From NCBI GenBank assembly GCA_035567755.1, contig DATMPH010000026.1:533-64532 (forward strand): 64,000 nt of DNA, given 5' to 3'. Within the stretch, counting starts at the first letter, position 1. The number at the start of each line of letters is the position of its first letter. This document shows, piece after piece, positions 1 through 64,000 of the stretch. Made by a program: the position numbers and the translations under genes. The stretch is from Rhizomicrobium sp. (lineage in GTDB: Bacteria > Pseudomonadota > Alphaproteobacteria > Micropepsales > Micropepsaceae). The notes under the pieces are model-generated. The model did not search any database. It worked only from the letters and a program-made list of their open reading frames with translations, and was not told the origin of the DNA.

Positions 1-460
1 GCAGGGCGCGCCAGTGCAGCCAGAAATCGGCAAGCCCGGGATGTGCGGCCGTCTGCATGTAAGTCGGATAATTTGTGAGCGGCATCAGCACCGCGATGCC
101 GAAAACGAATGGTGGTCCGAGGCGCAGGGCGCGGCGATAAGCGAAATCGAGGGCACCGTTGCGTTCCAGGCTCTGCCAAACGAAGAGGCCGGACATCAGG
201 AAGAAGAGTGCCATAAGGAAGAGATCGGCCCAGGCGCAGAGTATGTCGAAGCCGATGAAGTGATGCGTGTCGACGATCGGAAAGGTCCGCCAGGAAAAGG
301 GCGGCTTGTCGAAAGCAAAAGGCCGTGGGGGCAGAGACCACAGATAGGCGATTATGGAGTGCGCAGCGACCACGAAGACGACGACGGCGGCGCGCAAATT
401 GTTGATCGCGATACTTGCACGCGGTGCTCGCGGCGCGGCGAGACGTTCAGGGGCGTTCAT
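1..460 (-). CDS. acyltransferase family 3 (OpgC/MdoC-like) membrane protein, 5' part; runs off the left edge and is absent from the ORF track
   Basis: Manual translation from ATG at 460: MNAPERLAAPRAPRASIAINNLRAAVVVFVVAAHSIIAY...DLFLMALFFLMSGLF...RRALRLGPPF. It has the NLRA..H, FFLMSG and RRALRL motifs of acyltransferase-3 proteins. The start overlaps the hpnN stop. Confidence 0.75.
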   Translation of the reverse strand, partial: MNAPERLAAPRAPRASIAINNLRAAVVVFVVAAHSIIAYLWSLPPRPFAFDKPPFSWRTFPIVDTHHFIGFDILCAWADLFLMALFFLMSGLFVWQSLERNGALDFAYRRALRLGPPFVFGIAVLMPLTNYPTYMQTAAHPGLADFWLHWRAL

Positions 461-3125
461 CGAGACCTTCCATCGCACAGGCTGCCATAACCGGCGGCCC
501 TCGAACGGCAGCCGGTTTCCCGGGCTGCTTGTCCATCGACACTTTGCGCGGCGGCCCCATCAGCGCGGGCTGGAACAGCACGGCGGCCATCATCGTGCAG
601 ACGAGCGAGAGCGACATCAGCTCTCCCATGCTCGAAGTGCCGGGATGGCGAGACAGCCACAGGCTGCCGAACGCGGTCGCCGTCGTCATCGCACTGAACA
701 CGACGGCGCGGGTCAATGTCGATTGCACCAGCGCCGTGCGTCCGTGCCGCCACGCCATGATGTAATAGATCTTGAATGCGACACCAACTCCGAGCAGTAG
801 CGGAAACGCGATGATATTGCTGAAGTTCAGCGGTATATTCAAAAGGACGCACAGTTCGAGCGTCAGAACCGCGGCCAGCAGCAGCGGGACCAGGGTCATC
901 AACACGTCCGACAAGCGGCGCAATGCGATCCACAACAACAGCGCGATTGCCACGAGGGCGAGTATTCCGGCTTCGACGAAGGCACGCATGATCGTATTTC
1001 CGGCTTCATACAGCATGACGGCCGGCCCGGTCGCGTTGGGTTCGCGCACGAGCACTGCACGCACGAAATTGCGCAACGAAGCGGTGTCGTCAGGATCGCC
1101 CCTGGGAAGGACCTGCACTCTTGCCCGCCCATCCGGAGTCAGCCAATCGCGCTTCAGATCGGGTGGAACGTCTGCGATGGTGACCGGCCGCGCCGTCAAT
1201 TCCTGCCGAAGACCCTCGAGTGAGATTATCAGCGGCACGACCATCGCATTCGTTGCGCGAAGGCGCGCGCCCGAATCGGCGGCTGCGAGCTTGTCGAGAA
1301 GCGCGGACAGCCGCTTTGCGGCATTTCCTCCGGCGCCGCCCCGCGGTGCATATTCGGACAGCGTACGGGCGGTCGACCTCAGCGCCGCAACGTTTTCGTG
1401 ATCGCTGGGTGCCGGGCGTAACCGCGCCGGGGTCAGCGTGGGTGTGAGCGCGGCCGAGAGCTGGTGGATCAACGCGAGCTTGAACTGCTGATCGTCTGGA
1501 ACAAGGCTTGCGAGCGTGCGCGTTCCCGCCACCTGCGGCAAATCGGCGAGGTTTCTTGCGTCCGCCTTTGCTTCAACAAGATCGGGTGCAATCAATTCGG
1601 CCGCATTGGCGGCCGTCAACGGGTCCCTTCTCAATTCGAGGAACGCGGCGACCGATTCGGCCTTTGGGTTTTGCAGATGCAGCGGGTTGAAGTCGAACCG
1701 CAGAAAAAGCAGAAGCGGCGATGCTAGCGCGACAACGGCGAGGGTACCGGCAAGGACCGCAAAGCGGTGACGCTCCAGAAACCGGTCGACCGGTGCGAGG
1801 GCGGCGAACCCCATCTGATGGGACTCCGCCGGCGGATTCAGAACCCGAAGCAAGGCCGGCAACAGCGTGATACTGGTCAGAAAGGCGATGATCATGCCTG
1901 GTCCGGCGATCCGGCCGAGTTCCGACAGTCCGCGATACTCGGTCGGCAGGAAGGCCGAGAAACCAAGTGCAGTGGCCGCGCCTGCGAGCGCGAGAGGCCA
2001 GCCCGCCTTTCTTGCGGCACTGACCAGCGCAGCGTTCAAATCGCCGGTCTCGTGACGCTCGGCACGGTAACGGACACTGAATTGAATCCCGAAATCGATG
2101 CCCAGGCCGACGAACAGGACAAAGAATGCGACCGAAAGCAGATTCAGCGACGCGACGAGGAATAGTCCGAACGCGGCGGAATAGGCCAGGCCACACGTCA
2201 CGCTGACAAGGGCGGCCACAATAATTCGCCACGAGTGCAGCGCCAGCCACAGGATGATCAGCACGGCCCCTATGAAAACGGCCGCATTCAGCGCGGCGTT
2301 CTCCTTGACTGCGGCAAACTGTGCGTCGTTCATCGGGACGAGTCCGGTGACGCGAACCCGCGCCTGGAAGTCGTTCGCCAAATGAAGCCGGCGCGCCGTT
2401 TGGGCAATCGCATCCGTGACCGCGCCTCCGGGCGACAGAGCCTTGAAGTCGAGGACAGGAGCGATCTGAATGAACCGATGATTTCCCTGCTTTCGTGTCA
2501 TCTCGCCGCCAATGAGCGACTGCCATGAGAATTGCGCGGGGCGTCCGGAGAGCACGTCGCTGACCGTGTCGGCGCCCGCGTTCATGGCGGGAGCCAGGGA
2601 GTCGATTCCGTAGAGTCCGTTCTCGACTCCCATTAGCCCTTCTGAAAGCGCGCCCAGGACGCCCCTGAGGCTCGGATCGGCGGCGAGTGCACCGGTCATG
2701 GGTCCGGCCTGTTGTGCGTTCACCGTCATTTGGGCGAGCTGTTTGACCGGCACGAACAGGAGACCGTTTTGGGCGAAGAATCTGTCGCCTTGCGGTTCCT
2801 CCACCGCGCGGACATGGTCGCGATCCGCCTTCAGCGCCGAAGCAAGCTTGGCACTTGCCGCTTCCGTCAGTTCCGGGGTCGGCGCCTCGACAATGACGAG
2901 CACGTCGTACTGCGGAAATGCTGAGAGAAACTGATCGGCGCGCTGCGTCCAGGGCAAGTCGGTTGGAAACAGCTGCCTGACATCGGTTGAAATCGAAAAG
3001 TGCCGCACCGCATAGACGGTACAAAGGGATGCCAGGACCAGTGCGAACAGGATGACGGCCCAGGCAAACCGCGTGGACAATTCGACAAGACGAACGACGA
3101 ACGATTTCAGCATTGGCGCGGACAT
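447..3125 (-). CDS. hpnN: hopanoid-associated RND/MMPL transporter
   Basis: 892 aa, two MMPL halves, GLGIDFGIQFSVRYRAE and GVGVAFKIYYIMAWR motifs. Confidence 0.85.
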   Translation of the reverse strand: MSAPMLKSFVVRLVELSTRFAWAVILFALVLASLCTVYAVRHFSISTDVRQLFPTDLPWTQRADQFLSAFPQYDVLVIVEAPTPELTEAASAKLASALKADRDHVRAVEEPQGDRFFAQNGLLFVPVKQLAQMTVNAQQAGPMTGALAADPSLRGVLGALSEGLMGVENGLYGIDSLAPAMNAGADTVSDVLSGRPAQFSWQSLIGGEMTRKQGNHRFIQIAPVLDFKALSPGGAVTDAIAQTARRLHLANDFQARVRVTGLVPMNDAQFAAVKENAALNAAVFIGAVLIILWLALHSWRIIVAALVSVTCGLAYSAAFGLFLVASLNLLSVAFFVLFVGLGIDFGIQFSVRYRAERHETGDLNAALVSAARKAGWPLALAGAATALGFSAFLPTEYRGLSELGRIAGPGMIIAFLTSITLLPALLRVLNPPAESHQMGFAALAPVDRFLERHRFAVLAGTLAVVALASPLLLFLRFDFNPLHLQNPKAESVAAFLELRRDPLTAANAAELIAPDLVEAKADARNLADLPQVAGTRTLASLVPDDQQFKLALIHQLSAALTPTLTPARLRPAPSDHENVAALRSTARTLSEYAPRGGAGGNAAKRLSALLDKLAAADSGARLRATNAMVVPLIISLEGLRQELTARPVTIADVPPDLKRDWLTPDGRARVQVLPRGDPDDTASLRNFVRAVLVREPNATGPAVMLYEAGNTIMRAFVEAGILALVAIALLLWIALRRLSDVLMTLVPLLLAAVLTLELCVLLNIPLNFSNIIAFPLLLGVGVAFKIYYIMAWRHGRTALVQSTLTRAVVFSAMTTATAFGSLWLSRHPGTSSMGELMSLSLVCTMMAAVLFQPALMGPPRKVSMDKQPGKPAAVRGPPVMAACAMEGLDERP

Positions 3126-3295
3126 CCCCCAATCCCAACCCGCGGCCCAGCCTCCCGGTTCCGCGAAATGTCATTTGGCAACGAGTCAGAGTCACACCGG
3201 CGAAAGATTTTTGTGGTTTATCTTGGATGGGTCGGAATAAATGAACGAACGCCCGACTTGGCGAGCGGACACGGCTCTAAACGGGAGGCTCTATA

Positions 3296-3940
3296 ATGCA
3301 CCTGTACCGCATCCCTCTGGGCGCGCTGGTCGCGTGGTCAACGCTTTTTGCCGCCGATGCTCATGCCGCGTCGGACGCGACGACGGTGAATTTCGCCGTT
3401 TTGCGCGATGGTACGCAGATCGGCACCAACTCGGTCCGATTCGGGCATTGCGGTCGGGATACGACCGTGAAGATCGTGACGCATGTGGAAATCGGCCTGG
3501 GGTTCCTCACACTCTACAAATTCGATCAGACGGAAGCCGAGCGATGGGCCGATGGCCGCCTCGTGGCGATGAATTCGACGACGGACGACAACGGCACGCT
3601 GCATCGCACGAATGCGGCCGCCGGCGACGGCAAGATCATTGTGAAGGGCGACGGCCAGGAAAGGGAACTGGCGCCGACGGCGATACCTCTCAGCCTATGG
3701 AACCCGGCAGTGGTCGCGCAGAAAACCGCGATTGATCCGAAGGACGGCAGCGTTCAGCCGGTCAAGATCGTCGACCGCGGTGAGGACGATCTCATCGTCC
3801 GCGGCCACGCCCAACACGCACACCACTATGAAATTATCACCACGTTTTCACAGGACGTCTGGTACGACGAAAACGATCAGCTCGTTCAGGTCGAGCTGAA
3901 AGCTATCGACGGATCCACCATTCGCTATCAGTTGGTGTAG
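3296..3940 (+). CDS. exported DUF6134-like beta-rich protein
   Basis: Signal peptide; FAVLRDGTQIG, YKFDQTEAERW and VWYDENDQLVQ pattern. Confidence 0.65.
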   Translation: MHLYRIPLGALVAWSTLFAADAHAASDATTVNFAVLRDGTQIGTNSVRFGHCGRDTTVKIVTHVEIGLGFLTLYKFDQTEAERWADGRLVAMNSTTDDNGTLHRTNAAAGDGKIIVKGDGQERELAPTAIPLSLWNPAVVAQKTAIDPKDGSVQPVKIVDRGEDDLIVRGHAQHAHHYEIITTFSQDVWYDENDQLVQVELKAIDGSTIRYQLV

Positions 3941-4872
3941 CTCCCAACCCCTTCCCCCAGCGCCGTCCACTCCTGCACGAACGCGCCGACGCGGGCGATG
4001 CCGCGCCGCGCTTCCGGCATCAGCGGCGCAAATGCATGCCAGACATGCGGCATGCGCGGCCAGACTTCGAGCGTCACATTGCAGCCGGCTTCGCGCATCC
4101 GCTCCGCAATCCGAATGGAGTCGTCACGCAGGATTTCGTCGCTGCCCACCTGAAGGAGCGTCGGCGGCAGGCCTCGCAGATCGCCGTAAAGGGGCGAGGC
4201 GTAAGGATGGCGAGGATCAGCGCCTCCCAGATACTGCGCGGCGAAGGGCTTCAGACAATCGGATTTCAGCATCGGGTCCGCAGCGTCCTGCGAGCACGAC
4301 TCACCGGTGATCGCGAGATCGGTCCAGGGCGACAGTGCGACGACGGCTGCGGGCAGCGGGCCTCCCTCGTCGCGCAGCCTGAGCGCCAGCGCCAGAGCGA
4401 GGCCTCCGCCTGCCGAGTCGCCAAGTACTGCGCATCGCCGCGGGTCCACGCCTTCGGCGAGCAGTGCCTGCCAGGCGGTGTGTGCGTCGTCCAGGGCCGC
4501 CGGGAACGGATGCTCCGGTGCCAGTCGGTAATCGATCGCAACAAGTTTTGCCCGCGCCGCTGCCGCGAAGCGCCACATGACGTGACGGTAAAGCGCCGGC
4601 GATCCGGTGATATAGCCGCCGCCGTGCAGGAAGAGGATATGACGGCCGGGTTCCGCCTCGGGCCGCGCGACGCGGGTCGCCCGAACTGTGCCCAGTCCCA
4701 CTTCGATCGTATCGGTTCCGCGCGGGGCTCGCCGCACCCACGGCTCGTATGCCCGCAGCCGTTGGCGCCGCACGGCAATGCTGATGCCAGGATGCATGCC
4801 CGGCTTCAGGAAAAGACGAATGCCCAGCCTTAGCAGCTCTGCTGTCAAGCTTGCTCTGTTAGGTACCATCAT
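3928..4872 (-). CDS. alpha/beta hydrolase (HSL-family esterase/lipase)
   Basis: HGGGY oxyanion motif, GDSAGG nucleophile, E-I-L-x-D-D and HVWH. Confidence 0.9.
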   Translation of the reverse strand: MMVPNRASLTAELLRLGIRLFLKPGMHPGISIAVRRQRLRAYEPWVRRAPRGTDTIEVGLGTVRATRVARPEAEPGRHILFLHGGGYITGSPALYRHVMWRFAAAARAKLVAIDYRLAPEHPFPAALDDAHTAWQALLAEGVDPRRCAVLGDSAGGGLALALALRLRDEGGPLPAAVVALSPWTDLAITGESCSQDAADPMLKSDCLKPFAAQYLGGADPRHPYASPLYGDLRGLPPTLLQVGSDEILRDDSIRIAERMREAGCNVTLEVWPRMPHVWHAFAPLMPEARRGIARVGAFVQEWTALGEGVGSYTN

Positions 4873-5038
4873 CTGTTCCTTCGACGCGCCAGCCCTAAGT
4901 CATTCGGCGAGGATTGGCCAGCGACAAAACTCGGTTTCCAAGCCGTTTCGGCCAGGGCCCATTTAGCGCCTTGGAACTTTATTTTCCTTACCGCTTTCAT
5001 TTGATACGCTAGGTTGCAGGGCAAGGGGATGGCCAGGA

Positions 5039-6283
5039 ATGCTCAATCGGCTCCTCGCATCGATCGTGAAAAAAGGCAGCCTGACGCTGACTACGCCGGG
5101 CGGCGGGCGCAGAACGTTCGGCAGCGGTACACCGCAAGTGGGAATGTGCCTGCATGACCGCCGTGCGCCCGTGGAGCTTGCGCTCAATCCCGAGTTGAAA
5201 CTGGGCGAGCTCTACATGGACGGCAGGCTCACTGTTGAAAACGGCGACATCTCCGACCTTCTCGACCTTTTAATGTACAATCTCTCGCTTGCCTCGCCAC
5301 GGGGCGTGCTGAAGGTTGAAAGAGTCTGGCGTTGGGTTACCCGCCGGCTTGCCCAACTCAATTATTCCTCGCGCGCGCGCAGAAACGTCGCCCATCATTA
5401 CGACCTTTCGGGGAAGCTCTACGATCTCTTCCTCGATCGCGACCGCCAGTATTCCTGCGCGTATTTTTCCGCGCCCGGTGAAACGCTCGAAGAAGCGCAG
5501 GTCGGCAAGAAACGGCACATTGCCGCCAAGCTCCACCTCGACACGCCGGGCCTCAGAGTCCTCGACATAGGTTCGGGCTGGGGCGGGCTCGCACTCGATC
5601 TCGCACGAGACTGCGGCGCCAATGTGCTGGGTGTGACGCTGTCGCAGGAGCAGATCGCACTCGCAAGGAGCCGGGCTGAGAATGCCGGCCTTGCGGAGCG
5701 CTGCCGCTTCGAGCTTGTAGATTACCGTGCGCTCAGCGGCACGTTCGACCGCATCGTGTCGGTCGGGATGTTCGAGCATGTCGGCGTGCCCTATTACCCG
5801 GCCTTCTTCGACAAGCTGCGCGCACTTCTCGCCGACGACGGCGTCGCACTCCTGCATTCAATCGGGCGCAGCGACGGACCTGGTGTCACGAGCCCCTGGA
5901 CGGCGAAGTACATTTTCCCCGGCGGGTACGCGCCCGCGTTGAGCGAGATGCTGCCCGCGATCGAGCGTGCAGGTCTGATCGTCACCGATATAGAAGTGCT
6001 CAGGCTGCACTATGCCGAAACGCTGAAGGAATGGCGCCGGCGCTTCAAGGCGCATCGGAGCGCCGTGGCTGAACTTTACGACGAGCGTTTCTGCCGCATG
6101 TGGGAGTTTTATCTTGCGGGCGCAGAAATGGCGTTCCGCCATGATGGGCAGGTTGTGTATCAGATTCAACTGACCAAACGCATCGGCACGCTGCCGCTGA
6201 CCCGCGATTACATGTTCGAATCCGAGCGGACCATGCGCTTTGCGGGAACCGAAGCGATGCCGCGCCAGGTCCGCGCGGCGTAG
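5039..6283 (+). CDS. cfa: cyclopropane-fatty-acyl-phospholipid synthase family methyltransferase
   Basis: NVAHHYDLS, YSCAYF, VLDIGSGWGG, SVGMFEHVG, KYIFPGG, HYAETLKEW. Confidence 0.9.
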   Translation: MLNRLLASIVKKGSLTLTTPGGGRRTFGSGTPQVGMCLHDRRAPVELALNPELKLGELYMDGRLTVENGDISDLLDLLMYNLSLASPRGVLKVERVWRWVTRRLAQLNYSSRARRNVAHHYDLSGKLYDLFLDRDRQYSCAYFSAPGETLEEAQVGKKRHIAAKLHLDTPGLRVLDIGSGWGGLALDLARDCGANVLGVTLSQEQIALARSRAENAGLAERCRFELVDYRALSGTFDRIVSVGMFEHVGVPYYPAFFDKLRALLADDGVALLHSIGRSDGPGVTSPWTAKYIFPGGYAPALSEMLPAIERAGLIVTDIEVLRLHYAETLKEWRRRFKAHRSAVAELYDERFCRMWEFYLAGAEMAFRHDGQVVYQIQLTKRIGTLPLTRDYMFESERTMRFAGTEAMPRQVRAA

Positions 6284-6392
6284 CAGCGCATCGGCAATTT
6301 AGCTGTGGGCAATGATGTGGCCGGCCTTGCGGCGCCCCTGCGCTCTCGTTTGATTCGCCTCCCCTCCACTTGCGCAATCGGGCACCCGCGGA

Positions 6393-7826
6393 ATGGAACA
6401 AGAGGTCTATCGCCACGTCCCCTACGATATCGACGTCGAGCAGGCTCTGCTTGGCGCGATTTTCGTGGACAACCGGGCGATCGAGCGCGTGTCCATGCTG
6501 CTCAGGCCCGAACAGTTCTACGATCCGCTGCACCAGCGGATGTTCGAAGCGATCGCGACGAGCTTCGAGCGTGGCGGGATCGTGATCACGCCGCTGACTC
6601 TGCACGCGCAGATGAAGGCCGATCCAGGTCTGCTCGAAGTCGGCGGTCTTTCCTATCTCGCCAATCTCGCGGCGGCCGCGCCGGCGCTTCCCAATGTCCG
6701 GGACTATGCGCGCATCCTGCACGATCTTTGGGTGCGGCGCACGCTGATCCATATCGGCGAAGACATCGTCAACACGGCCTATGAAGCGCCGCTCGAGAAA
6801 CCGCCGCAGGAGCAGATCGCGGAAGCGGAAAAAGCACTCTACCGGATTTCGGAAACGTCGCGTTACGGCGATGGTCCGCTCGACTTCGCCGAGGCGCTGC
6901 GGCGCACCGTCGAGATGGCCGAGAAGGCACAACTGCGAGGTGGACGCATTTCCGGAGTTTCGAGCGGTTTTGCCGACATCGATTCCCTGTTGGGCGGATT
7001 GCAGCCGTCAGATCTTTTGATTCTCGCGGGACGCCCCGGAATGGGGAAGACGGCGCTCGCGACCAATATTGCCTTCAACGCCGCCCGTTTCCATTCCCAG
7101 GACGTGGCCGATGGTGCTCCGGTTTCACGCGGTGCACCGGTACTCTTCTTTTCGCTTGAAATGGCGGCGCAGCAGCTTTCCGCGCGCATACTCTCCGAGC
7201 AGACCGAGATCGAGATGTCGAAGATCCGCTCCGGCCGATTTGCCGAGTCCGAATGGGAACGCTTCGTGCTGAAGATGCAGGATTTGAGCACGCTGCCGCT
7301 CTATATCGACGACAGCGGCGGCATCTCGATTGCGCAGATCGCCGCCCGCGCGCGGCGCTTCCGCCGCGAGAAGCAGATCGGCCTCGTGGTGATCGACTAC
7401 CTCCAGCTCATCGAGCCCACGCGCCGCTCGGACAGCAGGGTGCAAGAGGTCACCGAGGTCACGAAAGGATTGAAGGCGCTCGCCAAGGAGCTGAACGTGC
7501 CGGTTCTGGCCTGCTCGCAACTTTCGCGCGGCGTCGACAGCCGCGACGACAAGCGCCCGGTGCTCTCGGATCTGCGCGAGTCAGGCTCGATCGAGCAGGA
7601 TGCCGACGTGGTGATGTTCGTCTTCCGCGAGGCCTATTACCTCAAATCTCGCAAGCCCGAAGAGGACGATCCGGAATTCACCAAGTGGAGCGAGAAGATG
7701 GAGCGCGTCAATCATTTGGCCGATTTGCTGGTCGAGAAACACCGCCACGGTCCTACCACCAAGATCGAACTCTTCTTCGACGACCGCTTCACCCGCTTCA
7801 AGGACCTCGCAGATCGAGCGGCATAG
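6393..7826 (+). CDS. dnaB: replicative DNA helicase
   Basis: Walker A GRPGMGKT, FFSLEM, VIDYLQL, SQLSR, LSDLRESGSIEQDAD. Confidence 0.97.
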   Translation: MEQEVYRHVPYDIDVEQALLGAIFVDNRAIERVSMLLRPEQFYDPLHQRMFEAIATSFERGGIVITPLTLHAQMKADPGLLEVGGLSYLANLAAAAPALPNVRDYARILHDLWVRRTLIHIGEDIVNTAYEAPLEKPPQEQIAEAEKALYRISETSRYGDGPLDFAEALRRTVEMAEKAQLRGGRISGVSSGFADIDSLLGGLQPSDLLILAGRPGMGKTALATNIAFNAARFHSQDVADGAPVSRGAPVLFFSLEMAAQQLSARILSEQTEIEMSKIRSGRFAESEWERFVLKMQDLSTLPLYIDDSGGISIAQIAARARRFRREKQIGLVVIDYLQLIEPTRRSDSRVQEVTEVTKGLKALAKELNVPVLACSQLSRGVDSRDDKRPVLSDLRESGSIEQDADVVMFVFREAYYLKSRKPEEDDPEFTKWSEKMERVNHLADLLVEKHRHGPTTKIELFFDDRFTRFKDLADRAA

Positions 7827-7924
7827 TCCGAGCGTGACGTCATTCACTGCGTCGTCGAGCCTATGCAGGACGTCCGGTGCGAGGCTTTGACCGCGGTGCT
7901 TCGACACGTCATTCTCCGCCGCTC

Positions 7925-9022
7925 ATGAACAATCCTGATTTCGAAACAGCCACTCTGTCGGTGCGGCTTGGTGCGGTCGTGGACAATTACCGCACCTGTG
8001 GGGCGCTCGCAGATACGCGCATCGCCGGCGTGCTCAAGGCGGACTCTTACGGGCTGGGTATGGAACCTGTGGCGCGCGCCCTCGCCAACGCGAGGTGCGA
8101 TACGTTCTTTGTCGCGCGCCTTGAAGAGGGGGCGAGGCTCCGGCCGATCGTTCCAGACGCTCGTATCTTCGTTCTCGACGGTGCATCATCACATTGCGCG
8201 GAAGCGCTGATTGCACATCGGCTGACGCCGACGCTCAATTCGCTCGATGAGATCACGGTCTGGTCAGCAGTTGCGCATTCGCGGCGCACAAATCTCGATG
8301 CTGCCGTTCATATCGACACCGGGATGAACCGTTTGGGCCTGCCGGCCTACGAAGCAACAGTGCTCGCGTCCGAGGCACGCGAAAGGTTGCGGGACTTGAA
8401 TCTCGTTCTGGTCATGAGCCATCTCGCCTGCTCCGACGATCCCTCGGCGAAGATGAACGCGCAGCAGCTCGCGCGCTTTCGCGCAGCGCTCGCAATGCTG
8501 CCGCCCGCGCCGGCGAGTCTCGCCGCGTCCGGCGGAGTGATGCTGGGACGGGACTACGCGTTCGACCTGGCACGGCCGGGAATCGCGCTTTACGGGGGCA
8601 ATCCCCAGTCTGGTACGCCGAATGCGTTCAAGACCGCAGCGCGTCTGACAGGCCGCGTCCTGCAGCTTCGCCGCGTTGACAAGGGGGAGTGCGTTGGTTA
8701 CGGAGCCACGTTCCAGGCAGAGCGCCCGACGACGCTGGCGACCGTGGCTCTCGGATATGCAGACGGGCTCATGCGCGCGATCGGCAACAGAGGAATGGGC
8801 GCTATCAATGGGATGAGAGCGCCTGTCGTGGGCCGCGTCTCCATGGATCTCATCACGCTTGACGTCACCGAAATCCCTTGCGCCACCGTGGGGACGGAAG
8901 TCGAATTCATCGGCGATACGATTTCGCTGGAAGAGGCCGCGGCAGCGGCGCGGACGGCGAATTATGAAATCCTGACGGCGATCGGTGCGCGCGTGCCCCG
9001 CGTCCATGTGAGCGCGCCATGA
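7925..9022 (+). CDS. alr: alanine racemase (start ATG 7925 preferred to GTG 7877)
   Basis: VLKADSYGLG PLP lysine, HIDTGMNRLG, MSHLAC, GRVSMD, NYEILT. Confidence 0.93.
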   Translation: MNNPDFETATLSVRLGAVVDNYRTCGALADTRIAGVLKADSYGLGMEPVARALANARCDTFFVARLEEGARLRPIVPDARIFVLDGASSHCAEALIAHRLTPTLNSLDEITVWSAVAHSRRTNLDAAVHIDTGMNRLGLPAYEATVLASEARERLRDLNLVLVMSHLACSDDPSAKMNAQQLARFRAALAMLPPAPASLAASGGVMLGRDYAFDLARPGIALYGGNPQSGTPNAFKTAARLTGRVLQLRRVDKGECVGYGATFQAERPTTLATVALGYADGLMRAIGNRGMGAINGMRAPVVGRVSMDLITLDVTEIPCATVGTEVEFIGDTISLEEAAAAARTANYEILTAIGARVPRVHVSAP

Positions 9023-9792
9023 ACATTCTGGCCGGCATCGGCCGCGCAGTCTTCGCCTTTCTCGCCCAGACGGGCCGTCTTGCCCAGTTCACGTTTTCCG
9101 CGCTCATCAGCTGCGTGCGGCCGCCGATCTACTGGTATCTCATCGGCCAGCAGATGCTGCGCATCGGCTATTTCTCGTTGCCGGTCGTCGGTCTGACGGC
9201 GTTCTTCACCGGCGGCGCACTGGCGCTGCAAATCTATATCGGCGGCAACCGCTTCGGCGCCGAGGCGGTGGTGCCCAACATCGTGGTGCTCGGCATCACG
9301 CGCGAATTGGGGCCGGTAATCGCGGGCCTCATGGTAGCCGGCCGCGTGGCCGCCGCCATCGCGGCGGAAATCGGCACCATGCGCGTGACCGAGCAGATCG
9401 ACGCGCTCACCACCCTGTCCACCAATCCGATTCGATACCTTGTCGTGCCGCGGCTCGTCGCTGCCGTCGTGACGATGCCCGTGCTCGTTCTCGTCGCGGA
9501 TGCCATCGGCGTGTTCGGCGGCTATGTCGTCTCGACCCAAAGCCTCGGGTTCAATGGCGCGATCTACGTCAAGAACACGCTTGATTTCATGACCACGGGC
9601 GACGTGCGCAGCGGCGTGATCAAGGTGGCGGTGTTCGGATTCATCATCGCGCTGATGGGTTGCTACAACGGCTTTCATTCCAAGGGTGGCGCGCAGGGCG
9701 TGGGCACGGCGACGACGAATGCGGTGGTCACCTCGTCGATCCTGATCCTGGCGGCAAACTACTTCCTTACTTCCATTCTTTTCTCGCGGTGA
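9019..9792 (+). CDS. mlaE: MlaE/Ttg2B lipid-asymmetry ABC permease
   Basis: RELGPVIAGLMVAGRV, EIGTMRVTEQIDAL, GAQGVG. Confidence 0.92.
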   Translation: MNILAGIGRAVFAFLAQTGRLAQFTFSALISCVRPPIYWYLIGQQMLRIGYFSLPVVGLTAFFTGGALALQIYIGGNRFGAEAVVPNIVVLGITRELGPVIAGLMVAGRVAAAIAAEIGTMRVTEQIDALTTLSTNPIRYLVVPRLVAAVVTMPVLVLVADAIGVFGGYVVSTQSLGFNGAIYVKNTLDFMTTGDVRSGVIKVAVFGFIIALMGCYNGFHSKGGAQGVGTATTNAVVTSSILILAANYFLTSILFSR

Positions 9793-10574
9793 CGGCGGTG
9801 GCGGGCAGCACGGCCAAAGTGGAGCTGCGCGGCGTCAAGAAGCGCTTCGGCCCGAAAATCGTATTGGACGGTCTCGACCTCGATATCCAGTCCGGCGAGT
9901 CGCTGGTCGTCATCGGCGGCTCCGGCACCGGCAAGTCGGTGATGATCAAATGCGTGCTCGGTATATTGCGGCCCGAGGCAGGTCAGATCTTCGTCGACGG
10001 CCAGGACGTGACACATGTTTCCGGGAGCCGGCGCGACGCGGTGCTGCGGAAATTCGGAATGCTGTTCCAGGGCTCCGCGCTTTTCGACAGTCTGCCCGTC
10101 TGGGAAAACGTCGCCTTCGGCCTTATTCAGGGCCGCGGCATGGCGCGCAAGCTCGCGAAGGACATTGCGATCGAGAAGCTCGCCAAGGTCGGGCTCGGGT
10201 CCGAAGTCGCCATGCTTTGGCCCGCGGAGCTCTCGGGCGGAATGCAGAAGCGCGTGGGCCTCGCACGCGCCATCGCGGCCGAGCCCGATATCATCTTCTT
10301 CGACGAGCCGACGACGGGCCTCGATCCCATCATGGCCGACGTGATCAACGATCTCATCGTATCGACGGTGAAGGATCTGGGCGTCACCACGCTGTCGATT
10401 ACCCACGACATTGCCAGCGCGCGAAAGATCTCGAGCCGCATCGCCATGCTCTACAAGGGCAAGATCGTGTGGCACGGGCTCACGTCGCAGATGGACTCAA
10501 GCGGTAACCCGTTTGTCGATCAGTTCATCCACGGCCGCGCCGAAGGCCCGATCAAGATGGAGATCCGCGGCTGA
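9789..10574 (+). CDS. mlaF: MlaF ABC ATP-binding protein (GTG start overlapping the mlaE stop)
   Basis: GGSGTGKS, FQGSALFDSL, LSGGMQKRV, FDEPTTGLDP. Confidence 0.9.
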   Translation: MTAVAGSTAKVELRGVKKRFGPKIVLDGLDLDIQSGESLVVIGGSGTGKSVMIKCVLGILRPEAGQIFVDGQDVTHVSGSRRDAVLRKFGMLFQGSALFDSLPVWENVAFGLIQGRGMARKLAKDIAIEKLAKVGLGSEVAMLWPAELSGGMQKRVGLARAIAAEPDIIFFDEPTTGLDPIMADVINDLIVSTVKDLGVTTLSITHDIASARKISSRIAMLYKGKIVWHGLTSQMDSSGNPFVDQFIHGRAEGPIKMEIRG

Positions 10575-10647
10575 GCCTACGACCTGAGCGTCGGGTGTGG
10601 TGTCGTCTCCACATAGGGGGGAGGAAAATCGCCCTGTCGACTGATTA

Positions 10648-12030
10648 ATGGCCAGGTCTCAAGCAAATTTCGTTTGTCAGTCTTGCGGGGCCGCGGCGGC
10701 CAAGTGGTCGGGCCGGTGCGAGGCTTGCGGGGCGTGGAACACGATCGCGGAAGAGAAGGCGGCCACGCCCATGGGCATGGCAGCGCGCAAGCCCGCGCGG
10801 GGCCGGGTTTTTTCGCTGGAGGATTTGAAGACCGAAGAGAACGCGCCACCGCGGCGCGCCACCGGCATTGCCGAGTTCGACCGCGTGTGCGGTGGCGGCC
10901 TTGTTCCGGGGTCGGCGCTCCTTGTGGGTGGCGATCCGGGCGTCGGGAAATCGACCCTTATTCTCCAGGCGCTGGCTTCCTTCGCGCGGAGTGGCGGACG
11001 CGCCGTCTACATCTCTGGCGAAGAGGCGATGGGGCAAGTGCGCCTGCGCGCCGCGCGCATGGGCCTCGCCGATGCGCCAGTGGAAATGGGCGCGGCGACC
11101 TGCGTCGAAGACATTCTGGCGACGCTCGAGGCGCGGCCGACGCCCGGTCTCGTCGCCATCGATTCGATTCAGACAATCTGGACCTCGGCGCTCGACGCGG
11201 CGCCCGGGACCATCGCCCAGGTGCGTACGGCCTCTTTCGATCTCGTGCGCTACGCAAAAAGTACCGGCGCGGCGATACTTCTGGTGGGGCACGTCACCAA
11301 GGACGGCCAGATTGCGGGTCCGAAAGCGGTCGAGCATCTCGTCGATGCTGTTCTCTATTTTGAGGGGGAACGGGGCCATCATTTCCGCGTCCTGCGCGCG
11401 GTGAAGAACCGCTTCGGCGCCACCGACGAGATCGGAGTTTTCGAGATGACGGGAATGGGCCTCGTGGAGGTCGCCAATCCGTCGGCGCTGTTTCTGGGTG
11501 ACCGCAACAGCAACGCGCCGGGCGCCGCAGTGTTTGCCGGCCTCGAAGGTACGCGGCCCCTTCTGGTCGAGGTTCAGGCCCTGGTCGCGCAGACAAGCTA
11601 TGGCACACCGCGGCGCGCCGTCGTCGGCTGGGACAGCGGCAGGCTTGCCATGATCCTTGCGGTGCTCGATGCCCGCGCCGGGCTTGGCGCAGGCGGCCAT
11701 GATGTCTATCTGAACGTAGCGGGCGGTTTGGAGATCGGCGAGCCTGCCGCCGACCTTGCGGCCGCTGCAGCACTGATTTCTTCACTAAGCGGTCGGCCCC
11801 TGCCGAAGGGAAGTGTGTTCTTCGGCGAGATCAGCCTGTCCGGGGAAATTCGCCCGGCGCCGCAGCCGGAACTGCGGCTCAAGGAGGCGGCAAAGCTCGG
11901 CTTCACGGCCGCGCTGGTGCCGCCCGGAATGAAGGCGGCAAATTCCGGCCTCGCGCTGCGCGAGGTCCGCAATGTCGGCGAGTTGGCGCAATGGGCCGGA
12001 GTCCGGCAAGCGCGCGAGCCAGCCTCATGA
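10648..12030 (+). CDS. radA: DNA repair protein RadA/Sms
   Basis: N-terminal C4 zinc finger, GDPGVGKST, KNRFG motif, Lon-like C-terminus. Confidence 0.97.
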   Translation: MARSQANFVCQSCGAAAAKWSGRCEACGAWNTIAEEKAATPMGMAARKPARGRVFSLEDLKTEENAPPRRATGIAEFDRVCGGGLVPGSALLVGGDPGVGKSTLILQALASFARSGGRAVYISGEEAMGQVRLRAARMGLADAPVEMGAATCVEDILATLEARPTPGLVAIDSIQTIWTSALDAAPGTIAQVRTASFDLVRYAKSTGAAILLVGHVTKDGQIAGPKAVEHLVDAVLYFEGERGHHFRVLRAVKNRFGATDEIGVFEMTGMGLVEVANPSALFLGDRNSNAPGAAVFAGLEGTRPLLVEVQALVAQTSYGTPRRAVVGWDSGRLAMILAVLDARAGLGAGGHDVYLNVAGGLEIGEPAADLAAAAALISSLSGRPLPKGSVFFGEISLSGEIRPAPQPELRLKEAAKLGFTAALVPPGMKAANSGLALREVRNVGELAQWAGVRQAREPAS

Positions 12031-12043
12031 TAGACTCGAATCG

Positions 12044-12679
12044 ATGCATGCACTGAATGTCTCCTGGGTCGATCTCGCCGTCGTGGGCGTCGTCGTCATT
12101 TCGACGATCCTGGCGGTCATCCGCGGCTTCGTGCGCGAAACTCTTTCGATCTTCTCCTGGGTGGCGGCGGCTCTTGCGACGCTCTATTTCGGCCCGGCAG
12201 CGACCACTCTGCTCCGCTCTCATATCTCGACCCCGCTGGCTGCACCGCTCATCGCCTATATCGGTATCTTTCTTGTCGTGCTGATTGTGCTGTCGTTCGT
12301 GAGCCATCGGTTGTCCGAAGCTGTGCGCCGCTCCCGGATCGGCGCGCTTGACCGCTCGCTGGGCGTTCCGTTCGGCATCCTGCGCGGGCTGGCTCTCGTG
12401 GGGTTCGCCTATCTCGCCTTTTCGCTTCTCATTCCGGTGCGATCGCAGCCGCCGCCCTGGCTGGCTCACGCGCGTTTCCTGCCGGTAATCCAGGGATCGA
12501 GCGACGCGCTGCTGGCACTGGTCCCGGCCCATTATCGCGCAACGACGAACGGATCCACGACAACATCTGCCGACCGCGCGGCCGCTGCGCGGGACGGAGT
12601 TCGCGCCGCCCACGCGATCCACGATCTGCAGAAGAAACTCATCGCAGCCACGCAAAGCTCGGGGAACGATAAGCAATGA
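12044..12679 (+). CDS. cvpA: CvpA (colicin V production) family membrane protein
   Basis: RGFVRE and LDRSLG..FG..RG motifs; lies directly upstream of purF. Confidence 0.85.
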   Translation: MHALNVSWVDLAVVGVVVISTILAVIRGFVRETLSIFSWVAAALATLYFGPAATTLLRSHISTPLAAPLIAYIGIFLVVLIVLSFVSHRLSEAVRRSRIGALDRSLGVPFGILRGLALVGFAYLAFSLLIPVRSQPPPWLAHARFLPVIQGSSDALLALVPAHYRATTNGSTTTSADRAAAARDGVRAAHAIHDLQKKLIAATQSSGNDKQ

Positions 12680-14124
12680 GCACCCCGTTCGACGACAAGT
12701 TTCACGAAGAATGCGCGGTATTCGGCGTGTTCGGGCACGCCGATGCCGGCGCTCTGACCGTGCTGGGCCTCCACGCACTCCAGCATCGCGGACAGGAAGC
12801 GGCCGGAATCGTCACCTATGACGGCACGCAATTCATCGCCGAACGCCATCCGGGCCTGGTGGGCGACATCTTCGGCAAGAACAGCGCGCACGCGCAGAAG
12901 CTGAAAGGCGAGCAGGCAGTCGGACACACGCGATATTCGACGACCGGCGGCTCGGGCGCGCGCAATATTCAGCCCATGTTTGCCGATCTGGCGGGCGGCG
13001 GGATCGCGATTGCGCACAATGGCAACCTCACCAATGCGCGCGCGCTTCGTTCCGATCTCGTGCGCCAGGGCGCGATTTTCCAGTCCACCTCGGACACGGA
13101 AACCATCATCCATCTCATGGCGCGCAGTCTTTACAACCCGGTCGTGGATCGCCTCGTGGATGCGCTCAAGCAGGTTGAAGGCGCCTATTCGCTCGTTGCG
13201 CTCACTTCGAGGAAGCTGATCGGCGCGCGCGATCCATTTGGCGTGCGGCCGCTCGTTCTGGGGCAGTTGGACGGAGCTCCCATACTTGCTTCCGAAACCT
13301 GCGCGCTCGACATCATCGGCGCCGACTTCGTGCGGGACGTGGAGCGCGGCGAGGTCGTCGTGGCCACGAAAGACGGAATTGAATCGTACCATCCGTTCAG
13401 CAAGCAACCGAACCGCTTCTGCATATTCGAATATGTCTATTTCTCACGGCCCGATTCGACCGTCGAGGGGCGCAATGTCTACGAGGCGCGCAAGCGGATC
13501 GGCGAGGAACTCGCGCGCGAAGCGCCGGTGGCGGCCGATATGGTCATTCCGGTGCCCGATTCCGGCGTTCCCGCCGCACTCGGCTACGCTGCGGAATCCA
13601 GTATTCCCTTCGAACTCGGCATCATCCGCAACCATTATGTGGGGCGTACCTTCATCGAGCCTTCGGAGCGCATCCGTCATCTCGGCGTGCGACTCAAGCA
13701 CAACGCGAACGGCGCCATGCTCAAGGGCAAACGCGTGGTGCTGGTCGACGATTCCATCGTGCGCGGCACGACGTCGAAGAAGATCGTCGAGATGGTGCGC
13801 GACGCCGGCGCGGTCGAAGTGCATATCCGGATCGCGAGTCCTCCGACGACGAATTCCTGCTTCTATGGCGTCGATACGCCGAACAGGGAAGAGCTTCTCG
13901 CCCACAGCATGACCGTCGAGGACATGCGCCTGCACATCCACGCCGACAGTCTCGCTTTCGTCTCGATTGATGGTCTCTACCGCGCGACCGGCGAATCCGC
14001 GCGCAACACAAAGCGTCCGCAATTCTGCGACGCCTGCTTTTCCGGCGATTACCCGATCGAACTCACCGACGTGATGGGCGGCCGCAAGGACGTCCAGCTC
14101 TCTCTTCTGGCCGAGGTCGCGTGA
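12676..14124 (+). CDS. purF: amidophosphoribosyltransferase
   Basis: EECAVFG, LQHRGQEAAG, GHTRYST, VLVDDSIVRGTT, FCDACFSG. Confidence 0.97.
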   Translation: MSTPFDDKFHEECAVFGVFGHADAGALTVLGLHALQHRGQEAAGIVTYDGTQFIAERHPGLVGDIFGKNSAHAQKLKGEQAVGHTRYSTTGGSGARNIQPMFADLAGGGIAIAHNGNLTNARALRSDLVRQGAIFQSTSDTETIIHLMARSLYNPVVDRLVDALKQVEGAYSLVALTSRKLIGARDPFGVRPLVLGQLDGAPILASETCALDIIGADFVRDVERGEVVVATKDGIESYHPFSKQPNRFCIFEYVYFSRPDSTVEGRNVYEARKRIGEELAREAPVAADMVIPVPDSGVPAALGYAAESSIPFELGIIRNHYVGRTFIEPSERIRHLGVRLKHNANGAMLKGKRVVLVDDSIVRGTTSKKIVEMVRDAGAVEVHIRIASPPTTNSCFYGVDTPNREELLAHSMTVEDMRLHIHADSLAFVSIDGLYRATGESARNTKRPQFCDACFSGDYPIELTDVMGGRKDVQLSLLAEVA

Positions 14125-14144
14125 GCGCGGCTGTCCGCTGAGCA

Positions 14145-14849
14145 ATGGCTCTGTTTTCCGGACGCATTGCACTTGTCACCGGCGCCTCACGCGGGATCGG
14201 CTTTGCGGCCGCCAAAGCGCTGGCGGCAGAAGGCGCGCATGTCATTCTCGTCGCGCGCACCGTGGGCGGACTGGAAGAGGCGGACGATGAAATCCGCAAG
14301 AGCGGCGGAACGGCTACGCTGGTGCCGCTCGATCTGAAGGACTTCGCCGCAATCGACAGGCTGGGCGCGACAATCTTCGAGCGTTGGGGCCGGCTCGATG
14401 CATTGCTCGGCAATGCGGGCGTGCTCGGCACGCTGACCCCGCTTGCGCATCTCGATCCGAAAATCTTTGCCGAATGTCTCGACGTCAATGTCACCGCCAA
14501 TTGGCGACTCATCCGTTCGCTTGATCCGTTGCTGAGGAAATCCGATGCGGGCCGCGCACTCTTTGTCACCTCGGGCACATCGCACCGCTTCCGGTCCTAT
14601 TGGGGGGCCTACGCAATGAGCAAGGCGGCCCTCGAAGCGATCGTACTCACTTACGCCGCGGAATGCGCCGGCACAGCCACAGCGGCAAACCTCCTCAATC
14701 CCGGGCCTTTGCGGACGCGCATGCGGCAAAAGGCGATGCCCGGCGAAGATCCGGCGACTCTTGATCCGCCGGAAGCGGTTTGCCCACTTATTCTCGAGCT
14801 CCTGGCGCCAGATTGCAGCAGGAACGGCGATCTTGTCTCATTCAAGTAA
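14145..14849 (+). CDS. short-chain dehydrogenase/reductase
   Basis: TGASRGIG, NAG, YAMSK (YxxxK). Confidence 0.9.
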   Translation: MALFSGRIALVTGASRGIGFAAAKALAAEGAHVILVARTVGGLEEADDEIRKSGGTATLVPLDLKDFAAIDRLGATIFERWGRLDALLGNAGVLGTLTPLAHLDPKIFAECLDVNVTANWRLIRSLDPLLRKSDAGRALFVTSGTSHRFRSYWGAYAMSKAALEAIVLTYAAECAGTATAANLLNPGPLRTRMRQKAMPGEDPATLDPPEAVCPLILELLAPDCSRNGDLVSFK

Positions 14850-14874
14850 GGACGAGCTATTCGAATTCCCGCAA

Positions 14875-16242
14875 TCATGCACCAGGTATCTGATCGTGTC
14901 GTGCCGCGCGCCGGATCACAAGCGCGAGTGAGCCGGCAAGCAGCCAAAGCCCGCCGGCGATTTTCGCGTTCGTTTCTGCATTCCAAAGCACATAGCCGGT
15001 GATGAGAATTCCGATGCCTGGCGCGAGAAGATGGCGCAGCCAGTCCCGGCTCCTTTGATGCCAGGCGAAGTGTGCGATGACGGAAGCATGCAGCAAAAGA
15101 AATCCCACCAGAGCGCCGAAGCTGACCATGGAGGTAAGAAGCTCGAGTTTCTCCACCATGAACAGCCCCAACACCAGGGTGATCGCGGCAACGAGGAAGA
15201 TCGCGCGTTCGGGAACCTTGCGGGCGGGATCAATGCGTGCGAGGACTTTTGGAAGTCTGCCGTCGCGCGCCATGCCGAAAAGTAGCCGCGCCGTGGCGGC
15301 CTGTGCGGTCAGCGCTCCGGCGATCCCTCCAAACAAAATCATGGGACCCGCGACGAGAAACTTGAGCCATCCACCGCCGATCGTGACAGCGATGTTGTAG
15401 AAAGCCGCGTTGGTTGCGTCGCCGGGCGCAAAACTGGTGCGGCCCAGAACGAATAGCGACGCGATGTAGGTCTGAGCGACGAACAGCAGGGCGGAAATAC
15501 AGAGCGAGAGAATCGTGGCGCGCGCTATCGTGGCGGGACCGCCCCTCGATTCCTCGGACAGTGTCGATATGGCGTCGAAGCCGAGGAAACTCAGCACCGC
15601 AAGCGACAGCGCGCCGAACACGAGGCCCGGCGTCAACTCCACGGGATTGTAGAATGGCGTAACCGAGAAGTGCGCGCCGCTGGCGTGATGGGCGAGAGCG
15701 CCAATTCCGGCGATCAGAATGACTGCAAGAATGAGGAGTTGCAGCGCCAGCATCACAAAATTCGTGCGGGCGGTTATCTCGATGCCAAAATAATTGACGA
15801 CAGTCGAGAATGACAGAAGCAATACAACCCAGACAGGTTTGGGCACTTGCGGCAGCATCGCGTAGAATGCGATTGCGCAGACGACGTAGCTGAGCGCCGG
15901 CAGCAGGAGATAATCGAGCAACATCGCCCAGCCAGCGATGAATCCGGCTGTCGGACCCAGGCTTCGCGCAGCGTAGCTGTAAACAGATCCAGCGACCGGA
16001 AAAGCGCGGCTCATCGCCATATAGCTCAGCGCCGTAAACAACATCGCGACGAGGCCGACCAGGTAGACGAGTGGCACCATTCCGTGGCTGGCGTTGAAGA
16101 CGATGCCGAAAACGGCGATCGGCGCGCCCGGTACGATGAATACAAGACCATAGACGAGCAGGTCGGACAGGCTGAGAGACCGCTTCAGTTCTTGCTTGTA
16201 ACCGAAGGTCTCGAGGCTTGCGGACTGCGCAGTCTCGCTCAT
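14875..16242 (-). CDS. APC-family amino acid/polyamine permease
   Basis: ~12 TM segments, GSVYSY and FLGFDAISTLSEE motifs. Confidence 0.85.
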   Translation of the reverse strand: MSETAQSASLETFGYKQELKRSLSLSDLLVYGLVFIVPGAPIAVFGIVFNASHGMVPLVYLVGLVAMLFTALSYMAMSRAFPVAGSVYSYAARSLGPTAGFIAGWAMLLDYLLLPALSYVVCAIAFYAMLPQVPKPVWVVLLLSFSTVVNYFGIEITARTNFVMLALQLLILAVILIAGIGALAHHASGAHFSVTPFYNPVELTPGLVFGALSLAVLSFLGFDAISTLSEESRGGPATIARATILSLCISALLFVAQTYIASLFVLGRTSFAPGDATNAAFYNIAVTIGGGWLKFLVAGPMILFGGIAGALTAQAATARLLFGMARDGRLPKVLARIDPARKVPERAIFLVAAITLVLGLFMVEKLELLTSMVSFGALVGFLLLHASVIAHFAWHQRSRDWLRHLLAPGIGILITGYVLWNAETNAKIAGGLWLLAGSLALVIRRAARHDQIPGA

Positions 16243-16462
16243 TTGCAGGGCCCCCAGCCCGAAATCGTGCGAAGTGGAGCACCGGCGACCTGGCTCAGAT
16301 CAAAGGCAAGATCGCGAAGCGGCGGCGCATAAGCCATGACGTGATTTCCCGAGCCCTGTTCGCCAACATATTTCCCGAAAAGGACGGAGAAAAGCCGTTG
16401 ACGACCGATATGCTATAGACGGAAATGCGCGATCATCACGCGCCGGGTCGAGGGAGACCGAC

Positions 16463-17302
16463 ATGAGATTTCAAACTGCTGTCATGCTTGCATGCTTTGT
16501 CATGCTCGGGGCGTCATCCAGCGAGGGTGCGGCGGTGTCCGCCATGGCGCCCCCCGGAGGTATCTACGCCGACGCGGCGCTTGCCACTGTAGTGCGCGGA
16601 CCGCAGCGGTCACCGGAAAACATGGCGCGGGATCGTTTCCGGCATCCGCGTGAAAGTCTGTCCTTCTGGGGGCTGAAGCCCGGAATGAGTGTTCTCGAAA
16701 TATGGCCGTCACCAGGCTATTGGACAGAGATACTTGCGCCTTATGCCAAGGCTACGGGCGGCCGGTACATCGCGGCCCTTTCCGGCGCGACGCGGCCTCT
16801 TCCTGCCAAATTCTCGGACAAGAGCGTCTACGGCACCATTACAAACACGGTCTTCAACGACAGTTCGGGGCCGCTCGTCGCACCGGGCACGGTCGATTTC
16901 GTGCTGACGGCGCGCAATCTCCATGACTGGACGGGCGCGCCAGGAATGGTGGAAAAATCGATGGCCGATTTTTACGCGGCATTGAAACCCGGCGGAATTC
17001 TGGCGGTGGAGCAACATCGGGCCGATCCAAGGCCGATGGTGAAGGACGCAACCGACGGATACATGTCGACGGCCTATGTCGTGCAACTCGCGGAGAAGGC
17101 CGGGTTCAAACTTGAAGCGCAATCCGAGATCAACGCAAATCCCAAAGACACGAAGGACCATCCGTTCGGCGTATGGACGCTGCCACCGACGCGGCGGAGC
17201 GCTGCGTCCGGCCAACCCCCGAATCCAGCGTTTGACCACAGCAAATACGATGCGATCGGCGAGAGCGATCGAATGACATTGCGCTTCCGCAAGCCGGGCT
17301 GA
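16463..17302 (+). CDS. exported class I SAM-methyltransferase-fold protein (COG4798-like)
   Basis: Signal peptide; RDRFRHPRESLSFWG, LEIW..GYWTEIL, LKPGGILAVEQHR, GESDRMTLRF. Confidence 0.7.
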   Translation: MRFQTAVMLACFVMLGASSSEGAAVSAMAPPGGIYADAALATVVRGPQRSPENMARDRFRHPRESLSFWGLKPGMSVLEIWPSPGYWTEILAPYAKATGGRYIAALSGATRPLPAKFSDKSVYGTITNTVFNDSSGPLVAPGTVDFVLTARNLHDWTGAPGMVEKSMADFYAALKPGGILAVEQHRADPRPMVKDATDGYMSTAYVVQLAEKAGFKLEAQSEINANPKDTKDHPFGVWTLPPTRRSAASGQPPNPAFDHSKYDAIGESDRMTLRFRKPG

Positions 17303-17332
17303 TGTCGCAGACGTAGATCATCGCAGACGGAA

Positions 17333-18100
17333 TCAAAGATTCACGACGCTCAGGCGTGGGCGGTCGGGCGTTTGTGACCGGCCGGAATTGAGGAAGTCGG
17401 CGACGAAAGGCGTGGCGGGTGCATGGCGCAGCTCATCGGGCGTGCCGATCTGCTCGATCTTTCCGTCATTCATCACGGCCACGATGTCGGCCATGTCGAG
17501 GGCCTCTTCCTGGTCGTGAGTGACAAAGATCGAGGTTAGTCCGAGACGGTTGTGCAGCGCGCGGAGCCAGACGCGCAGCTCTTTGCGCACCTTCGCGTCG
17601 AGCGCGCCGAAGGGTTCGTCGAGGAGCAGCAGGCGCGGCTCGATGGCGAGCGCGCGGGCGAGCGCCACACGTTGGCGCTGCCCGCCGGACAGGCGGCTCG
17701 GATAGCGATCGCCATAGCCTTCCAGCTGCACCAGAGTCAGCAGTTCGTCGACGCGGCGACGGATCTCCGCGCGCGAAGGCCGTGTTCGGCGCGGCCGTAC
17801 TTCAAGCCCGAACGCCACATTGCTGGCGACCGTCATGTGACGGAACAGGGCGTAGTGCTGGAAGACAAAGCCGGCACGCCGCTCCCGCGCGGGAATGGAA
17901 AGCCAATCCTGATTTTCGAATGTGATCTGGCCGAGATCGGCGAATTCGAGTCCGCCCAGAATTCTCAGAAGGGTCGTCTTGCCGGAACCGGACGGTCCGA
18001 GCAGCGCAAGGAACGCACCTTTCGAAACTTCAAGGCTGACGCCGCGCAGGGCGGGATAGCGCTCGAATTTCTTGGCGACGCAGTCGATCATGAGCGACAT
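17333..18100 (-). CDS. cysA: sulfate ABC transporter ATP-binding subunit (short form, 255 aa)
   Basis: [42 protein letters not shown]. Confidence 0.88.
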
Positions 18101-18108
18101 GGGATACC

Positions 18109-18969
18109 TCAATGGCGGTGCGTGGCGGCAATCTCGTCCGCGAAACGCCATTCAAGAAAGGATTTCAGAACGAGGGTAACGAGCGCCAGCATCGCGAGCA
18201 GCGAAGCCACGGCAAAGGCTGCGGCGTAGCTGTAGTCATTGTAGAGGACCTCGATGTGGAGAGGCATGGTGTTGGTCAGTCCTCTGATGTGTCCGGAGAC
18301 GACCGACACCGCGCCGAATTCGCCCATGGCGCGTGCATTGCAGAGAAGCACGCCATACAACAGACCCCATTTGACGTTGGGCAGCGTCACGAACAGGAAG
18401 GTCTTGAAGCCCGAGGCGCCGAGCGATACGGCGGCCTCTTCCTCGTCGCGGCCCTGGTCGATCATGAGAGGGACGAGCTCGCGCGCGACGAACGGAAAGG
18501 TCACGAACATGGTTGCGAGAACGATACCGGGAAGGGCGAAGATGATCCGTATGTCGTGATCACGCAGCCAGGGTCCGAGCCAGCCCTGCAGCCCGAACAT
18601 CAACACGTACACAAGTCCGGAGACGACGGGGGATACGGAAAACGGAATGTCGATCAACGTGGAAAGAATGCTCTTGCCGCGAAAATCGAATTTCGCGATT
18701 ACCCACGCAGCAGCGACGCCGAATGCCATATTGCACGGCACGGCGATTGCGGCGACGATCAGCGTGAGGCGGACGGACGAGAGCGTATCGGAATTCGAAA
18801 GCGCCGCACTTGCGCCGGAAATGCCGTTCGCAAGCGCATTTGCGAACACGCTCATCAATGGCAGCAGCAGAAACAGACCCACAAACCCGATGGCAAGCAC
18901 GGTCAGCGCCAACCTTGTAGCGCGGCTCTCCTGCGTAGGATTCCTGTAAACGAAAGCTGCGGTGCTCAT
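18109..18969 (-). CDS. cysW: sulfate ABC permease CysW
   Basis: [31 protein letters not shown]. Confidence 0.93.
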
Positions 18970-19817
18970 TTTCGCGCAGCCATCCAGGCCTGAACCCCGT
19001 TAAGGGCGAACAACATCAGGAACGAGATGCCGAGCATGACCACGCCAATGGAGGCGGCGCCCGCGTAGTCGTATTCCTCAAGCTTGATCACGATCAGAAG
19101 CGGTGCGATCTCCGAGCGCATCGGCAGATTGCCCGCGATGAAGATGACCGATCCGTATTCGCCGACCGCGCGGGCGAAAGCGAGCCCCGTGCCCGTTATC
19201 AGAGCGGGTGCGAGCGCAGGCAGGACGACGCGGCGAAACGCCTGCCATCGCGTTGCGCCGAGCGTGGCGGCCGCCTCTTCGGGTTCCCGGCCGGCATCGG
19301 CGAGCACGGGCTGGATCGTGCGAACGACAAAGGGAAGCCCGATGAAGATGAGCGCCACGACTACGCCCAATGGCGTATAGGCGACCTTCAGACCCGCGCG
19401 CGCGAGAGGTGCACCGATCCAGCCGCTTTGGGCATAAAGGGCCGAAAGTGCGATTCCGGCAACCGCTGTCGGCAGTGCGAAAGGAAGGTCGATGATTGCG
19501 TCAACGAGGCGGTGCAAAGGGAAGCGGTAGCGCACCAGCACCCAGGCCACGAGCAACCCCATCACGCTGTTGATTGCCGCAGCGATCGCCGACGCGCCGA
19601 ACGACAGTTCAAGCGCGTGGATGACGCGTGGGGCGGCGATCTCCGCAAGGAAGCCATCGATTCCAAGCGACCAGGGACGAATCAGAAGCGCCGTCAGCGG
19701 AACCAGAACGATTGCGGAAAGATAGAAGAGCGTGAAGCCCAGCGTCAGACCGAACCCCGGAAGGGCGCTCTTGTTGTGCCAGCGGACGGGCAACGCCGGC
19801 GCGGCTACAACGCTCAT
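18966..19817 (-). CDS. cysT: sulfate ABC permease CysT (true start ATG 19817, overlapping the sbp stop)
   Basis: [29 protein letters not shown]. Confidence 0.93.
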
Positions 19818-20830
19818 TGCCCGGGCTTGTAGATCTGGTCGAAAACGCCGCCATCCGAAAAATGCACGGCCTGCGCCTTTCTCCACCCTCCAAAGATCTC
19901 GTCGATGGAGTGCAACGGCAGGCTGGGAAAGATGTTCGCGTGCGTCGCCAGAATCTGGGGATTTCGAGGCCGGTAGAAATCCTTCGCTTCGATTTCCTGG
20001 CCTTCCTTCGAGTACAGAAACTGCAGATAGGCTTCGGCGACCTTGCGTGTGCCGTGGCGGTCGACGTTTTTGTCGAGGAGGGCGACCGGCGGCTCGGCCA
20101 GAATAGAGACCGAGGGATAGACGATTTCGAATTTGTCGCTGCCGTGCTCCTTGAGCGCGAGATGCGCTTCGTTTTCCCAGTCGAGCAGCACATCTCCGAT
20201 CCCGCGCTCCACGAAGGTCGTCGTCGAACCTCGTGCGCCCGCGTCGAGAACGGGGACGTGGGCGTAGACCTGGCCAACGAACGCTTTGGCCTTGTTCGGA
20301 TCGCCGCCTGGTGCCTTCAACGCATAGGTCCATGCCGCGAGATAGGCCCACCGCGCACCGCCCGAGGTCTTGGGATTGGGCGTGATCACCTGAACCCCGA
20401 GCCTTATGAGGTCGGGCCAGTCGCGAATGTGCTTGGGATTTCCCTTGCGGACCAGAAATACGATTGTGGACGTGTATGGGGTGCTGTTTTCCGGAAGCCG
20501 TGTCTGCCAGTTCTCCGGCAGGAGCTGCGCCTTGTCGGCGATTGCGTCGATGTCGTAGGCGAGCCCCAGCGTGACCACGTCGGCGTCGAGCCCGTCGATC
20601 ACGGCCCGCGATTGCGCGCCCGACCCGCCATGTGACTGATTGATCGTTACGCTGTCGCCGGTTTTCGCCTTCCATTGCGCGGCAAAGGCGGCGTTGATGT
20701 CCTGATAGAGCTCCCGCGTCGGATCGTAGCTCACATTCAGGAGTTTGATTTCGGCGGCCGCGGCACAGGTTGCGCTCGCGCACAGGACTGTGGCAGCCGC
20801 GAGAGCCAGTCCCCGAAACAGGCGTCCCAT
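19814..20830 (-). CDS. sbp: periplasmic sulfate-binding protein
   Basis: [36 protein letters not shown]. Confidence 0.95.
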
Positions 20831-20864
20831 GAACCCCCTCCGCCGTGTTGATACCTAAAACAGC

Positions 20865-20917
20865 ATCCTAAGCATCAACACGACAGAGTCAATAGAGTAT
20901 AGGACATCGTCCTACAC
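20865..20917 (-). promoter_or_regulatory. candidate sigma70 promoter of sbp-cysTWA (TTGACT-N16-TAGGAT) with an upstream palindrome TAGGAC-N3-GTCCTA
   Basis: Motifs read directly at 20865-20892 and 20897-20917. Confidence 0.45.
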
Positions 20918-20996
20918 CGATGCAGGCATGACCGGCACCTCACTTGGCGCGATGGGCCCAGCCAGTCAGTTCAGGAGCAGGTGTCTGGTTAGATCC

Positions 20997-21434
20997 TTAC
21001 GCCGGAGCGCGGGCGCGGCGTTTGGATGGAAGCGCGCCGGCCAGCGTTCGCTCCTCCAGGATCGCGGCGGTCGCATCGCGCGCCGCCAGCAGCACCTTGC
21101 GGATGGCGCAGGTTTCTTCGTCCAGGCAATCGTCGCATTTGTGATAGGCGGTCGTGCTGACACAGGGGGCGAGCGCGAGCGGTCCGTCGATCGTGCGGAT
21201 CACTTCGGCGAAGGTGATGTTCTTGGGAGCTTTGCCGAGAAGGTAGCCGCCGGATCGTCCTCGCAGACTGCGGACAATGCCGCGCTTCTTGAGATCGAGC
21301 AAAATCTGTTCGAGAAATTTCCTCGGCACGCGCGCCCGGGCAGCGACATCGGCAATCATGATCGGCTCGCTGGCCCCGTGCTCAGCGAGCACGATCAGGG
21401 CATGCAGGGCATAGCGGGCCTTCTGCGAGAGCAT
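20997..21434 (-). CDS. Rrf2-family transcriptional regulator
   Basis: MLSQKARYALHAL, FLEQILLDL, SLRGRSGGY, three clustered Cys. Confidence 0.92.
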   Translation of the reverse strand: MLSQKARYALHALIVLAEHGASEPIMIADVAARARVPRKFLEQILLDLKKRGIVRSLRGRSGGYLLGKAPKNITFAEVIRTIDGPLALAPCVSTTAYHKCDDCLDEETCAIRKVLLAARDATAAILEERTLAGALPSKRRARAPA

Positions 21435-21603
21435 ATATCGAGCCTCTTGAGACCATCTGCGATATCGACTTTTCCCACTGATTCGTCAAGGGTTTGGACA
21501 GAATCCGGCAGGAATCCCGACAATTTCCGGCTACAATCCGCGGCGCCCGCATCAGCCGGAGAGGTTGTAACTATCGAGTCGCACCGGGCGAACTAGGGAG
21601 CGA

Positions 21604-22188
21604 ATGGTGGAGGACGACATGCCGATGCTAGCCGCCAATACGCTTCACAGCCGCCGGGCCGTTCTCTGGCGGGTGATTGCCCTTGCAGTTCTGGCGCCGG
21701 CGGCAGGTCTTCCGCTTCAGGGCGATGCCGCGGAATTGGTGGAGATCGAAAGTTTCGATGCCAAAGGCAAGAGCCTCGGGCGCAACCGCGTGACAAAGGT
21801 CGTCAGAAGCGAGGCCGAATGGCGACGGGCGCTTTCGCCGGAATCCTTCGAAATTACACGCCACGCCGGAACCGAGACGGCGTACAGCGGCGCCTATTGG
21901 AACCTGCACAAGGATGGTCTCTTCCGCTGCGTTTGTTGCGCCAGCGCACTCTTTGATTCGCGCAGCAAGTTCGATTCCGGAACCGGTTGGCCGAGCTTCA
22001 CGCGCCCGATTTCCCGCAGCAACGTCGTCGAAAAGTCGGATGGCAGCTTCGGAATGCAGCGCACGCAGGTTTCCTGCAAGCGCTGTGATGCCCATCTCGG
22101 TCATGTCTTCGACGATGGACCGCCGCCGACCGGTCAGAGATATTGCATGAACTCGGTAGCCCTGACTTTTATCTCTCGAGGAACGTGA
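21604..22188 (+). CDS. msrB: peptide-methionine (R)-S-oxide reductase with N-terminal export signal
   Basis: KFDSGTGWPSF, HLGHVF.DGP, RYCMNS; SRRAVL plus a hydrophobic segment (Tat-like). Confidence 0.93.
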   Translation: MVEDDMPMLAANTLHSRRAVLWRVIALAVLAPAAGLPLQGDAAELVEIESFDAKGKSLGRNRVTKVVRSEAEWRRALSPESFEITRHAGTETAYSGAYWNLHKDGLFRCVCCASALFDSRSKFDSGTGWPSFTRPISRSNVVEKSDGSFGMQRTQVSCKRCDAHLGHVFDDGPPPTGQRYCMNSVALTFISRGT

Positions 22189-22189
22189 T

Positions 22190-22891
22190 ATGAAGCTCTT
22201 CCAGACCCGCGCAGCCCACCTCGCATTTGCAGCACAGCTTCTATGCGCGTCATGCGCAGTCGCAGAGGAGGGGGCCCGTGTTGTTCCCGCGCCCGCGACG
22301 GATGAACCGCGAACTCAGACACATGGAACCGAAACGGCGGTACTGGCGGGCGGGTGCTTCTGGGGCATGCAGGGCGTATTCGAGCACGTGAAGGGAGTGA
22401 GCAAGGTCGTGTCCGGCTATTCGGGAGGCGCAGCAGGAGCGGCGCAGTATGAGGAAGTGAGCACGGGCACGACCGGCAACGCGGAATCGGTACAGATCAC
22501 GTTCGACCCGGCCGTGATTACGTATGGCGAGATTCTCCGCATCTATTTCTCGGTTGCGCACGATCCGACCGAGCTGGACCGCCAGGGCCCCGATTCCGGG
22601 AGCCAATACCGTTCCGACATTTTCTACGCGAACGGCATGCAGGAAAAAATTGCGCGCGCCTATCTGGAACAGTTGGCGCACGCCCACGCCTTCGACGCAC
22701 CGATCGTCACGCGGGTGGACAGGCTCGCCGGGTTTGTTCCGGCCGAGGCCTATCACCAGGACTATCTGATTCACAATCCCGACAGTCCCTACATCGTCGT
22801 CAACGATCTGCCGAAGATCGCAAATCTCAAGGCGCTCTATTCCCAGTACTACAAGGATACGCCCGCGAAGCTCGCTCTCGGGAAACCTTGA
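22190..22891 (+). CDS. msrA: peptide-methionine (S)-S-oxide reductase with signal peptide
   Basis: GGCFWG, HDPT, QYRS, AEAYHQDY. Confidence 0.93.
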   Translation: MKLFQTRAAHLAFAAQLLCASCAVAEEGARVVPAPATDEPRTQTHGTETAVLAGGCFWGMQGVFEHVKGVSKVVSGYSGGAAGAAQYEEVSTGTTGNAESVQITFDPAVITYGEILRIYFSVAHDPTELDRQGPDSGSQYRSDIFYANGMQEKIARAYLEQLAHAHAFDAPIVTRVDRLAGFVPAEAYHQDYLIHNPDSPYIVVNDLPKIANLKALYSQYYKDTPAKLALGKP

Positions 22892-23083
22892 CGCGGCGGG
22901 CAGCCCTCCCGCAAGCACGGACCGCCTGAGGCGAAAAAAGCGAGGCTTCCGATGCCACCGCGCTGCGCTCAAACCGGTTGAAGACGTCGCGCGCTGCCAA
23001 ATCGCTGCCGCGCCTGGCTGGCACCGAACAAAGGTGACGTTTCGCACACGGGCGTCCGGGTAATTTCTCAAGGGATTTTTGCT

Positions 23084-23111
23084 CTTGAAACCCGGCTCTT
23101 ACGACCCATGT
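23084..23111 (+). promoter_or_regulatory. candidate RpoH (sigma32) promoter CTTGAAA-N14-CCCATGT upstream of egtBD
   Basis: Close match to the sigma32 consensus CTTGAA-N13-17-CCCCATNT. Confidence 0.5.
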
Positions 23112-23234
23112 GGCTGCCTGCAGGGCCAGCTACAACCCGCCAGGCTGGACCCAACATTTGATGTAGCCTAGGAACCTTTCGCGGGTGCGGGCGATATCTC
23201 TGCAACTCCAGCCGTTTCCGCTCGAAGGGTCCTC

Positions 23235-25460
23235 ATGATTGTTTCTCTCGCAGAACACGAACCCGCTCGCCCGAACAGCGCATTGCACCACCCGGCTAGC
23301 CTGCTCTGCCGCTACCAGGCAGTTCGCGGCGAGACGGAACGGCTCGCAGCCGTCCTGACACCCGAAGACCAATGCGTACAATCGATGGCCGACGCCAGTC
23401 CAGCCAAGTGGCACAGGGCGCACACGACCTGGTTCTTCGAGACCTTTGTTCTGCGCGAACATGTGCCGGGCTATCGTGTCTTCGACCCCGCCTACAGCTT
23501 TCTCTTCAATTCCTACTACGAGGCCATCGGCCAGCGGCAGGCGCGCGACAGGCGTGGATTGCTGACGCGACCGTCGCTGGAGGAGGTGGTGGAATATCGG
23601 CGCCAAGTCGACCGGGCCATGTGCGAGCTTCTGGACGCAAACGACGGCGAAGAATCTTTCGGCTCGGCAGTCGAGCTTGGACTGCAGCACGAGCAGCAGC
23701 ACCAGGAACTGCTGTTGACGGATATTCTTCATCTCTTCGCCCAGAATCCGCTTCTTCCGGCCTATACGGCTTATCGCCCGAGCGAGGCGGTCCCCTGCCC
23801 GCCGGCGGAATTCATCGCGTTCGAAGGCGGGCGCGTTGCCGTAGGTCACAGCGGCAAGGGGTTTGCGTTCGACAATGAATCGCCGCGGCACGAAATCGTC
23901 CTTCCTCCTTTCAGGCTCATGAACAGGCTCGTGACCAACGGAGAATGGCTCTCGTTCATGGCGGATGGCGGTTACGGGAAGGCCAAACTCTGGCTCGCGG
24001 ACGGTTGGCAGCGCGTGCGAGAGGAAGCGTGGCAGGCGCCGCTTTACTGGCAGGAAAAGGATGGCGAGTGGTTCGCCATGAGCTTGAGCGGCCTGAAACC
24101 GATCGAGCGCGATGCGCCGGTCTGTCACGTCAGCTACTATGAAGCCGATGCGTATGCCCACTGGTCGGGAAGACGCCTGCCGCGGGAAATGGAGTGGGAG
24201 CACGCCGCGTCGGGCAACGATGTGCACAGTGGAAATTACCGCGACGAAGGGTATTTGAGGCCGCTGACGGCGGGGCGCCGGCCGGGAATGCAATTGTTTG
24301 GCGACGTGTGGGAGTGGACCGGGTCACCCTACGGTCCCTATCCCGGCTATCGGGCGCCGCAAGGTGCACTCGGCGAGTACAACGGCAAATTCATGATCAA
24401 TCAGATGGTTCTTCGCGGCGGGTCCTGCGTTACGAGCCGGGAGCACATGCGCGCCAGCTACCGCAATTTCTTCTATCCCCATCAACGCTGGCAGTTCGCG
24501 GGACTTCGTCTGGCAGACGACATGCCGCGCACGACCGGCGCCCGCCGCGATCCAATTCTTGAGGATGTCCTGGAAGGGTTATCGAAGCCTTCCAAGACGC
24601 TGCCGAGCAAATACTTCTACGATGCAAGCGGCTCCCGGCTCTACGAAGAGATTTGTACGCTGCCGGAGTACTACCTCACGCGTACGGAAACGCAGCTGCT
24701 GAAAAACCTGGCGTACGACCTTCGCGGCCATGTCGCGCAGGGCACTGCACTTGTCGAGTTTGGCAGCGGAGCTTCCGTCAAAACGCGCATTCTCCTCGAT
24801 CGGCATCCCGGGATCTCCCTCTATGTGCCGGTCGATATCAGCGAAGAGTCTCTGGCTGAGAGCACGAGAAGCATTCGGCAGGAATTTCCGAAGCTGGTCG
24901 TGAGGCCGATCGCCGGCGATTTTCTCAAGGCGCTCTCGCCACCCGATGAGTTGAGGTCGCGGCCGGTTCTCGGATTCTTCCCCGGTTCGACAATTGGCAA
25001 TCTTTCGGACGGTGAGGCCGAGCGTTTTCTCCGCACAAGCCGCTCGCTGCTGGGACCAAATGCGCGATTCATGATCGGAATAGATCTCGTCAAGAATGCC
25101 GATGAGCTTGTGCGCGCGTACGACGACGCACAGGGCGTCACGGCGGCGTTCAACAAAAATCTGCTCGAGCGCATGAATCGCGAACTCGGTGCAACGTTCG
25201 ATACCGGTCAGTTCATTCATCGTGCGATCTGGAATGGCCACGAATCCCGCATAGAAATGCATCTCGTCTCCGCCGTCAGGCAGAGTGTGGTCGTTGGCGG
25301 GCGATGCTTTGATTTCGAAGCGGGCGAGACCATCCACACGGAGAATTCGCGCAAGTACACGCTCAAGGGATTCGCAGAGATTGCGGCCCGCGCCGGCTGG
25401 TCGATCGAACGCAGCTGGTCGTCTTCCGCGCCCGCCTACGCTGTCGTCCTTCTGGGTTGA
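23235..25460 (+). CDS. egtB-egtD: fused ergothioneine sulfoxide synthase EgtB and histidine trimethylase EgtD
   Basis: KWHRAHTTWFFE, FNSYY, HEQQHQE, GDVWEW, EYNGKFM; then LPSKYFYD, VEFGSG, FFPGSTIGN, IEMHL, IHTENSRKY. Confidence 0.9.
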   Translation: MIVSLAEHEPARPNSALHHPASLLCRYQAVRGETERLAAVLTPEDQCVQSMADASPAKWHRAHTTWFFETFVLREHVPGYRVFDPAYSFLFNSYYEAIGQRQARDRRGLLTRPSLEEVVEYRRQVDRAMCELLDANDGEESFGSAVELGLQHEQQHQELLLTDILHLFAQNPLLPAYTAYRPSEAVPCPPAEFIAFEGGRVAVGHSGKGFAFDNESPRHEIVLPPFRLMNRLVTNGEWLSFMADGGYGKAKLWLADGWQRVREEAWQAPLYWQEKDGEWFAMSLSGLKPIERDAPVCHVSYYEADAYAHWSGRRLPREMEWEHAASGNDVHSGNYRDEGYLRPLTAGRRPGMQLFGDVWEWTGSPYGPYPGYRAPQGALGEYNGKFMINQMVLRGGSCVTSREHMRASYRNFFYPHQRWQFAGLRLADDMPRTTGARRDPILEDVLEGLSKPSKTLPSKYFYDASGSRLYEEICTLPEYYLTRTETQLLKNLAYDLRGHVAQGTALVEFGSGASVKTRILLDRHPGISLYVPVDISEESLAESTRSIRQEFPKLVVRPIAGDFLKALSPPDELRSRPVLGFFPGSTIGNLSDGEAERFLRTSRSLLGPNARFMIGIDLVKNADELVRAYDDAQGVTAAFNKNLLERMNRELGATFDTGQFIHRAIWNGHESRIEMHLVSAVRQSVVVGGRCFDFEAGETIHTENSRKYTLKGFAEIAARAGWSIERSWSSSAPAYAVVLLG

Positions 25461-25521
25461 TCCGGTTTGTAGTTGCCGAGATTCGCAGGATTGCCGGAAC
25501 GCATATTTTGCGGGCGACCGT

Positions 25522-25677
25522 TCACACCCTTCCGAGAAGCACCAGGATGACAACGATGACGAGAATGAGCCCAAGCGAGCCGCTGGGATAGTAGCCCCAC
25601 CCGCTGCTGTAAGGCCAGGACGGCAACGCACCAAGAAGCAGCAAGATGAGCACGATGATCAGGATTGTGCCGAGCAT
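25522..25677 (-). CDS. DUF3309-like 51-aa membrane peptide (below the ORF-track cutoff)
   Basis: MLGTILIIVLILLLLGALPSWPYSSGWGYYPSGSLGLILVIVVILVLLGRV*; AAGGA RBS. Confidence 0.85.
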   Translation of the reverse strand: MLGTILIIVLILLLLGALPSWPYSSGWGYYPSGSLGLILVIVVILVLLGRV

Positions 25678-25712
25678 GAATTGTCCTTTGCTGGTTCATG
25701 GTTCCGACATGA

Positions 25713-25738
25713 AACTCACTGTCACAGTAAATAGTTCC
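25713..25738 (-). promoter_or_regulatory. EcfG/SigT-type promoter GGAAC-N17-AGTT for the DUF3309 gene
   Basis: Motif read directly; one mismatch to CGTT. Confidence 0.55.
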
Positions 25739-25773
25739 TGCCGGGAACTCGGGCATCGGGCGTTCGAGAATCC

Positions 25774-25798
25774 GGAACCGCGCTGCGGGAGGCGCGTT
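25774..25798 (+). promoter_or_regulatory. EcfG/SigT-type promoter GGAAC-N16-CGTT for the CBS gene
   Basis: Exact consensus 28 nt upstream of the ATG; GGAGG RBS follows. Confidence 0.7.
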
Positions 25799-25826
25799 GA
25801 CCAACCGCGGGGGACGGAGGTGTTTC

Positions 25827-26247
25827 ATGAAAATTGCCGAAGTGATGACGCGGGGGGAGTTGAACTGACCAATCCCGCCGCCACTGTTCAGGAGGCCGCC
25901 CAGACGATGGCCGACGAAGACGTGGGATTTCTGCCTGTTGGAGATCACAACCGGATGATCGGCATGATTACCGATCGCGACATTGCGTACGCGCGGTCGC
26001 CATGGGCCGCGATCCAAAGAAAACTAAGGTGCGTGATGTGATGACGGAGCCCGTGCTCTATTGTTTCGCGGACGAGGACGCCGACAAGGCGGCTGAAAGC
26101 ATGAGCCGCGAGAAAATCCGCAGGCTCCCCATTGTAGACCGCAACAAGCGACTGGTTGGCGTGGTGTCGCTGGGCGATATCGCGCTCAAGCACAATCCGG
26201 CCAAGGCCGGAAAAACGCTTTCGAGCGTTTGCCACGCTCCCGCCTAG
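25827..26247 (+). pseudogene. CBS-pair protein (Hrp1/YhcV-like) broken by two frameshifts (real decay or assembly error)
   Basis: MKIAEVMTRG | VELTNPAATVQEAAQTMADEDVGFLPVGDHNRMIGMITDRDIA | VRAVAMGRDPKK...RRLPIVDRNKRLVGVVSLGDIA lies in three different frames. Confidence 0.75.
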
Positions 26248-26282
26248 CCGGGCTGCGACTCATTCGACCGGAGCCTCTGCGG

Positions 26283-27730
26283 GTGCGGACGCTCTGGCCG
26301 TCCTTCACACCGATATACCCGCTCGTCTCGATCGGCTCCCCTGGACAAGGATTCACTCGCTCATTGTCATCGCGCTTGGCGTGAGCTGGGTGCTCGACGG
26401 GCTCGAGGTGACGCTCGTAGGCTCGCTCTCGGGCGCAATCGGCGGGGCGCACGGGCTGCATTTGAGCGCCAGCGAAATTGGCCTGGCGGCAAGCGCTTAT
26501 CTCGCCGGCGCTGTCCTTGGGGCGCTCTGTTTCGGCGGCATGACGGACAGTTTCGGGCGCAAGCGTCTCTTCACGGCGACCGTCGGCCTCTATCTGGTCG
26601 CGACGATCTTGACCGGCCTGTCATGGAATGCGTGGTCGTTTGCCCTCTTTCGCTGCGCGACCGGGGCAGGTATCGGCGGCGAATATGCAGCCATAAATTC
26701 TGCCATCCAGGAATTCGTGCCAGCGCGGAGGCGCGGCATGACGGACCTCATCGTCAACGGCAGTTTCTGGATCGGCGCCGCGCTCGGCGCCGTCGGTTCG
26801 CTGGTGGTTCTCGATCCTCATTTTTTCAATCCTGAAATCGGCTGGCGACTTGCATTTGTCGTGGGCGGTGCGTTGGCGCTGGTCGTGATCTGGCTGCGCC
26901 GGTTTGTTCCGGAGAGTCCGCGCTGGCTGATCGTTCACGACCGCGAGCCGGAAGCCGCGCGCATTGTCGATGAATTCGAGCGTCGCGTCGTCGAAGTGGG
27001 TGGTTCGCTTCCCGACATCTCGCCAATTCGGCGCCTGAAAATGAGCCAGAGCTACCGTCTCACGCTTGCCGAGGTGGCGCGCGTCCTGCTTCATCGCTAT
27101 CCCACGCGCGTGGTGCTCGGCCTCGTGCTGATGGCGACCCAGGCATTCTTCTACAACGCAATTTTCTTTACCTATGGCCTCGTCCTCACCCGCTTCGAAG
27201 GCGTCGCACCCAACGCGGTTGGCTGGTTCATTCTGCCCTTCGCTCTCGGAAACTTTCTGGGTCCGCTTCTGCTGGGTGCGCTCTTCGACACGGTCGGCCG
27301 GAAGTTCATGATCGCGGTGACCTATGCGCTGGCGGGCGTGCTGATCATTGTTCTCGGATTTCTTTTTCGGGCCGGGGCCCTCGATGCGGTCCAGCAGACG
27401 CTGGGCTGGACAGTCACGTTCTTTTTCGCTTCGGCCGCGGCGAGCGGCGCATATCTGACTGTTGGCGAGAGTTTTCCGCTGGAAATGCGGGCGCTTGCCA
27501 TCGCGCTCTTTTACGCGGCCGGAACGGCAATCGGAGGAATCGCAGCGCCGGCCTTGCTTGGCGCCCTCATCGAGACTGGCTCGCGCAGCGAGGTGCTGCT
27601 CGGCTATCTCCTCGGTGGCGCACTCATGCTGGCGGCGGCCGCGACAGAGCTGGCACTCGGCATCGCAGCGGAGGGCCGTCCATTGGAGGAGATTGCGGCG
27701 CCCTTGTCCCAGCTGCCGCCATTTGTGTGA
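26283..27730 (+). CDS. MFS sugar-porter-like transporter; start uncertain (GTG 26283 is one base out of frame)
   Basis: ARLDRLPW, DSFGRKRLF, GIGGEYAAINSAIQE, PESPRWL, ESFPLEMRA. Confidence 0.8.
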
Positions 27731-29154
27731 GACGTGAATCCGGTAGCCGCATCCCTGCGGGAATGCCGCGGAGTCTCGTCCCGGGACTCGCTAAGCGTCG
27801 CGAGGAAACGATCGCCCCACATGGAAATGTCATTGCGTAGAAGGGCCTCCCACAGTTTGGCATGACGGGAAACGCGCTCTTCGCGCGGCATGGCGAGTGC
27901 GCGCGAGATTGCAGAACCCACCGCCTCGGGATCATAGGGATTGACCAGCAGGGCGGCAGTGCCGAATTCGGCCGCGGCCCCCGCAAATCGGGACAGGACG
28001 AGCACGCCCGGATTTTCGGCATCCTGCGCTGCGACATACTCCTTGGCCACCAGATTCATTCCGTCGCGGAGAGGCGTTACGAGCCCAACGCGCGCGGCGC
28101 GATACAGGCCTGAAAGTGCTGTACGGCTGTAGGGACGGTTCGTGTAACGGACCGGCGTCCATGAGACATCGCCATATGTCCCGTTGATGCGCCCCGCCGC
28201 CGTGTCGATGGACCGTTCCATGTCGACATATTCAGGAATGTCCGACCGGCTCTTCGGCGTGATCTGCATGTAAGTCACTTCGCCGCGGAACTGCGGATTG
28301 CCGATCAGAAATCGCTCGAAGGCATCCAGCCGAAGTGCGAGGCCCTTCGAATAGTCGAGTCGGTCGACGCCAAGGATGATGGCGCCGCGAACGCTGTCCA
28401 GGACGCGGCGCACAAAAGAGGAGCGCACGGCGCGGCGGGCGCACCGATTGAACGTTCGCGCGTCGATGCCGACGGGAAACGTTCCAATGCGCATCACGCG
28501 TTTCCCGCCCTCGAAGCTGCGCTGGATATGGGCAGGCATGCCGCATTCGTTTGCGAGATACCGCGCAAAATTCGCCGCGTCGCCATCGGTCTGGAAGCCG
28601 ACGAGATCATACTCGGTAAGCGCCGGAATCAGTCCCTCGTGATTGGGCATGGCCGTAAGCACTTCGGGGGGCGGTAGCGGGATGTGCAGGAAAAAGCCGA
28701 CGCGATTCTCGCGCCCGCGACGGCGCAGCGCCTTGGCGAGAGGGATGAGATGATAGTCGTGGACCCAGACAATATCGTCGGGCTCGAGCACCATATCCAG
28801 TTGATCCGCAAAATGCTCGTTCACGCGCAGATAGCCGCTCAGATCGCGGCGCGAAAACTCCGCCAGATCGAGGCGATAATGGAAGATGGGCCACAACACG
28901 CGATTGGCGAAGCCGTTATAGTATTCCTGGAAATCCTCCTCGCTCAGGTCGGTCACGATGAAGCGGTTTCCGGCCTGGCTCACCGTCCGGGTTTCAATCT
29001 TTCCGGCCTCCTTTACCGCGCCACTCCAGCCAAGCCAGACGCAGGAATGACGTTTGAGTGTCGCGCGTAGCGCAACTTCCAGGCCGCCGGCGTGTACGCC
29101 ACGGGCCGAATTGGGAATACCGACACGATTGGAGATTATGAAGACGCGAGCCAA
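27604..29154 (-). CDS. otsA: trehalose-6-phosphate synthase (TTG 29154 with GGAGG RBS preferred)
   Basis: [47 protein letters not shown]. Confidence 0.95.
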
Positions 29155-29201
29155 CAGCGAGCCTCCCGGGTTCGCGACGGGCGCATCGCCGCTCATTCCA
29201 C

Positions 29202-29226
29202 AACGTCTCCCGGGCGCGGGAGTTCC
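29202..29226 (-). promoter_or_regulatory. EcfG/SigT-type promoter GGAAC-N16-CGTT for otsA
   Basis: Exact consensus in the otsB-otsA intergenic region. Confidence 0.7.
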
Positions 29227-29289
29227 GAAGGCGGCCAGACAAGCGGCAGGGGGCCCGGCCCCCCTGACGACCGTGACTCCGAGCAGCGT

Positions 29290-30096
29290 TTACTCGACTC
29301 TTTCTGTGTCACAGCCCACCAGGCGCGCAAGCGAGAGCCGCACCACTCTTGGTGTTGGGACCATCAACTCGGCGTCCGCCATGTTCCGGCCGACGGAGAT
29401 GCCGACCCCGTGCAGCTCGTGCACGGCGGCAAACGCATCTTCGTCGGTCGTATCGTCGCCAAAGAACACGGGGCGGCGTCCTGCGAAGACCGGAAGCTGC
29501 ATGAGGGCCTCGATCGCCTCGCCCTTGTCAAAGCTCAGGGGTTTTACTTCCACGACGGATTTGCCGCGCATCAGCCGAAGCTCGCCTGAGTGGGGCGCAA
29601 GATACCGGCGCAGCCGCTCTTCCAGTGCCGCTCCGCGATCGGGTGCGTGCCGATAGTGAAACGCGATCGTATAGCGCTTGTCTTCGACGCGAATTCGCGG
29701 CTCGGCGGCGGCCAGGTTCAGCAGGCTGCGCCTGATGTCATCGGACAGCGGCTGAGCGCGCGCAACGATCGGCCCCGCGGGTTCGGGACGCCATTCCGCT
29801 CCGTGGCACCCGACAACTGCGAGCGCAAGCGGGCCGAAGAGTCGATCCAGAGCGGCAATTTCGCGCCCGCTGACGAGGGCCACGCCTCCTCCGGACCTGG
29901 CGATGAGAAGCGCGAGCGTGCGATGAAGCGAGGGCGGGACGCGCACGTCTTCGGGAGAGACCGCGATATCGAGAATCGTGCCGTCCACGTCCAGCAGGAA
30001 CGCGTCGCCTGTCAGCGAGAGTAACTTCCGCGAAATCGTTCCCTGAGCGCCGTCCTCATCAGGCTTGTCGTCCGCAACACCGCTCTTTCGTTTCAC
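29290..30096 (-). CDS. otsB: trehalose-6-phosphate phosphatase (GTG 30096 with GGAG RBS preferred)
   Basis: FLLDVDGTI, VSGR, HGAEWR, EDK, DKGEAI, FFGDDTTDE. Confidence 0.93.
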   Translation of the reverse strand: MKRKSGVADDKPDEDGAQGTISRKLLSLTGDAFLLDVDGTILDIAVSPEDVRVPPSLHRTLALLIARSGGGVALVSGREIAALDRLFGPLALAVVGCHGAEWRPEPAGPIVARAQPLSDDIRRSLLNLAAAEPRIRVEDKRYTIAFHYRHAPDRGAALEERLRRYLAPHSGELRLMRGKSVVEVKPLSFDKGEAIEALMQLPVFAGRRPVFFGDDTTDEDAFAAVHELHGVGISVGRNMADAELMVPTPRVVRLSLARLVGCDTERVE

Positions 30097-30223
30097 GGGC
30101 CAACTCTCCACCGCTTCGTCATCCACAGTGTTGCAGGCATCTGATCGGAGTTGTGGGCATCGATTGACGGAATGGGGAACTCTGTCGCGCGAACGCACCC
30201 GTTTGTGCACTGTCCGGCAGGGT

Positions 30224-32032
30224 TCATTGTCCGTGTCGGACAACACGTCCGCGCCCGCGCACACTGCGTCTGAGCGGGGCCGCGTGCAGAAGGTTCATAC
30301 CGGAATTGACGAGCGCCACATGTGAAAACGCCTGTGGAAAATTGCCGAGCATGCGTCCTGCTCGGGGATCGTATTCTTCCGCAAGGAGGCCGACATCGTT
30401 CGCGATCCTGACCAGTTTCGCATAGAGCCGTTCTGCGTCGCGCCGGCGGCCCTGCAGGATGTAATTGTCCACGAGCCAGAAGCTGCAGGCGAGAAAGGCG
30501 CCCTCCCCGGGAGGAAGACCGTCGATACCGCTTGCCGTTTCGTAGCGAAGCACGAGCCCGCGAAAGACGAGGCGCCGCTCGATTTCGCGAATTGTGTTCT
30601 TCATGCGCGGATCCCGCGCGGAGACGAACCCGACGATTGGCAGCAGGAGAAGGCTGGCGTCGAGCAATTCGGAACCGTAAGACTGCACGAAGCAGTTGCG
30701 CTTCGCATCGACGCCCTCGTGCAGAACTTCGCGGCGTATCGTGTCGGCGATACGCTTCCAGCGACCAAGCTGCCGCTTGCTGTCGCCGCCGTTCCGGGAG
30801 GCCCTGTCGAAGGCAACCCACGTCATCACCTTGGAATAGGTGAAATGCTGCCGCTGCCCGCGGATTTCCCAGATGCCTTCATCCGGCTCTCGCCACAATT
30901 GCTCGAGATGGCTCAAGACTGCGCGGCGCAACTCGCTACGGCGCGGCGGAGTCGGCAAGCCACCCTTTTGCGCCTGAGTCATCGCATCTGTCATCTCGCC
31001 ATATATGTCGAGTTGAAGCTGCAGCGCTGCGGCGTTGCCGACGCGCACCGGCGCGGAATTTTCGTAGCCGGGCAGCCATGGAAGCTGCCACTCGTCGAGC
31101 CGGCGCTCTCCCGCGACCCCATACAGCGTCTGGATCTGTTCGGGACTGCCGGCAATCGCACGGGCGAGCCAGTTTTGCCACGCGATTGCTTCTTCCATAT
31201 AACCGGCATTCATGAAGGCGAGCAGCGTGAATGTTGCGTCCCTCAGCCAGCAATAACGGTAGTCCCAATTGCGTGGGCCACCGATCTGCTCGGGAAGCGA
31301 AGTGGTCACGGCGGCGACGATTCCGCCCGTCGGCTGGTAACTCAGCGCCTTGAGCGCGATCAGGGATCGTTGAATACCGCGCGCCCAGCGTCCCTTGAAC
31401 TGGCATCGGTCCGACCATGACGTCCAATACTTGGTAGTTTCGGCAAGAGTTGTCTCGATGCTGAGCGATAACGGCAATGCGAGATGCGAAGGCGAATACG
31501 TAAGCACGAACGGGATTGTCTCGCCTTCGCGCACTATGAATTCGCCTTTCGTGCGCATGTCTTCACCATGGAGCGGGGTTGGAGTGCGCAGCATGAGAAG
31601 ATTGGGCCCGGCGACCGCCGTCAGCGTGCGTTCGTCGGTGCGGCTGACCCAGGGGACGGTGATCCCGTAGTCGAAGCGTATGACGAGATCGGTGTGCAGT
31701 TTGACTGTGCCCGCAATGCCTACCGCGAGTCTCACGATACAGGTGTGTTCGCTCCCGGTAGGCATGAAGTCGATCAGCATCGCTTCGCCCCTGGGCGTCT
31801 TGAATCGCGTTTCAAGGATCAAGGTGCCTTCGCGGTAGCGCCGCGTCACTTTCGCATCTTCAACAGGAGCGATCTGCCACCGTCCGTGATCGGAATTTCC
31901 CAGCAATGCTGCGAAACAGGCGGGCGAATCGAAGCGAGGCAGACAAAGCCAGTCAATGGAGCCGTCGCGACCAACCAACGCCGCTGTCCGCATGTCACCT
32001 ATCAGCGCGTAGTCTTCGATGCGTCCGGCCAT
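30224..32032 (-). CDS. glycoside hydrolase family 15 (trehalase/glucoamylase-like)
   Basis: IEDYALIGD, PRFDSPACF, NWDYRYCWLRD, QLDIYGE, PDEGIWE, GNFPQAFSH. Confidence 0.92.
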   Translation of the reverse strand: MAGRIEDYALIGDMRTAALVGRDGSIDWLCLPRFDSPACFAALLGNSDHGRWQIAPVEDAKVTRRYREGTLILETRFKTPRGEAMLIDFMPTGSEHTCIVRLAVGIAGTVKLHTDLVIRFDYGITVPWVSRTDERTLTAVAGPNLLMLRTPTPLHGEDMRTKGEFIVREGETIPFVLTYSPSHLALPLSLSIETTLAETTKYWTSWSDRCQFKGRWARGIQRSLIALKALSYQPTGGIVAAVTTSLPEQIGGPRNWDYRYCWLRDATFTLLAFMNAGYMEEAIAWQNWLARAIAGSPEQIQTLYGVAGERRLDEWQLPWLPGYENSAPVRVGNAAALQLQLDIYGEMTDAMTQAQKGGLPTPPRRSELRRAVLSHLEQLWREPDEGIWEIRGQRQHFTYSKVMTWVAFDRASRNGGDSKRQLGRWKRIADTIRREVLHEGVDAKRNCFVQSYGSELLDASLLLLPIVGFVSARDPRMKNTIREIERRLVFRGLVLRYETASGIDGLPPGEGAFLACSFWLVDNYILQGRRRDAERLYAKLVRIANDVGLLAEEYDPRAGRMLGNFPQAFSHVALVNSGMNLLHAAPLRRSVRGRGRVVRHGQ

Positions 32033-32039
32033 CCGCGCG

Positions 32040-32771
32040 TCAGCCCCCGGCAGAAGCTGCCCGGTCCAGGAACCAGAGAATCTCGCCGCGCGGATTGATG
32101 CGCGCAGCTGGAAGATTTTGGTCCCCCTTGCGCGTTGCGCTTACCGCGGATGCCTTGTCCGCGCCGGTCACGAGAAACGCGATTGTGCTGCTCGACTCGA
32201 TTGCCGGATAGGTGAGTGTGATGCGCGGCTCCGATCGCCCCTCAGTCACCGCCGCGACCCAGTGTTCCCGCTCGTCGAGTACGGGTTGTCCCGGCAGCAG
32301 GGAAGCTGTGTGTCCGTCGCTTCCCAGCCCCAGAAACACGATTTCGAACAACGGACGGGCAGGATCGAATTTGTCGGCACCGTAGATCCGCTTCAGCTGG
32401 GTTTCGTAGCGCTCCGCCGCGTCCGCTGGCGTGCCATCTGTGGGCATGGGATGCACGTGATCTCCGGCAATGGGTGCGTGAGACAGCAAAGTGTCCCGAA
32501 CCATTCCGTAGTTGCTGGCGGGATCGTCCGGTGACACGAACCGCTCGTCGCCCCAGAAGAGTTCGAGGCGTTGCCACGGGATTCGCCCAAGATACGGCTC
32601 CTGGCCCAGAAGAGTGTAGAGTTCTTTCGGTGTCGAACCGCCGGAAACCGCGACGCGTACGGAACCGGAAGCCGCGTTCACAGTCCGTGTGAACCATTCT
32701 GCGGCGTTTCTTGCCACTTCGTGCGCGTTGTCGAAGACTTGGGTCCGGATGCGCAGGGATGATGGAGGCAT
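32040..32771 (-). CDS. pgl: 6-phosphogluconolactonase
   Basis: SGGSTP, FWGDERFV, GLGSDGHTASL, RITLT. Confidence 0.93.
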   Translation of the reverse strand: MPPSSLRIRTQVFDNAHEVARNAAEWFTRTVNAASGSVRVAVSGGSTPKELYTLLGQEPYLGRIPWQRLELFWGDERFVSPDDPASNYGMVRDTLLSHAPIAGDHVHPMPTDGTPADAAERYETQLKRIYGADKFDPARPLFEIVFLGLGSDGHTASLLPGQPVLDEREHWVAAVTEGRSEPRITLTYPAIESSSTIAFLVTGADKASAVSATRKGDQNLPAARINPRGEILWFLDRAASAGG

Positions 32772-32781
32772 GATTGCTTCC

Positions 32782-34290
32782 CTAGCGAATGGCGCGCCAC
32801 GCACGTCCGTCGCGCGCGATCAATTCCTCTGCAGCCCGCGGTCCGGCACTGCCCGACAGATAGTTGGGGAATTCTTCCTGAGGTGGTGCCTTCCACGCCT
32901 TGATCAGCGGGTCCACCGCTTGCCATGACGCCTCGACCTGATCGGCACGCTGAAAGAGCGTGGCGTCACCCTCCATGCAATCGTAGAGCAATGTCTCATA
33001 GCCCACCGCCGGCGCCTGCTTGAACCAGTCTGAGTAGCGAAAATCCATCGCAACGCTTTCGAGCACCATTTCCGGACCCGGACGTTTGGCGCTGAACCTG
33101 AGACGGATCCCTTCATCCGGCTGGATTTGCAGGATCAGCCAATTGTCGTGGAGAGCGTCCACCGGCGTGTCGCGGAACAGCATGAATGGGGCATCCTTGA
33201 ACCGAATCGCGACCTCCGTCGAACGCCCTGGCAGGCGCTTTCCCGTGCGCAGATAGAACGGCACGCCGGCCCAGCGCCAATTGTCGATGCAAAGTTTCAG
33301 GGCGACGTAGGTCTCGACCGATGACCCGGAATCTACGTTGTCCTCTTCGCGATAAGCGCGAACGCTCTCGCCACCGATGGTGCCGCGTCCGTATTGGCCG
33401 CGGACAGCGTCTGTTTGAGCAAGCGGCTGGACGGCCCGGAAGACTTCGGCCTTCTTCGTGCGCACGGCGTCAGCGTCGAAGGACGCCGGCGGCTCCATCG
33501 CCGTCATCGCGACAAGCTGAAAGAGATGATTGGGCACCATGTCGCGCAATGCGCCGGTCGCTTCATAGAAACGTCCGCGCTCCTCGATGCCGATCGTTTC
33601 GGCGACGGTGATCTGCACGTGATCGATGCGGTCGCGATTCCAGATGGGCTCGAAGAGTCCATTCGCGAATCGGAGCGCCATGATGTTCTGCACCGTTTCC
33701 TTGCCAAGGAAGTGATCGATGCGGAAGATCTGGTTCTCGCGCAGATGCTTCAGCAAATCTGCATTGAGTGCCTTCGCCGATTCAAGGTCGTGACCGAAAG
33801 GCTTTTCGATCACCACGCGTCTCCACCCCCGGGACTCCCCGGTTAGTTGCGCGCGGTCGAGCGCATCCACGATCGGACCAAAAAACCGGTCGGGGACCGC
33901 AAGGTAGAAGAGAACGCAGCCATTCAACTGGTTTTGGCGGTCAAGCAGTTCCAGCTCTGACTTGAGGCGCTCGAACGTGCCGGCCTGCGTGAAGTCGCCA
34001 GAAACGTAAGACATCGAGGCGCCAAGCCTGTCCCACGATGTGGCGTCGATCTCGCCGGCTTCGAACTCGCCGCCACCCCCCTTGACCTGGCTGTCAAGAA
34101 AGCTGCGAAGATCCGTGCGCCACTTGGCGGCATCCGCTTCGTTATGGTCGACACCAAGGAGCGCGAAGCGCTCAGGCAGCAAACCCGACCTCGAGAGATT
34201 GTAGAGCGCCGGAACAACCAGACGTTTGGTGAGGTCGCCACTCGCGCCAAAGATCACCATCGCGCAGGGCGGTGCGCAACCGCGATTCAC
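32782..34290 (-). CDS. zwf: glucose-6-phosphate 1-dehydrogenase
   Basis: [46 protein letters not shown]. Confidence 0.96.
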
Positions 34291-35300
34291 GATTTTGCGT
34301 CCGCGCGCGGTGCCGCGTTCTTCTCCAATTGTCCCTCCACATGTCCGCCGAACCTGGCGCGCAACGCAGAAAGCAGCTTGTCACCAAATCCGTGCTGAAC
34401 GCGCGAGCGGAAGCGGGCAAACAGCGCGGCGGTGAGCACCTGCGCCGGCACCGCTTCTTCGATCGCTGCGTTGATTGTCCACCGGCCCTCGCCGGAATCG
34501 TCGACGAACCCGCTGAACTCGGCGAGCTGCGGGCTTTCGGCGAGCGCCATCGACGCCAGATCGAGCAACCAGGAGGAGATGACGCTGCCGCGCCGCCATA
34601 CTTCGGCTATGTCAGCGAGATCCAGCTCGTAACGGTCCGCTTCGGGAAGGAATTCACCTCCCTTGCCGCGCAGGATCGCGAATCCCTCCGCATAGGCCTG
34701 CATGAGTCCGTACTCAATCCCATTGTGGATCATCTTGACGAAGTGTCCGGCGCCTGCGGGCCCAGCATGCAGATATCCCTTCTCCGGGCGCGGATCGCGG
34801 CCTTCGCGTTTGGGCGTTCGGGAAATATCGCCTGAACCGGGCGCGAGATCTCCAAACACGGGATCGAGACGATCAATCACGTCTTTCTCGCCCCCGATCA
34901 TCATGCAGTAGCCGCGTTCGGCACCCCAGATTCCGCCCGAAGTACCGACGTCGACATAGTGGATGCCTTTTGGCGCAAGTTTTTTTGCACGCCTTATATC
35001 GTCGCGATAGAAGCTGTTGCCCCCATCAATGATCGTGTCTCCACTTTGAAAAAGTTCCGAGAGCGCCGTAACGGTGTCTTCGGTGGGCTCTCCTGCCGGC
35101 AGCATCACCCATGCGGCACGTGGCGGGGCAAGCAGCGACGCAAGATCGGAGAGCACGCGGGCTCCTCTGGCGTGGAGCTTCTCCAGGCGCTCTATCGCCT
35201 GCACGTCGCGATCAAACACAACGACGTCATGACCGTGGTCGATCAGGCGATGGGCGATGTTGCCGCCCATCCGTCCCAGTCCGATCATGGCGATCTGCAT
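34287..35300 (-). CDS. gnd: 6-phosphogluconate dehydrogenase (short decarboxylating type)
   Basis: [32 protein letters not shown]. Confidence 0.94.
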
Positions 35301-35308
35301 GTCGTCTC

Positions 35309-38131
35309 CTACGCCAGCGCCTGTTCCATGGCCTTGCCGAGCGCATCAAGGCCGCCCGGAAGATCATGCAGATGCAGGCGGATGGCGCGGCGGCCACGTT
35401 CGTTGAGGACCTCAAAGTCGCCCTGCGCCTGCGCCAGTTCGACGGCGCCGAAGGTCAAATTGCGGTTCTCGATCGGCATCTCGTCCGAATGGTCGCAGGT
35501 GAGAGTGAGAAAGACGCCGCTGTTGGGGCCTCCCTTGTAGGCCTGTCCGGTGGAATGAAGGTAGCGCGGTCCAAATCCCAGACACGTCGCGACGTGTTTT
35601 CGGTCGCGCACCTTCATCCGAATGGCCTGCAACGTTTTCTCATGCTGCGGTGAGCGCTGCATATAGGCGAGGAGCGCGAAGTAGTCATTCGCCCGAACGC
35701 GCGCGAGATGGATTCGAAGACAGTCGGCGAGAGACCGCGCCCGGGAAATCTCGTCCCTGCACAGCGTGTCCGCGTAGACCGCAACGCCGTCATGCACAAA
35801 ATCCGGCCGCGCCGGTCGAGCGGATTCGGCGTGCTCGATGCGATCGGTCAATTGACGCGTGCGCTGCTTGCTCGCCTCGACATCGGGCTGATCGAAAGGA
35901 TTGATCGAGAGTACGGCGCCCGCAACGGCGACCGCCATCTCCCAGACAATGAATAGCTGCGCGATTTGATACGTGTCTTCGATCGCGAGGCGCAAGACGG
36001 GGTGGCCGCGGTCCTGCAGGTCCTGCAGCAGCGTGCCGCAATCGTCGTCGCCCGACAGATGAAGATAAACGAAAACCCGGTCGGCGCCGTAGGATTCCGG
36101 CCCGCTCAGGATTTCACCATCGATCGGAACAAGACCTTTGCCCTGCTTTCCGGTGGATTCGGCGAGCAATTGCTCCAGCCATGCGCCCATGCTGGCGATT
36201 GAGCGTGATGCGACGATCGTAATCTTGTCGCGCTTGAAATCCCGGGCGAGAACGCCCAGCGCCACACCGAGGCGAACTCCCGGATTGGCCGAAGGCGGAA
36301 CGAGGGCCTCGCAGCTCTGCGTCATGCGCGCGGCGTCTGCGAGGAGACGCTTGATGTCGAGACCGATCAGGGCGGCGGGTACAAGGCCGAATTTCGACAG
36401 CACGGAGAATCGTCCGCCAATTGCGGGATCGCCATGAAAGACGTGCAGAAATCCATTGCGCCGCGCCGATTCGTCCAATGGGGTGCCCGGATCGGTAATG
36501 GCAATGAAGTGCTTTGCAGCGGATCCGTTCGATGCGGTATCGCTCGTCAAGCGAAGAAAGTGGTCCTGAAGGATGTTTGGCTCGAGCGTGGTGCCCGATT
36601 TCGAACTGACCAGGAAATATGCGTCCCCGGGAGACAGTGCGCGCTCGACCGCGCGGATCTGGTCGGGATCCGTTGAATCCAGAACTGTCAGATGCGGCCA
36701 ACCCTGCCGATGACCGAAAGTGTCGCCAAGGACCTGGGCCCCCAGGCTCGATCCTCCCATCCCGAGCAGGACAACCTGACCGAGGTGCGCGCCCTCACTT
36801 TTCTGCGCCAGTGCGTCGAGCGGCGCCCGATTGGCGGCTTCGTGCCGCGCGATCTCGAGCCAGCCGAGCCAGCGATCCTCGTCGGCGCCCGTCCATAACG
36901 ATTTGTCATGCGCCCACAGACGGCGAATTTTTCCTTCGCGCGTCCAGAGCGCGAGTTCGGAATCTACGGCGTTCTGGGCATCGCCCAGGGAGGCCGTGAA
37001 ACGCAATAGCCTTCCGTTGAGAATCGTGGCGCGCTTTTCGGACAGGGCCGCGTAAAGCGCGTCTGCCGCTTCGGCAAATTTCTCGACCCCTTCGGTCACC
37101 AACTCGTCGGTTATCCTGTCAAGCGAGACGTTGACGGTTTGCAGACGCGCGAGCACGGTGCGTGCTTCCTCCACTCCGGCGTCCAGAGAGGCGGTCGGGT
37201 GGCCGTGATCGCGAAACGCACTCAGCGTTTCGAGCGGAATCGTGTTCACCGTGTCGCGCCCGATGAGTGCGTCGATGTAGATGGTGTCGGGATACGATTT
37301 GTTCTTGGTGCTGGTTGAAGCCCAGAGAAGGCGTTGCGGCCTCGCACCCTTCGCTGCCAGCTTCGCCCACCGTTCGCCGGTGAAGACCTGTTTGAAATAC
37401 TGATAGGCGAGTTTGGCGTTGGCAATTGCCGCTTTGCCCAGCAATGATTCGACGCTGCTGCGTGCTCCGCCGTCGTGTGCGAGCACGTTTTCCAGCTCGC
37501 CGTCGACCTTCGAATCGATTCGGCTGACGAAAAAGCTTGCAACGCTCGCAATCGAGTCGAGCCGGCTGTTGCGCGAGAGCGTCTCGAGGCCTGCCAGAAA
37601 GGCTTCGACAACCTCCTCATACCGGCTGCGTGCGAACAGAAGCGTGATGTTGACATTGATGCCTTCGCCGATGAGCGTGCGAATCGCCGGAAGGCCTTCG
37701 CGGGTGCCCGGAATCTTCACCATCAGGTTCGGCCGGCCGATTTCGCGCCAAAGGGCGCGCGCTTCGGCGACGGAAGCAGCCGTGTCATAGGCAAGATATG
37801 GCGAGACCTCGATGCTGATATAGCCATCCACCCCGTGACTCGTGTCGTAGACGGGACGCAAAGCATCTGCCGCGATCTGTATGTCGCGCACGCTCAGATG
37901 GCGAAAGATGGTGCCTACTCCGCAACCGTCGGAGACGCAGCGCTTGATGTCGGCATCGTATTCCGTGCCGTGGCTTATGGCTTTCTCGAAGATGGACGGG
38001 TTGGACGTCATCCCTTTGAGTCCATCCTCATCCAGCAGCTGCCGGAATTCCGCGCTCCCGAGAAATTCGCGGCTCAGAAAATCGAGCCAGACGGATTGGC
38101 CGAACTGCTCGAGCTGTCTCACGCGGTTCAT
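35309..38131 (-). CDS. tal-pgi: bifunctional transaldolase / glucose-6-phosphate isomerase
   Basis: [31 protein letters not shown]; then [33 protein letters not shown]. Confidence 0.93.
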
Positions 38132-40188
38132 GACTGGCTCCTTGCGCGGGCAATCTCGGCGCGCACCGCTTCCTCGACCGCCGCGGCGGTAATACCGAAA
38201 TGTTCATAGACATCGGCCGCTGGAGCCGAAGCGCCGAAGGTCGTCATGCCAATTCTGGCGCCGTCTCGCCCCACATAACGCTCCCATCCGATCGTGCTTG
38301 CGGCCTCGACGGAGACGCGCGCGCTTATATCCGGCGGCAGAACGCTGTCTCGGTAGCGCTGGGGTTGCGCCTCGAAGAGCTCCCAGCTGGGCATCGACAC
38401 GACGCGGACCGGGATCCCGGCGCTGCGCAGGGTTTCCTGTGTCGCAACTGCCAGAGACACCTCGCTGCCGCTGGCGATGATGATCGCCTGCGGCGCGGCG
38501 CCGTCCGGATCGGCAAGGATATAAGCTCCATGCGCAACGCCCCTTGCCGGTCCATATTTGCCGCGGTCCAGCGTCGGAAGTTTTTGTCGTGAGAGGACGA
38601 GGCACGCCGGGCGGTTGGTAAGCGCCATGATGACCCGCCAGCTCTCTGCGGTTTCGTTGGCGTCGCACGGCCTCAGCACCACGATGCCCGGAATGGCTCG
38701 CAGCCCGACGAGCTGCTCGACCGGCTGGTGCGTGGGACCATCTTCTCCCAGCCCGATCGAATCGTGGGTGAAAATGAAGATGCTCGGAATCTGCATCAGT
38801 GCGGAAAGCCGGATTGCAGCGCGCATATAGTCGCTGAAGATGAGGAACGTCGCGCCATAGGCGCGTATGCCGGAGAGCGTGAGTCCGTTGACGACGGTGC
38901 CCATCGCATGTTCGCGAATTCCAAAATGGAAATTGCGGCCACCGAATGAGCCCGGCTCGAAATCGCCTGCGCCGCTGATCAGTGTTTTCGTCGACGGCGC
39001 GAGATCGGCGGCGCCTCCCATAAGCCACGGCACCGAGGCGGCGATCGCATTCAACACCTTGCTGGCGCTGTCACGCGTGGCGACGCCCTTCTCGTCAGCG
39101 GGAAAGCTCTGAATCCCCGCGTCCCACCCGTCGGGCAGCCGATGCGTGCGCATCTGGTCGAGCTCGCGCGCCAGGTCGGGCTGCTCGTCCCGGTAGCGTC
39201 GCTCGAGCGCTTCCCAGTCGGCATGCAGTTTGGCGCCGCGGCTACCCACTCCGGCAGCGAAACGTTCCTTCACACCGTCGGGAACAAAGAAGCTTTTGTC
39301 TTCCGGCCAGTGATAGGCCCGCTTTGCGGCGCGCACTTCATCGGCGCCGAGTGCTTCTCCATGTGCCTCCTTGGTGTCCTGCTTGTTGGGCGCGCCGTAG
39401 CCGATATGGCTTCGCAGGATGACGAGTGAGGGCTGGCTCTTGGACGCCGCCGCAACGCTCAAAGCCTCGTCGATCGCAGCGGTATCGTTGGCATCGGCGA
39501 CGTGCTGCACGTTCCAGCCATAGGCCTCGAAGCGGGTGGCGATGTCCTCGTCGAACGTAAGCGCGGTGGATCCTTCGATGGTTATGTGGTTCTGATCGTA
39601 GATCCACACGAGATTGGCTAGCCGCAGATGTCCGGCGAGCGATGCGGCTTCGCTCGACACGCCTTCCATCATGTCGCCGTCGCTGCAGATCGCCCATATT
39701 CGATAGTCGAACAATTCGAGACCGGGGCGGTTGAAATGTTGCGCGCGCCATTTCGCTGCGATCGCCAATCCGACGCTCATGCCCACTCCCTGACCGAGCG
39801 GACCGGTGGTCAGTTCCACGCCGGTAGTGTGCCCATATTCAGGATGGCCGGGGCATTTGCTGCCCAGCTGGCGAAAGCGTTCGATGTCATCCAGCGTTAC
39901 CGCCGGACGGCCCGTGGCGTTGCCATCCGGATCGACATCGCGCACCTGTGCAAGGAAGAGCGTCGAATAGAGGAGCATGGAAGCGTGGCCCGCCGAAAGC
40001 ACGAACCTGTCGCGGGCAGGCCAGAGGGGATTTTGCGGATCGTAACGAAGATGCCGCTGCCACAAGGTGTAAATCAGTGGAGCAAGCGCCATCGGCGTGC
40101 CCGGATGACCCGACTTCGCCTTCTCCACGGCATCCATTGAAAGCGTGCGGATCGTGTCGATGCAAAGCTTGTCGATTTGATCCGGCAT
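38128..40188 (-). CDS. tkt: transketolase
   Basis: SGHPGTPM, RDRFVLSAGH, SDGDMMEG, FGIREHAM, THDSIGLGEDGPTHQP. Confidence 0.96.
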   Translation of the reverse strand: MPDQIDKLCIDTIRTLSMDAVEKAKSGHPGTPMALAPLIYTLWQRHLRYDPQNPLWPARDRFVLSAGHASMLLYSTLFLAQVRDVDPDGNATGRPAVTLDDIERFRQLGSKCPGHPEYGHTTGVELTTGPLGQGVGMSVGLAIAAKWRAQHFNRPGLELFDYRIWAICSDGDMMEGVSSEAASLAGHLRLANLVWIYDQNHITIEGSTALTFDEDIATRFEAYGWNVQHVADANDTAAIDEALSVAAASKSQPSLVILRSHIGYGAPNKQDTKEAHGEALGADEVRAAKRAYHWPEDKSFFVPDGVKERFAAGVGSRGAKLHADWEALERRYRDEQPDLARELDQMRTHRLPDGWDAGIQSFPADEKGVATRDSASKVLNAIAASVPWLMGGAADLAPSTKTLISGAGDFEPGSFGGRNFHFGIREHAMGTVVNGLTLSGIRAYGATFLIFSDYMRAAIRLSALMQIPSIFIFTHDSIGLGEDGPTHQPVEQLVGLRAIPGIVVLRPCDANETAESWRVIMALTNRPACLVLSRQKLPTLDRGKYGPARGVAHGAYILADPDGAAPQAIIIASGSEVSLAVATQETLRSAGIPVRVVSMPSWELFEAQPQRYRDSVLPPDISARVSVEAASTIGWERYVGRDGARIGMTTFGASAPAADVYEHFGITAAAVEEAVRAEIARARSQS

Positions 40189-40249
40189 GATGCTGTGTGC
40201 GAATCCAGCCTTGGACGGCATATCGCGGAACCGGACAGCCGAAAACTCC

Positions 40250-40274
40250 AACGTGCGGACGTTGCGATAGTTCC
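40250..40274 (-). promoter_or_regulatory. EcfG/SigT-type promoter GGAAC-N16-CGTT heading the tkt operon
   Basis: Exact consensus about 60 nt upstream of the tkt ATG. Confidence 0.7.
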
Positions 40275-40620
40275 GGGCATGACGGCAAGCCCGGATTTGG
40301 CAAACTCCGGCCCAAAGCGTCTGGTCCGCTCTGCGATGCGACTGTCGTTCTCGCTTTCGCGCGCGCCTCGACGGGTCCCTGGGATCCGGTGAGCCTCCCC
40401 AACAGCTGGCCGCCGGTTGCGCCTGGGTGCGGTTCTGGAACTGCGGAATCGGCTTCAGGACGGTTCGATTCCCGCCAAAACCTGTGGCCCGTCCGCCACA
40501 GAAATGGCGAGGAATTCATTGGATGCGGCGGCCCCGTCTGGTAAAGTTATTAACAGGAGCGCGGGCAAACAAAACCCGACTTCATCGAACCGCGGGGAAT
40601 CCGTGCGCGCAACACCGGTC

Positions 40621-41742
40621 ATGGCGGCAGCTTTTGCTGCCACCCTTCTTTGGGGTGGCCAGCTGGCGTGCGCCGCAATGGCTGGCTCGAATTCGGGCTG
40701 GTTCTATACGACGCCGGGCGGTGATGCGGAAGGATTGTCTGCGGCGCCGGATCTGCCGTTGGGCATCGACCTGGAGAGCGCGCCCTCTGCCTTCGGCTCG
40801 ACTTCGCTTTTTGGCCCAGTCAGGCTTGTTGATCGGCTGACACCGAACATTGCGTTCGAGTTTGGCTACGATGCTGATTTTGGCGCGCCATCCGCTTTCG
40901 CCGGCGGTGGCGCGAACACCACCAGCAGCGGGCTGTTTCCGTTCGCATCGATTCTCAATTCGCCTTATGCCGCGCTCGGCGACCGCGAAATGTACGTCTC
41001 AACCACAATCGGCGTGGGCGACGGATTGAGCTTCAGTCTGGGCGACTCGATGCTCAATCCCGATCAGGGAGCGCTCGCTGCGCCGCTTCTCTATCCCGCC
41101 CAATCGTCAACCGGCCTCGCATATGATCCGCGCGAAGCCAATACTGTGCTCGCGGGTGCGAATTGGAAATTTGCACCATGGGGCGGAATAGGTCTCGTCG
41201 CGGCGCACAGCGTTGAGCGCAACGATTTTCTCGCTGCGGCGCCTGCCGGCGGTCTTTCGATTGCCAAATCCGCTTCCGCGAGCGGACTCGGACTCTCGGG
41301 CCGCATCGGATTGGGCAGTGGGTGGATAACGACCTTTTCCTACAATGAGGCTGTGACCCAACTCGATCTGCGTCCCGGCGGGAACACTCTTGCTTCGGTG
41401 GATCTCCACAACCGCTCTTATGGTCTTGCCATAGCGAAGCATGGGCTGTTTGGCGACGATTCGATTGGCCTCGCCGTTTCGAGGCCGCTCGAAGCCGCTT
41501 CCTCCGGCATCGATCTTGGCGCGGCGTCAATCGCCGATCCCTTCGACGGCTTGATGGCGGAGGCAACGCGTCCGCTCCTCAGCGGTCAAGCTCAGCAGAC
41601 GGATTTCGAACTTGGCTATGTGACATCATTCATGGACGGCACTCTCGCGCTGCAGGCCAATGCCGGCTACCAGATGAATGTGGCGGGCCAGAGCGGAAAC
41701 AACGGCGTTGCGGTTTTATCGCGCGCCAAGATCAATTTCTGA
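40621..41742 (+). CDS. hypothetical outer-membrane beta-barrel-like protein (start uncertain)
   Basis: Signal-like N-terminus, alternating amphipathic strands, C-terminal ...SRAKINF. Confidence 0.55.
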   Translation: MAAAFAATLLWGGQLACAAMAGSNSGWFYTTPGGDAEGLSAAPDLPLGIDLESAPSAFGSTSLFGPVRLVDRLTPNIAFEFGYDADFGAPSAFAGGGANTTSSGLFPFASILNSPYAALGDREMYVSTTIGVGDGLSFSLGDSMLNPDQGALAAPLLYPAQSSTGLAYDPREANTVLAGANWKFAPWGGIGLVAAHSVERNDFLAAAPAGGLSIAKSASASGLGLSGRIGLGSGWITTFSYNEAVTQLDLRPGGNTLASVDLHNRSYGLAIAKHGLFGDDSIGLAVSRPLEAASSGIDLGAASIADPFDGLMAEATRPLLSGQAQQTDFELGYVTSFMDGTLALQANAGYQMNVAGQSGNNGVAVLSRAKINF

Positions 41743-41859
41743 GCGTCATTTCCTGCGGCGACGATCCGACGGCCATAGACCGGCGCCGGAGATGTTTGCG
41801 GTGGTGGACGCGTTTCGCTAGAACCCCGCGCCCTTCCGCGAGTGCAAGAGGAACACGCC

Positions 41860-43518
41860 ATGGCCGGTCCGCAATACGTCTATGTGATGAAGGGCCTGTC
41901 CAAGACATGGCCGGGAGGCAAGCAGGTTCTCAAGGACATCTGGCTGAGCTTCCTGCCGGGCGCAAAGATTGGCGTGATCGGAGTCAACGGCTCCGGCAAG
42001 TCGACGCTTTTGCGAATCATGGCGGGCACCGATCCGGAATTCACCGGCGAAGCGTGGGCCGCCGAAGGCATTCGCGTTGGACACCTCGCGCAGGAACCCG
42101 AGCTTGATCCTTCAAAGGACGTCCTCGGGAACGTCATGGCGGGCGTGGCCGACAAGAAGGGGCTCGTGGACCGGTACAACGAAATTGCTGCCAATTATTC
42201 CGACGAGACGGCCGACGAGATGTCGTCGCTGCAGGACAAGATCGAAGCGCAGGGATTGTGGGATCTCGATTCCCAGATCGAGATGGCGATGGATTCGCTG
42301 CGCTGTCCGGATCCCAGCGCCGATGTGACAACGCTTTCGGGCGGCGAGAAGCGGCGGGTCGCCCTGTGCCGGCTTCTTCTCGAAGCTCCGGATATTCTGT
42401 TGCTTGACGAGCCAACCAATCATCTCGACGCCGAATCCGTCGCGTGGCTCGAACGCACGCTGCACGAGTTCAAAGGAACTGTCGTTCTGGTCACGCATGA
42501 CCGCTACTTTCTCGACAACATAACAGGCTGGATACTCGAACTCGACCGTGGCCGCGGCATCCCGCACCAGGGCAACTACACGTCCTTCCTCGAGATGCAG
42601 GACAAACGCCTTCTTGCGGAGGGTCAGGGCGAAGAAGCACGCGAGCGCACGCTGGCGCGCGAGCGCGAGTGGATCAAGGCAAGCCCTCGCGCCCGCCAGG
42701 CAAAATCGAAAGCCCGCATCCGCGCTTATGAAGAGCTTCTGGCCAAGGCGCAGGACAACCGCTCCGGTGTCGCGCAGATCGTCATTCCTGCGGGGCCGCG
42801 ACTCGGTTCGCTCGTCGTCGAAGCGTCGCAGCTTGGAAAAGCGTATGGCGACCGGCTGCTGTTCGAGAATCTCGAATTCCAGCTGCCGCCCGGCGGAATT
42901 GTCGGCGTGATCGGACCCAATGGAGCGGGCAAGACGACGCTCTTCCGGATTCTGACGGGCGCCGAAACACCCGATCAAGGCACGCTGCGGATCGGCGATA
43001 CGGTCGTGATGGGCTATGTCGACCAGTCCCGGGATGCGCTCGATGCAAAAAAAACCGTGTGGGAAGAGATTTCAGGTGGGCTCGATGTCATCGAGCTCGG
43101 CAAGCGAAGCGTGCAGAGCCGCGCCTATGTGGGCGCCTTCAACTTCAAGGGGGGCGATCAGCAGAAAAAAGTTGGCAATATCTCGGGCGGAGAAAGAAAC
43201 CGCGTGCATCTGGCGAAGATGTTGAAGTCCGGCGCCAATCTCCTGCTTCTGGACGAGCCCACCAACGACCTCGATGTGGATACCTTGCGTGCGCTTGAGG
43301 CCGCACTGGAAGATTTCGCCGGCTGCGCGATGATCATCAGTCACGATCGCTGGTTTCTCGACCGGGTCGCGACGCATATGCTTGCCTTCGAGGGCGACAG
43401 CCACGCGGAATGGTTCGAGGGTAACTTCCAGGACTACGAAGCAGACAAGAAGCGCCGCCTCGGCATCGAAGCCGAGCAGCCTCACCGCATCAAATACAAG
43501 CGCTTTGCGAGGGCATGA
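41860..43518 (+). CDS. ettA: energy-dependent translational throttle ABC-F protein
   Basis: Two ABC domains (GVNGSGKST, GPNGAGKTT), LDEPTNHLDAESVAWLE, PKA-type linker RARQAKSKARI. Confidence 0.95.
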   Translation: MAGPQYVYVMKGLSKTWPGGKQVLKDIWLSFLPGAKIGVIGVNGSGKSTLLRIMAGTDPEFTGEAWAAEGIRVGHLAQEPELDPSKDVLGNVMAGVADKKGLVDRYNEIAANYSDETADEMSSLQDKIEAQGLWDLDSQIEMAMDSLRCPDPSADVTTLSGGEKRRVALCRLLLEAPDILLLDEPTNHLDAESVAWLERTLHEFKGTVVLVTHDRYFLDNITGWILELDRGRGIPHQGNYTSFLEMQDKRLLAEGQGEEARERTLAREREWIKASPRARQAKSKARIRAYEELLAKAQDNRSGVAQIVIPAGPRLGSLVVEASQLGKAYGDRLLFENLEFQLPPGGIVGVIGPNGAGKTTLFRILTGAETPDQGTLRIGDTVVMGYVDQSRDALDAKKTVWEEISGGLDVIELGKRSVQSRAYVGAFNFKGGDQQKKVGNISGGERNRVHLAKMLKSGANLLLLDEPTNDLDVDTLRALEAALEDFAGCAMIISHDRWFLDRVATHMLAFEGDSHAEWFEGNFQDYEADKKRRLGIEAEQPHRIKYKRFARA

Positions 43519-43529
43519 TTCCTTGCGGA

Positions 43530-44219
43530 TCAGTGAGTCGGCGTGCTCGGGCCGCCGCCGCGCAACCGGTTCGTCAGCATGTTCAGATGCGTGGTCAAGC
43601 CGTCCAGGTTGCCGTTGTTTTCCTCCAGGAAAGCGGTGAACTGGTCGCGTTCCTCGAGCGCAAGCCACACTCCGACTATGCTCGCATCAATGACGATGAA
43701 ACGCCCATTTGAGGAATCGACGCGAAAATCAACCTCAATAGGTTCGCCCTGCGCTTCCGTGCGTCCTGTCGGATCGACCAGCGTGGTCGTTACGATATAC
43801 TCGTTTGGCCCATGCGCTGTGGAACCCGTCACGCGCAGCGTCTGTCCTGCATAGGCCTTAAGCCGGGATTCGTAGACGGCCACGGCGTAGTTGCGGAAAG
43901 CATCGACGAACGCGTCGATTTGCGCCGGCGTCGCGCTTCTTCGTGCCGGTCCGAGTGTGAACAGGGCAATCCGGGGAAGGTCAGTGAGCCCGGTGAGAAA
44001 ATTGCGGAACTCGGTGCGGCGCTGGGCGTCCGGGATGCTGCGATTGTTGAGGATGGTCAGTCCCTTTTGCACGTTTTCGCGAACGTAATTTTCTGCCGCC
44101 GTTTGGGCGTGCGCCGTCTCGGTCAATGAGAACAGCACCGCGCCGAATGCGATCAGCCACGCCGCGGCGATGGCGCCGAAATGCCGGGTAGAACTGCGCG
44201 CAGTCGACGTGGGAGTCAT
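43530..44219 (-). CDS. mlaC: MlaC/Ttg2D phospholipid-binding protein
   Basis: Signal peptide, DLPRIALFTLG, VDFRV, IDASIVGV, RDQF. Confidence 0.8.
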   Translation of the reverse strand: MTPTSTARSSTRHFGAIAAAWLIAFGAVLFSLTETAHAQTAAENYVRENVQKGLTILNNRSIPDAQRRTEFRNFLTGLTDLPRIALFTLGPARRSATPAQIDAFVDAFRNYAVAVYESRLKAYAGQTLRVTGSTAHGPNEYIVTTTLVDPTGRTEAQGEPIEVDFRVDSSNGRFIVIDASIVGVWLALEERDQFTAFLEENNGNLDGLTTHLNMLTNRLRGGGPSTPTH

Positions 44220-44520
44220 GAACAAGATCCTTGAGCTGTTGGCGTTAATGCAGATCGTCTTGGCTGTATATGGCAAGTTCGTGGCCGTCTATCACCCGCA
44301 TTGAACGCATGTCTTCCGGCGTGGATTGTCCCACGGCCCTGGGCTGCGCAGATGACCGGCAATTAGAACGCGCCCGGACGTGGTTCGTCCCATCGCCTTT
44401 CTCAAGGCTCGACTTCCCCGGTCGCATCTGTCCGCCTAGCTGATTGAATTCCTTGTGTTTTCGAAATCCCAATGCGGACGCTCGAGCTCTCAGAAGGCGG
44501 CGGAGGAATATTGCATAAGC

Positions 44521-44542
44521 ACATAAAGATATGTTTATATGT
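44521..44542 (+). promoter_or_regulatory. palindromic operator ATAAAGATATGTTTAT (SahR-like) overlapping the sahR-metF-metH promoter
   Basis: AT-rich near-perfect palindrome immediately upstream of the RBS of an ArsR-methyltransferase regulator. Confidence 0.65.
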
Positions 44543-44560
44543 TTGAAGGAGAGTTCCAAT

Positions 44561-45556
44561 ATGGACGAGCTTCTGACCATGCTTCGGGCGGCAGGCGACC
44601 CGAGCCGGCTGCGTATCCTTCTGCTGCTGCGCGAAGCGGAGCTCACGGTTTCCGAGCTGACGCAGATCCTGGGCCAGAGCCAGCCGCGCGTTTCGCGCCA
44701 TCTGAAACTGCTGTGCGATGCGAGCCTGCTGCAGCGATTCAAGGAGGGCAGCTGGGTTTTCTATCGGTCTGCCGAGCGCGGCGACCCCGCCCAATTTGCG
44801 GACATGATGGCGGCACTGTCTTCGGGAGATGGCGAGGCGTTCGAAGCGGATCGTCGCAGACTCGCCGCCGTGCGTCAGGCCAGGGAAGCAGCGGCTGCTG
44901 CCTTCTTCAGGGCGAACGCAGCGGATTGGCAGCGCGTCCGCTCGCTGCATGCGCCGGAGCAGGAAGTTGAAGCTGCCATTCTCCGGCTGATGGATAAATT
45001 GCCGCGAGTCGAGGTTCTGGACGCGGGAACCGGCACGGGCCGCATGCTCGAGCTCCTCGCGTCCCGCATCGGCCGTGGAACCGGTATTGATGCAAGCCCC
45101 GACATGCTCGCTATCGCACGCGACCGTCTCGAGCGCGCAGGAATCCAGCATTGCCAGGTCCGCCTGGCGGACATCCGGCATCTTCCATTTTCTGCAGGCA
45201 GCGCGACGCAGGGGTTCGATGTCGCGATATTCCATCAGGTGCTGCACTATCTGGAGGATCCCCAGGCTGCTGTTGTCGAAGCGGCGCGCGTGCTGAAGCC
45301 GCAGGGGAAAGTCTTGATTGTCGATTTTGCGCCGCACGAGCTCGAGTTCTGCCGCAGCGAGCTTGCGCATCGCCGGCTCGGCTTCGCCGACGAGGAGGTG
45401 CGGAGCTGGTTCGTAGCCGCGGGTCTCAAACCGCTCGCCGCGGAATCCATCGATGCCGACCCGGCGCGAGGCCGCGGCGAAAATCTCACTGTCAAACTTT
45501 GGCTCGGTGCGATGGCTGCTTTGCCTGTCGGCAAGCGCGCCAGGGAGGCCGCATGA
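44561..45556 (+). CDS. sahR: ArsR-family regulator with SAM-methyltransferase domain (SahR-like)
   Basis: RLRILLLL, SQPRVSRHLKLL, EGSWVFY; LDAGTGTG, HQVLHY, IVDFAPH; heads metF-metH. Confidence 0.8.
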   Translation: MDELLTMLRAAGDPSRLRILLLLREAELTVSELTQILGQSQPRVSRHLKLLCDASLLQRFKEGSWVFYRSAERGDPAQFADMMAALSSGDGEAFEADRRRLAAVRQAREAAAAAFFRANAADWQRVRSLHAPEQEVEAAILRLMDKLPRVEVLDAGTGTGRMLELLASRIGRGTGIDASPDMLAIARDRLERAGIQHCQVRLADIRHLPFSAGSATQGFDVAIFHQVLHYLEDPQAAVVEAARVLKPQGKVLIVDFAPHELEFCRSELAHRRLGFADEEVRSWFVAAGLKPLAAESIDADPARGRGENLTVKLWLGAMAALPVGKRAREAA

Positions 45557-46448
45557 GCATCAAGCGGCTGTCTGCGGACCCGTCCCCGCTCAAGGTTTCA
45601 TTCGAATTCTTCCCGCCGAAGACCGCCGCGATGGAAGAGCAGCTCTGGCACGCTATTCGCCGGCTCGAGCCGCTTGCACCTGCATTCGTGTCCGTCACCT
45701 ATGGCGCAGGCGGTTCCACCCGCGACCGCACGCACGCCACCGTCAAGCGCATCGTCGAAGAAACAGGGCTCGCGCCGGCCGCCCATCTCACCTGCGTCGC
45801 CGCAACCTGCGAAGAGGTTGACGACGTCGTGCGGCAATACTGGCAAGCCGGAGTGCGCCACATCGTGGCACTTCGCGGTGACATGCCGGATTTGAGTTCA
45901 CCCTACACTGCGCACCCGCGCGGTTATGGTTCAACGCCGGATCTTGTTGCAGCGATAGGCCGCATCGCGCCTTTTGAAATCAGCGTCGGCACCTATCCCG
46001 AGCGCCATCCCGATTCGCGCGCGCTGGATGACGATATCGATCTGCTCAAGGCCAAGGTCGAGGCTGGAGCCGTGCGCGCAATCGGGCAATTCTCCTTCGA
46101 CATAGCGGCCATCGTGCGCTTCCGGGATCGGGCATGCGCGAGGGGCGTTACCGTTCCGCTGGTACCGGGGCTGATGCCGAGCACGAATTTCACGGGCGTC
46201 ATGCGCATGGCGGCGCGATGCGGATCCGCAATTCCCGATTGGCTTGCGCAACTCTATGACGGTCTGGATGACGATCCTGAAAGCCGCAAGGCGATCGCGG
46301 CAGCAGTGCTTGCCGAGCAGGTCGAACAACTCCGCCGGGAGGGATTCGAACAGTTTCATTTCTACACGCTGAATCAGGCGAACCTCACCTATGCCGCCTG
46401 CCGTCTGCTTGGGATCAAGGAGCAGCAAGCGACCCGGGAGTGCGCAGC

Positions 46449-46452
<4 letters not shown>
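45553..46452 (+). CDS. metF: methylenetetrahydrofolate reductase
   Basis: [34 protein letters not shown]. Confidence 0.95.
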
Positions 46453-50162
<3,710 letters not shown>

Positions 50163-50198
50163 CATCGGGAATCGCAGAAACGTGTTGCGTGCCGTCAG

Positions 50199-50257
50199 CC
50201 TCATGGTTCGACAAGCTCATCATGAGGGCCCCATCCTGAGCCCGTCGAAGGTCGAGG
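50199..50257. repeat. REP-like palindrome (TTCGACAAGCTCA...TGAGCCCGTCGAA family)
   Basis: Nested inverted repeats CCTCATG/CATGAGG and TTCGAC..GCTCA/TGAGC..GTCGAA just after the metH stop. Confidence 0.6.
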
Positions 50258-50439
50258 CCGACTCAGGTCTCGGTGATACCGGGTAGCAACCCCGAAAGCT
50301 TGATGCATCCCAAAGATAGCAGTGAGACGGCCAGCGTTGGCGCGATGTCGGATTGGAGCTGACAGGCGGCGGCTGACAGACAACGTTCGATGGGCGCGCT
50401 TAGATCGAACTCCGCGATGGGCCCGGAAAGGAACTGATC

Positions 50440-50904
50440 ATGCGCACCACGATAATGGCGTTGGCCATTGCAGCAACTGTCGCACCACTGGTTGGAACGC
50501 CGGCTCTCGCATCTGACAAGGCGGATGTGCTGGCGAGCGTGAAAAAACTGGCCGATAGCCAGAACAAGGGAGACATGAAGGCTTTCACGGCGTCGTGCGC
50601 TCCCCAGGCAGTCATCGTGGACGAATTTGAACCTTTTGTCTGGCAGGGAGCGACGGCGTGTTCCGACTGGTGGAATGCCAATGACGCCAACAACAAGCAG
50701 ATCGGCTCGACCAATGGGGTCCTCACATATGGCAAGCCGTGGCACCTCACTGTGACCGGAGATCGCGCCCATGTCGTGCTTCCGGCAAAATTCACCGACA
50801 AGGAAAAGGAAAAGAGAGTCGTCGAATCCGCCGTCTGGACCGTGACTTTGCAAAAGGGCGCTGCCGGCTGGAACATGACCGAATCGACATGGGCGCAACA
50901 CTAG
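50440..50904 (+). CDS. exported NTF2/SnoaL-fold protein
   Basis: Signal peptide; IVDEFEPFVWQG, VTGDRAHVVLP, WTVTLQK. Confidence 0.6.
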   Translation: MRTTIMALAIAATVAPLVGTPALASDKADVLASVKKLADSQNKGDMKAFTASCAPQAVIVDEFEPFVWQGATACSDWWNANDANNKQIGSTNGVLTYGKPWHLTVTGDRAHVVLPAKFTDKEKEKRVVESAVWTVTLQKGAAGWNMTESTWAQH

Positions 50905-50952
50905 GTCTTTAAGCTCTCGCACAAGAGCGTCACGCGCCACGTTCTCCGCTCG

Positions 50953-51453
50953 TCATCTCGCTCGTGCCGGCGCTTTGATCTTGACGACAAGATAGATGAG
51001 CTGGGCGCCGTCGATGGCGCTGACCCAGTGCGGAATGCCGGAAGGGATGCCGATAAGGTCGCCTTTGGCGATACGCCGGGCCGTTCCCCCCGAGACACTC
51101 TGCCCGCGCAGTTCGCCGGGTTCGGTTTCGCGCGCCCCGACCAGCGAACCTCCGGTGACGAGAGTTCCGCCGCCATCGATCACATACCAGACATCGGAGA
51201 CGTTCCGGTGAACCTCGGCGCTGCCCGCGCGCGTGCGGCGAATGACGGTCGCGGAATAGCCAGGCGCGCTGAGGTAACTCTTCAACGCGATGGCGCGATC
51301 CCGATCGGGCGCCTTCGCGATATCGGAAAGAACCGCCTTCGCAGGCACGAATGTCACGCTTGATTCATTTGGCGCGGCGCAAATAGGCAGAGCGGCCGCT
51401 CCACAAATTGCGAACGCCAGCACAAGCCGAAGAGTCGCTTGATTCGGTCTCAT
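50953..51453 (-). CDS. exported cupin-domain protein
   Basis: Signal peptide; AEVH..VSDVWYVIDG and GDLIGIPSGIPHW cupin motifs. Confidence 0.7.
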   Translation of the reverse strand: MRPNQATLRLVLAFAICGAAALPICAAPNESSVTFVPAKAVLSDIAKAPDRDRAIALKSYLSAPGYSATVIRRTRAGSAEVHRNVSDVWYVIDGGGTLVTGGSLVGARETEPGELRGQSVSGGTARRIAKGDLIGIPSGIPHWVSAIDGAQLIYLVVKIKAPARAR

Positions 51454-51518
51454 GTGTGTTTGTCCTTTCCATCAGGTATTCTGTACATAGTCGCGCGGCG
51501 ACAGGCAGGAGGATAGCC

Positions 51519-52178
51519 ATGGCAATCTCGGCCCGCCGGGTTATCGGCATCGCCGCCGGCGCTGCGCTCCCGCTTGGTCTGGCAATTCTGGGCTGGGGCG
51601 GGCTTCGTGCCTACTTCTCGCATCCGGCACTCACCGTACTCGCGCTTGCAGTCATCGCAGTCTCCGTGGGCGCGCTCTTCGCCGGCGGGAACATCAGCGC
51701 TGGCGTGCGCGAGGATCGCAGCAATCGCTGGGTCATCCCGGTCCTCATAGTGATCGGGCTTGTGAGCCAGTTTGTGCCGGCGTGGACGGACCGGATGAAT
51801 CTCGCGACGCTGGATGGCGATACGCTGCGCTGGTTTGGCGTCGCCCTGTTCGCGATCGGGGGTGCGCTGCGCATCTGGCCTGTCCACGTCCTCGGCTATC
51901 GATTCAGCGGCCTGGTGGCGATCCAGCCCGGCCACAGCCTGGTCACGCGCGGAATCTACGGCACGATCCGGCATCCGAGCTATCTCGGACTGCTCGTCAA
52001 CTCGGTGGGCTGGTGTCTGGCTTTCCGCTCCGGCATAGGCCTGTTGCTCACGGCCCTTCTGATCCCGCCGATTCTCGCCCGCATCGCTGCAGAGGAAAGA
52101 CTGTTGCGCGACCATTTCGGCGCCGAATACGACATCTACCGCGCGCGAACGTCGCGGTTGATCCCGGGGGTGTATTGA
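51519..52178 (+). CDS. isoprenylcysteine carboxyl methyltransferase (ICMT/PEMT) family membrane protein
   Basis: LVTRGIYGTIRHPSYLG, EERLLRDHFGAEY..YRARTSRLIP; AGGAGG RBS. Confidence 0.88.
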   Translation: MAISARRVIGIAAGAALPLGLAILGWGGLRAYFSHPALTVLALAVIAVSVGALFAGGNISAGVREDRSNRWVIPVLIVIGLVSQFVPAWTDRMNLATLDGDTLRWFGVALFAIGGALRIWPVHVLGYRFSGLVAIQPGHSLVTRGIYGTIRHPSYLGLLVNSVGWCLAFRSGIGLLLTALLIPPILARIAAEERLLRDHFGAEYDIYRARTSRLIPGVY

Positions 52179-52256
52179 GAGCAATCCGGAAATCTCTATG
52201 CCTCGTTGCGCCCATGCCATATTACATTCACGTCGGCAGCACTTGCATTTGCAATC

Positions 52257-52751
52257 ATGACGGACCCATCTCCCTCTCCACCTCCGGACGATGACGAGTC
52301 GCACGGACGGTGGCCGTTCATCCGCGACGTGCTCGTGCTGCAATTGAAATTGCTGATCGGGAACCTTCACAATTTCATTCTCATTCCCGCGACGACGATC
52401 GCTGCGGCGGTCGATCTGATTTTCAGGTCAGGCCGGCATGGCTCGCGCTTCTATCGCGTTCTGGAATGGGGCCGGCAGGCCGATGAGGCGATCGGCCTTT
52501 ATGGCGCGCTCGATCGCCGCGACCACGAGCTGAAACGCGACCTCACAGTCGATGCCCTGGTGTCGCGGCTCGAAAGCGCGATCATTCGCGAATATGAGAA
52601 GGGCGGAACTGCAGCCGGCGTGAAGAGCGCGGTCGATCGCGCGCTCGATCAGCTGCATCGCGAAGCCGGCACGGCGACTACCCAGGCACGCGAAGCGGCG
52701 CTACGTTTGAAGGATAGAATCACCACTCCGACCGGCAAGGGCGCAACGTGA
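52257..52751 (+). CDS. hypothetical protein
   Basis: Coherent ORF whose stop overlaps the GH47 GTG start. Confidence 0.55.
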   Translation: MTDPSPSPPPDDDESHGRWPFIRDVLVLQLKLLIGNLHNFILIPATTIAAAVDLIFRSGRHGSRFYRVLEWGRQADEAIGLYGALDRRDHELKRDLTVDALVSRLESAIIREYEKGGTAAGVKSAVDRALDQLHREAGTATTQAREAALRLKDRITTPTGKGAT

Positions 52752-54172
52752 CGATCCCGTCGGGCGGACCGATCAAACACATTGCGCGGCGCTCGCTGCT
52801 TCGCATGTTGGCCGGCGCGGTCTCGTTCGCGGGATTGCCCGTCGAAGCACGCACATCAGCCCAACGCGGGCACCACGCCGATTGGGCTAAGTTTGCGCAG
52901 GACGTTCGCGCGGAGATGGCCTGGGCCTGGCGCAACTATGTCGAGCTCGCCTTCGGTCACGATCAGATCAAGCCGGTCAGCGGCGGTGCGGAGGAATTCT
53001 TCCTGCCGGGAGGGCCGGCTCTCGGTCTGAGTATCGTCGAGGCGCTCGATACGCTTTATTTAATGGGCCTCGACGCGGAGCTCGAGGTGGGCGTTCGCTG
53101 GATCGAAAAAAATCTCCACTTCGATATCGACGGCGAAGTCCAGGTGTTCGAGACCAATATCCGCATGGTCGGCGGCCTTCTTTCCGGCTGGCTGGCGACG
53201 CGAAACAGGCACCTTCTCGATCTGGCGCGCGATCTCACCGATCGGCTTCTTCCCGCCTTTTCGAAATCGCCAACCGGAATTCCCTATCGATTCGTCAATC
53301 TCAGGACCGGCGCGGTGCGCGACGCAACGACGTTTCCGGCCGAGCTCGGCACCTATATTTCGGAGTTCGGCACGCTATCACGCGCAGTAGGCGACCCACG
53401 CTACTATGATGCGGCCAAGAAGGCTGCGAAAGCGTGCTTCGACCGGCGCTCGAGCATCGATCTCGTCGCCGACACGATCGATGCGGAAACGGGAAAATGG
53501 CTGAGCCGTCGCGCCACGATCGGACCGCCGTCGGACTCCTATTTCGAATATCTGTATGGCGGCTGGCGGTTGTTTGCGGATGCGGATTTCAAACGCTGGT
53601 ATGACGTCCATGCCGCCGCGATCCTGGAGCATCAGGCGGAGCGCGTCGATGGCCGGTTGTGGTTCGCGCAGGTCGACTTCGAAACCGGCGCTCGGCTCGA
53701 CCGCCACCAGAGCGAACTGGCCTCATTCTATGCCGGCCTGCTCGCCAAGGCAGGCGATCTCGGCCACGCAAGTGACTATCTCGCTTCCTGGGCGGACGTG
53801 CAGGTGCACTTCCAGGTCCTGCCCGAAGGCTTTGACTACGGCACGTTTCAGGCGACGCGCGCGAGCAACGAGCTGCGTCCGGAATTTGCCGATTCCTGCC
53901 TGGCTCTTTTCGTGCATGGCGGCGGTGAACCCTATCGGCAGCTCGCGCGCATCCACTATGAGAACATGAAGCGCACAAGCCGCGCGCGTTTCGGTTACAC
54001 CATCCTCGATAGTGTCACCGAGCACCCGATGAGGCAGGGCGATCTTTGTCCCGGTTACTGGTGGGCCGAGCAGATGAAGTACTATTGGCTGGCGTTCTCT
54101 GGCACGCCGCGCTTCGACTACCGGAACAATTATCTGTCGACGGAAGGCAAGGTGCTTGTGGGTCTTAAATGA
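52748..54172 (+). CDS. glycoside hydrolase family 47 (alpha-1,2-mannosidase-like) with Tat-like signal
   Basis: RRSLL signal; AW..Y...AFGHD, VFETNIRMVGGLLS, DSYFEYL, LRPE, AEQMKY, STEG. Confidence 0.88.
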   Translation: MTIPSGGPIKHIARRSLLRMLAGAVSFAGLPVEARTSAQRGHHADWAKFAQDVRAEMAWAWRNYVELAFGHDQIKPVSGGAEEFFLPGGPALGLSIVEALDTLYLMGLDAELEVGVRWIEKNLHFDIDGEVQVFETNIRMVGGLLSGWLATRNRHLLDLARDLTDRLLPAFSKSPTGIPYRFVNLRTGAVRDATTFPAELGTYISEFGTLSRAVGDPRYYDAAKKAAKACFDRRSSIDLVADTIDAETGKWLSRRATIGPPSDSYFEYLYGGWRLFADADFKRWYDVHAAAILEHQAERVDGRLWFAQVDFETGARLDRHQSELASFYAGLLAKAGDLGHASDYLASWADVQVHFQVLPEGFDYGTFQATRASNELRPEFADSCLALFVHGGGEPYRQLARIHYENMKRTSRARFGYTILDSVTEHPMRQGDLCPGYWWAEQMKYYWLAFSGTPRFDYRNNYLSTEGKVLVGLK

Positions 54173-54216
54173 TGCGCTTGAGGGCCATCCAGGTTTCATA
54201 TTTGGTCGCGCTAACC

Positions 54217-54356
54217 TTTCCTCCCCCATCGTGGGGGAGGTGCCGAGCGGAGCGAGGCGGAGGAGGACGTGGCTCGCGCGGCGCGCGTTCAGACTTCCCC
54301 CTCCGGTTTGCTCCGCTTCGCTCCGCAAACCACCTCCCCCACGATGGGGGAGGAAA
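54217..54356. repeat. 140-bp palindromic intergenic element (CIR/REP-like) with TTTCCTCCCCCATCGTGGGGGAGGT arms
   Basis: Left arm 54217-54241 is the exact reverse complement of the right arm ending at 54356. Confidence 0.85.
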
Positions 54357-54414
54357 ATAAGAGCGAGATTTCACGTCGGCCTGACTGACCCAGAACAGGT
54401 TCGAAGGAGACAGC

Positions 54415-55029
54415 ATGCTCGAACAGCTGAAGGCCAACAACCGCGACTGGGCGGCGCGGAAAGTCGCGACCGATGCCGAATTCTTCCACCGGCTCGAACG
54501 CCAGCAGGCGCCGGAATATCTGTGGATCGGCTGTTCCGACAGCCGCGTGCCCGCCAACGAGATCGTAGGTCTGGATCCGGGCGAGTTGTTCGTTCACCGC
54601 AACGTCGCCAATCTCGCGCCGCCCCAGGATTCGAACTATCTATCGGTGCTGCAATTCGCCGTCGACGTGTTGAAGGTCAAGCATATTCTCGTGGTCGGGC
54701 ATTACGGGTGCGGCGGCGTCGGCGCAGCGGTCGATGGCAGGCGGCGCGGGCTTGTGGATCATTGGCTTCACCCGATTCGCGAAACCTTTGATCAGCACCG
54801 GCAGGAACTTGACGCCATCCTCGACGAACCCGAACGCCTGAATCGTCTCTGCGAACTGAACGTCATGCGGCAGGTTAAAAACGTTGCAACCGACGTGTTC
54901 GTGCGGGACGCCTGGACACGCGGACAGAATCTGAGCGTTCACGGCTGGGTTTATTCTCTGAGCAACGGACTGGTGAAGGATCTCGACGTGACGATCAGCA
55001 ATCCGCTCGAAGCCGAACGGCTGGGCTGA
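54415..55029 (+). CDS. can: beta-class carbonic anhydrase
   Basis: WIGCSDSRVP, FVHRNVAN, GHYGCGG. Confidence 0.93.
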   Translation: MLEQLKANNRDWAARKVATDAEFFHRLERQQAPEYLWIGCSDSRVPANEIVGLDPGELFVHRNVANLAPPQDSNYLSVLQFAVDVLKVKHILVVGHYGCGGVGAAVDGRRRGLVDHWLHPIRETFDQHRQELDAILDEPERLNRLCELNVMRQVKNVATDVFVRDAWTRGQNLSVHGWVYSLSNGLVKDLDVTISNPLEAERLG

Positions 55030-55052
55030 TGCGTGCTCTCGACGGCGAGAAA

Positions 55053-55190
55053 AAGCTTCTAACGCGGAGGACGCAAAGGTTGCGCAGTGTACGCTGAGTT
55101 TTTTTGCGCGCGTCGCGCGCCGTAAGATCCTCTGCGTTCCCCCGCGCATCCACCGCGACCACTGCGTTAAAATCTTTCGGCGTCGCGCGC
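55053..55190. repeat. REP/MITE-like element copy A (AACGCRGAGGACGC arms, central GCGCGC hairpin)
   Basis: Self-palindromic; matches the reverse complement of 58786-58922. Confidence 0.85.
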
Positions 55191-55201
55191 AGAACAGAAC
55201 G

Positions 55202-58200
55202 TCAGTCCTGTGCCTGTCCGAACCCGCCACCGCCGGGCGTGGCAATCAGGATTTGGTCGCCGGGCGTGACGGCGATCTCGTCGCGGCCCCTGAGCGCGAT
55301 CGTCTCGCCGCCGGCGCGGATCACCATGTTGGCGCCCGGCAAGCCCGGTTCGCCGCCCTTCAGCCCGAAAGGCTCGGTTTCGCGCCGTGTCGACAGGATC
55401 GCCGCCGTCATGTCTTCGTGGAAACGTATGCGCCGCAACACGCCATCGCCGCCGTGATGGCGGCCCTTGCCGCCGGAACCGTGGCGGATCGAGAACTCCT
55501 CGAGCAACACGGGATAGCGCGTCTCGAGAATTTCCGGATCCGTCAGACGCGAATTGGTCATGTGGGTGTGCACGGCCGATGCGCCGTCGAAATCGGCGCC
55601 CGCTCCGGCGCCGCCGCAAATCGTCTCGTAATATTGGTGATTGGCGTTGCCGAAGGTGAGGTTGTTCATGGTGCCCTGCGCGGCGGCCATCACGCCCAGG
55701 GCGCCGAACAGTGCGTCGACAACGGCCTGGCTCGTCTCCACATTGCCGCCGGCGACGGCCGCCGGATAGCGCGGATTGAGCAGCGAACCCTCGGGCACCA
55801 CGATCTCGAGCGGCTTGAGGCATCCGGCGTTCAGCGGAATGTCGTCGCCGACGAGGCAGCGGAATACATAAAGGACCGCGGCCTTCGTCACCGAGCGCGG
55901 CGCATTCAGATTGGTGTCGCTCTGCGAAGAGGTGCCGCCGAAATCGACGCGTGCGCAGCGGCGTTCGCGGTCGACGGTGATCGCAACGCGGATCTCTAAG
56001 CCGCCATCCATCGGCAGGATGAACGCACCATCGGCCAGCGCGCCCATGACCTTCCGCACCGCCTCCTCGGCGTTGTCCTGTACGTGGCGCATGTAGGCCG
56101 TGATGGTGTCCGCGCCGTAAAGCTGCGCCGCGCGCTGCAGTTCGGAGATGCCCCGCGTGCACGAAGCTGCCTGCGCCTTGAGATCGGCGATGTTCTGATC
56201 GGGATTGCGTGCGGGGTGCTCGCCCGCGCATAGAACCGCGCGCACGGCATTTTCGTCGAAGTGGCCTGCCTCAACCATTCGGATGGCGTCGAAGAGCGCT
56301 CCTTCTTCGCGAATATCGCAAGAGAAGGGTGGCATGGAGCCCGGAGAAATCCCGCCGATATCGGCGTGATGTCCGCGCGCCGCCACGAAGAATCGCCGAT
56401 CGCGCCCGATAAAGACCGGCGCAACCACGGTGACGTCGGGCAGATGGGTTCCGCCATCGTATGGCGCGTTGCTCGCGAACATATCGCCCTCCGCCATTGT
56501 GGTCCCGTAGCGCGCGATGATCGACGCGACGCAATCGCCCATCGATCCGAGATGCACGGGCATGTGCGGCGCATTGGCGACGAGGTTGCCCTCCGCGTCG
56601 AAGACGGCGCAGGAAAAATCGAGCCGCTCCTTGATGTTCACCGAGGAGGCGGTGCTTTGCAGCGTGGCGCCCATTTCCTCGGCGATCGCCATGAACAGAT
56701 TGGCCATCACCTCGAGCAGGACGGGATCGGCAGCGGTAGCAGCATGCCGGAACGCGGATCTCGGCGTTGTGCGCGTGAGGATCACGGCGCGCGCAGAATT
56801 CATTTCCGCGCGCCAGCCGGGCTCGACCACGATCGTCTGATGAGGCTCGATGAGAAGAGCCGGGCCGTCCGTTTTCGCACCGCTCGTATCGACGACATCG
56901 CAATCCCGCCATTCGTGCTGCGAATAGAATCGCGCCCGGTCGATTGCGGGATGTTGAGCCGTCGCCGGCGGTGGTTCTTGCGCGTCTCCAACGGCTTCCC
57001 GGCTCCAGGCTTCTATTTCAACCGATTCCACGATCAGCGGCCTGTTTTCGAAGCCGAATCCGAATTGCTGTGCATGTGTTGACGCAAAGTGGCCCGTCAT
57101 CTCCTCTGCTTGCCCGACTCGAATGGGCAGCGTCGTGTCGCTGCCCACGTAGCGGATATGGGCGATGGCCTGCGTCGCGACATTGCGGCCGCCCTGCGCC
57201 TCGACATCGCTTGCCGCGTCCTTCGCCAGGTCCTGCGCGCTCTGCGCGAGCTGATTCGCGAGTACGCTATCGAGCACGCTGTTGATCGAACGCTGGCGGA
57301 AGGTTCTGAGCGATGCGAGCCGCATGCCATAAGCCGAAAGCAGTCCGGAGAACGGATGGATGAAAATGCGAGAAATGCCGAGCGCATCGGCGACGAGGCA
57401 GGCGTGCTGCCCGGCCGCGCCGCCGAAGCAGGCGAGGGCGTAACCGCGCACGTCATGACCGCGGGCGACCGATATCCGTTTGATGGCGTTCGCCATGTTC
57501 TCGACGGCGATGCGGATGAATCCGTCGGCCACGTCTTCGGGGGTGCGATTCGTTACGTGTGCGAGAAGTTCGAAAGCGGCGCGAACGCAATCTTCGTCAA
57601 GCGCCTGATCTCCCTGCGCGCCGAAAATTCGGGGGAAGCGGTCTTTGCGCAGCTTGCCCACGAGCAGATTGGCGTCGGTGACGGTGAGCGGGCCGCCACG
57701 CCGATAGCTCATCGGTCCCGGATTGGCGCCCGCCGAATCAGGCCCGACGCGAAAGCGTGCGCCGTCATAGTGCAGAATCGAGCCGCCGCCCGCCGCGATC
57801 GTATGAATCGCCATCATCGGCACGCGCAGGCGCACGCCCGAGATCTCGCATTCCTGGGTGCGTTCATAGACGCCGTCGAAGCGCGACACGTCCGTCGATG
57901 TTCCGCCCATGTCGAAGCCGATCACCCGGTCGAAGCCTGCCGCGCGCGCCGTCTCCACCATGCCGACGACGCCGCCCGCTGGACCGGACAGCACGGCATC
58001 CTTGCCATGAAAAGCTTCCGCGGCCGCGAGACCGCCACTCGATGTCATGAAGTAGAGCCGCGATGCGCCCCGGCCCGCACCGATCTTTTCGGCGATACGC
58101 TTCGAATACCGCCCCAGAACGGGAGACAGATAGGCATCGGCGACGGTTGTATCGCCGCGGCTGACATATTTGATCAGCGGCACGGTCGCGTGACTGGTCG

Positions 58201-58771
58201 AGACCTGCGCAAATCCGAGGCCTCGCGCGATTTCCGCCGCGCGCCGCTCGTGCGCGGAAAAGCGATAGCCGTGCATGAAAACGATGGCGCAGGCCGCGAA
58301 GCCTTCGGCGCGGGCGGAAGCGAGATCGTGCGCGAGCAAGGCTTCGTCGAGCGGACGAACGACCCCGCCTTCGGCGCTGACACGTTCGTCCGCCTCGATG
58401 ACCTTCTCGTACAGCGGCTGCGGAAGATCGATGCGGAGCACAAAAAGTTTCGGCCGGTTCTGATACCCGACACGAAGCTGGTCCCTGAATCCACGCGTCG
58501 TGATGAGGAGAACGCGCTCGCCGCGCCGCTCGAGGAGAGCGTTCGTCGCGACTGTCGTTCCGACGCGAAGCTCGACGAGGGATGCGGGAGGAATGTCGGA
58601 GTTGGTTGGCACACCGAGGAAGCGGCGTATGCCTTCGAGCGCGGCGTCGTCGTAGCGGTCGCTCTCCGACAGCAGTTTAAGACTGGAGAGTCTGCCATCC
58701 GGCGCTTGCGCCACCACGTCGGTGAACGTACCGCCCCGATCGACATAAAACCGCCAGCCAACGTTTGTCAT
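55202..58771 (-). CDS. 5-oxoprolinase (fused hydantoinase A/B type)
   Basis: [75 protein letters not shown]. Confidence 0.92.
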
Positions 58772-58785
58772 GCACTCACCCTACA

Positions 58786-58922
58786 GCGCGCTCCGCCGAA
58801 AGATTTTAACGCGGAGGACGCGGTGGAAGCGCGGGGGACGCGGAGGAACTTATAGCGCGCTACGCGCGCAAAAAACCTCTGCGTCCTCTGCGCAACCTCT
58901 GCGTCCTCCGCGTTAAAACCTT
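58786..58922. repeat. REP/MITE-like element copy B, inverted relative to copy A
   Basis: Manual alignment to the reverse complement of A: 119/138 identical. Confidence 0.85.
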
Positions 58923-58976
58923 CTCTCGACGTTAAAACCTTCTCTCTCCGGCCAGATTGGCTTAATGGTTTTGGTC

Positions 58977-59708
58977 ATGTCCATTTGGGGCAAACTGGGC
59001 GGCGCCGCCGCGGGATTTCTGCTCGGCGGCGGACCGATCGGCGCGCTCGCGGGCTTCGTCGCGGGCCATGTGCTCTTTGATCGCGGCGCCGGTGCAGAGG
59101 ACGGCCAGGAACACGGCATCGTCTTCACCATCGCGATCATCGCGCTCGGTGCGAAGATGGCGAAGGCCGACGGCGTCGTCACGCCGGACGAGGTCGAAGC
59201 CTTCGGCCGCATCTTCCGCGTGCCGCATTCGGAAGAAGCCAATGTCCGCCGCGTATTCGATCTGGCGCGGCAGGACACGGCCGGGTACGAGGCCTATGCG
59301 GGCCAGATCGCGCGCCTGTTCCGTCACAACCCCGCCGTGCTTGAAGACATTCTCGACGGCCTGTTCGAGATTGCGAAAGCCGATGGCATCCTGCATCCGG
59401 CCGAGCTGCAGTTCCTCGAGCGTGTCTCGGATATTTTCGGCTTTGCGCCCGACGAGTTCCTGCGCATCCGCGCCTCCCACGTGGGGCCGGACCTGGCCGA
59501 CCCATACACCATCCTGGGCGTCGATCGGCGCGCGAGCGAGGATGAAGTCAAGCGCACCTATCGCATGCTCGTACGTGAAAATCATCCCGACAGCCTGATT
59601 GCACGTGGCGTTCCTGAGGAATTCGTGCGCCTGGCCAATGACAAACTGGCCGCCATCAACGGCGCCTATGACAGGATCATCCGCGAGCGCCGGGTCGGCG
59701 CGGAGTAG
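58977..59708 (+). CDS. djlA: DjlA/TerB-family co-chaperone with C-terminal J-like domain
   Basis: MSIWGK..GAAAGF, AKMAKADGVV, DPYTILGV, ENHPD. Confidence 0.82.
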   Translation: MSIWGKLGGAAAGFLLGGGPIGALAGFVAGHVLFDRGAGAEDGQEHGIVFTIAIIALGAKMAKADGVVTPDEVEAFGRIFRVPHSEEANVRRVFDLARQDTAGYEAYAGQIARLFRHNPAVLEDILDGLFEIAKADGILHPAELQFLERVSDIFGFAPDEFLRIRASHVGPDLADPYTILGVDRRASEDEVKRTYRMLVRENHPDSLIARGVPEEFVRLANDKLAAINGAYDRIIRERRVGAE

Positions 59709-59719
59709 GCCGCAAAACG

Positions 59720-60433
59720 ATGGCCCTGCATTTCGTCGAGCGTCCCTCGCCCAATCATGACCCGCGGCCGGCGGGCGCGGCAGTCGATATACTCGTCCTG
59801 CACTACACGGGCATGCGCACCGCCGAAGAGGCGCTCGACCGGTTGTGCGATCCCGAAGCGAAAGTATCGTCGCACTACACGATCGACCGCGACGGGTGCA
59901 TCTATCGCCACGTTGACGAGGACCGGCGCGCGCGGCACGCCGGAGTCTCATGGTGGGCCGGCGAGCGCGATGTCAACGGCCGCTCGATCGGAATCGAACT
60001 CGTCAATCCGGGACACGAATTCGGCTATGTTCCTTTTCCCGAAGCGCAAATCGATGCGCTCATGGAACTCGCGCACGCCATCCTCGCGCGCCATCCCGTT
60101 CCGGCAAATCGTGTCGTGGGCCATTCCGACGTAGCCCCCGCCCGCAAGATGGATCCAGGAGAGCTGTTTCCCTGGCGACAATTGGCTGACGCCGGCATCG
60201 GCGTTTTTCCTCCCCCATCGTGGGGGAGGTGGCCCGAAGGGCCGGAGGGGGATTTCGCCGACATGCTCAGACAATTCGGCTACGGTGTCGCGCCGGACCT
60301 CGACATTCCACTCACCACCGTCACGACAGCTTTCCAGCGCCACTTCCGGCCGGAGAAGGTCGATGGAATTGCAGACGACGAAACGCAAGCGCGACTTTGG
60401 TCCCTTGTGTCTCTGAACCGGAATCGGAGTTGA
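59720..60433 (+). CDS. N-acetylmuramoyl-L-alanine amidase (AmpD/AmiD type) with C-terminal peptidoglycan-binding motif
   Basis: LHYTGM, VSSHY, RARHAG, SIGIEL, GHSDVAP.RK.DPG, AFQRHFRP. Confidence 0.92.
   Translation: MALHFVERPSPNHDPRPAGAAVDILVLHYTGMRTAEEALDRLCDPEAKVSSHYTIDRDGCIYRHVDEDRRARHAGVSWWAGERDVNGRSIGIELVNPGHEFGYVPFPEAQIDALMELAHAILARHPVPANRVVGHSDVAPARKMDPGELFPWRQLADAGIGVFPPPSWGRWPEGPEGDFADMLRQFGYGVAPDLDIPLTTVTTAFQRHFRPEKVDGIADDETQARLWSLVSLNRNRS
60205..60251 (+). repeat. half of the 54217-54356 element embedded in frame in the amidase CDS
   Basis: 28-nt exact match to the reverse complement of the element's right arm, then a GGCCC-GAA-GGGCC hairpin and CCGGAGGGGG. Confidence 0.8.
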
Positions 60434-60446
60434 GTGATACGCAAAA

Positions 60447-60571
60447 AAGATTCAGCGCAGAGGACGCAGAGGATGCGCAGTGGACGCCGGAAGATAACGG
60501 CGCGCGAAGCGCGCCAGTTTTTTCCTCTGCGCCCTCTGCGCATCCTCTGCGCCCACTGCGCTAAGAATCTT
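60447..60571. repeat. REP/MITE-like element copy C (same family as A and B, more diverged)
   Basis: AAGATTC...GAATCTT ends, GCGCAGAGGACGCAGAGG arms, central GCGCGAAGCGCGC. Confidence 0.8.
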
Positions 60572-60594
60572 GTTGGTTGAAGAGGCACGCGCCA

Positions 60595-61287
60595 GTGAAA
60601 ACCATTGGCATGATTGGCGGGATGAGCTGGGAATCGACCGCTGTCTATTATCGCGTCGCCAATCGCGCCGTGCAGACGCGACTGGGCGGGTTGCACTCTG
60701 CAAAGCTATTGCTGTGGTCGTTCGATTTTGCCGACATCCAGTCGCTCCAGGAAGCCGGGAACTGGCCCGAGGCTTCGCGGCGCATGGTCCATGCCGCGTG
60801 CACCCTTGTTCAGGGCGGCGCCCAATTCCTCATCATCTGCTGCAACACCATGCACATGATGGCGGATGCGGTGGAGCAGGGCGCGGGCGTGCCGCTTCTG
60901 CATATCGCCACGCCATTGGGCGCCGCGATCGCCGGCCGCAGATTGGCGCGCGTCGGTCTTCTCGGCACGAAATACACCATGCAAGCCGATTTCCTTCGCG
61001 CGCCGCTCGCGTGGGAGCATGGCGTGGAGATCATCGCGCCCGCGCCGGACGATGCATACGAGACCCATCGCATTATTTACGAGGAACTGTCGCGCGGGCA
61101 GTTCCTGGAATCTTCGCGTCGCAATCTTCGCCACATCATCGCGAGATTGGCGAGCCGCGGCGCGGAAGGTATCATTCTGGGCTGCACCGAGCTTCCGCTG
61201 CTCGTGAGCGCAGAGGACTCCGAGATTCCTCTGTTCGACACTGCCGAACTTCACGCACTCGCCGCAGTCGAGATGGCGCTTGCCTGA
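60595..61287 (+). CDS. aspartate/glutamate racemase family protein (GTG start)
   Basis: KTIGMIGGMSWEST, ICCNTMH, GLLGTKYTM, ILGCTEL. Confidence 0.9.
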   Translation: MKTIGMIGGMSWESTAVYYRVANRAVQTRLGGLHSAKLLLWSFDFADIQSLQEAGNWPEASRRMVHAACTLVQGGAQFLIICCNTMHMMADAVEQGAGVPLLHIATPLGAAIAGRRLARVGLLGTKYTMQADFLRAPLAWEHGVEIIAPAPDDAYETHRIIYEELSRGQFLESSRRNLRHIIARLASRGAEGIILGCTELPLLVSAEDSEIPLFDTAELHALAAVEMALA

Positions 61288-61690
61288 TCTCGTGAGCAAA
61301 CTCCTGCGGTTCCCGTGCGCTGTTCCGCGAGACCCCGGCGTTGATGCCTGGTTTTCCAGGCCCGAGGATGAGTTGCGACGGTTCGCCCAGCCATGGTTTG
61401 AACAAATGCGTGGCTGCGGAGCGGATGTTTGCGAGATTCTGCACGATGGCCATCCTACTGCGTGTGTGGGAGATGCGCCGTTTGGGTACGTCAACGCCTT
61501 CAGTTCTCATGTGAATGTCGGCTTCTTCTACGGGGCGGTGCTCGACGACCCGGCCGGCCTTCTGGAAGGCGCCGGCAAACGTATGCGGCACGTGAAGCTC
61601 CGCTGGGCGCAACAAGTGAACGCCGCTGCACTGAGCAAACTTATAGAGGCTGCATACCGGGACATCCGGTTGCGTCTCAGCTCCGCGTAG
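61280..61690 (+). CDS. DUF1801 (YdhG-like) protein
   Basis: HDGHPTAC, YVNAFSSHVNVGFFYGA.L.DPAGLLEGAGKRMRHVKL. Confidence 0.75.
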   Translation: MPDLVSKLLRFPCAVPRDPGVDAWFSRPEDELRRFAQPWFEQMRGCGADVCEILHDGHPTACVGDAPFGYVNAFSSHVNVGFFYGAVLDDPAGLLEGAGKRMRHVKLRWAQQVNAAALSKLIEAAYRDIRLRLSSA

Positions 61691-62207
61691 TCAGTTCCTC
61701 GGCCACGTACGTCTTCCACAGGTCGGTCAAGGTTAGCGATGTCTCGCACTTCACTTCGCGCATGATGGAATCGACGTAATTGCGATAGTTCCCGCTCAGG
61801 CTGTCGCGCGCCATTTTCCACGCCACGCGATAGGCCGGGTATCCGAGCAGCCTTTTGAGAACCGTGGCGTCCGAATTCCAGCTGCGGGCATCGAGCATAT
61901 TGGCCTGAAACTGGAGAAATGAATTTTCATAGTTCCAGAAAATCGAGCCGGCAAAGCCATAGAAGGCCCAAATCTTCGCGGGATCCATCGCCGCACAGTT
62001 CCTGTCGGCCTCTGCAACCAGTTCGCCCACGAACGGGTCCGACATCTTCAGAAGCGTGTCCACGTTTCTGGCGGTGCGTCCCTGCTGCATCAGGGATCTC
62101 TGGTTCAGATTGGCCTGACGCATCTGCAGCGCCAGGAAGATCAACGAAAAGACGACTGCGGTGCTGGAAACGAAAGTACCAACGGCCGCGAGATCGGAAA
62201 GTGACAT
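61677..62207 (-). CDS. hypothetical protein with N-terminal membrane anchor
   Basis: MSLSDLAAVGTFVSSTAVVFSLIFLALQMRQ followed by a helical domain. Confidence 0.6.
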   Translation of the reverse strand: MSLSDLAAVGTFVSSTAVVFSLIFLALQMRQANLNQRSLMQQGRTARNVDTLLKMSDPFVGELVAEADRNCAAMDPAKIWAFYGFAGSIFWNYENSFLQFQANMLDARSWNSDATVLKRLLGYPAYRVAWKMARDSLSGNYRNYVDSIMREVKCETSLTLTDLWKTYVAEELTTRS

Positions 62208-62279
62208 GGACGGATTTCCCCCGAGGAATCTGCGTCATCCTCATAGTCAGCTGTGGTCCGGCAATGCTAGTGTGATCCT

Positions 62280-62721
62280 GCGTCAGATGGCCGGATGGCC
62301 GCCCGCCTACGCCCTTCGGGCTACGGCGCGACAAGCCCGTTGTGGGCCTGCCGCGCCGAAGTCGCGAAGCGACGAAGGCGGGAGGAAAGTCCGGGCTCCA
62401 CGGAGACACGGTGCCGGATAACATCCGGCGGGGGTGACCCCAGGGATAGCGCCACAGAAAACAAACCGCCCGGCGAAGCCCCGAAAGGGGCGAAGACGGG
62501 CAAGGGTGAAACGGTGCGGCAAGAGCGCACCGCGCGGACGGCAACGGACGCGGCACGGCAAGCCCCACCGGGAGCAAGACCAAATAGGGACGGCGCACGA
62601 CCCGTTTCCGGGTTGCCGTCCGGGTCGGTCGCGCGAGGCGTCCGGTAACGGGCGTCCCAGAGGAATGGCCATCTCTCCGCGAAAGCGGGGAACAGAACCC
62701 GGCTTACAGGCCATCTGACGC
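62280..62721 (+). ncRNA. rnpB: RNase P RNA (type A)
   Basis: GAGGAAAGTCCGGGC, AGGGTGAAACGGTGCGGCAAGAGCGCACC, CAGAACCCGGCTTA; P1 GCGTCAGATGGCC/GGCCATCTGACGC. Confidence 0.97.
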
Positions 62722-62800
62722 ATTATTGCCGCCCAATTCTGTCACCATGGGGAGCCAAGGCCGCCATGTATTTGGCTCACGGCGCCCCCAAAAAAACTCG

Positions 62801-62831
62801 TTATGGCCGTGACAACAGCCCGGCCATGACG
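62801..62831. repeat. degenerate REP-like hairpin ATGGCCG...CGGCCATGAC
   Basis: 7-bp inverted repeat resembling the rhizobial GATGGCCGGGACAAGCCCGGCCATGAC-type palindrome. Confidence 0.45.
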
Positions 62832-63067
62832 ATGGTAGGACGCAGGTGCTCAAAACAGAATCGGAGCGTCCGTTCTTTGCGGTCTCGCGCAAGGTGCTGA
62901 GCGAGAATGGGCATTTCTCTGGCGTCCTGAGCTTCGATAAGCCGCCGAAAAATGGAATTGTCCGCTTCCAATCACGGGTCATCGGGGGAATGCCGGTTGA
63001 TTTCCGCGTTGATCCGCCTCAAGACTGCGCGCCACAATCCGCAATATGACCAACCCGGAGGGGTCCC

Positions 63068-64000
63068 ATGAAACGCAGCTTCGCGCTGGCGGCCATGACA
63101 TTGGCCGTCGCAATGCCATTTTCCGCGGGGGCGCAGACCCTCACCAATCTCGCGAATCAGCCGCCGGACGGCGCGTACATCACCATGCAGATGACCGACG
63201 GCACGGTCATAGCGCAGGGCGGTAATCTGAATGATTGGTGGAAGCTCACGCCTGACAATACGGGGAGCTACAAGAACGGTACCTGGACACAGCTCGCGAC
63301 CCTGCCATCCGGTTACGCGCCTTACGCGATGGCGGAAGCCGTGCTGGCGGACGGTCGGCTGGTGATTTCGGGCGGCGAGTACAATGAAACTTTTAACTGC
63401 TGCCAGTTCACGAACCAGAGCGCGATTTATGATCCGCTGAAGGACAAATGGACGATGATCAAGCCGCCGACCGGGTGGTCCAACATCGGCGACGCTCCGT
63501 CGATCGTATTGCCGGATGGCCGGTTCGTGGTCGGCTACAAATTCCGTACCAAAATGGCTGCGCTGGACCCGGCCACGCTTACGTGGAGCCCTCTTACCTC
63601 GACGGGTAAGAACGGCAACATGATTGCCGAGGAAGGCTGGGTTTTGCTTCCGGACGGCACATTCCTGACTGTTGATGTGAAGGCGCACCCGAAGTCCGAG
63701 CGGTATTATCCCAAGACGGGCGCATGGATCAATGAAGGCGATACGGCCAGCGTCGATCTGCGCGGAGCACAGAATTGCTGCGGCAACTGCATTCCCTATG
63801 GTCGACATAACCAAAAGTGTTACGACCCGCCCGGCGAAACCGGCGCCGCGGTGCGCCGGCCGGACGGTACCGTCTTCGCCACCGGCTCAATCCCCGATAA
63901 TCAGAACACGGCGCATACCGCGATCTGGACGCCGCCCGTCACAGGAAAGAAAGGTCAGTGGACGGCGGGACCGGATTTCCCGAACGGAGACCAGTCATAC
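63068..64000 (+). CDS. secreted kelch/galactose-oxidase-like beta-propeller protein, partial (absent from the ORF track)
   Basis: MKRSFALAAMTLAVAMPFSAGA signal; repeated units MTDGTV, LADGRLVISGG, LPDGRF, LPDGTF, RPDGTVFATG, each with a nearby Trp. Confidence 0.75.
   Translation, partial: MKRSFALAAMTLAVAMPFSAGAQTLTNLANQPPDGAYITMQMTDGTVIAQGGNLNDWWKLTPDNTGSYKNGTWTQLATLPSGYAPYAMAEAVLADGRLVISGGEYNETFNCCQFTNQSAIYDPLKDKWTMIKPPTGWSNIGDAPSIVLPDGRFVVGYKFRTKMAALDPATLTWSPLTSTGKNGNMIAEEGWVLLPDGTFLTVDVKAHPKSERYYPKTGAWINEGDTASVDLRGAQNCCGNCIPYGRHNQKCYDPPGETGAAVRRPDGTVFATGSIPDNQNTAHTAIWTPPVTGKKGQWTAGPDFPNGDQSY

Follow-up and report, generated by a model that had tools for sequence, protein, structure and literature searches.

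A modular palindromic repeat occupies the interdomain linker of an AmpDh2/AmiD-type amidase gene in Rhizomicrobium

How does a conserved cell-wall enzyme come to carry a piece of a dispersed palindromic repeat in its reading frame, and does the gene withstand it? The question is raised by a window of 64,000 nucleotides from a Rhizomicrobium genome, the whole stretch of DNA analysed here, in which 28 nt of an amidase gene (TTTTCCTCCCCCATCGTGGGGGAGGTGG, 60205-60232) are the exact reverse complement of 54330-54357, the right arm of a 142-nt intergenic element. An original prediction had pointed out this match, the hairpin and tail that follow it, and the frame that stays open through both, and all three were found as described. 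The 45 nt concerned are read as FPPPSWGRWPEGPEG within a 237-aa open reading frame, between the Amidase_2 domain and a C-terminal FGYG...AFQRHFRP module.

The Amidase_2 (PF01510) match has an E-value of 1.2e-35 (123 bits), and over aa 18-228 the protein matches Pseudomonas AmpDh2 (PDB 4bj4, 7e-40) and E. coli AmiD (2bh7, 4e-37), with AmpDh3 also among the matches. The C-terminal region aligns with the C-terminal domain of AmpDh2 (4bj4) and AmiD (2bh7), while its PG_binding_1 match of 19.6 bits lies under the 23-bit cut-off. Among 43 homologs H28, E93, H135 and D145 are invariant and K143 is nearly so; by what is known of AmpD, these are presumed to be the catalytic and Zn-binding residues. The protein is devoid of a signal peptide, and a cytoplasmic AmpD-like role in peptidoglycan recycling is probable. 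As in relatives, the gene follows a djlA-like gene. Modelling of the linker, which had been proposed with the prediction, gave an AlphaFold structure (mean pLDDT 89, pTM 0.89) with a C-terminal domain of three helices and with residues 158-178 as a coil (pLDDT 68-77) between two confidently folded domains; these residues align with the variable linker of AmpDh2.

Table 1. Features of the amidase gene, of its half-element and of the repeat family, in window coordinates.
Feature	Position	Strand	Composition or basis
AmpDh2/AmiD-type N-acetylmuramoyl-L-alanine amidase gene, 237 aa	59720..60433	+	ORF, Pfam and PDB matches
Catalytic Amidase_2 domain, aa 20-148	59777..60163	+	PF01510 profile positions 3-131 of 131
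C-terminal peptidoglycan-binding-like helical domain, aa 179-237	60254..60430	+	alignment, model, weak profile match
Repeat-derived codons, read as FPPPSWGRWPEGPEG, aa 163-177 (F163-G177)	60206..60250	+	in frame with both domains
Module A of the half-element	60205..60229	.	T-run and 9-bp-stem hairpin CCTCCCCCA-TCG-TGGGGGAGG; exact reverse complement of 54333-54357; RNA fold
Module B (variant B3) of the half-element	60231..60243	.	second hairpin GGCCCGAAGGGCC; follows module A in about 22 genomic copies; fold
Module C of the half-element, truncation point	60244..60251	.	GGAGGGGG; full elements run further
Full-length repeat member, 142 nt, A-B-C-spacer-C'-B'-A'	54216..54357	.	intergenic
Module A (family)			T-run and hairpin CCTCCCCCA-NNN-TGGGGGAGG
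Module B (family)			second hairpin, interchangeable: GCCGAGCGNAGCGAGGC, GGTTTGC...GCAAACC, GGCCCGAAGGGCC, or one with a further nested element
Module C (family)			GGAGGGGG; then short spacer
Right half (family)			mirror image C'-B'-A', A-run at end

The repeat is a member of a G+C-rich, lineage-specific family, whose full elements are modular, 117-189 nt long and present at least 14 times in the genome. Hairpin A has about 50 copies in this 3.87-Mb genome of 61.6% G+C, against 0 expected by chance; its 21-nt core occurs three times in the window and not once in 100 dinucleotide-preserving shuffles. Solo hairpins with TTTT and AAAA flanks are also present. The exact hairpin was found in 3 of 61 genomes of the genus, and among 185,579 species genomes it is nearly confined to a few MAGs, of Rhizomicrobium or of unclassified alphaproteobacteria. 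With its small size and with A and A' ends that are inverted copies of about 25 nt, the element has the terminal inverted repeats by which a MITE is recognised, and it behaves like a MITE or a REPIN. A direct duplication is not evident in the 14 full copies, which are flanked by TTTT...AAAA, and these flanks are part of the palindrome because they are inverted. A function as intrinsic terminator was considered and rejected: on either strand the hairpin is preceded by the T-run and followed by the A-run, so that no U-run comes after it; the solo hairpins, likewise with a T-run 5' on either strand, are not terminator-like. A link to a Y1-transposase was also sought: the genome has a single PF01797 match (C6:77949-78272, 27.8 bits), and no hairpin copy lies within 1.5 kb of it. 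That transposase gene adjoins other hairpin repeats, of the CTCACCCTGAGCTAGTCGAAGGGTGAG and CCTCATCCTGAGCTTGTCGAAGGATGAGG types, with which it may form a REP/RAYT pair of a different family.

The intergenic member in the window lies between a conserved 474-aa ORF (52748-54172) and 54415-55029, which is taken from its sequence to be a carbonic-anhydrase-like gene, and it folds into one long hairpin (-62 kcal/mol, z -10.7). In the sister species (G011, locus L154) the corresponding intergenic site holds a different palindromic element of like architecture with other hairpins (CCTCCTCCTTGCGGGGAGG, then TCGAAAAACGC...); this site has remained filled although its content changed. An Rfam search of 53500-64000 matched no family to the repeats and found RNase P RNA alone (62283-62722, RF00010, 277 bits). 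At 440 nt against a model of 367 positions, this RNA carries extra sequence, in which the exact hairpin of the amidase repeat does not occur; Rickettsia RPEs have been reported inside RNase P and tmRNA genes (PMC2229807), which makes this RNA a candidate for a repeat-derived insert. A further palindromic repeat (GCGCAGAGGACGCAGAGGATGCGCAGTGGACGCC...GCGCATCCTCTGCGC) lies at 60440-60560, just past the amidase stop, and appears to belong to a ACGCAGAGG family; it is also multi-copy, since public contigs pile up and break there.

Within the amidase gene the repeat ends after module C, and the spacer and the right half (C', B' and A') are missing. Its second hairpin and G-run (22 nt) are identical to those of genomic copies such as C5:35825 and C13:267676, and the arrangement of terminal hairpin, second hairpin and G-run (A-B3-C) recurs in about 22 genomic copies. 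Genomic copies with the left half continue into the right half, so the likeliest origin of the half-element is a deletion within a full element. The structure is real and common to related strains. An independent metagenome contig (L156) has the same half-element with both junctions, encodes a protein 97% identical and likewise shows the neighbours DjlA-amidase-racemase; its identical junctions mean that the half-element is not an assembly artefact. A single AGG to CGG change, synonymous but disruptive to a stem pair, separates the two half-elements. Public Logan contigs end inside the repeat, so that neither DNA nor RNA contigs span it and polymorphism could not be read from them; contigs of a soil metatranscriptome run match the amidase gene on both sides of the repeat. 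Since the 45 nt are a multiple of three and free of stops, they are predicted to be transcribed and translated with the gene, placing the stretches GIGVFPPPSWGR and WPEGPEGDFADMLR in the amidase peptide. The open frame alone is unremarkable, for the half-element is stop-free in six of six frames and the full elements in 69 of 84 (82%). With most element frames stop-free, length would be the main filter on in-frame copies.

What stood in the linker before is indicated by the orthologs. Those from genomes free of the repeat do not carry the PPPSWGRW segment, as the prediction had anticipated, and have an unrelated native linker or other repeats instead. The nearest of them (P0003, P0007 and P0011) have near-identical flanks around an unrelated native linker of 19 codons between GIGV and FA.ML, for example YPALSETMARAVGVADEDA or FPATSDVGPRLDAVMNDKA, and for this reason the repeat replaces rather than adds. 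An ortholog alignment had been proposed in which an indel or a replacement of about 15 aa was to be sought: a replacement is seen, with 15-16 repeat-coded codons for 19 native ones and the linker length roughly kept, and a plain insertion is not. The proposal that selfish DNA creates a new Pro-rich linker thus holds insofar as the repeat supplies the linker, but a native linker was displaced and the event was not a simple insertion of about 15 aa. An aromatic-Pro pair follows GIG in all orthologs, and here it is encoded by TTT CCT, the first two codons of the element, whose end agrees with the native left junction GTTTTTCC. A native linker that is itself a decayed old copy was considered and rejected, because local alignments of three linkers with three element forms scored no higher than shuffled sequence; in the best of the nine comparisons 17 of 500 shuffles did as well.

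Several relatives have the repeat at the same site in other forms. A full 141-nt in-frame copy occupies the linker of P0006, P0004 and P0005 have differing internal deletions with the right end kept (...LPHDGGGK), and in G011 an assembly gap separates the two terminal hairpins; in all four the right terminal hairpin is kept and leads through AAAG into native sequence. In inverted orientation the half-element of the window matches the P0005 copy at 46 of 47 nt, and the left B module of the window copy is unlike the one in P0006. Other Rhizomicrobium linkers are same-hairpin variants with other loops (FPPP[LQRHC]AGEV...SPA.GGGK), and still other orthologs have an unrelated linker element, HHGRPES...GGRVEPGHGE, whose DNA motif GGCCGGGTCNAGCCCGGCCATG is itself dispersed (16 copies in G010 including the amidase copy; control 0). 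Among the best 120 homologs roughly a third have recognisably repeat-derived linkers. In G065 the repeat family is present, yet the amidase linker holds the other repeat type, and the amidase gene shows frame breaks (one in-frame TGA, with matches in two frames). Two further loci, L024 in G002 and L026 in G008, have a linker about 25 aa longer (WPFPERMTPTVAHFIKVESRGGETCDKVIDKQ...) that resembles neither repeat type.

The amidase is one of three genes of this genome with an intragenic copy. The heme A synthase CtaA (C62:48637-49866) contains a full-length in-frame element (FPPPRVGEV...HLPHVGGGK) that splits the Pfam domain; its roughly 45 residues, predicted to lie in the TM4-TM5 loop, are absent from most relatives, and G013, G008 and G004 have other variants or remnants there. 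A PodJ-like protein (C5:24836-27430), with an N-terminal coiled coil, a TM segment and Sel1 repeats, has a 177-nt composite in-frame copy in its variable middle region, and in relatives a single ORF runs across both halves. These two were left by manual and Pfam checks after a genome-wide codon-usage screen for in-frame copies had discriminated poorly. Other candidates were set aside: the ORFs through C5:2440, C13:264604, C13:113006, C13:267654, C19:21921, C45:111943, C29:214604 and C13:167681 have no Pfam match or a non-coding look, and at C14:55530 the gene appears to begin after the repeat.

Very probably, a modular palindromic repeat entered the amidase linker, and its left half, after an internal deletion, is now translated as a near-neutral replacement linker. 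By this account a lineage-specific, G+C-rich palindromic repeat would have entered the interdomain linker, and an internal deletion of the full copy would most likely have left the left half alone; the 45 nt would then be transcribed and translated with the gene, replacing about 19 native residues. The loss of the native linker would call for an extra step, by deletion or recombination. As an unstructured connection between two folded domains, the segment would tolerate replacement, which would probably be near-neutral, with the amidase remaining under purifying selection. Against relatives, dN/dS is 0.07-0.14 in the catalytic domain and, between repeat-bearing lineages, 0.13-0.19 in the C-terminal domain, so both domains are under purifying selection. 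With dN/dS of 0.07-0.19 at a dS of 0.34-0.46, the amidase gene has remained functional with the repeat inside.

The exact match had been taken as a sign of a recent event, and this is not supported. The same site is occupied in the 97%-identical contig and in repeat-bearing relatives at a dS of 0.34-0.46 from the window gene (catalytic domain), and the match is uninformative on age because the hairpin is near-invariant across the whole family. The insertion is old, unless each lineage was hit separately. The nucleotides of hairpin A are identical between lineages at a dS of about 0.35, which is unexpected for a purely neutral old insert and implies that the hairpin is constrained, that other copies have converted it, or that insertion has happened anew several times. 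Two histories may be read from the site: a single old insertion, later inverted, partly deleted and homogenised, or repeated insertion at a hotspot. In the second the linker would be hit afresh and independently in each lineage, by elements with a preference for existing hairpins like their own or for the native GTTTTTCC, and the window copy could be recent; this is a serious contender that falls somewhat short of an even chance. It would account for the identity of hairpin A, for the junction match, for the inverted orientation relative to P0005 and the unlike left B module relative to P0006, and for the CtaA loop and the 54216 site, which hold different variants in different species. On the ortholog tree, well-supported branches require a minimum of three switches between native and repeat linkers, with at least two unrelated repeat families involved, and the nearest sequence to the window gene by distance is the repeat-free P0003 (dS 0.285). 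Against it, inversion between inverted ends, internal deletions and recombination with native alleles could mimic the pattern from one insertion, and a pair of empty and filled sites was not seen within one population. Protein and DNA trees of the eight closest sequences are star-like and leave the branching unresolved; by the AU test, a single origin of this repeat type in the linker is not rejected (p 0.21).

A wider proposal is that permissive spots such as the amidase linker, the CtaA TM4-TM5 loop and the intergenic 54216 site are long-lived landing pads, on which palindromic repeats turn over and whose occupants target or convert hairpins of their own kind, so that a site, when filled once, would be rewritten over and over. 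It is put forward tentatively, being rather doubtful. If it were true, a frame-filtered, steady supply of new linker peptides would be available across the genus.

It is improbable that the repeat was kept because it is useful, whether through mRNA hairpins that act in pausing between the domains or in stability, or as a better Pro/Gly/Trp-rich linker that restores a W-P motif (RWPEG). The conserved hairpin nucleotides at a dS of about 0.35 would agree with such a use, but intergenic hairpin copies are equally conserved, so the conservation is a trait of the family and not of the amidase site; the contig L156 moreover has its stem-breaking change at a synonymous position, as plain coding sequence would show, and the fold energy of the half-element is no better than that of shuffles (z -0.98). 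A linker length near the native one would also fit, but unrelated linker sequences of anything from 11 to about 70 residues are tolerated in relatives. The B3 module does encode WPE, like the GIGLWPE of more distant orthologs, but close orthologs have F-P or Y-P instead of W-P. That the repeat inactivates the amidase, or splits it into a truncated enzyme and an untranslated remnant, is very improbable: palindromic repeats do often inactivate genes (PMC10969869), but here a single frame runs uninterrupted by stops, the presumed catalytic residues are all intact, the domain past the repeat has the low dN/dS given above, neither hairpin precedes a U-run as in a terminator on the sense strand, and several diverged lineages have kept the structure.

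Rickettsia is the best-known source of in-frame palindromic repeats, which were originally described as peculiar to it. Here at least three conserved proteins of a free-living soil alphaproteobacterium contain coding palindromic repeats. Of greater interest is the recurrent occupancy and rewriting of one linker by different repeats. The amidase linker offers a natural series of native, full-element, deletion, inverted and unrelated-repeat forms, from which the passage of selfish DNA into ordinary protein sequence can be followed, along with the filtering of linker length and composition and any homing of elements to sites already filled. On the practical side, such segments break short-read assemblies, public contigs stopping within the repeat, and the odd Pro/Gly-rich peptides that they encode can mislead the annotation and alignment of conserved enzymes.

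Among the known systems, REP, REPIN and BIME elements resemble the present family as short G+C-rich hairpins in inverted doublets that fold into one long hairpin, and in their module mosaics, lineage-specific variants and sites occupied over long times. REP elements are extragenic by definition. The REPIN/RAYT arrangement differs from the one seen here, where the single Y1-transposase gene is not flanked by copies of the amidase-repeat hairpin. The Caulobacter CIR (CcrM-associated intergenic repeat) had been named in the prediction as a coding palindrome, and it shares with the present elements an alphaproteobacterial host and a length of about 110-140 nt; it is contradicted in that role by its description, being not intragenic, with stops in all six frames and a conserved GANTC (PMC2229807). 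The elements here are mostly stop-free (82% of frames) with three intragenic copies, and the 14 full ones show no enrichment of GANTC, its six occurrences being near the chance rate by a rough base-composition estimate. The intragenic MITEs of enterobacteria and Coxiella, namely ERIC/RU-1, RU-2, RU-3 and QMITE (PMC2759123, PMC2229807, PMC5896051), are likewise small and non-autonomous, with inverted ends and with ORFs fused in frame to host genes. In contrast to them, the repeat here is free of visible TA ends and target-site duplication, no related transposase was found for it, and the sequences are unrelated.

The other comparison made in the prediction, with the Rickettsia RPE, is apt (PMC10969869). 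RPEs (Ogata et al. 2000, 2002, as reviewed in PMC10969869 and PMC2229807) are dispersed palindromes of about 100-150 nt that lie either in intergenic DNA or in frame within conserved protein genes. By comparison with that description, the amidase repeat is taken to be the same kind of element as RPE and coding MITEs, but not of the same family, homology to RPE-1 to RPE-10 being unlikely because of the organism and the base composition. As with RPE, the repeat would be translated as an extra peptide where the fold is undisturbed, here in a coil, and several unrelated housekeeping genes are affected per genome (amidase, CtaA and PodJ-like). The host here is the free-living soil alphaproteobacterium Rhizomicrobium, whereas that of RPE is obligately intracellular; the repeat here is G+C-rich and built of exchangeable hairpin modules, and most of its frames are stop-free, against one conserved coding frame in RPE. 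In conclusion, the amidase repeat differs from RPE also in being halved and replacing a native linker, at a site that holds different repeats across species.

Follow-up and report, generated by a model that had tools for sequence, protein, structure and literature searches.

Two peripheral helices of the RNase P RNA gene (rnpB) of this Rhizomicrobium sp. are made of a hairpin repeat that also occurs directly at the 3' ends of tRNA genes. In the 64,000-nucleotide stretch of DNA analyzed here (the window), helix P3 of rnpB consists wholly of a full-length copy of this module, and helix P12 holds a truncated one. These rnpB copies are an ectopic subset of a tRNA-end hairpin repeat family. The module is probably a non-autonomous palindromic repeat whose home is the tRNA 3' end, where it overlaps the CCA and often stands before a gene for a 79-amino-acid GIY-YIG protein.

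The repeat module in P3 and P12

A cmscan search placed rnpB, coding for a bacterial class A RNase P RNA, at positions 62283-62722 on the plus strand of the window (RF00010, RNaseP_bact_a; 277.4 bits against a gathering score of 100, E = 1.7e-89), with the match spanning model positions 1-367 without truncation. This was the single RF00010 match in the whole genome, so that it is the sole rnpB copy of the assembly (3.87 Mb, 61.6% G+C, 65 contigs, completeness score 100%); the protein subunit gene rnpA (PF00825) lies elsewhere in the same genome, on contig C14 (C14:60330-60638). All core elements of an ordinary class A RNase P RNA with extended peripheral helices are present, including GAGGAAAGUCC after P3, ACAGAAYCCGGCUUA near the 3' end, and a 7-bp CCCGCCU/AGGCGGG helix that closes P3 at its base. 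However, at 440 nt the gene is among the longest in the genus, where most rnpB genes measure 360-390 nt with a P3 of 15-25 nt (for example, UGGGGGCGAAAGCUCCUGG) and a P12 of about 29 nt. In the cmscan alignment the P3 loop has an insertion of 61 nt and P12 is longer by about 12 nucleotides, and this extra length is repeat-derived.

P3 (62302-62382, plus strand) is in its entirety an 81-nt, P3-type copy of the module, seen as an insertion relative to Rfam and scored at 88 bits by our model R1. It opens with a 5' terminal inverted repeat, CCCGCCU (62302-62308), which forms the 5' strand of the P3 base helix by pairing with the 3' terminal inverted repeat, AGGCGGG (62376-62382), the universal GAGGAAAGUCC following directly; across 17 rnpB copies these base pairs are either invariant or covarying. 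Three hairpins lie between the terminal repeats. The first, hp1 (GCCC-UUC-GGGC, 62311-62321), shows compensatory changes among copies (GCCC/GGGC, GCAGC/GCUGC and GUUGC/GCAAC). The second, hp2 (CGGCGCGACAAGCCC-GUUGU-GGGCCUGCCGCGCCG, with CGGCGCG...CGCGCCG; 62324-62358), corresponds to inverted repeat I2, covaries at several pairs and holds the most conserved core of the family, CUACGGCNCGRCAAGCC. The third, hp3 (GUCGC-GAA-GCGAC, 62361-62373), is flanked by GAA on both sides, giving the pattern CGAAG...CGAAG, and likewise shows compensatory pairs (UCGC/GCGA, CCCC/GGGG and GCGC/GCGC). The P3 copy thus has, in order, the parts that define the family: the terminal repeat CC(C/A)GCCUWCG ... CGWAGRCGGG, hp1, hp2 and the GAA-flanked hp3. 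Two further family traits, a location at a tRNA CCA end and an adjacent small GIY-YIG ORF, are absent from it, and neither tblastn of the genome nor inspection of the ORFs near rnpB retrieved a GIY-YIG gene in its vicinity.

P12 occupies 62466-62505 on the plus strand, and 62468-62501 within it is a short copy of the module (GCCCGG-CGAAG-CCCC-GAAA-GGGG-CGAAG-ACGGGC) comprising the base stem, the GAA/GAA loop and hp3, without hp1 and hp2. Its flanks and hp3 match the 89-93-nt P12 modules of five congeners (G013, G020, G065, G175 and G043), and 30 of its 34 nucleotides are identical to the trailer of the organism's own tRNA-Ala(GGC). The initial annotation had proposed a branched P3 with three sub-hairpins and a P12 of the same architecture; its positions and sequences for both helices agree with direct reading, with cmscan and with the folding scores given below, and the shared architecture extends to homology, the P12 of this genome being equivalent to congener modules minus hp1 and hp2.

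Folding against shuffled sequences gave z = -5.3 for the P3 segment and z = -3.4 for P12. Taken singly, the present P3 has its nearest-neighbour minimum in a long rod (-57.2 kcal/mol), with the three-hairpin junction at -50.9 kcal/mol; 10 of 11 P3-type copies are predicted to fold as rods in this way, and most P12-type copies as junctions. RNAalifold on the 11 P3 copies, with no structure imposed, retrieved the base stem and the three hairpins with 7 compensatory pairs, and in a model-fitted alignment of 17 rnpB copies 86% of the cells were Watson-Crick, with at least two Watson-Crick types at 11 of 31 pairs. Because of these two results, which also bear out the three sub-hairpins originally proposed, we favour the three-hairpin (four-way) junction as the probable family consensus and keep the single-sequence rod as an alternative fold only. 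A CCCGCC/GGCGCGG pairing that RNAalifold returned from three copies only was rejected, as larger sets give the four-way junction. The compensatory changes would also fit selection on the RNA. However, G·U and A·C cells are equally frequent in the module helices of the 17 copies (26 each), which appears to fit better with a palindrome preserved, at least in part, as DNA.

Single rods of -46 to -61 kcal/mol are predicted for many P3 copies, and a long, nearly perfect GC-rich helix of this kind is an RNase III-type substrate. Bacterial rRNA intervening sequences are removed by RNase III, and the module, which caps a helix whose base would keep the pieces joined, might similarly be excised to leave a fragmented but functional RNase P RNA. 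We regard this as very unlikely: P3 and P12 extensions of similar size are generally known to be retained in other RNase P RNAs.

Patchy distribution among relatives

To place the module we compared about 180 rnpB genes from 200 sampled congeners, using direct reading of the rnpB helices and a covariance model built from three rnpB copies only. This model gave matches in 57 of 201 congeneric genomes, and the matches fell into two classes, located either in rnpB P3/P12 or directly at tRNA 3' ends. The module is present in one or both of the two helices in about 8% of the 200 sampled congeners and in one sister genus. It is found in P3 of the present genome (G000) and of G065, G096, G044, G078, G171, G108, G071, G048, G178, G017 and the sister-genus member G519, and in P12 of G013, G020, G065, G124, G175 and G043; G065 has full copies in both helices, and G096 shares with the present genome the combination of a full P3 and a short P12 copy.

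The present P3 is identical to that of G065 at 75 of 82 positions, and to full-length congener P12 modules at 58-63 of about 85 (z = 6.7-9.6 against shuffles). Judged from these alignments, the resemblance of P3 and P12 is one of homology and not of chance. Within G065, P3 and P12 agree at 59 of 86 positions, and the P12 of G065 agrees with that of G013 at 77 of 85. The P3-type and P12-type copies thus appear as distinct sub-lineages, which would therefore reflect two colonizations of rnpB, as the initial annotation had suspected when it wrote of the ribozyme being entered "possibly twice".

In a tree built from the rnpB core, whose deep branches are poorly resolved, carriers are scattered beside non-carriers, with supported carrier/non-carrier pairs in G043/G102, G017/G012, G108/G060 and G175/(G010+G144). 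Over some 230 nt downstream of P12, G043 and G102 hardly differ, and between ...ACCGCC and GUAAGG... one has a 93-nt module and the other a 43-nt native helix; G017 and G012 present the same filled versus empty contrast at P3. In these pairs the native helix is replaced whole, never interrupted, between conserved rnpB flanks. The long P3 is not ancestral: short helices prevail among congeners, carriers are dispersed over the tree, and the filled and empty sites are clean. All P3 copies abut the same flanks, and their scatter could reflect a few old insertions followed by recombination or loss rather than repeated targeting.

Other enlarged P3 helices were seen in the genus. A second, unrelated hairpin of about 65 nt, CCCCGCCACUA...UAGUGGCGGGG, fills P3 in G006 (locus L015), G144 (L072) and G206 (L073) and is also present in P12 of G206, and a comparable long P3 hairpin, on a different base, occurs in G162 (L070). 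A pattern search of its host genomes found this hairpin nowhere outside rnpB, and we therefore rejected it as a member of the tRNA-end family: it is confined to rnpB and is not a dispersed repeat. The CCCGCC/GGCGGG base is common to both. A third P3 variant of 42-50 nt, UUGGCUUCGUGGCUGCGUGCAAACGCAAAGUGCGGGGCUGGG-like, occurs in G018 (L032), G084 (L079), G119 (L077), G139 (L078), G043 (L047) and G102 (L075) and has the look of an ordinary, lineage-specific P3 with bulges.

The helices P3 and P12 vary more than any others in the RNA, and the rnpB-confined CCCCGCCACUA-type hairpins are an example of unrelated expansions in this genus, so one could ask whether the present module likewise arose by ordinary lineage-specific helix growth, through slippage or intragenic duplication, with its likeness to tRNA trailers a GC-rich coincidence. 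This account is already contradicted, and we give it hardly any weight: tRNA-end copies are recovered by the model built from rnpB alone, with per-genome E values of 1e-7 to 1e-8, the same base stem and the same order of hp1, hp2 and hp3, the alignment z-scores are 7-10, the P3 and P12 modules of one genome are not each other's closest relatives, and the native helix is replaced, not extended.

Copies at tRNA 3' ends and their GIY-YIG neighbour

In the genome under study the family is low-copy. BLAST of the rnpB-type module and an nhmmer profile of the rnpB-type copies both gave only borderline matches in it outside rnpB, with nothing else significant. The conclusion that the genome has no copies elsewhere was overturned by a structure-aware scan, by reading of the tRNA trailers and by a profile derived from these trailers. 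Scanning for CGAAG-stem-loop-stem-CGAAG retrieved an array on contig C62 and, immediately downstream of tRNA-Ala(GGC) on contig C19, a sequence nearly the same as P12. When all 50 tRNA trailers of the genome were read, the family was present in at least six of them, those of Ala(CGC), Ala(GGC), Ala(UGC), Ile(GAU), Val(UAC) and Tyr(GUA), and the trailer motifs were enriched at least 8-fold after tRNAs (8 observed versus 0.99 expected). The trailer-derived profile recovered the C62 array independently (E = 8e-8). Neither the module nor the tRNA trailers correspond to an Rfam family.

The C62 array (C62:168860-169060, minus strand; locus L038, about 2360-2560) lies outside the window, is intergenic and contains roughly three family units. 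It follows "...GACCGCACCA" / "...CUCGACCGCACCA", which looks like the remnant of a tRNA 3' end, and neither ARAGORN nor Rfam called a tRNA or tmRNA before it. No tmRNA gene was called by ARAGORN (tmRNA mode) anywhere in the 65 contigs, despite the assembly's completeness score of 100%; a two-piece tmRNA missed by ARAGORN, or an assembly gap, may account for this. Two of the family trailers, also outside the window, belong to an apparent rRNA-operon spacer pair, Ile(GAU) and Ala(UGC), at C13:308016-308360, and since both spacer tRNAs carry one, the element is probably transcribed there within the rRNA precursor. Elsewhere outside the window, two copies of a 44-nt palindrome, UGCCUGCGCGAAGCCGAAGCUUCGCUUCGGCGAAGGCAGGCA, built from CGAAG units, are found at C48:129038 and C53:22887.

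The heptamer GCGAAGC, which is present in hp3 (62361-62373) and in the first trailer hairpin, occurs 10 times in the 50 trailers versus 1.7 expected. As DNA, d(GCGAAGC) is reportedly an exceptionally stable mini-hairpin (Hirao et al.), and its recurrence hints at a structure formed in single-stranded DNA.

The same association is seen in other genomes. Among congeners, 15-16 of 17 matches outside rnpB abut the 3' end of a tRNA, the preceding tRNAs being Val, Ala, Leu, Cys, Lys and Met; at the class level a tRNA was called in 6 of 9 loci fetched, and in all 6 of these the non-rnpB match was tRNA-adjacent. The non-rnpB copies of congeners start with the tRNA's own CCA (CCA-GCCUUCGC...) and end in ...GCGAAGGCGGG, so that the terminal inverted repeat of the element opens with the CCA; its two arms, CCAGCCUUCG and CGAAGGCGGG, pair apart from a single A·G mismatch. 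The corresponding terminal repeat reads CCCGCCU(U/A)CG in rnpB and CCAGCCU at tRNA ends. The initial annotation, in suggesting that a repeat family had colonized an essential ribozyme and might recur beside tRNAs, had set this against two other outcomes, a lack of copies elsewhere in the genome and a long P3 ancestral to the group; neither was found, whereas copies outside rnpB, patchy carriers and filled and empty sites were.

In 7 of 14 sampled tRNA-linked loci, an ORF of 79 amino acids starts 13-93 nt after the element. It codes for a single-domain GIY-YIG protein (PF01541, E of about 1e-14 to 1e-15) for which NCBIfam has no model, and its nearest solved structure is the UPF0213 protein BH0048 (1ZG2). 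Most loci have the element on just one side of the nuclease gene. When the family protein was used in tblastn, the only GIY-YIG gene of this type in the present genome was retrieved at C6:37585-37827, where it is frameshifted. It lies outside the window within C6:37399-38003, in the order tRNA-Tyr, family trailer, GIY-YIG ORF in two frames (37598-37678 and 37681-37827) and tRNA-Gly. The gene is thus apparently a pseudogene, and because it is the only one, the repeat family looks inactive in this genome.

The 18-nt core of the tRNA-type element, GCUACGGCUCGGCAAGCC, has exact matches in at least 120 contigs across several phyla. Among the matches listed are Bradyrhizobium, Rhizomicrobium, Phenylobacterium, Reyranella and many further Alphaproteobacteria, as well as Verrucomicrobiota, Vicinamibacterales (Acidobacteriota) and one betaproteobacterial metagenome-assembled genome (MAG). 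Some of the cross-phylum matches in MAGs may be mis-binned; the isolates with the core include Chthoniobacter flavus (Verrucomicrobiota) and Bradyrhizobium. Among 87 core matches, 29 stand right after a tRNA and 11 have a GIY-YIG ORF within 900 nt.

The two kinds of site occupied by the module, rnpB and tRNA 3' ends, belong to the enzyme and the substrate of one reaction, and the base helix of the module takes in the CCA at tRNA ends. Together with the covariation of the helices and with loops that are often UUCG- or GNRA-like, this would suit a functional RNA domain, in which a common factor or RNA-RNA docking couples RNase P to its substrates, or in which the CCA is masked until processing. 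Such an RNA role linking the enzyme to substrate trailers is disfavoured, and we consider it very unlikely. Only about 8% of congeners have the module in rnpB, and in differing helices; tRNA-linked copies often occur without an rnpB copy and vice versa, with no obvious co-occurrence. Within the helices G·U does not exceed A·C, and the base helix of P12 copies retains two C·A mismatches. In addition, copies that are tandem or truncated look like selfish DNA, as does the decayed nuclease gene.

Known systems and a possible route into rnpB

That repeats can colonize peripheral helices of rnpB is already known from P12 of cyanobacteria, where short tandemly repeated repetitive (STRR) sequences were reportedly found in the RNase P RNA of heterocyst-forming species (a finding attributed to Vioque, 1997). 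A further text names STRR once and describes P12 as "sometimes dispensable (e.g. in cyanobacteria [108])" (PMC2858038). In both cases a genome-wide repeat family sits in a peripheral rnpB helix and is tolerated by the ribozyme. However, STRR are tandem heptamers, and the present module is a palindromic multi-hairpin unit of about 80 nt; TRF found no tandem repeats in 62302-62505, and thus no STRR-type heptamers. Unlike STRR, the module is found in both P3 and P12, and it is associated with tRNA 3' ends and a GIY-YIG gene.

A small single-domain GIY-YIG protein genetically linked to a hairpin-forming repeat family is also the arrangement of the Ssn nucleases with their NTS/SRM hairpin repeats, whose IS-like layout was noted by the authors (Chenal et al. 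2025, PMC11893778). The Ssn system is defined by homology to SsnA and site-specific cleavage of ssDNA; the likeness here lies in the GIY-YIG domain and the linkage to a repeat. The published SRM pattern, HGTCWYN(0-2)YYVSBRHN(0-5)WNVSBRGN(0-2)RNCYNB, matches none of the nine family copies of the present genome, and we therefore rejected the module as an SRM; genome-wide the pattern gives 84 matches, versus 44-56 in local shuffles. The present repeat differs further in usually lying on one side of the nuclease gene only, and in its linkage to tRNAs, a term with 0 occurrences in the text of that paper (PMC11893778).

Free-standing GIY-YIG homing endonucleases located in tRNA gene clusters, such as SegB of phages T4/T6, provide a second parallel (PMC13096335). 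Here too a GIY-YIG gene lies beside tRNA genes, and spread by gene conversion would give whole-helix replacement. The 79-aa protein is, unlike these, chromosomal and accompanied by a structured repeat; Seg enzymes are phage-encoded and larger, with DNA-binding domains. Short palindromic repeats that spread in genomes include the REP/REPIN elements with their RAYT transposases and the Rickettsia palindromic elements. The present family resembles these in being tolerated inside functional genes and possibly mobilized by one dedicated enzyme. It differs from REP/REPIN in that this putative enzyme is of the GIY-YIG and not the Y1 HUH type, and in its strong preference for stable-RNA genes. A search of the literature on GIY-YIG proteins with tRNA-linked repeats and on repeats in rnpB found no description of the family, which appears to be undescribed.

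We infer movement of the element, and a part of its putative nuclease in that movement, from the sequence comparisons given above. There would have been at least two entries into rnpB, one each for P3 and P12. The module may then have spread or persisted among relatives, most simply by homologous recombination with the conserved rnpB core serving as homology arms. Whole-helix replacement and scatter among close relatives fit gene conversion or homologous recombination of rnpB alleles, whether aided by the nuclease or not, and nuclease cuts possibly assisted the spread among alleles. Microhomology may contribute as well: rnpB has CCGCC at the base of P12 and GCCGC ahead of P3, and the element has CCNGCC.

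In the RNA, the module would probably be a passenger that is transcribed and then sits above P3 as a four-way junction or a rod. The ribozyme would tolerate it for two reasons: the terminal inverted repeat, CCCGCCU/AGGCGGG, restores the base of the replaced helix, and catalysis does not depend on the distal parts of P3 and P12, which are dispensable in other bacteria. A more far-reaching reading, which we advance tentatively and hold somewhat less likely to be right than wrong, is that the module is the non-autonomous end-piece of an undescribed class of mobile elements, present across several phyla, whose only protein would be the GIY-YIG protein of about 79 aa. Such elements would home to hairpin-forming stable-RNA genes, mainly to tRNA CCA ends, and would overwrite P3 or P12 helix-for-helix in a sequence-directed manner.

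These observations, with their clean filled and empty sites, indicate that a selfish hairpin element can take the place of whole helices in an essential ribozyme gene without putting it out of use. They tie the rnpB insert to a widespread and apparently undescribed family on tRNA CCA ends near a minimal GIY-YIG gene. Variation in rnpB length and helices in these bacteria is thus partly repeat-driven, which bears on covariance models and on rnpB-based typing. Many tRNA 3' trailers of Alphaproteobacteria and Verrucomicrobiota carry strong structure that pairs with the CCA end, and 3' processing must cope with it. If the link to the nuclease is real, the family would offer a small, testable model for how hairpin repeats choose safe sites in stable-RNA genes.
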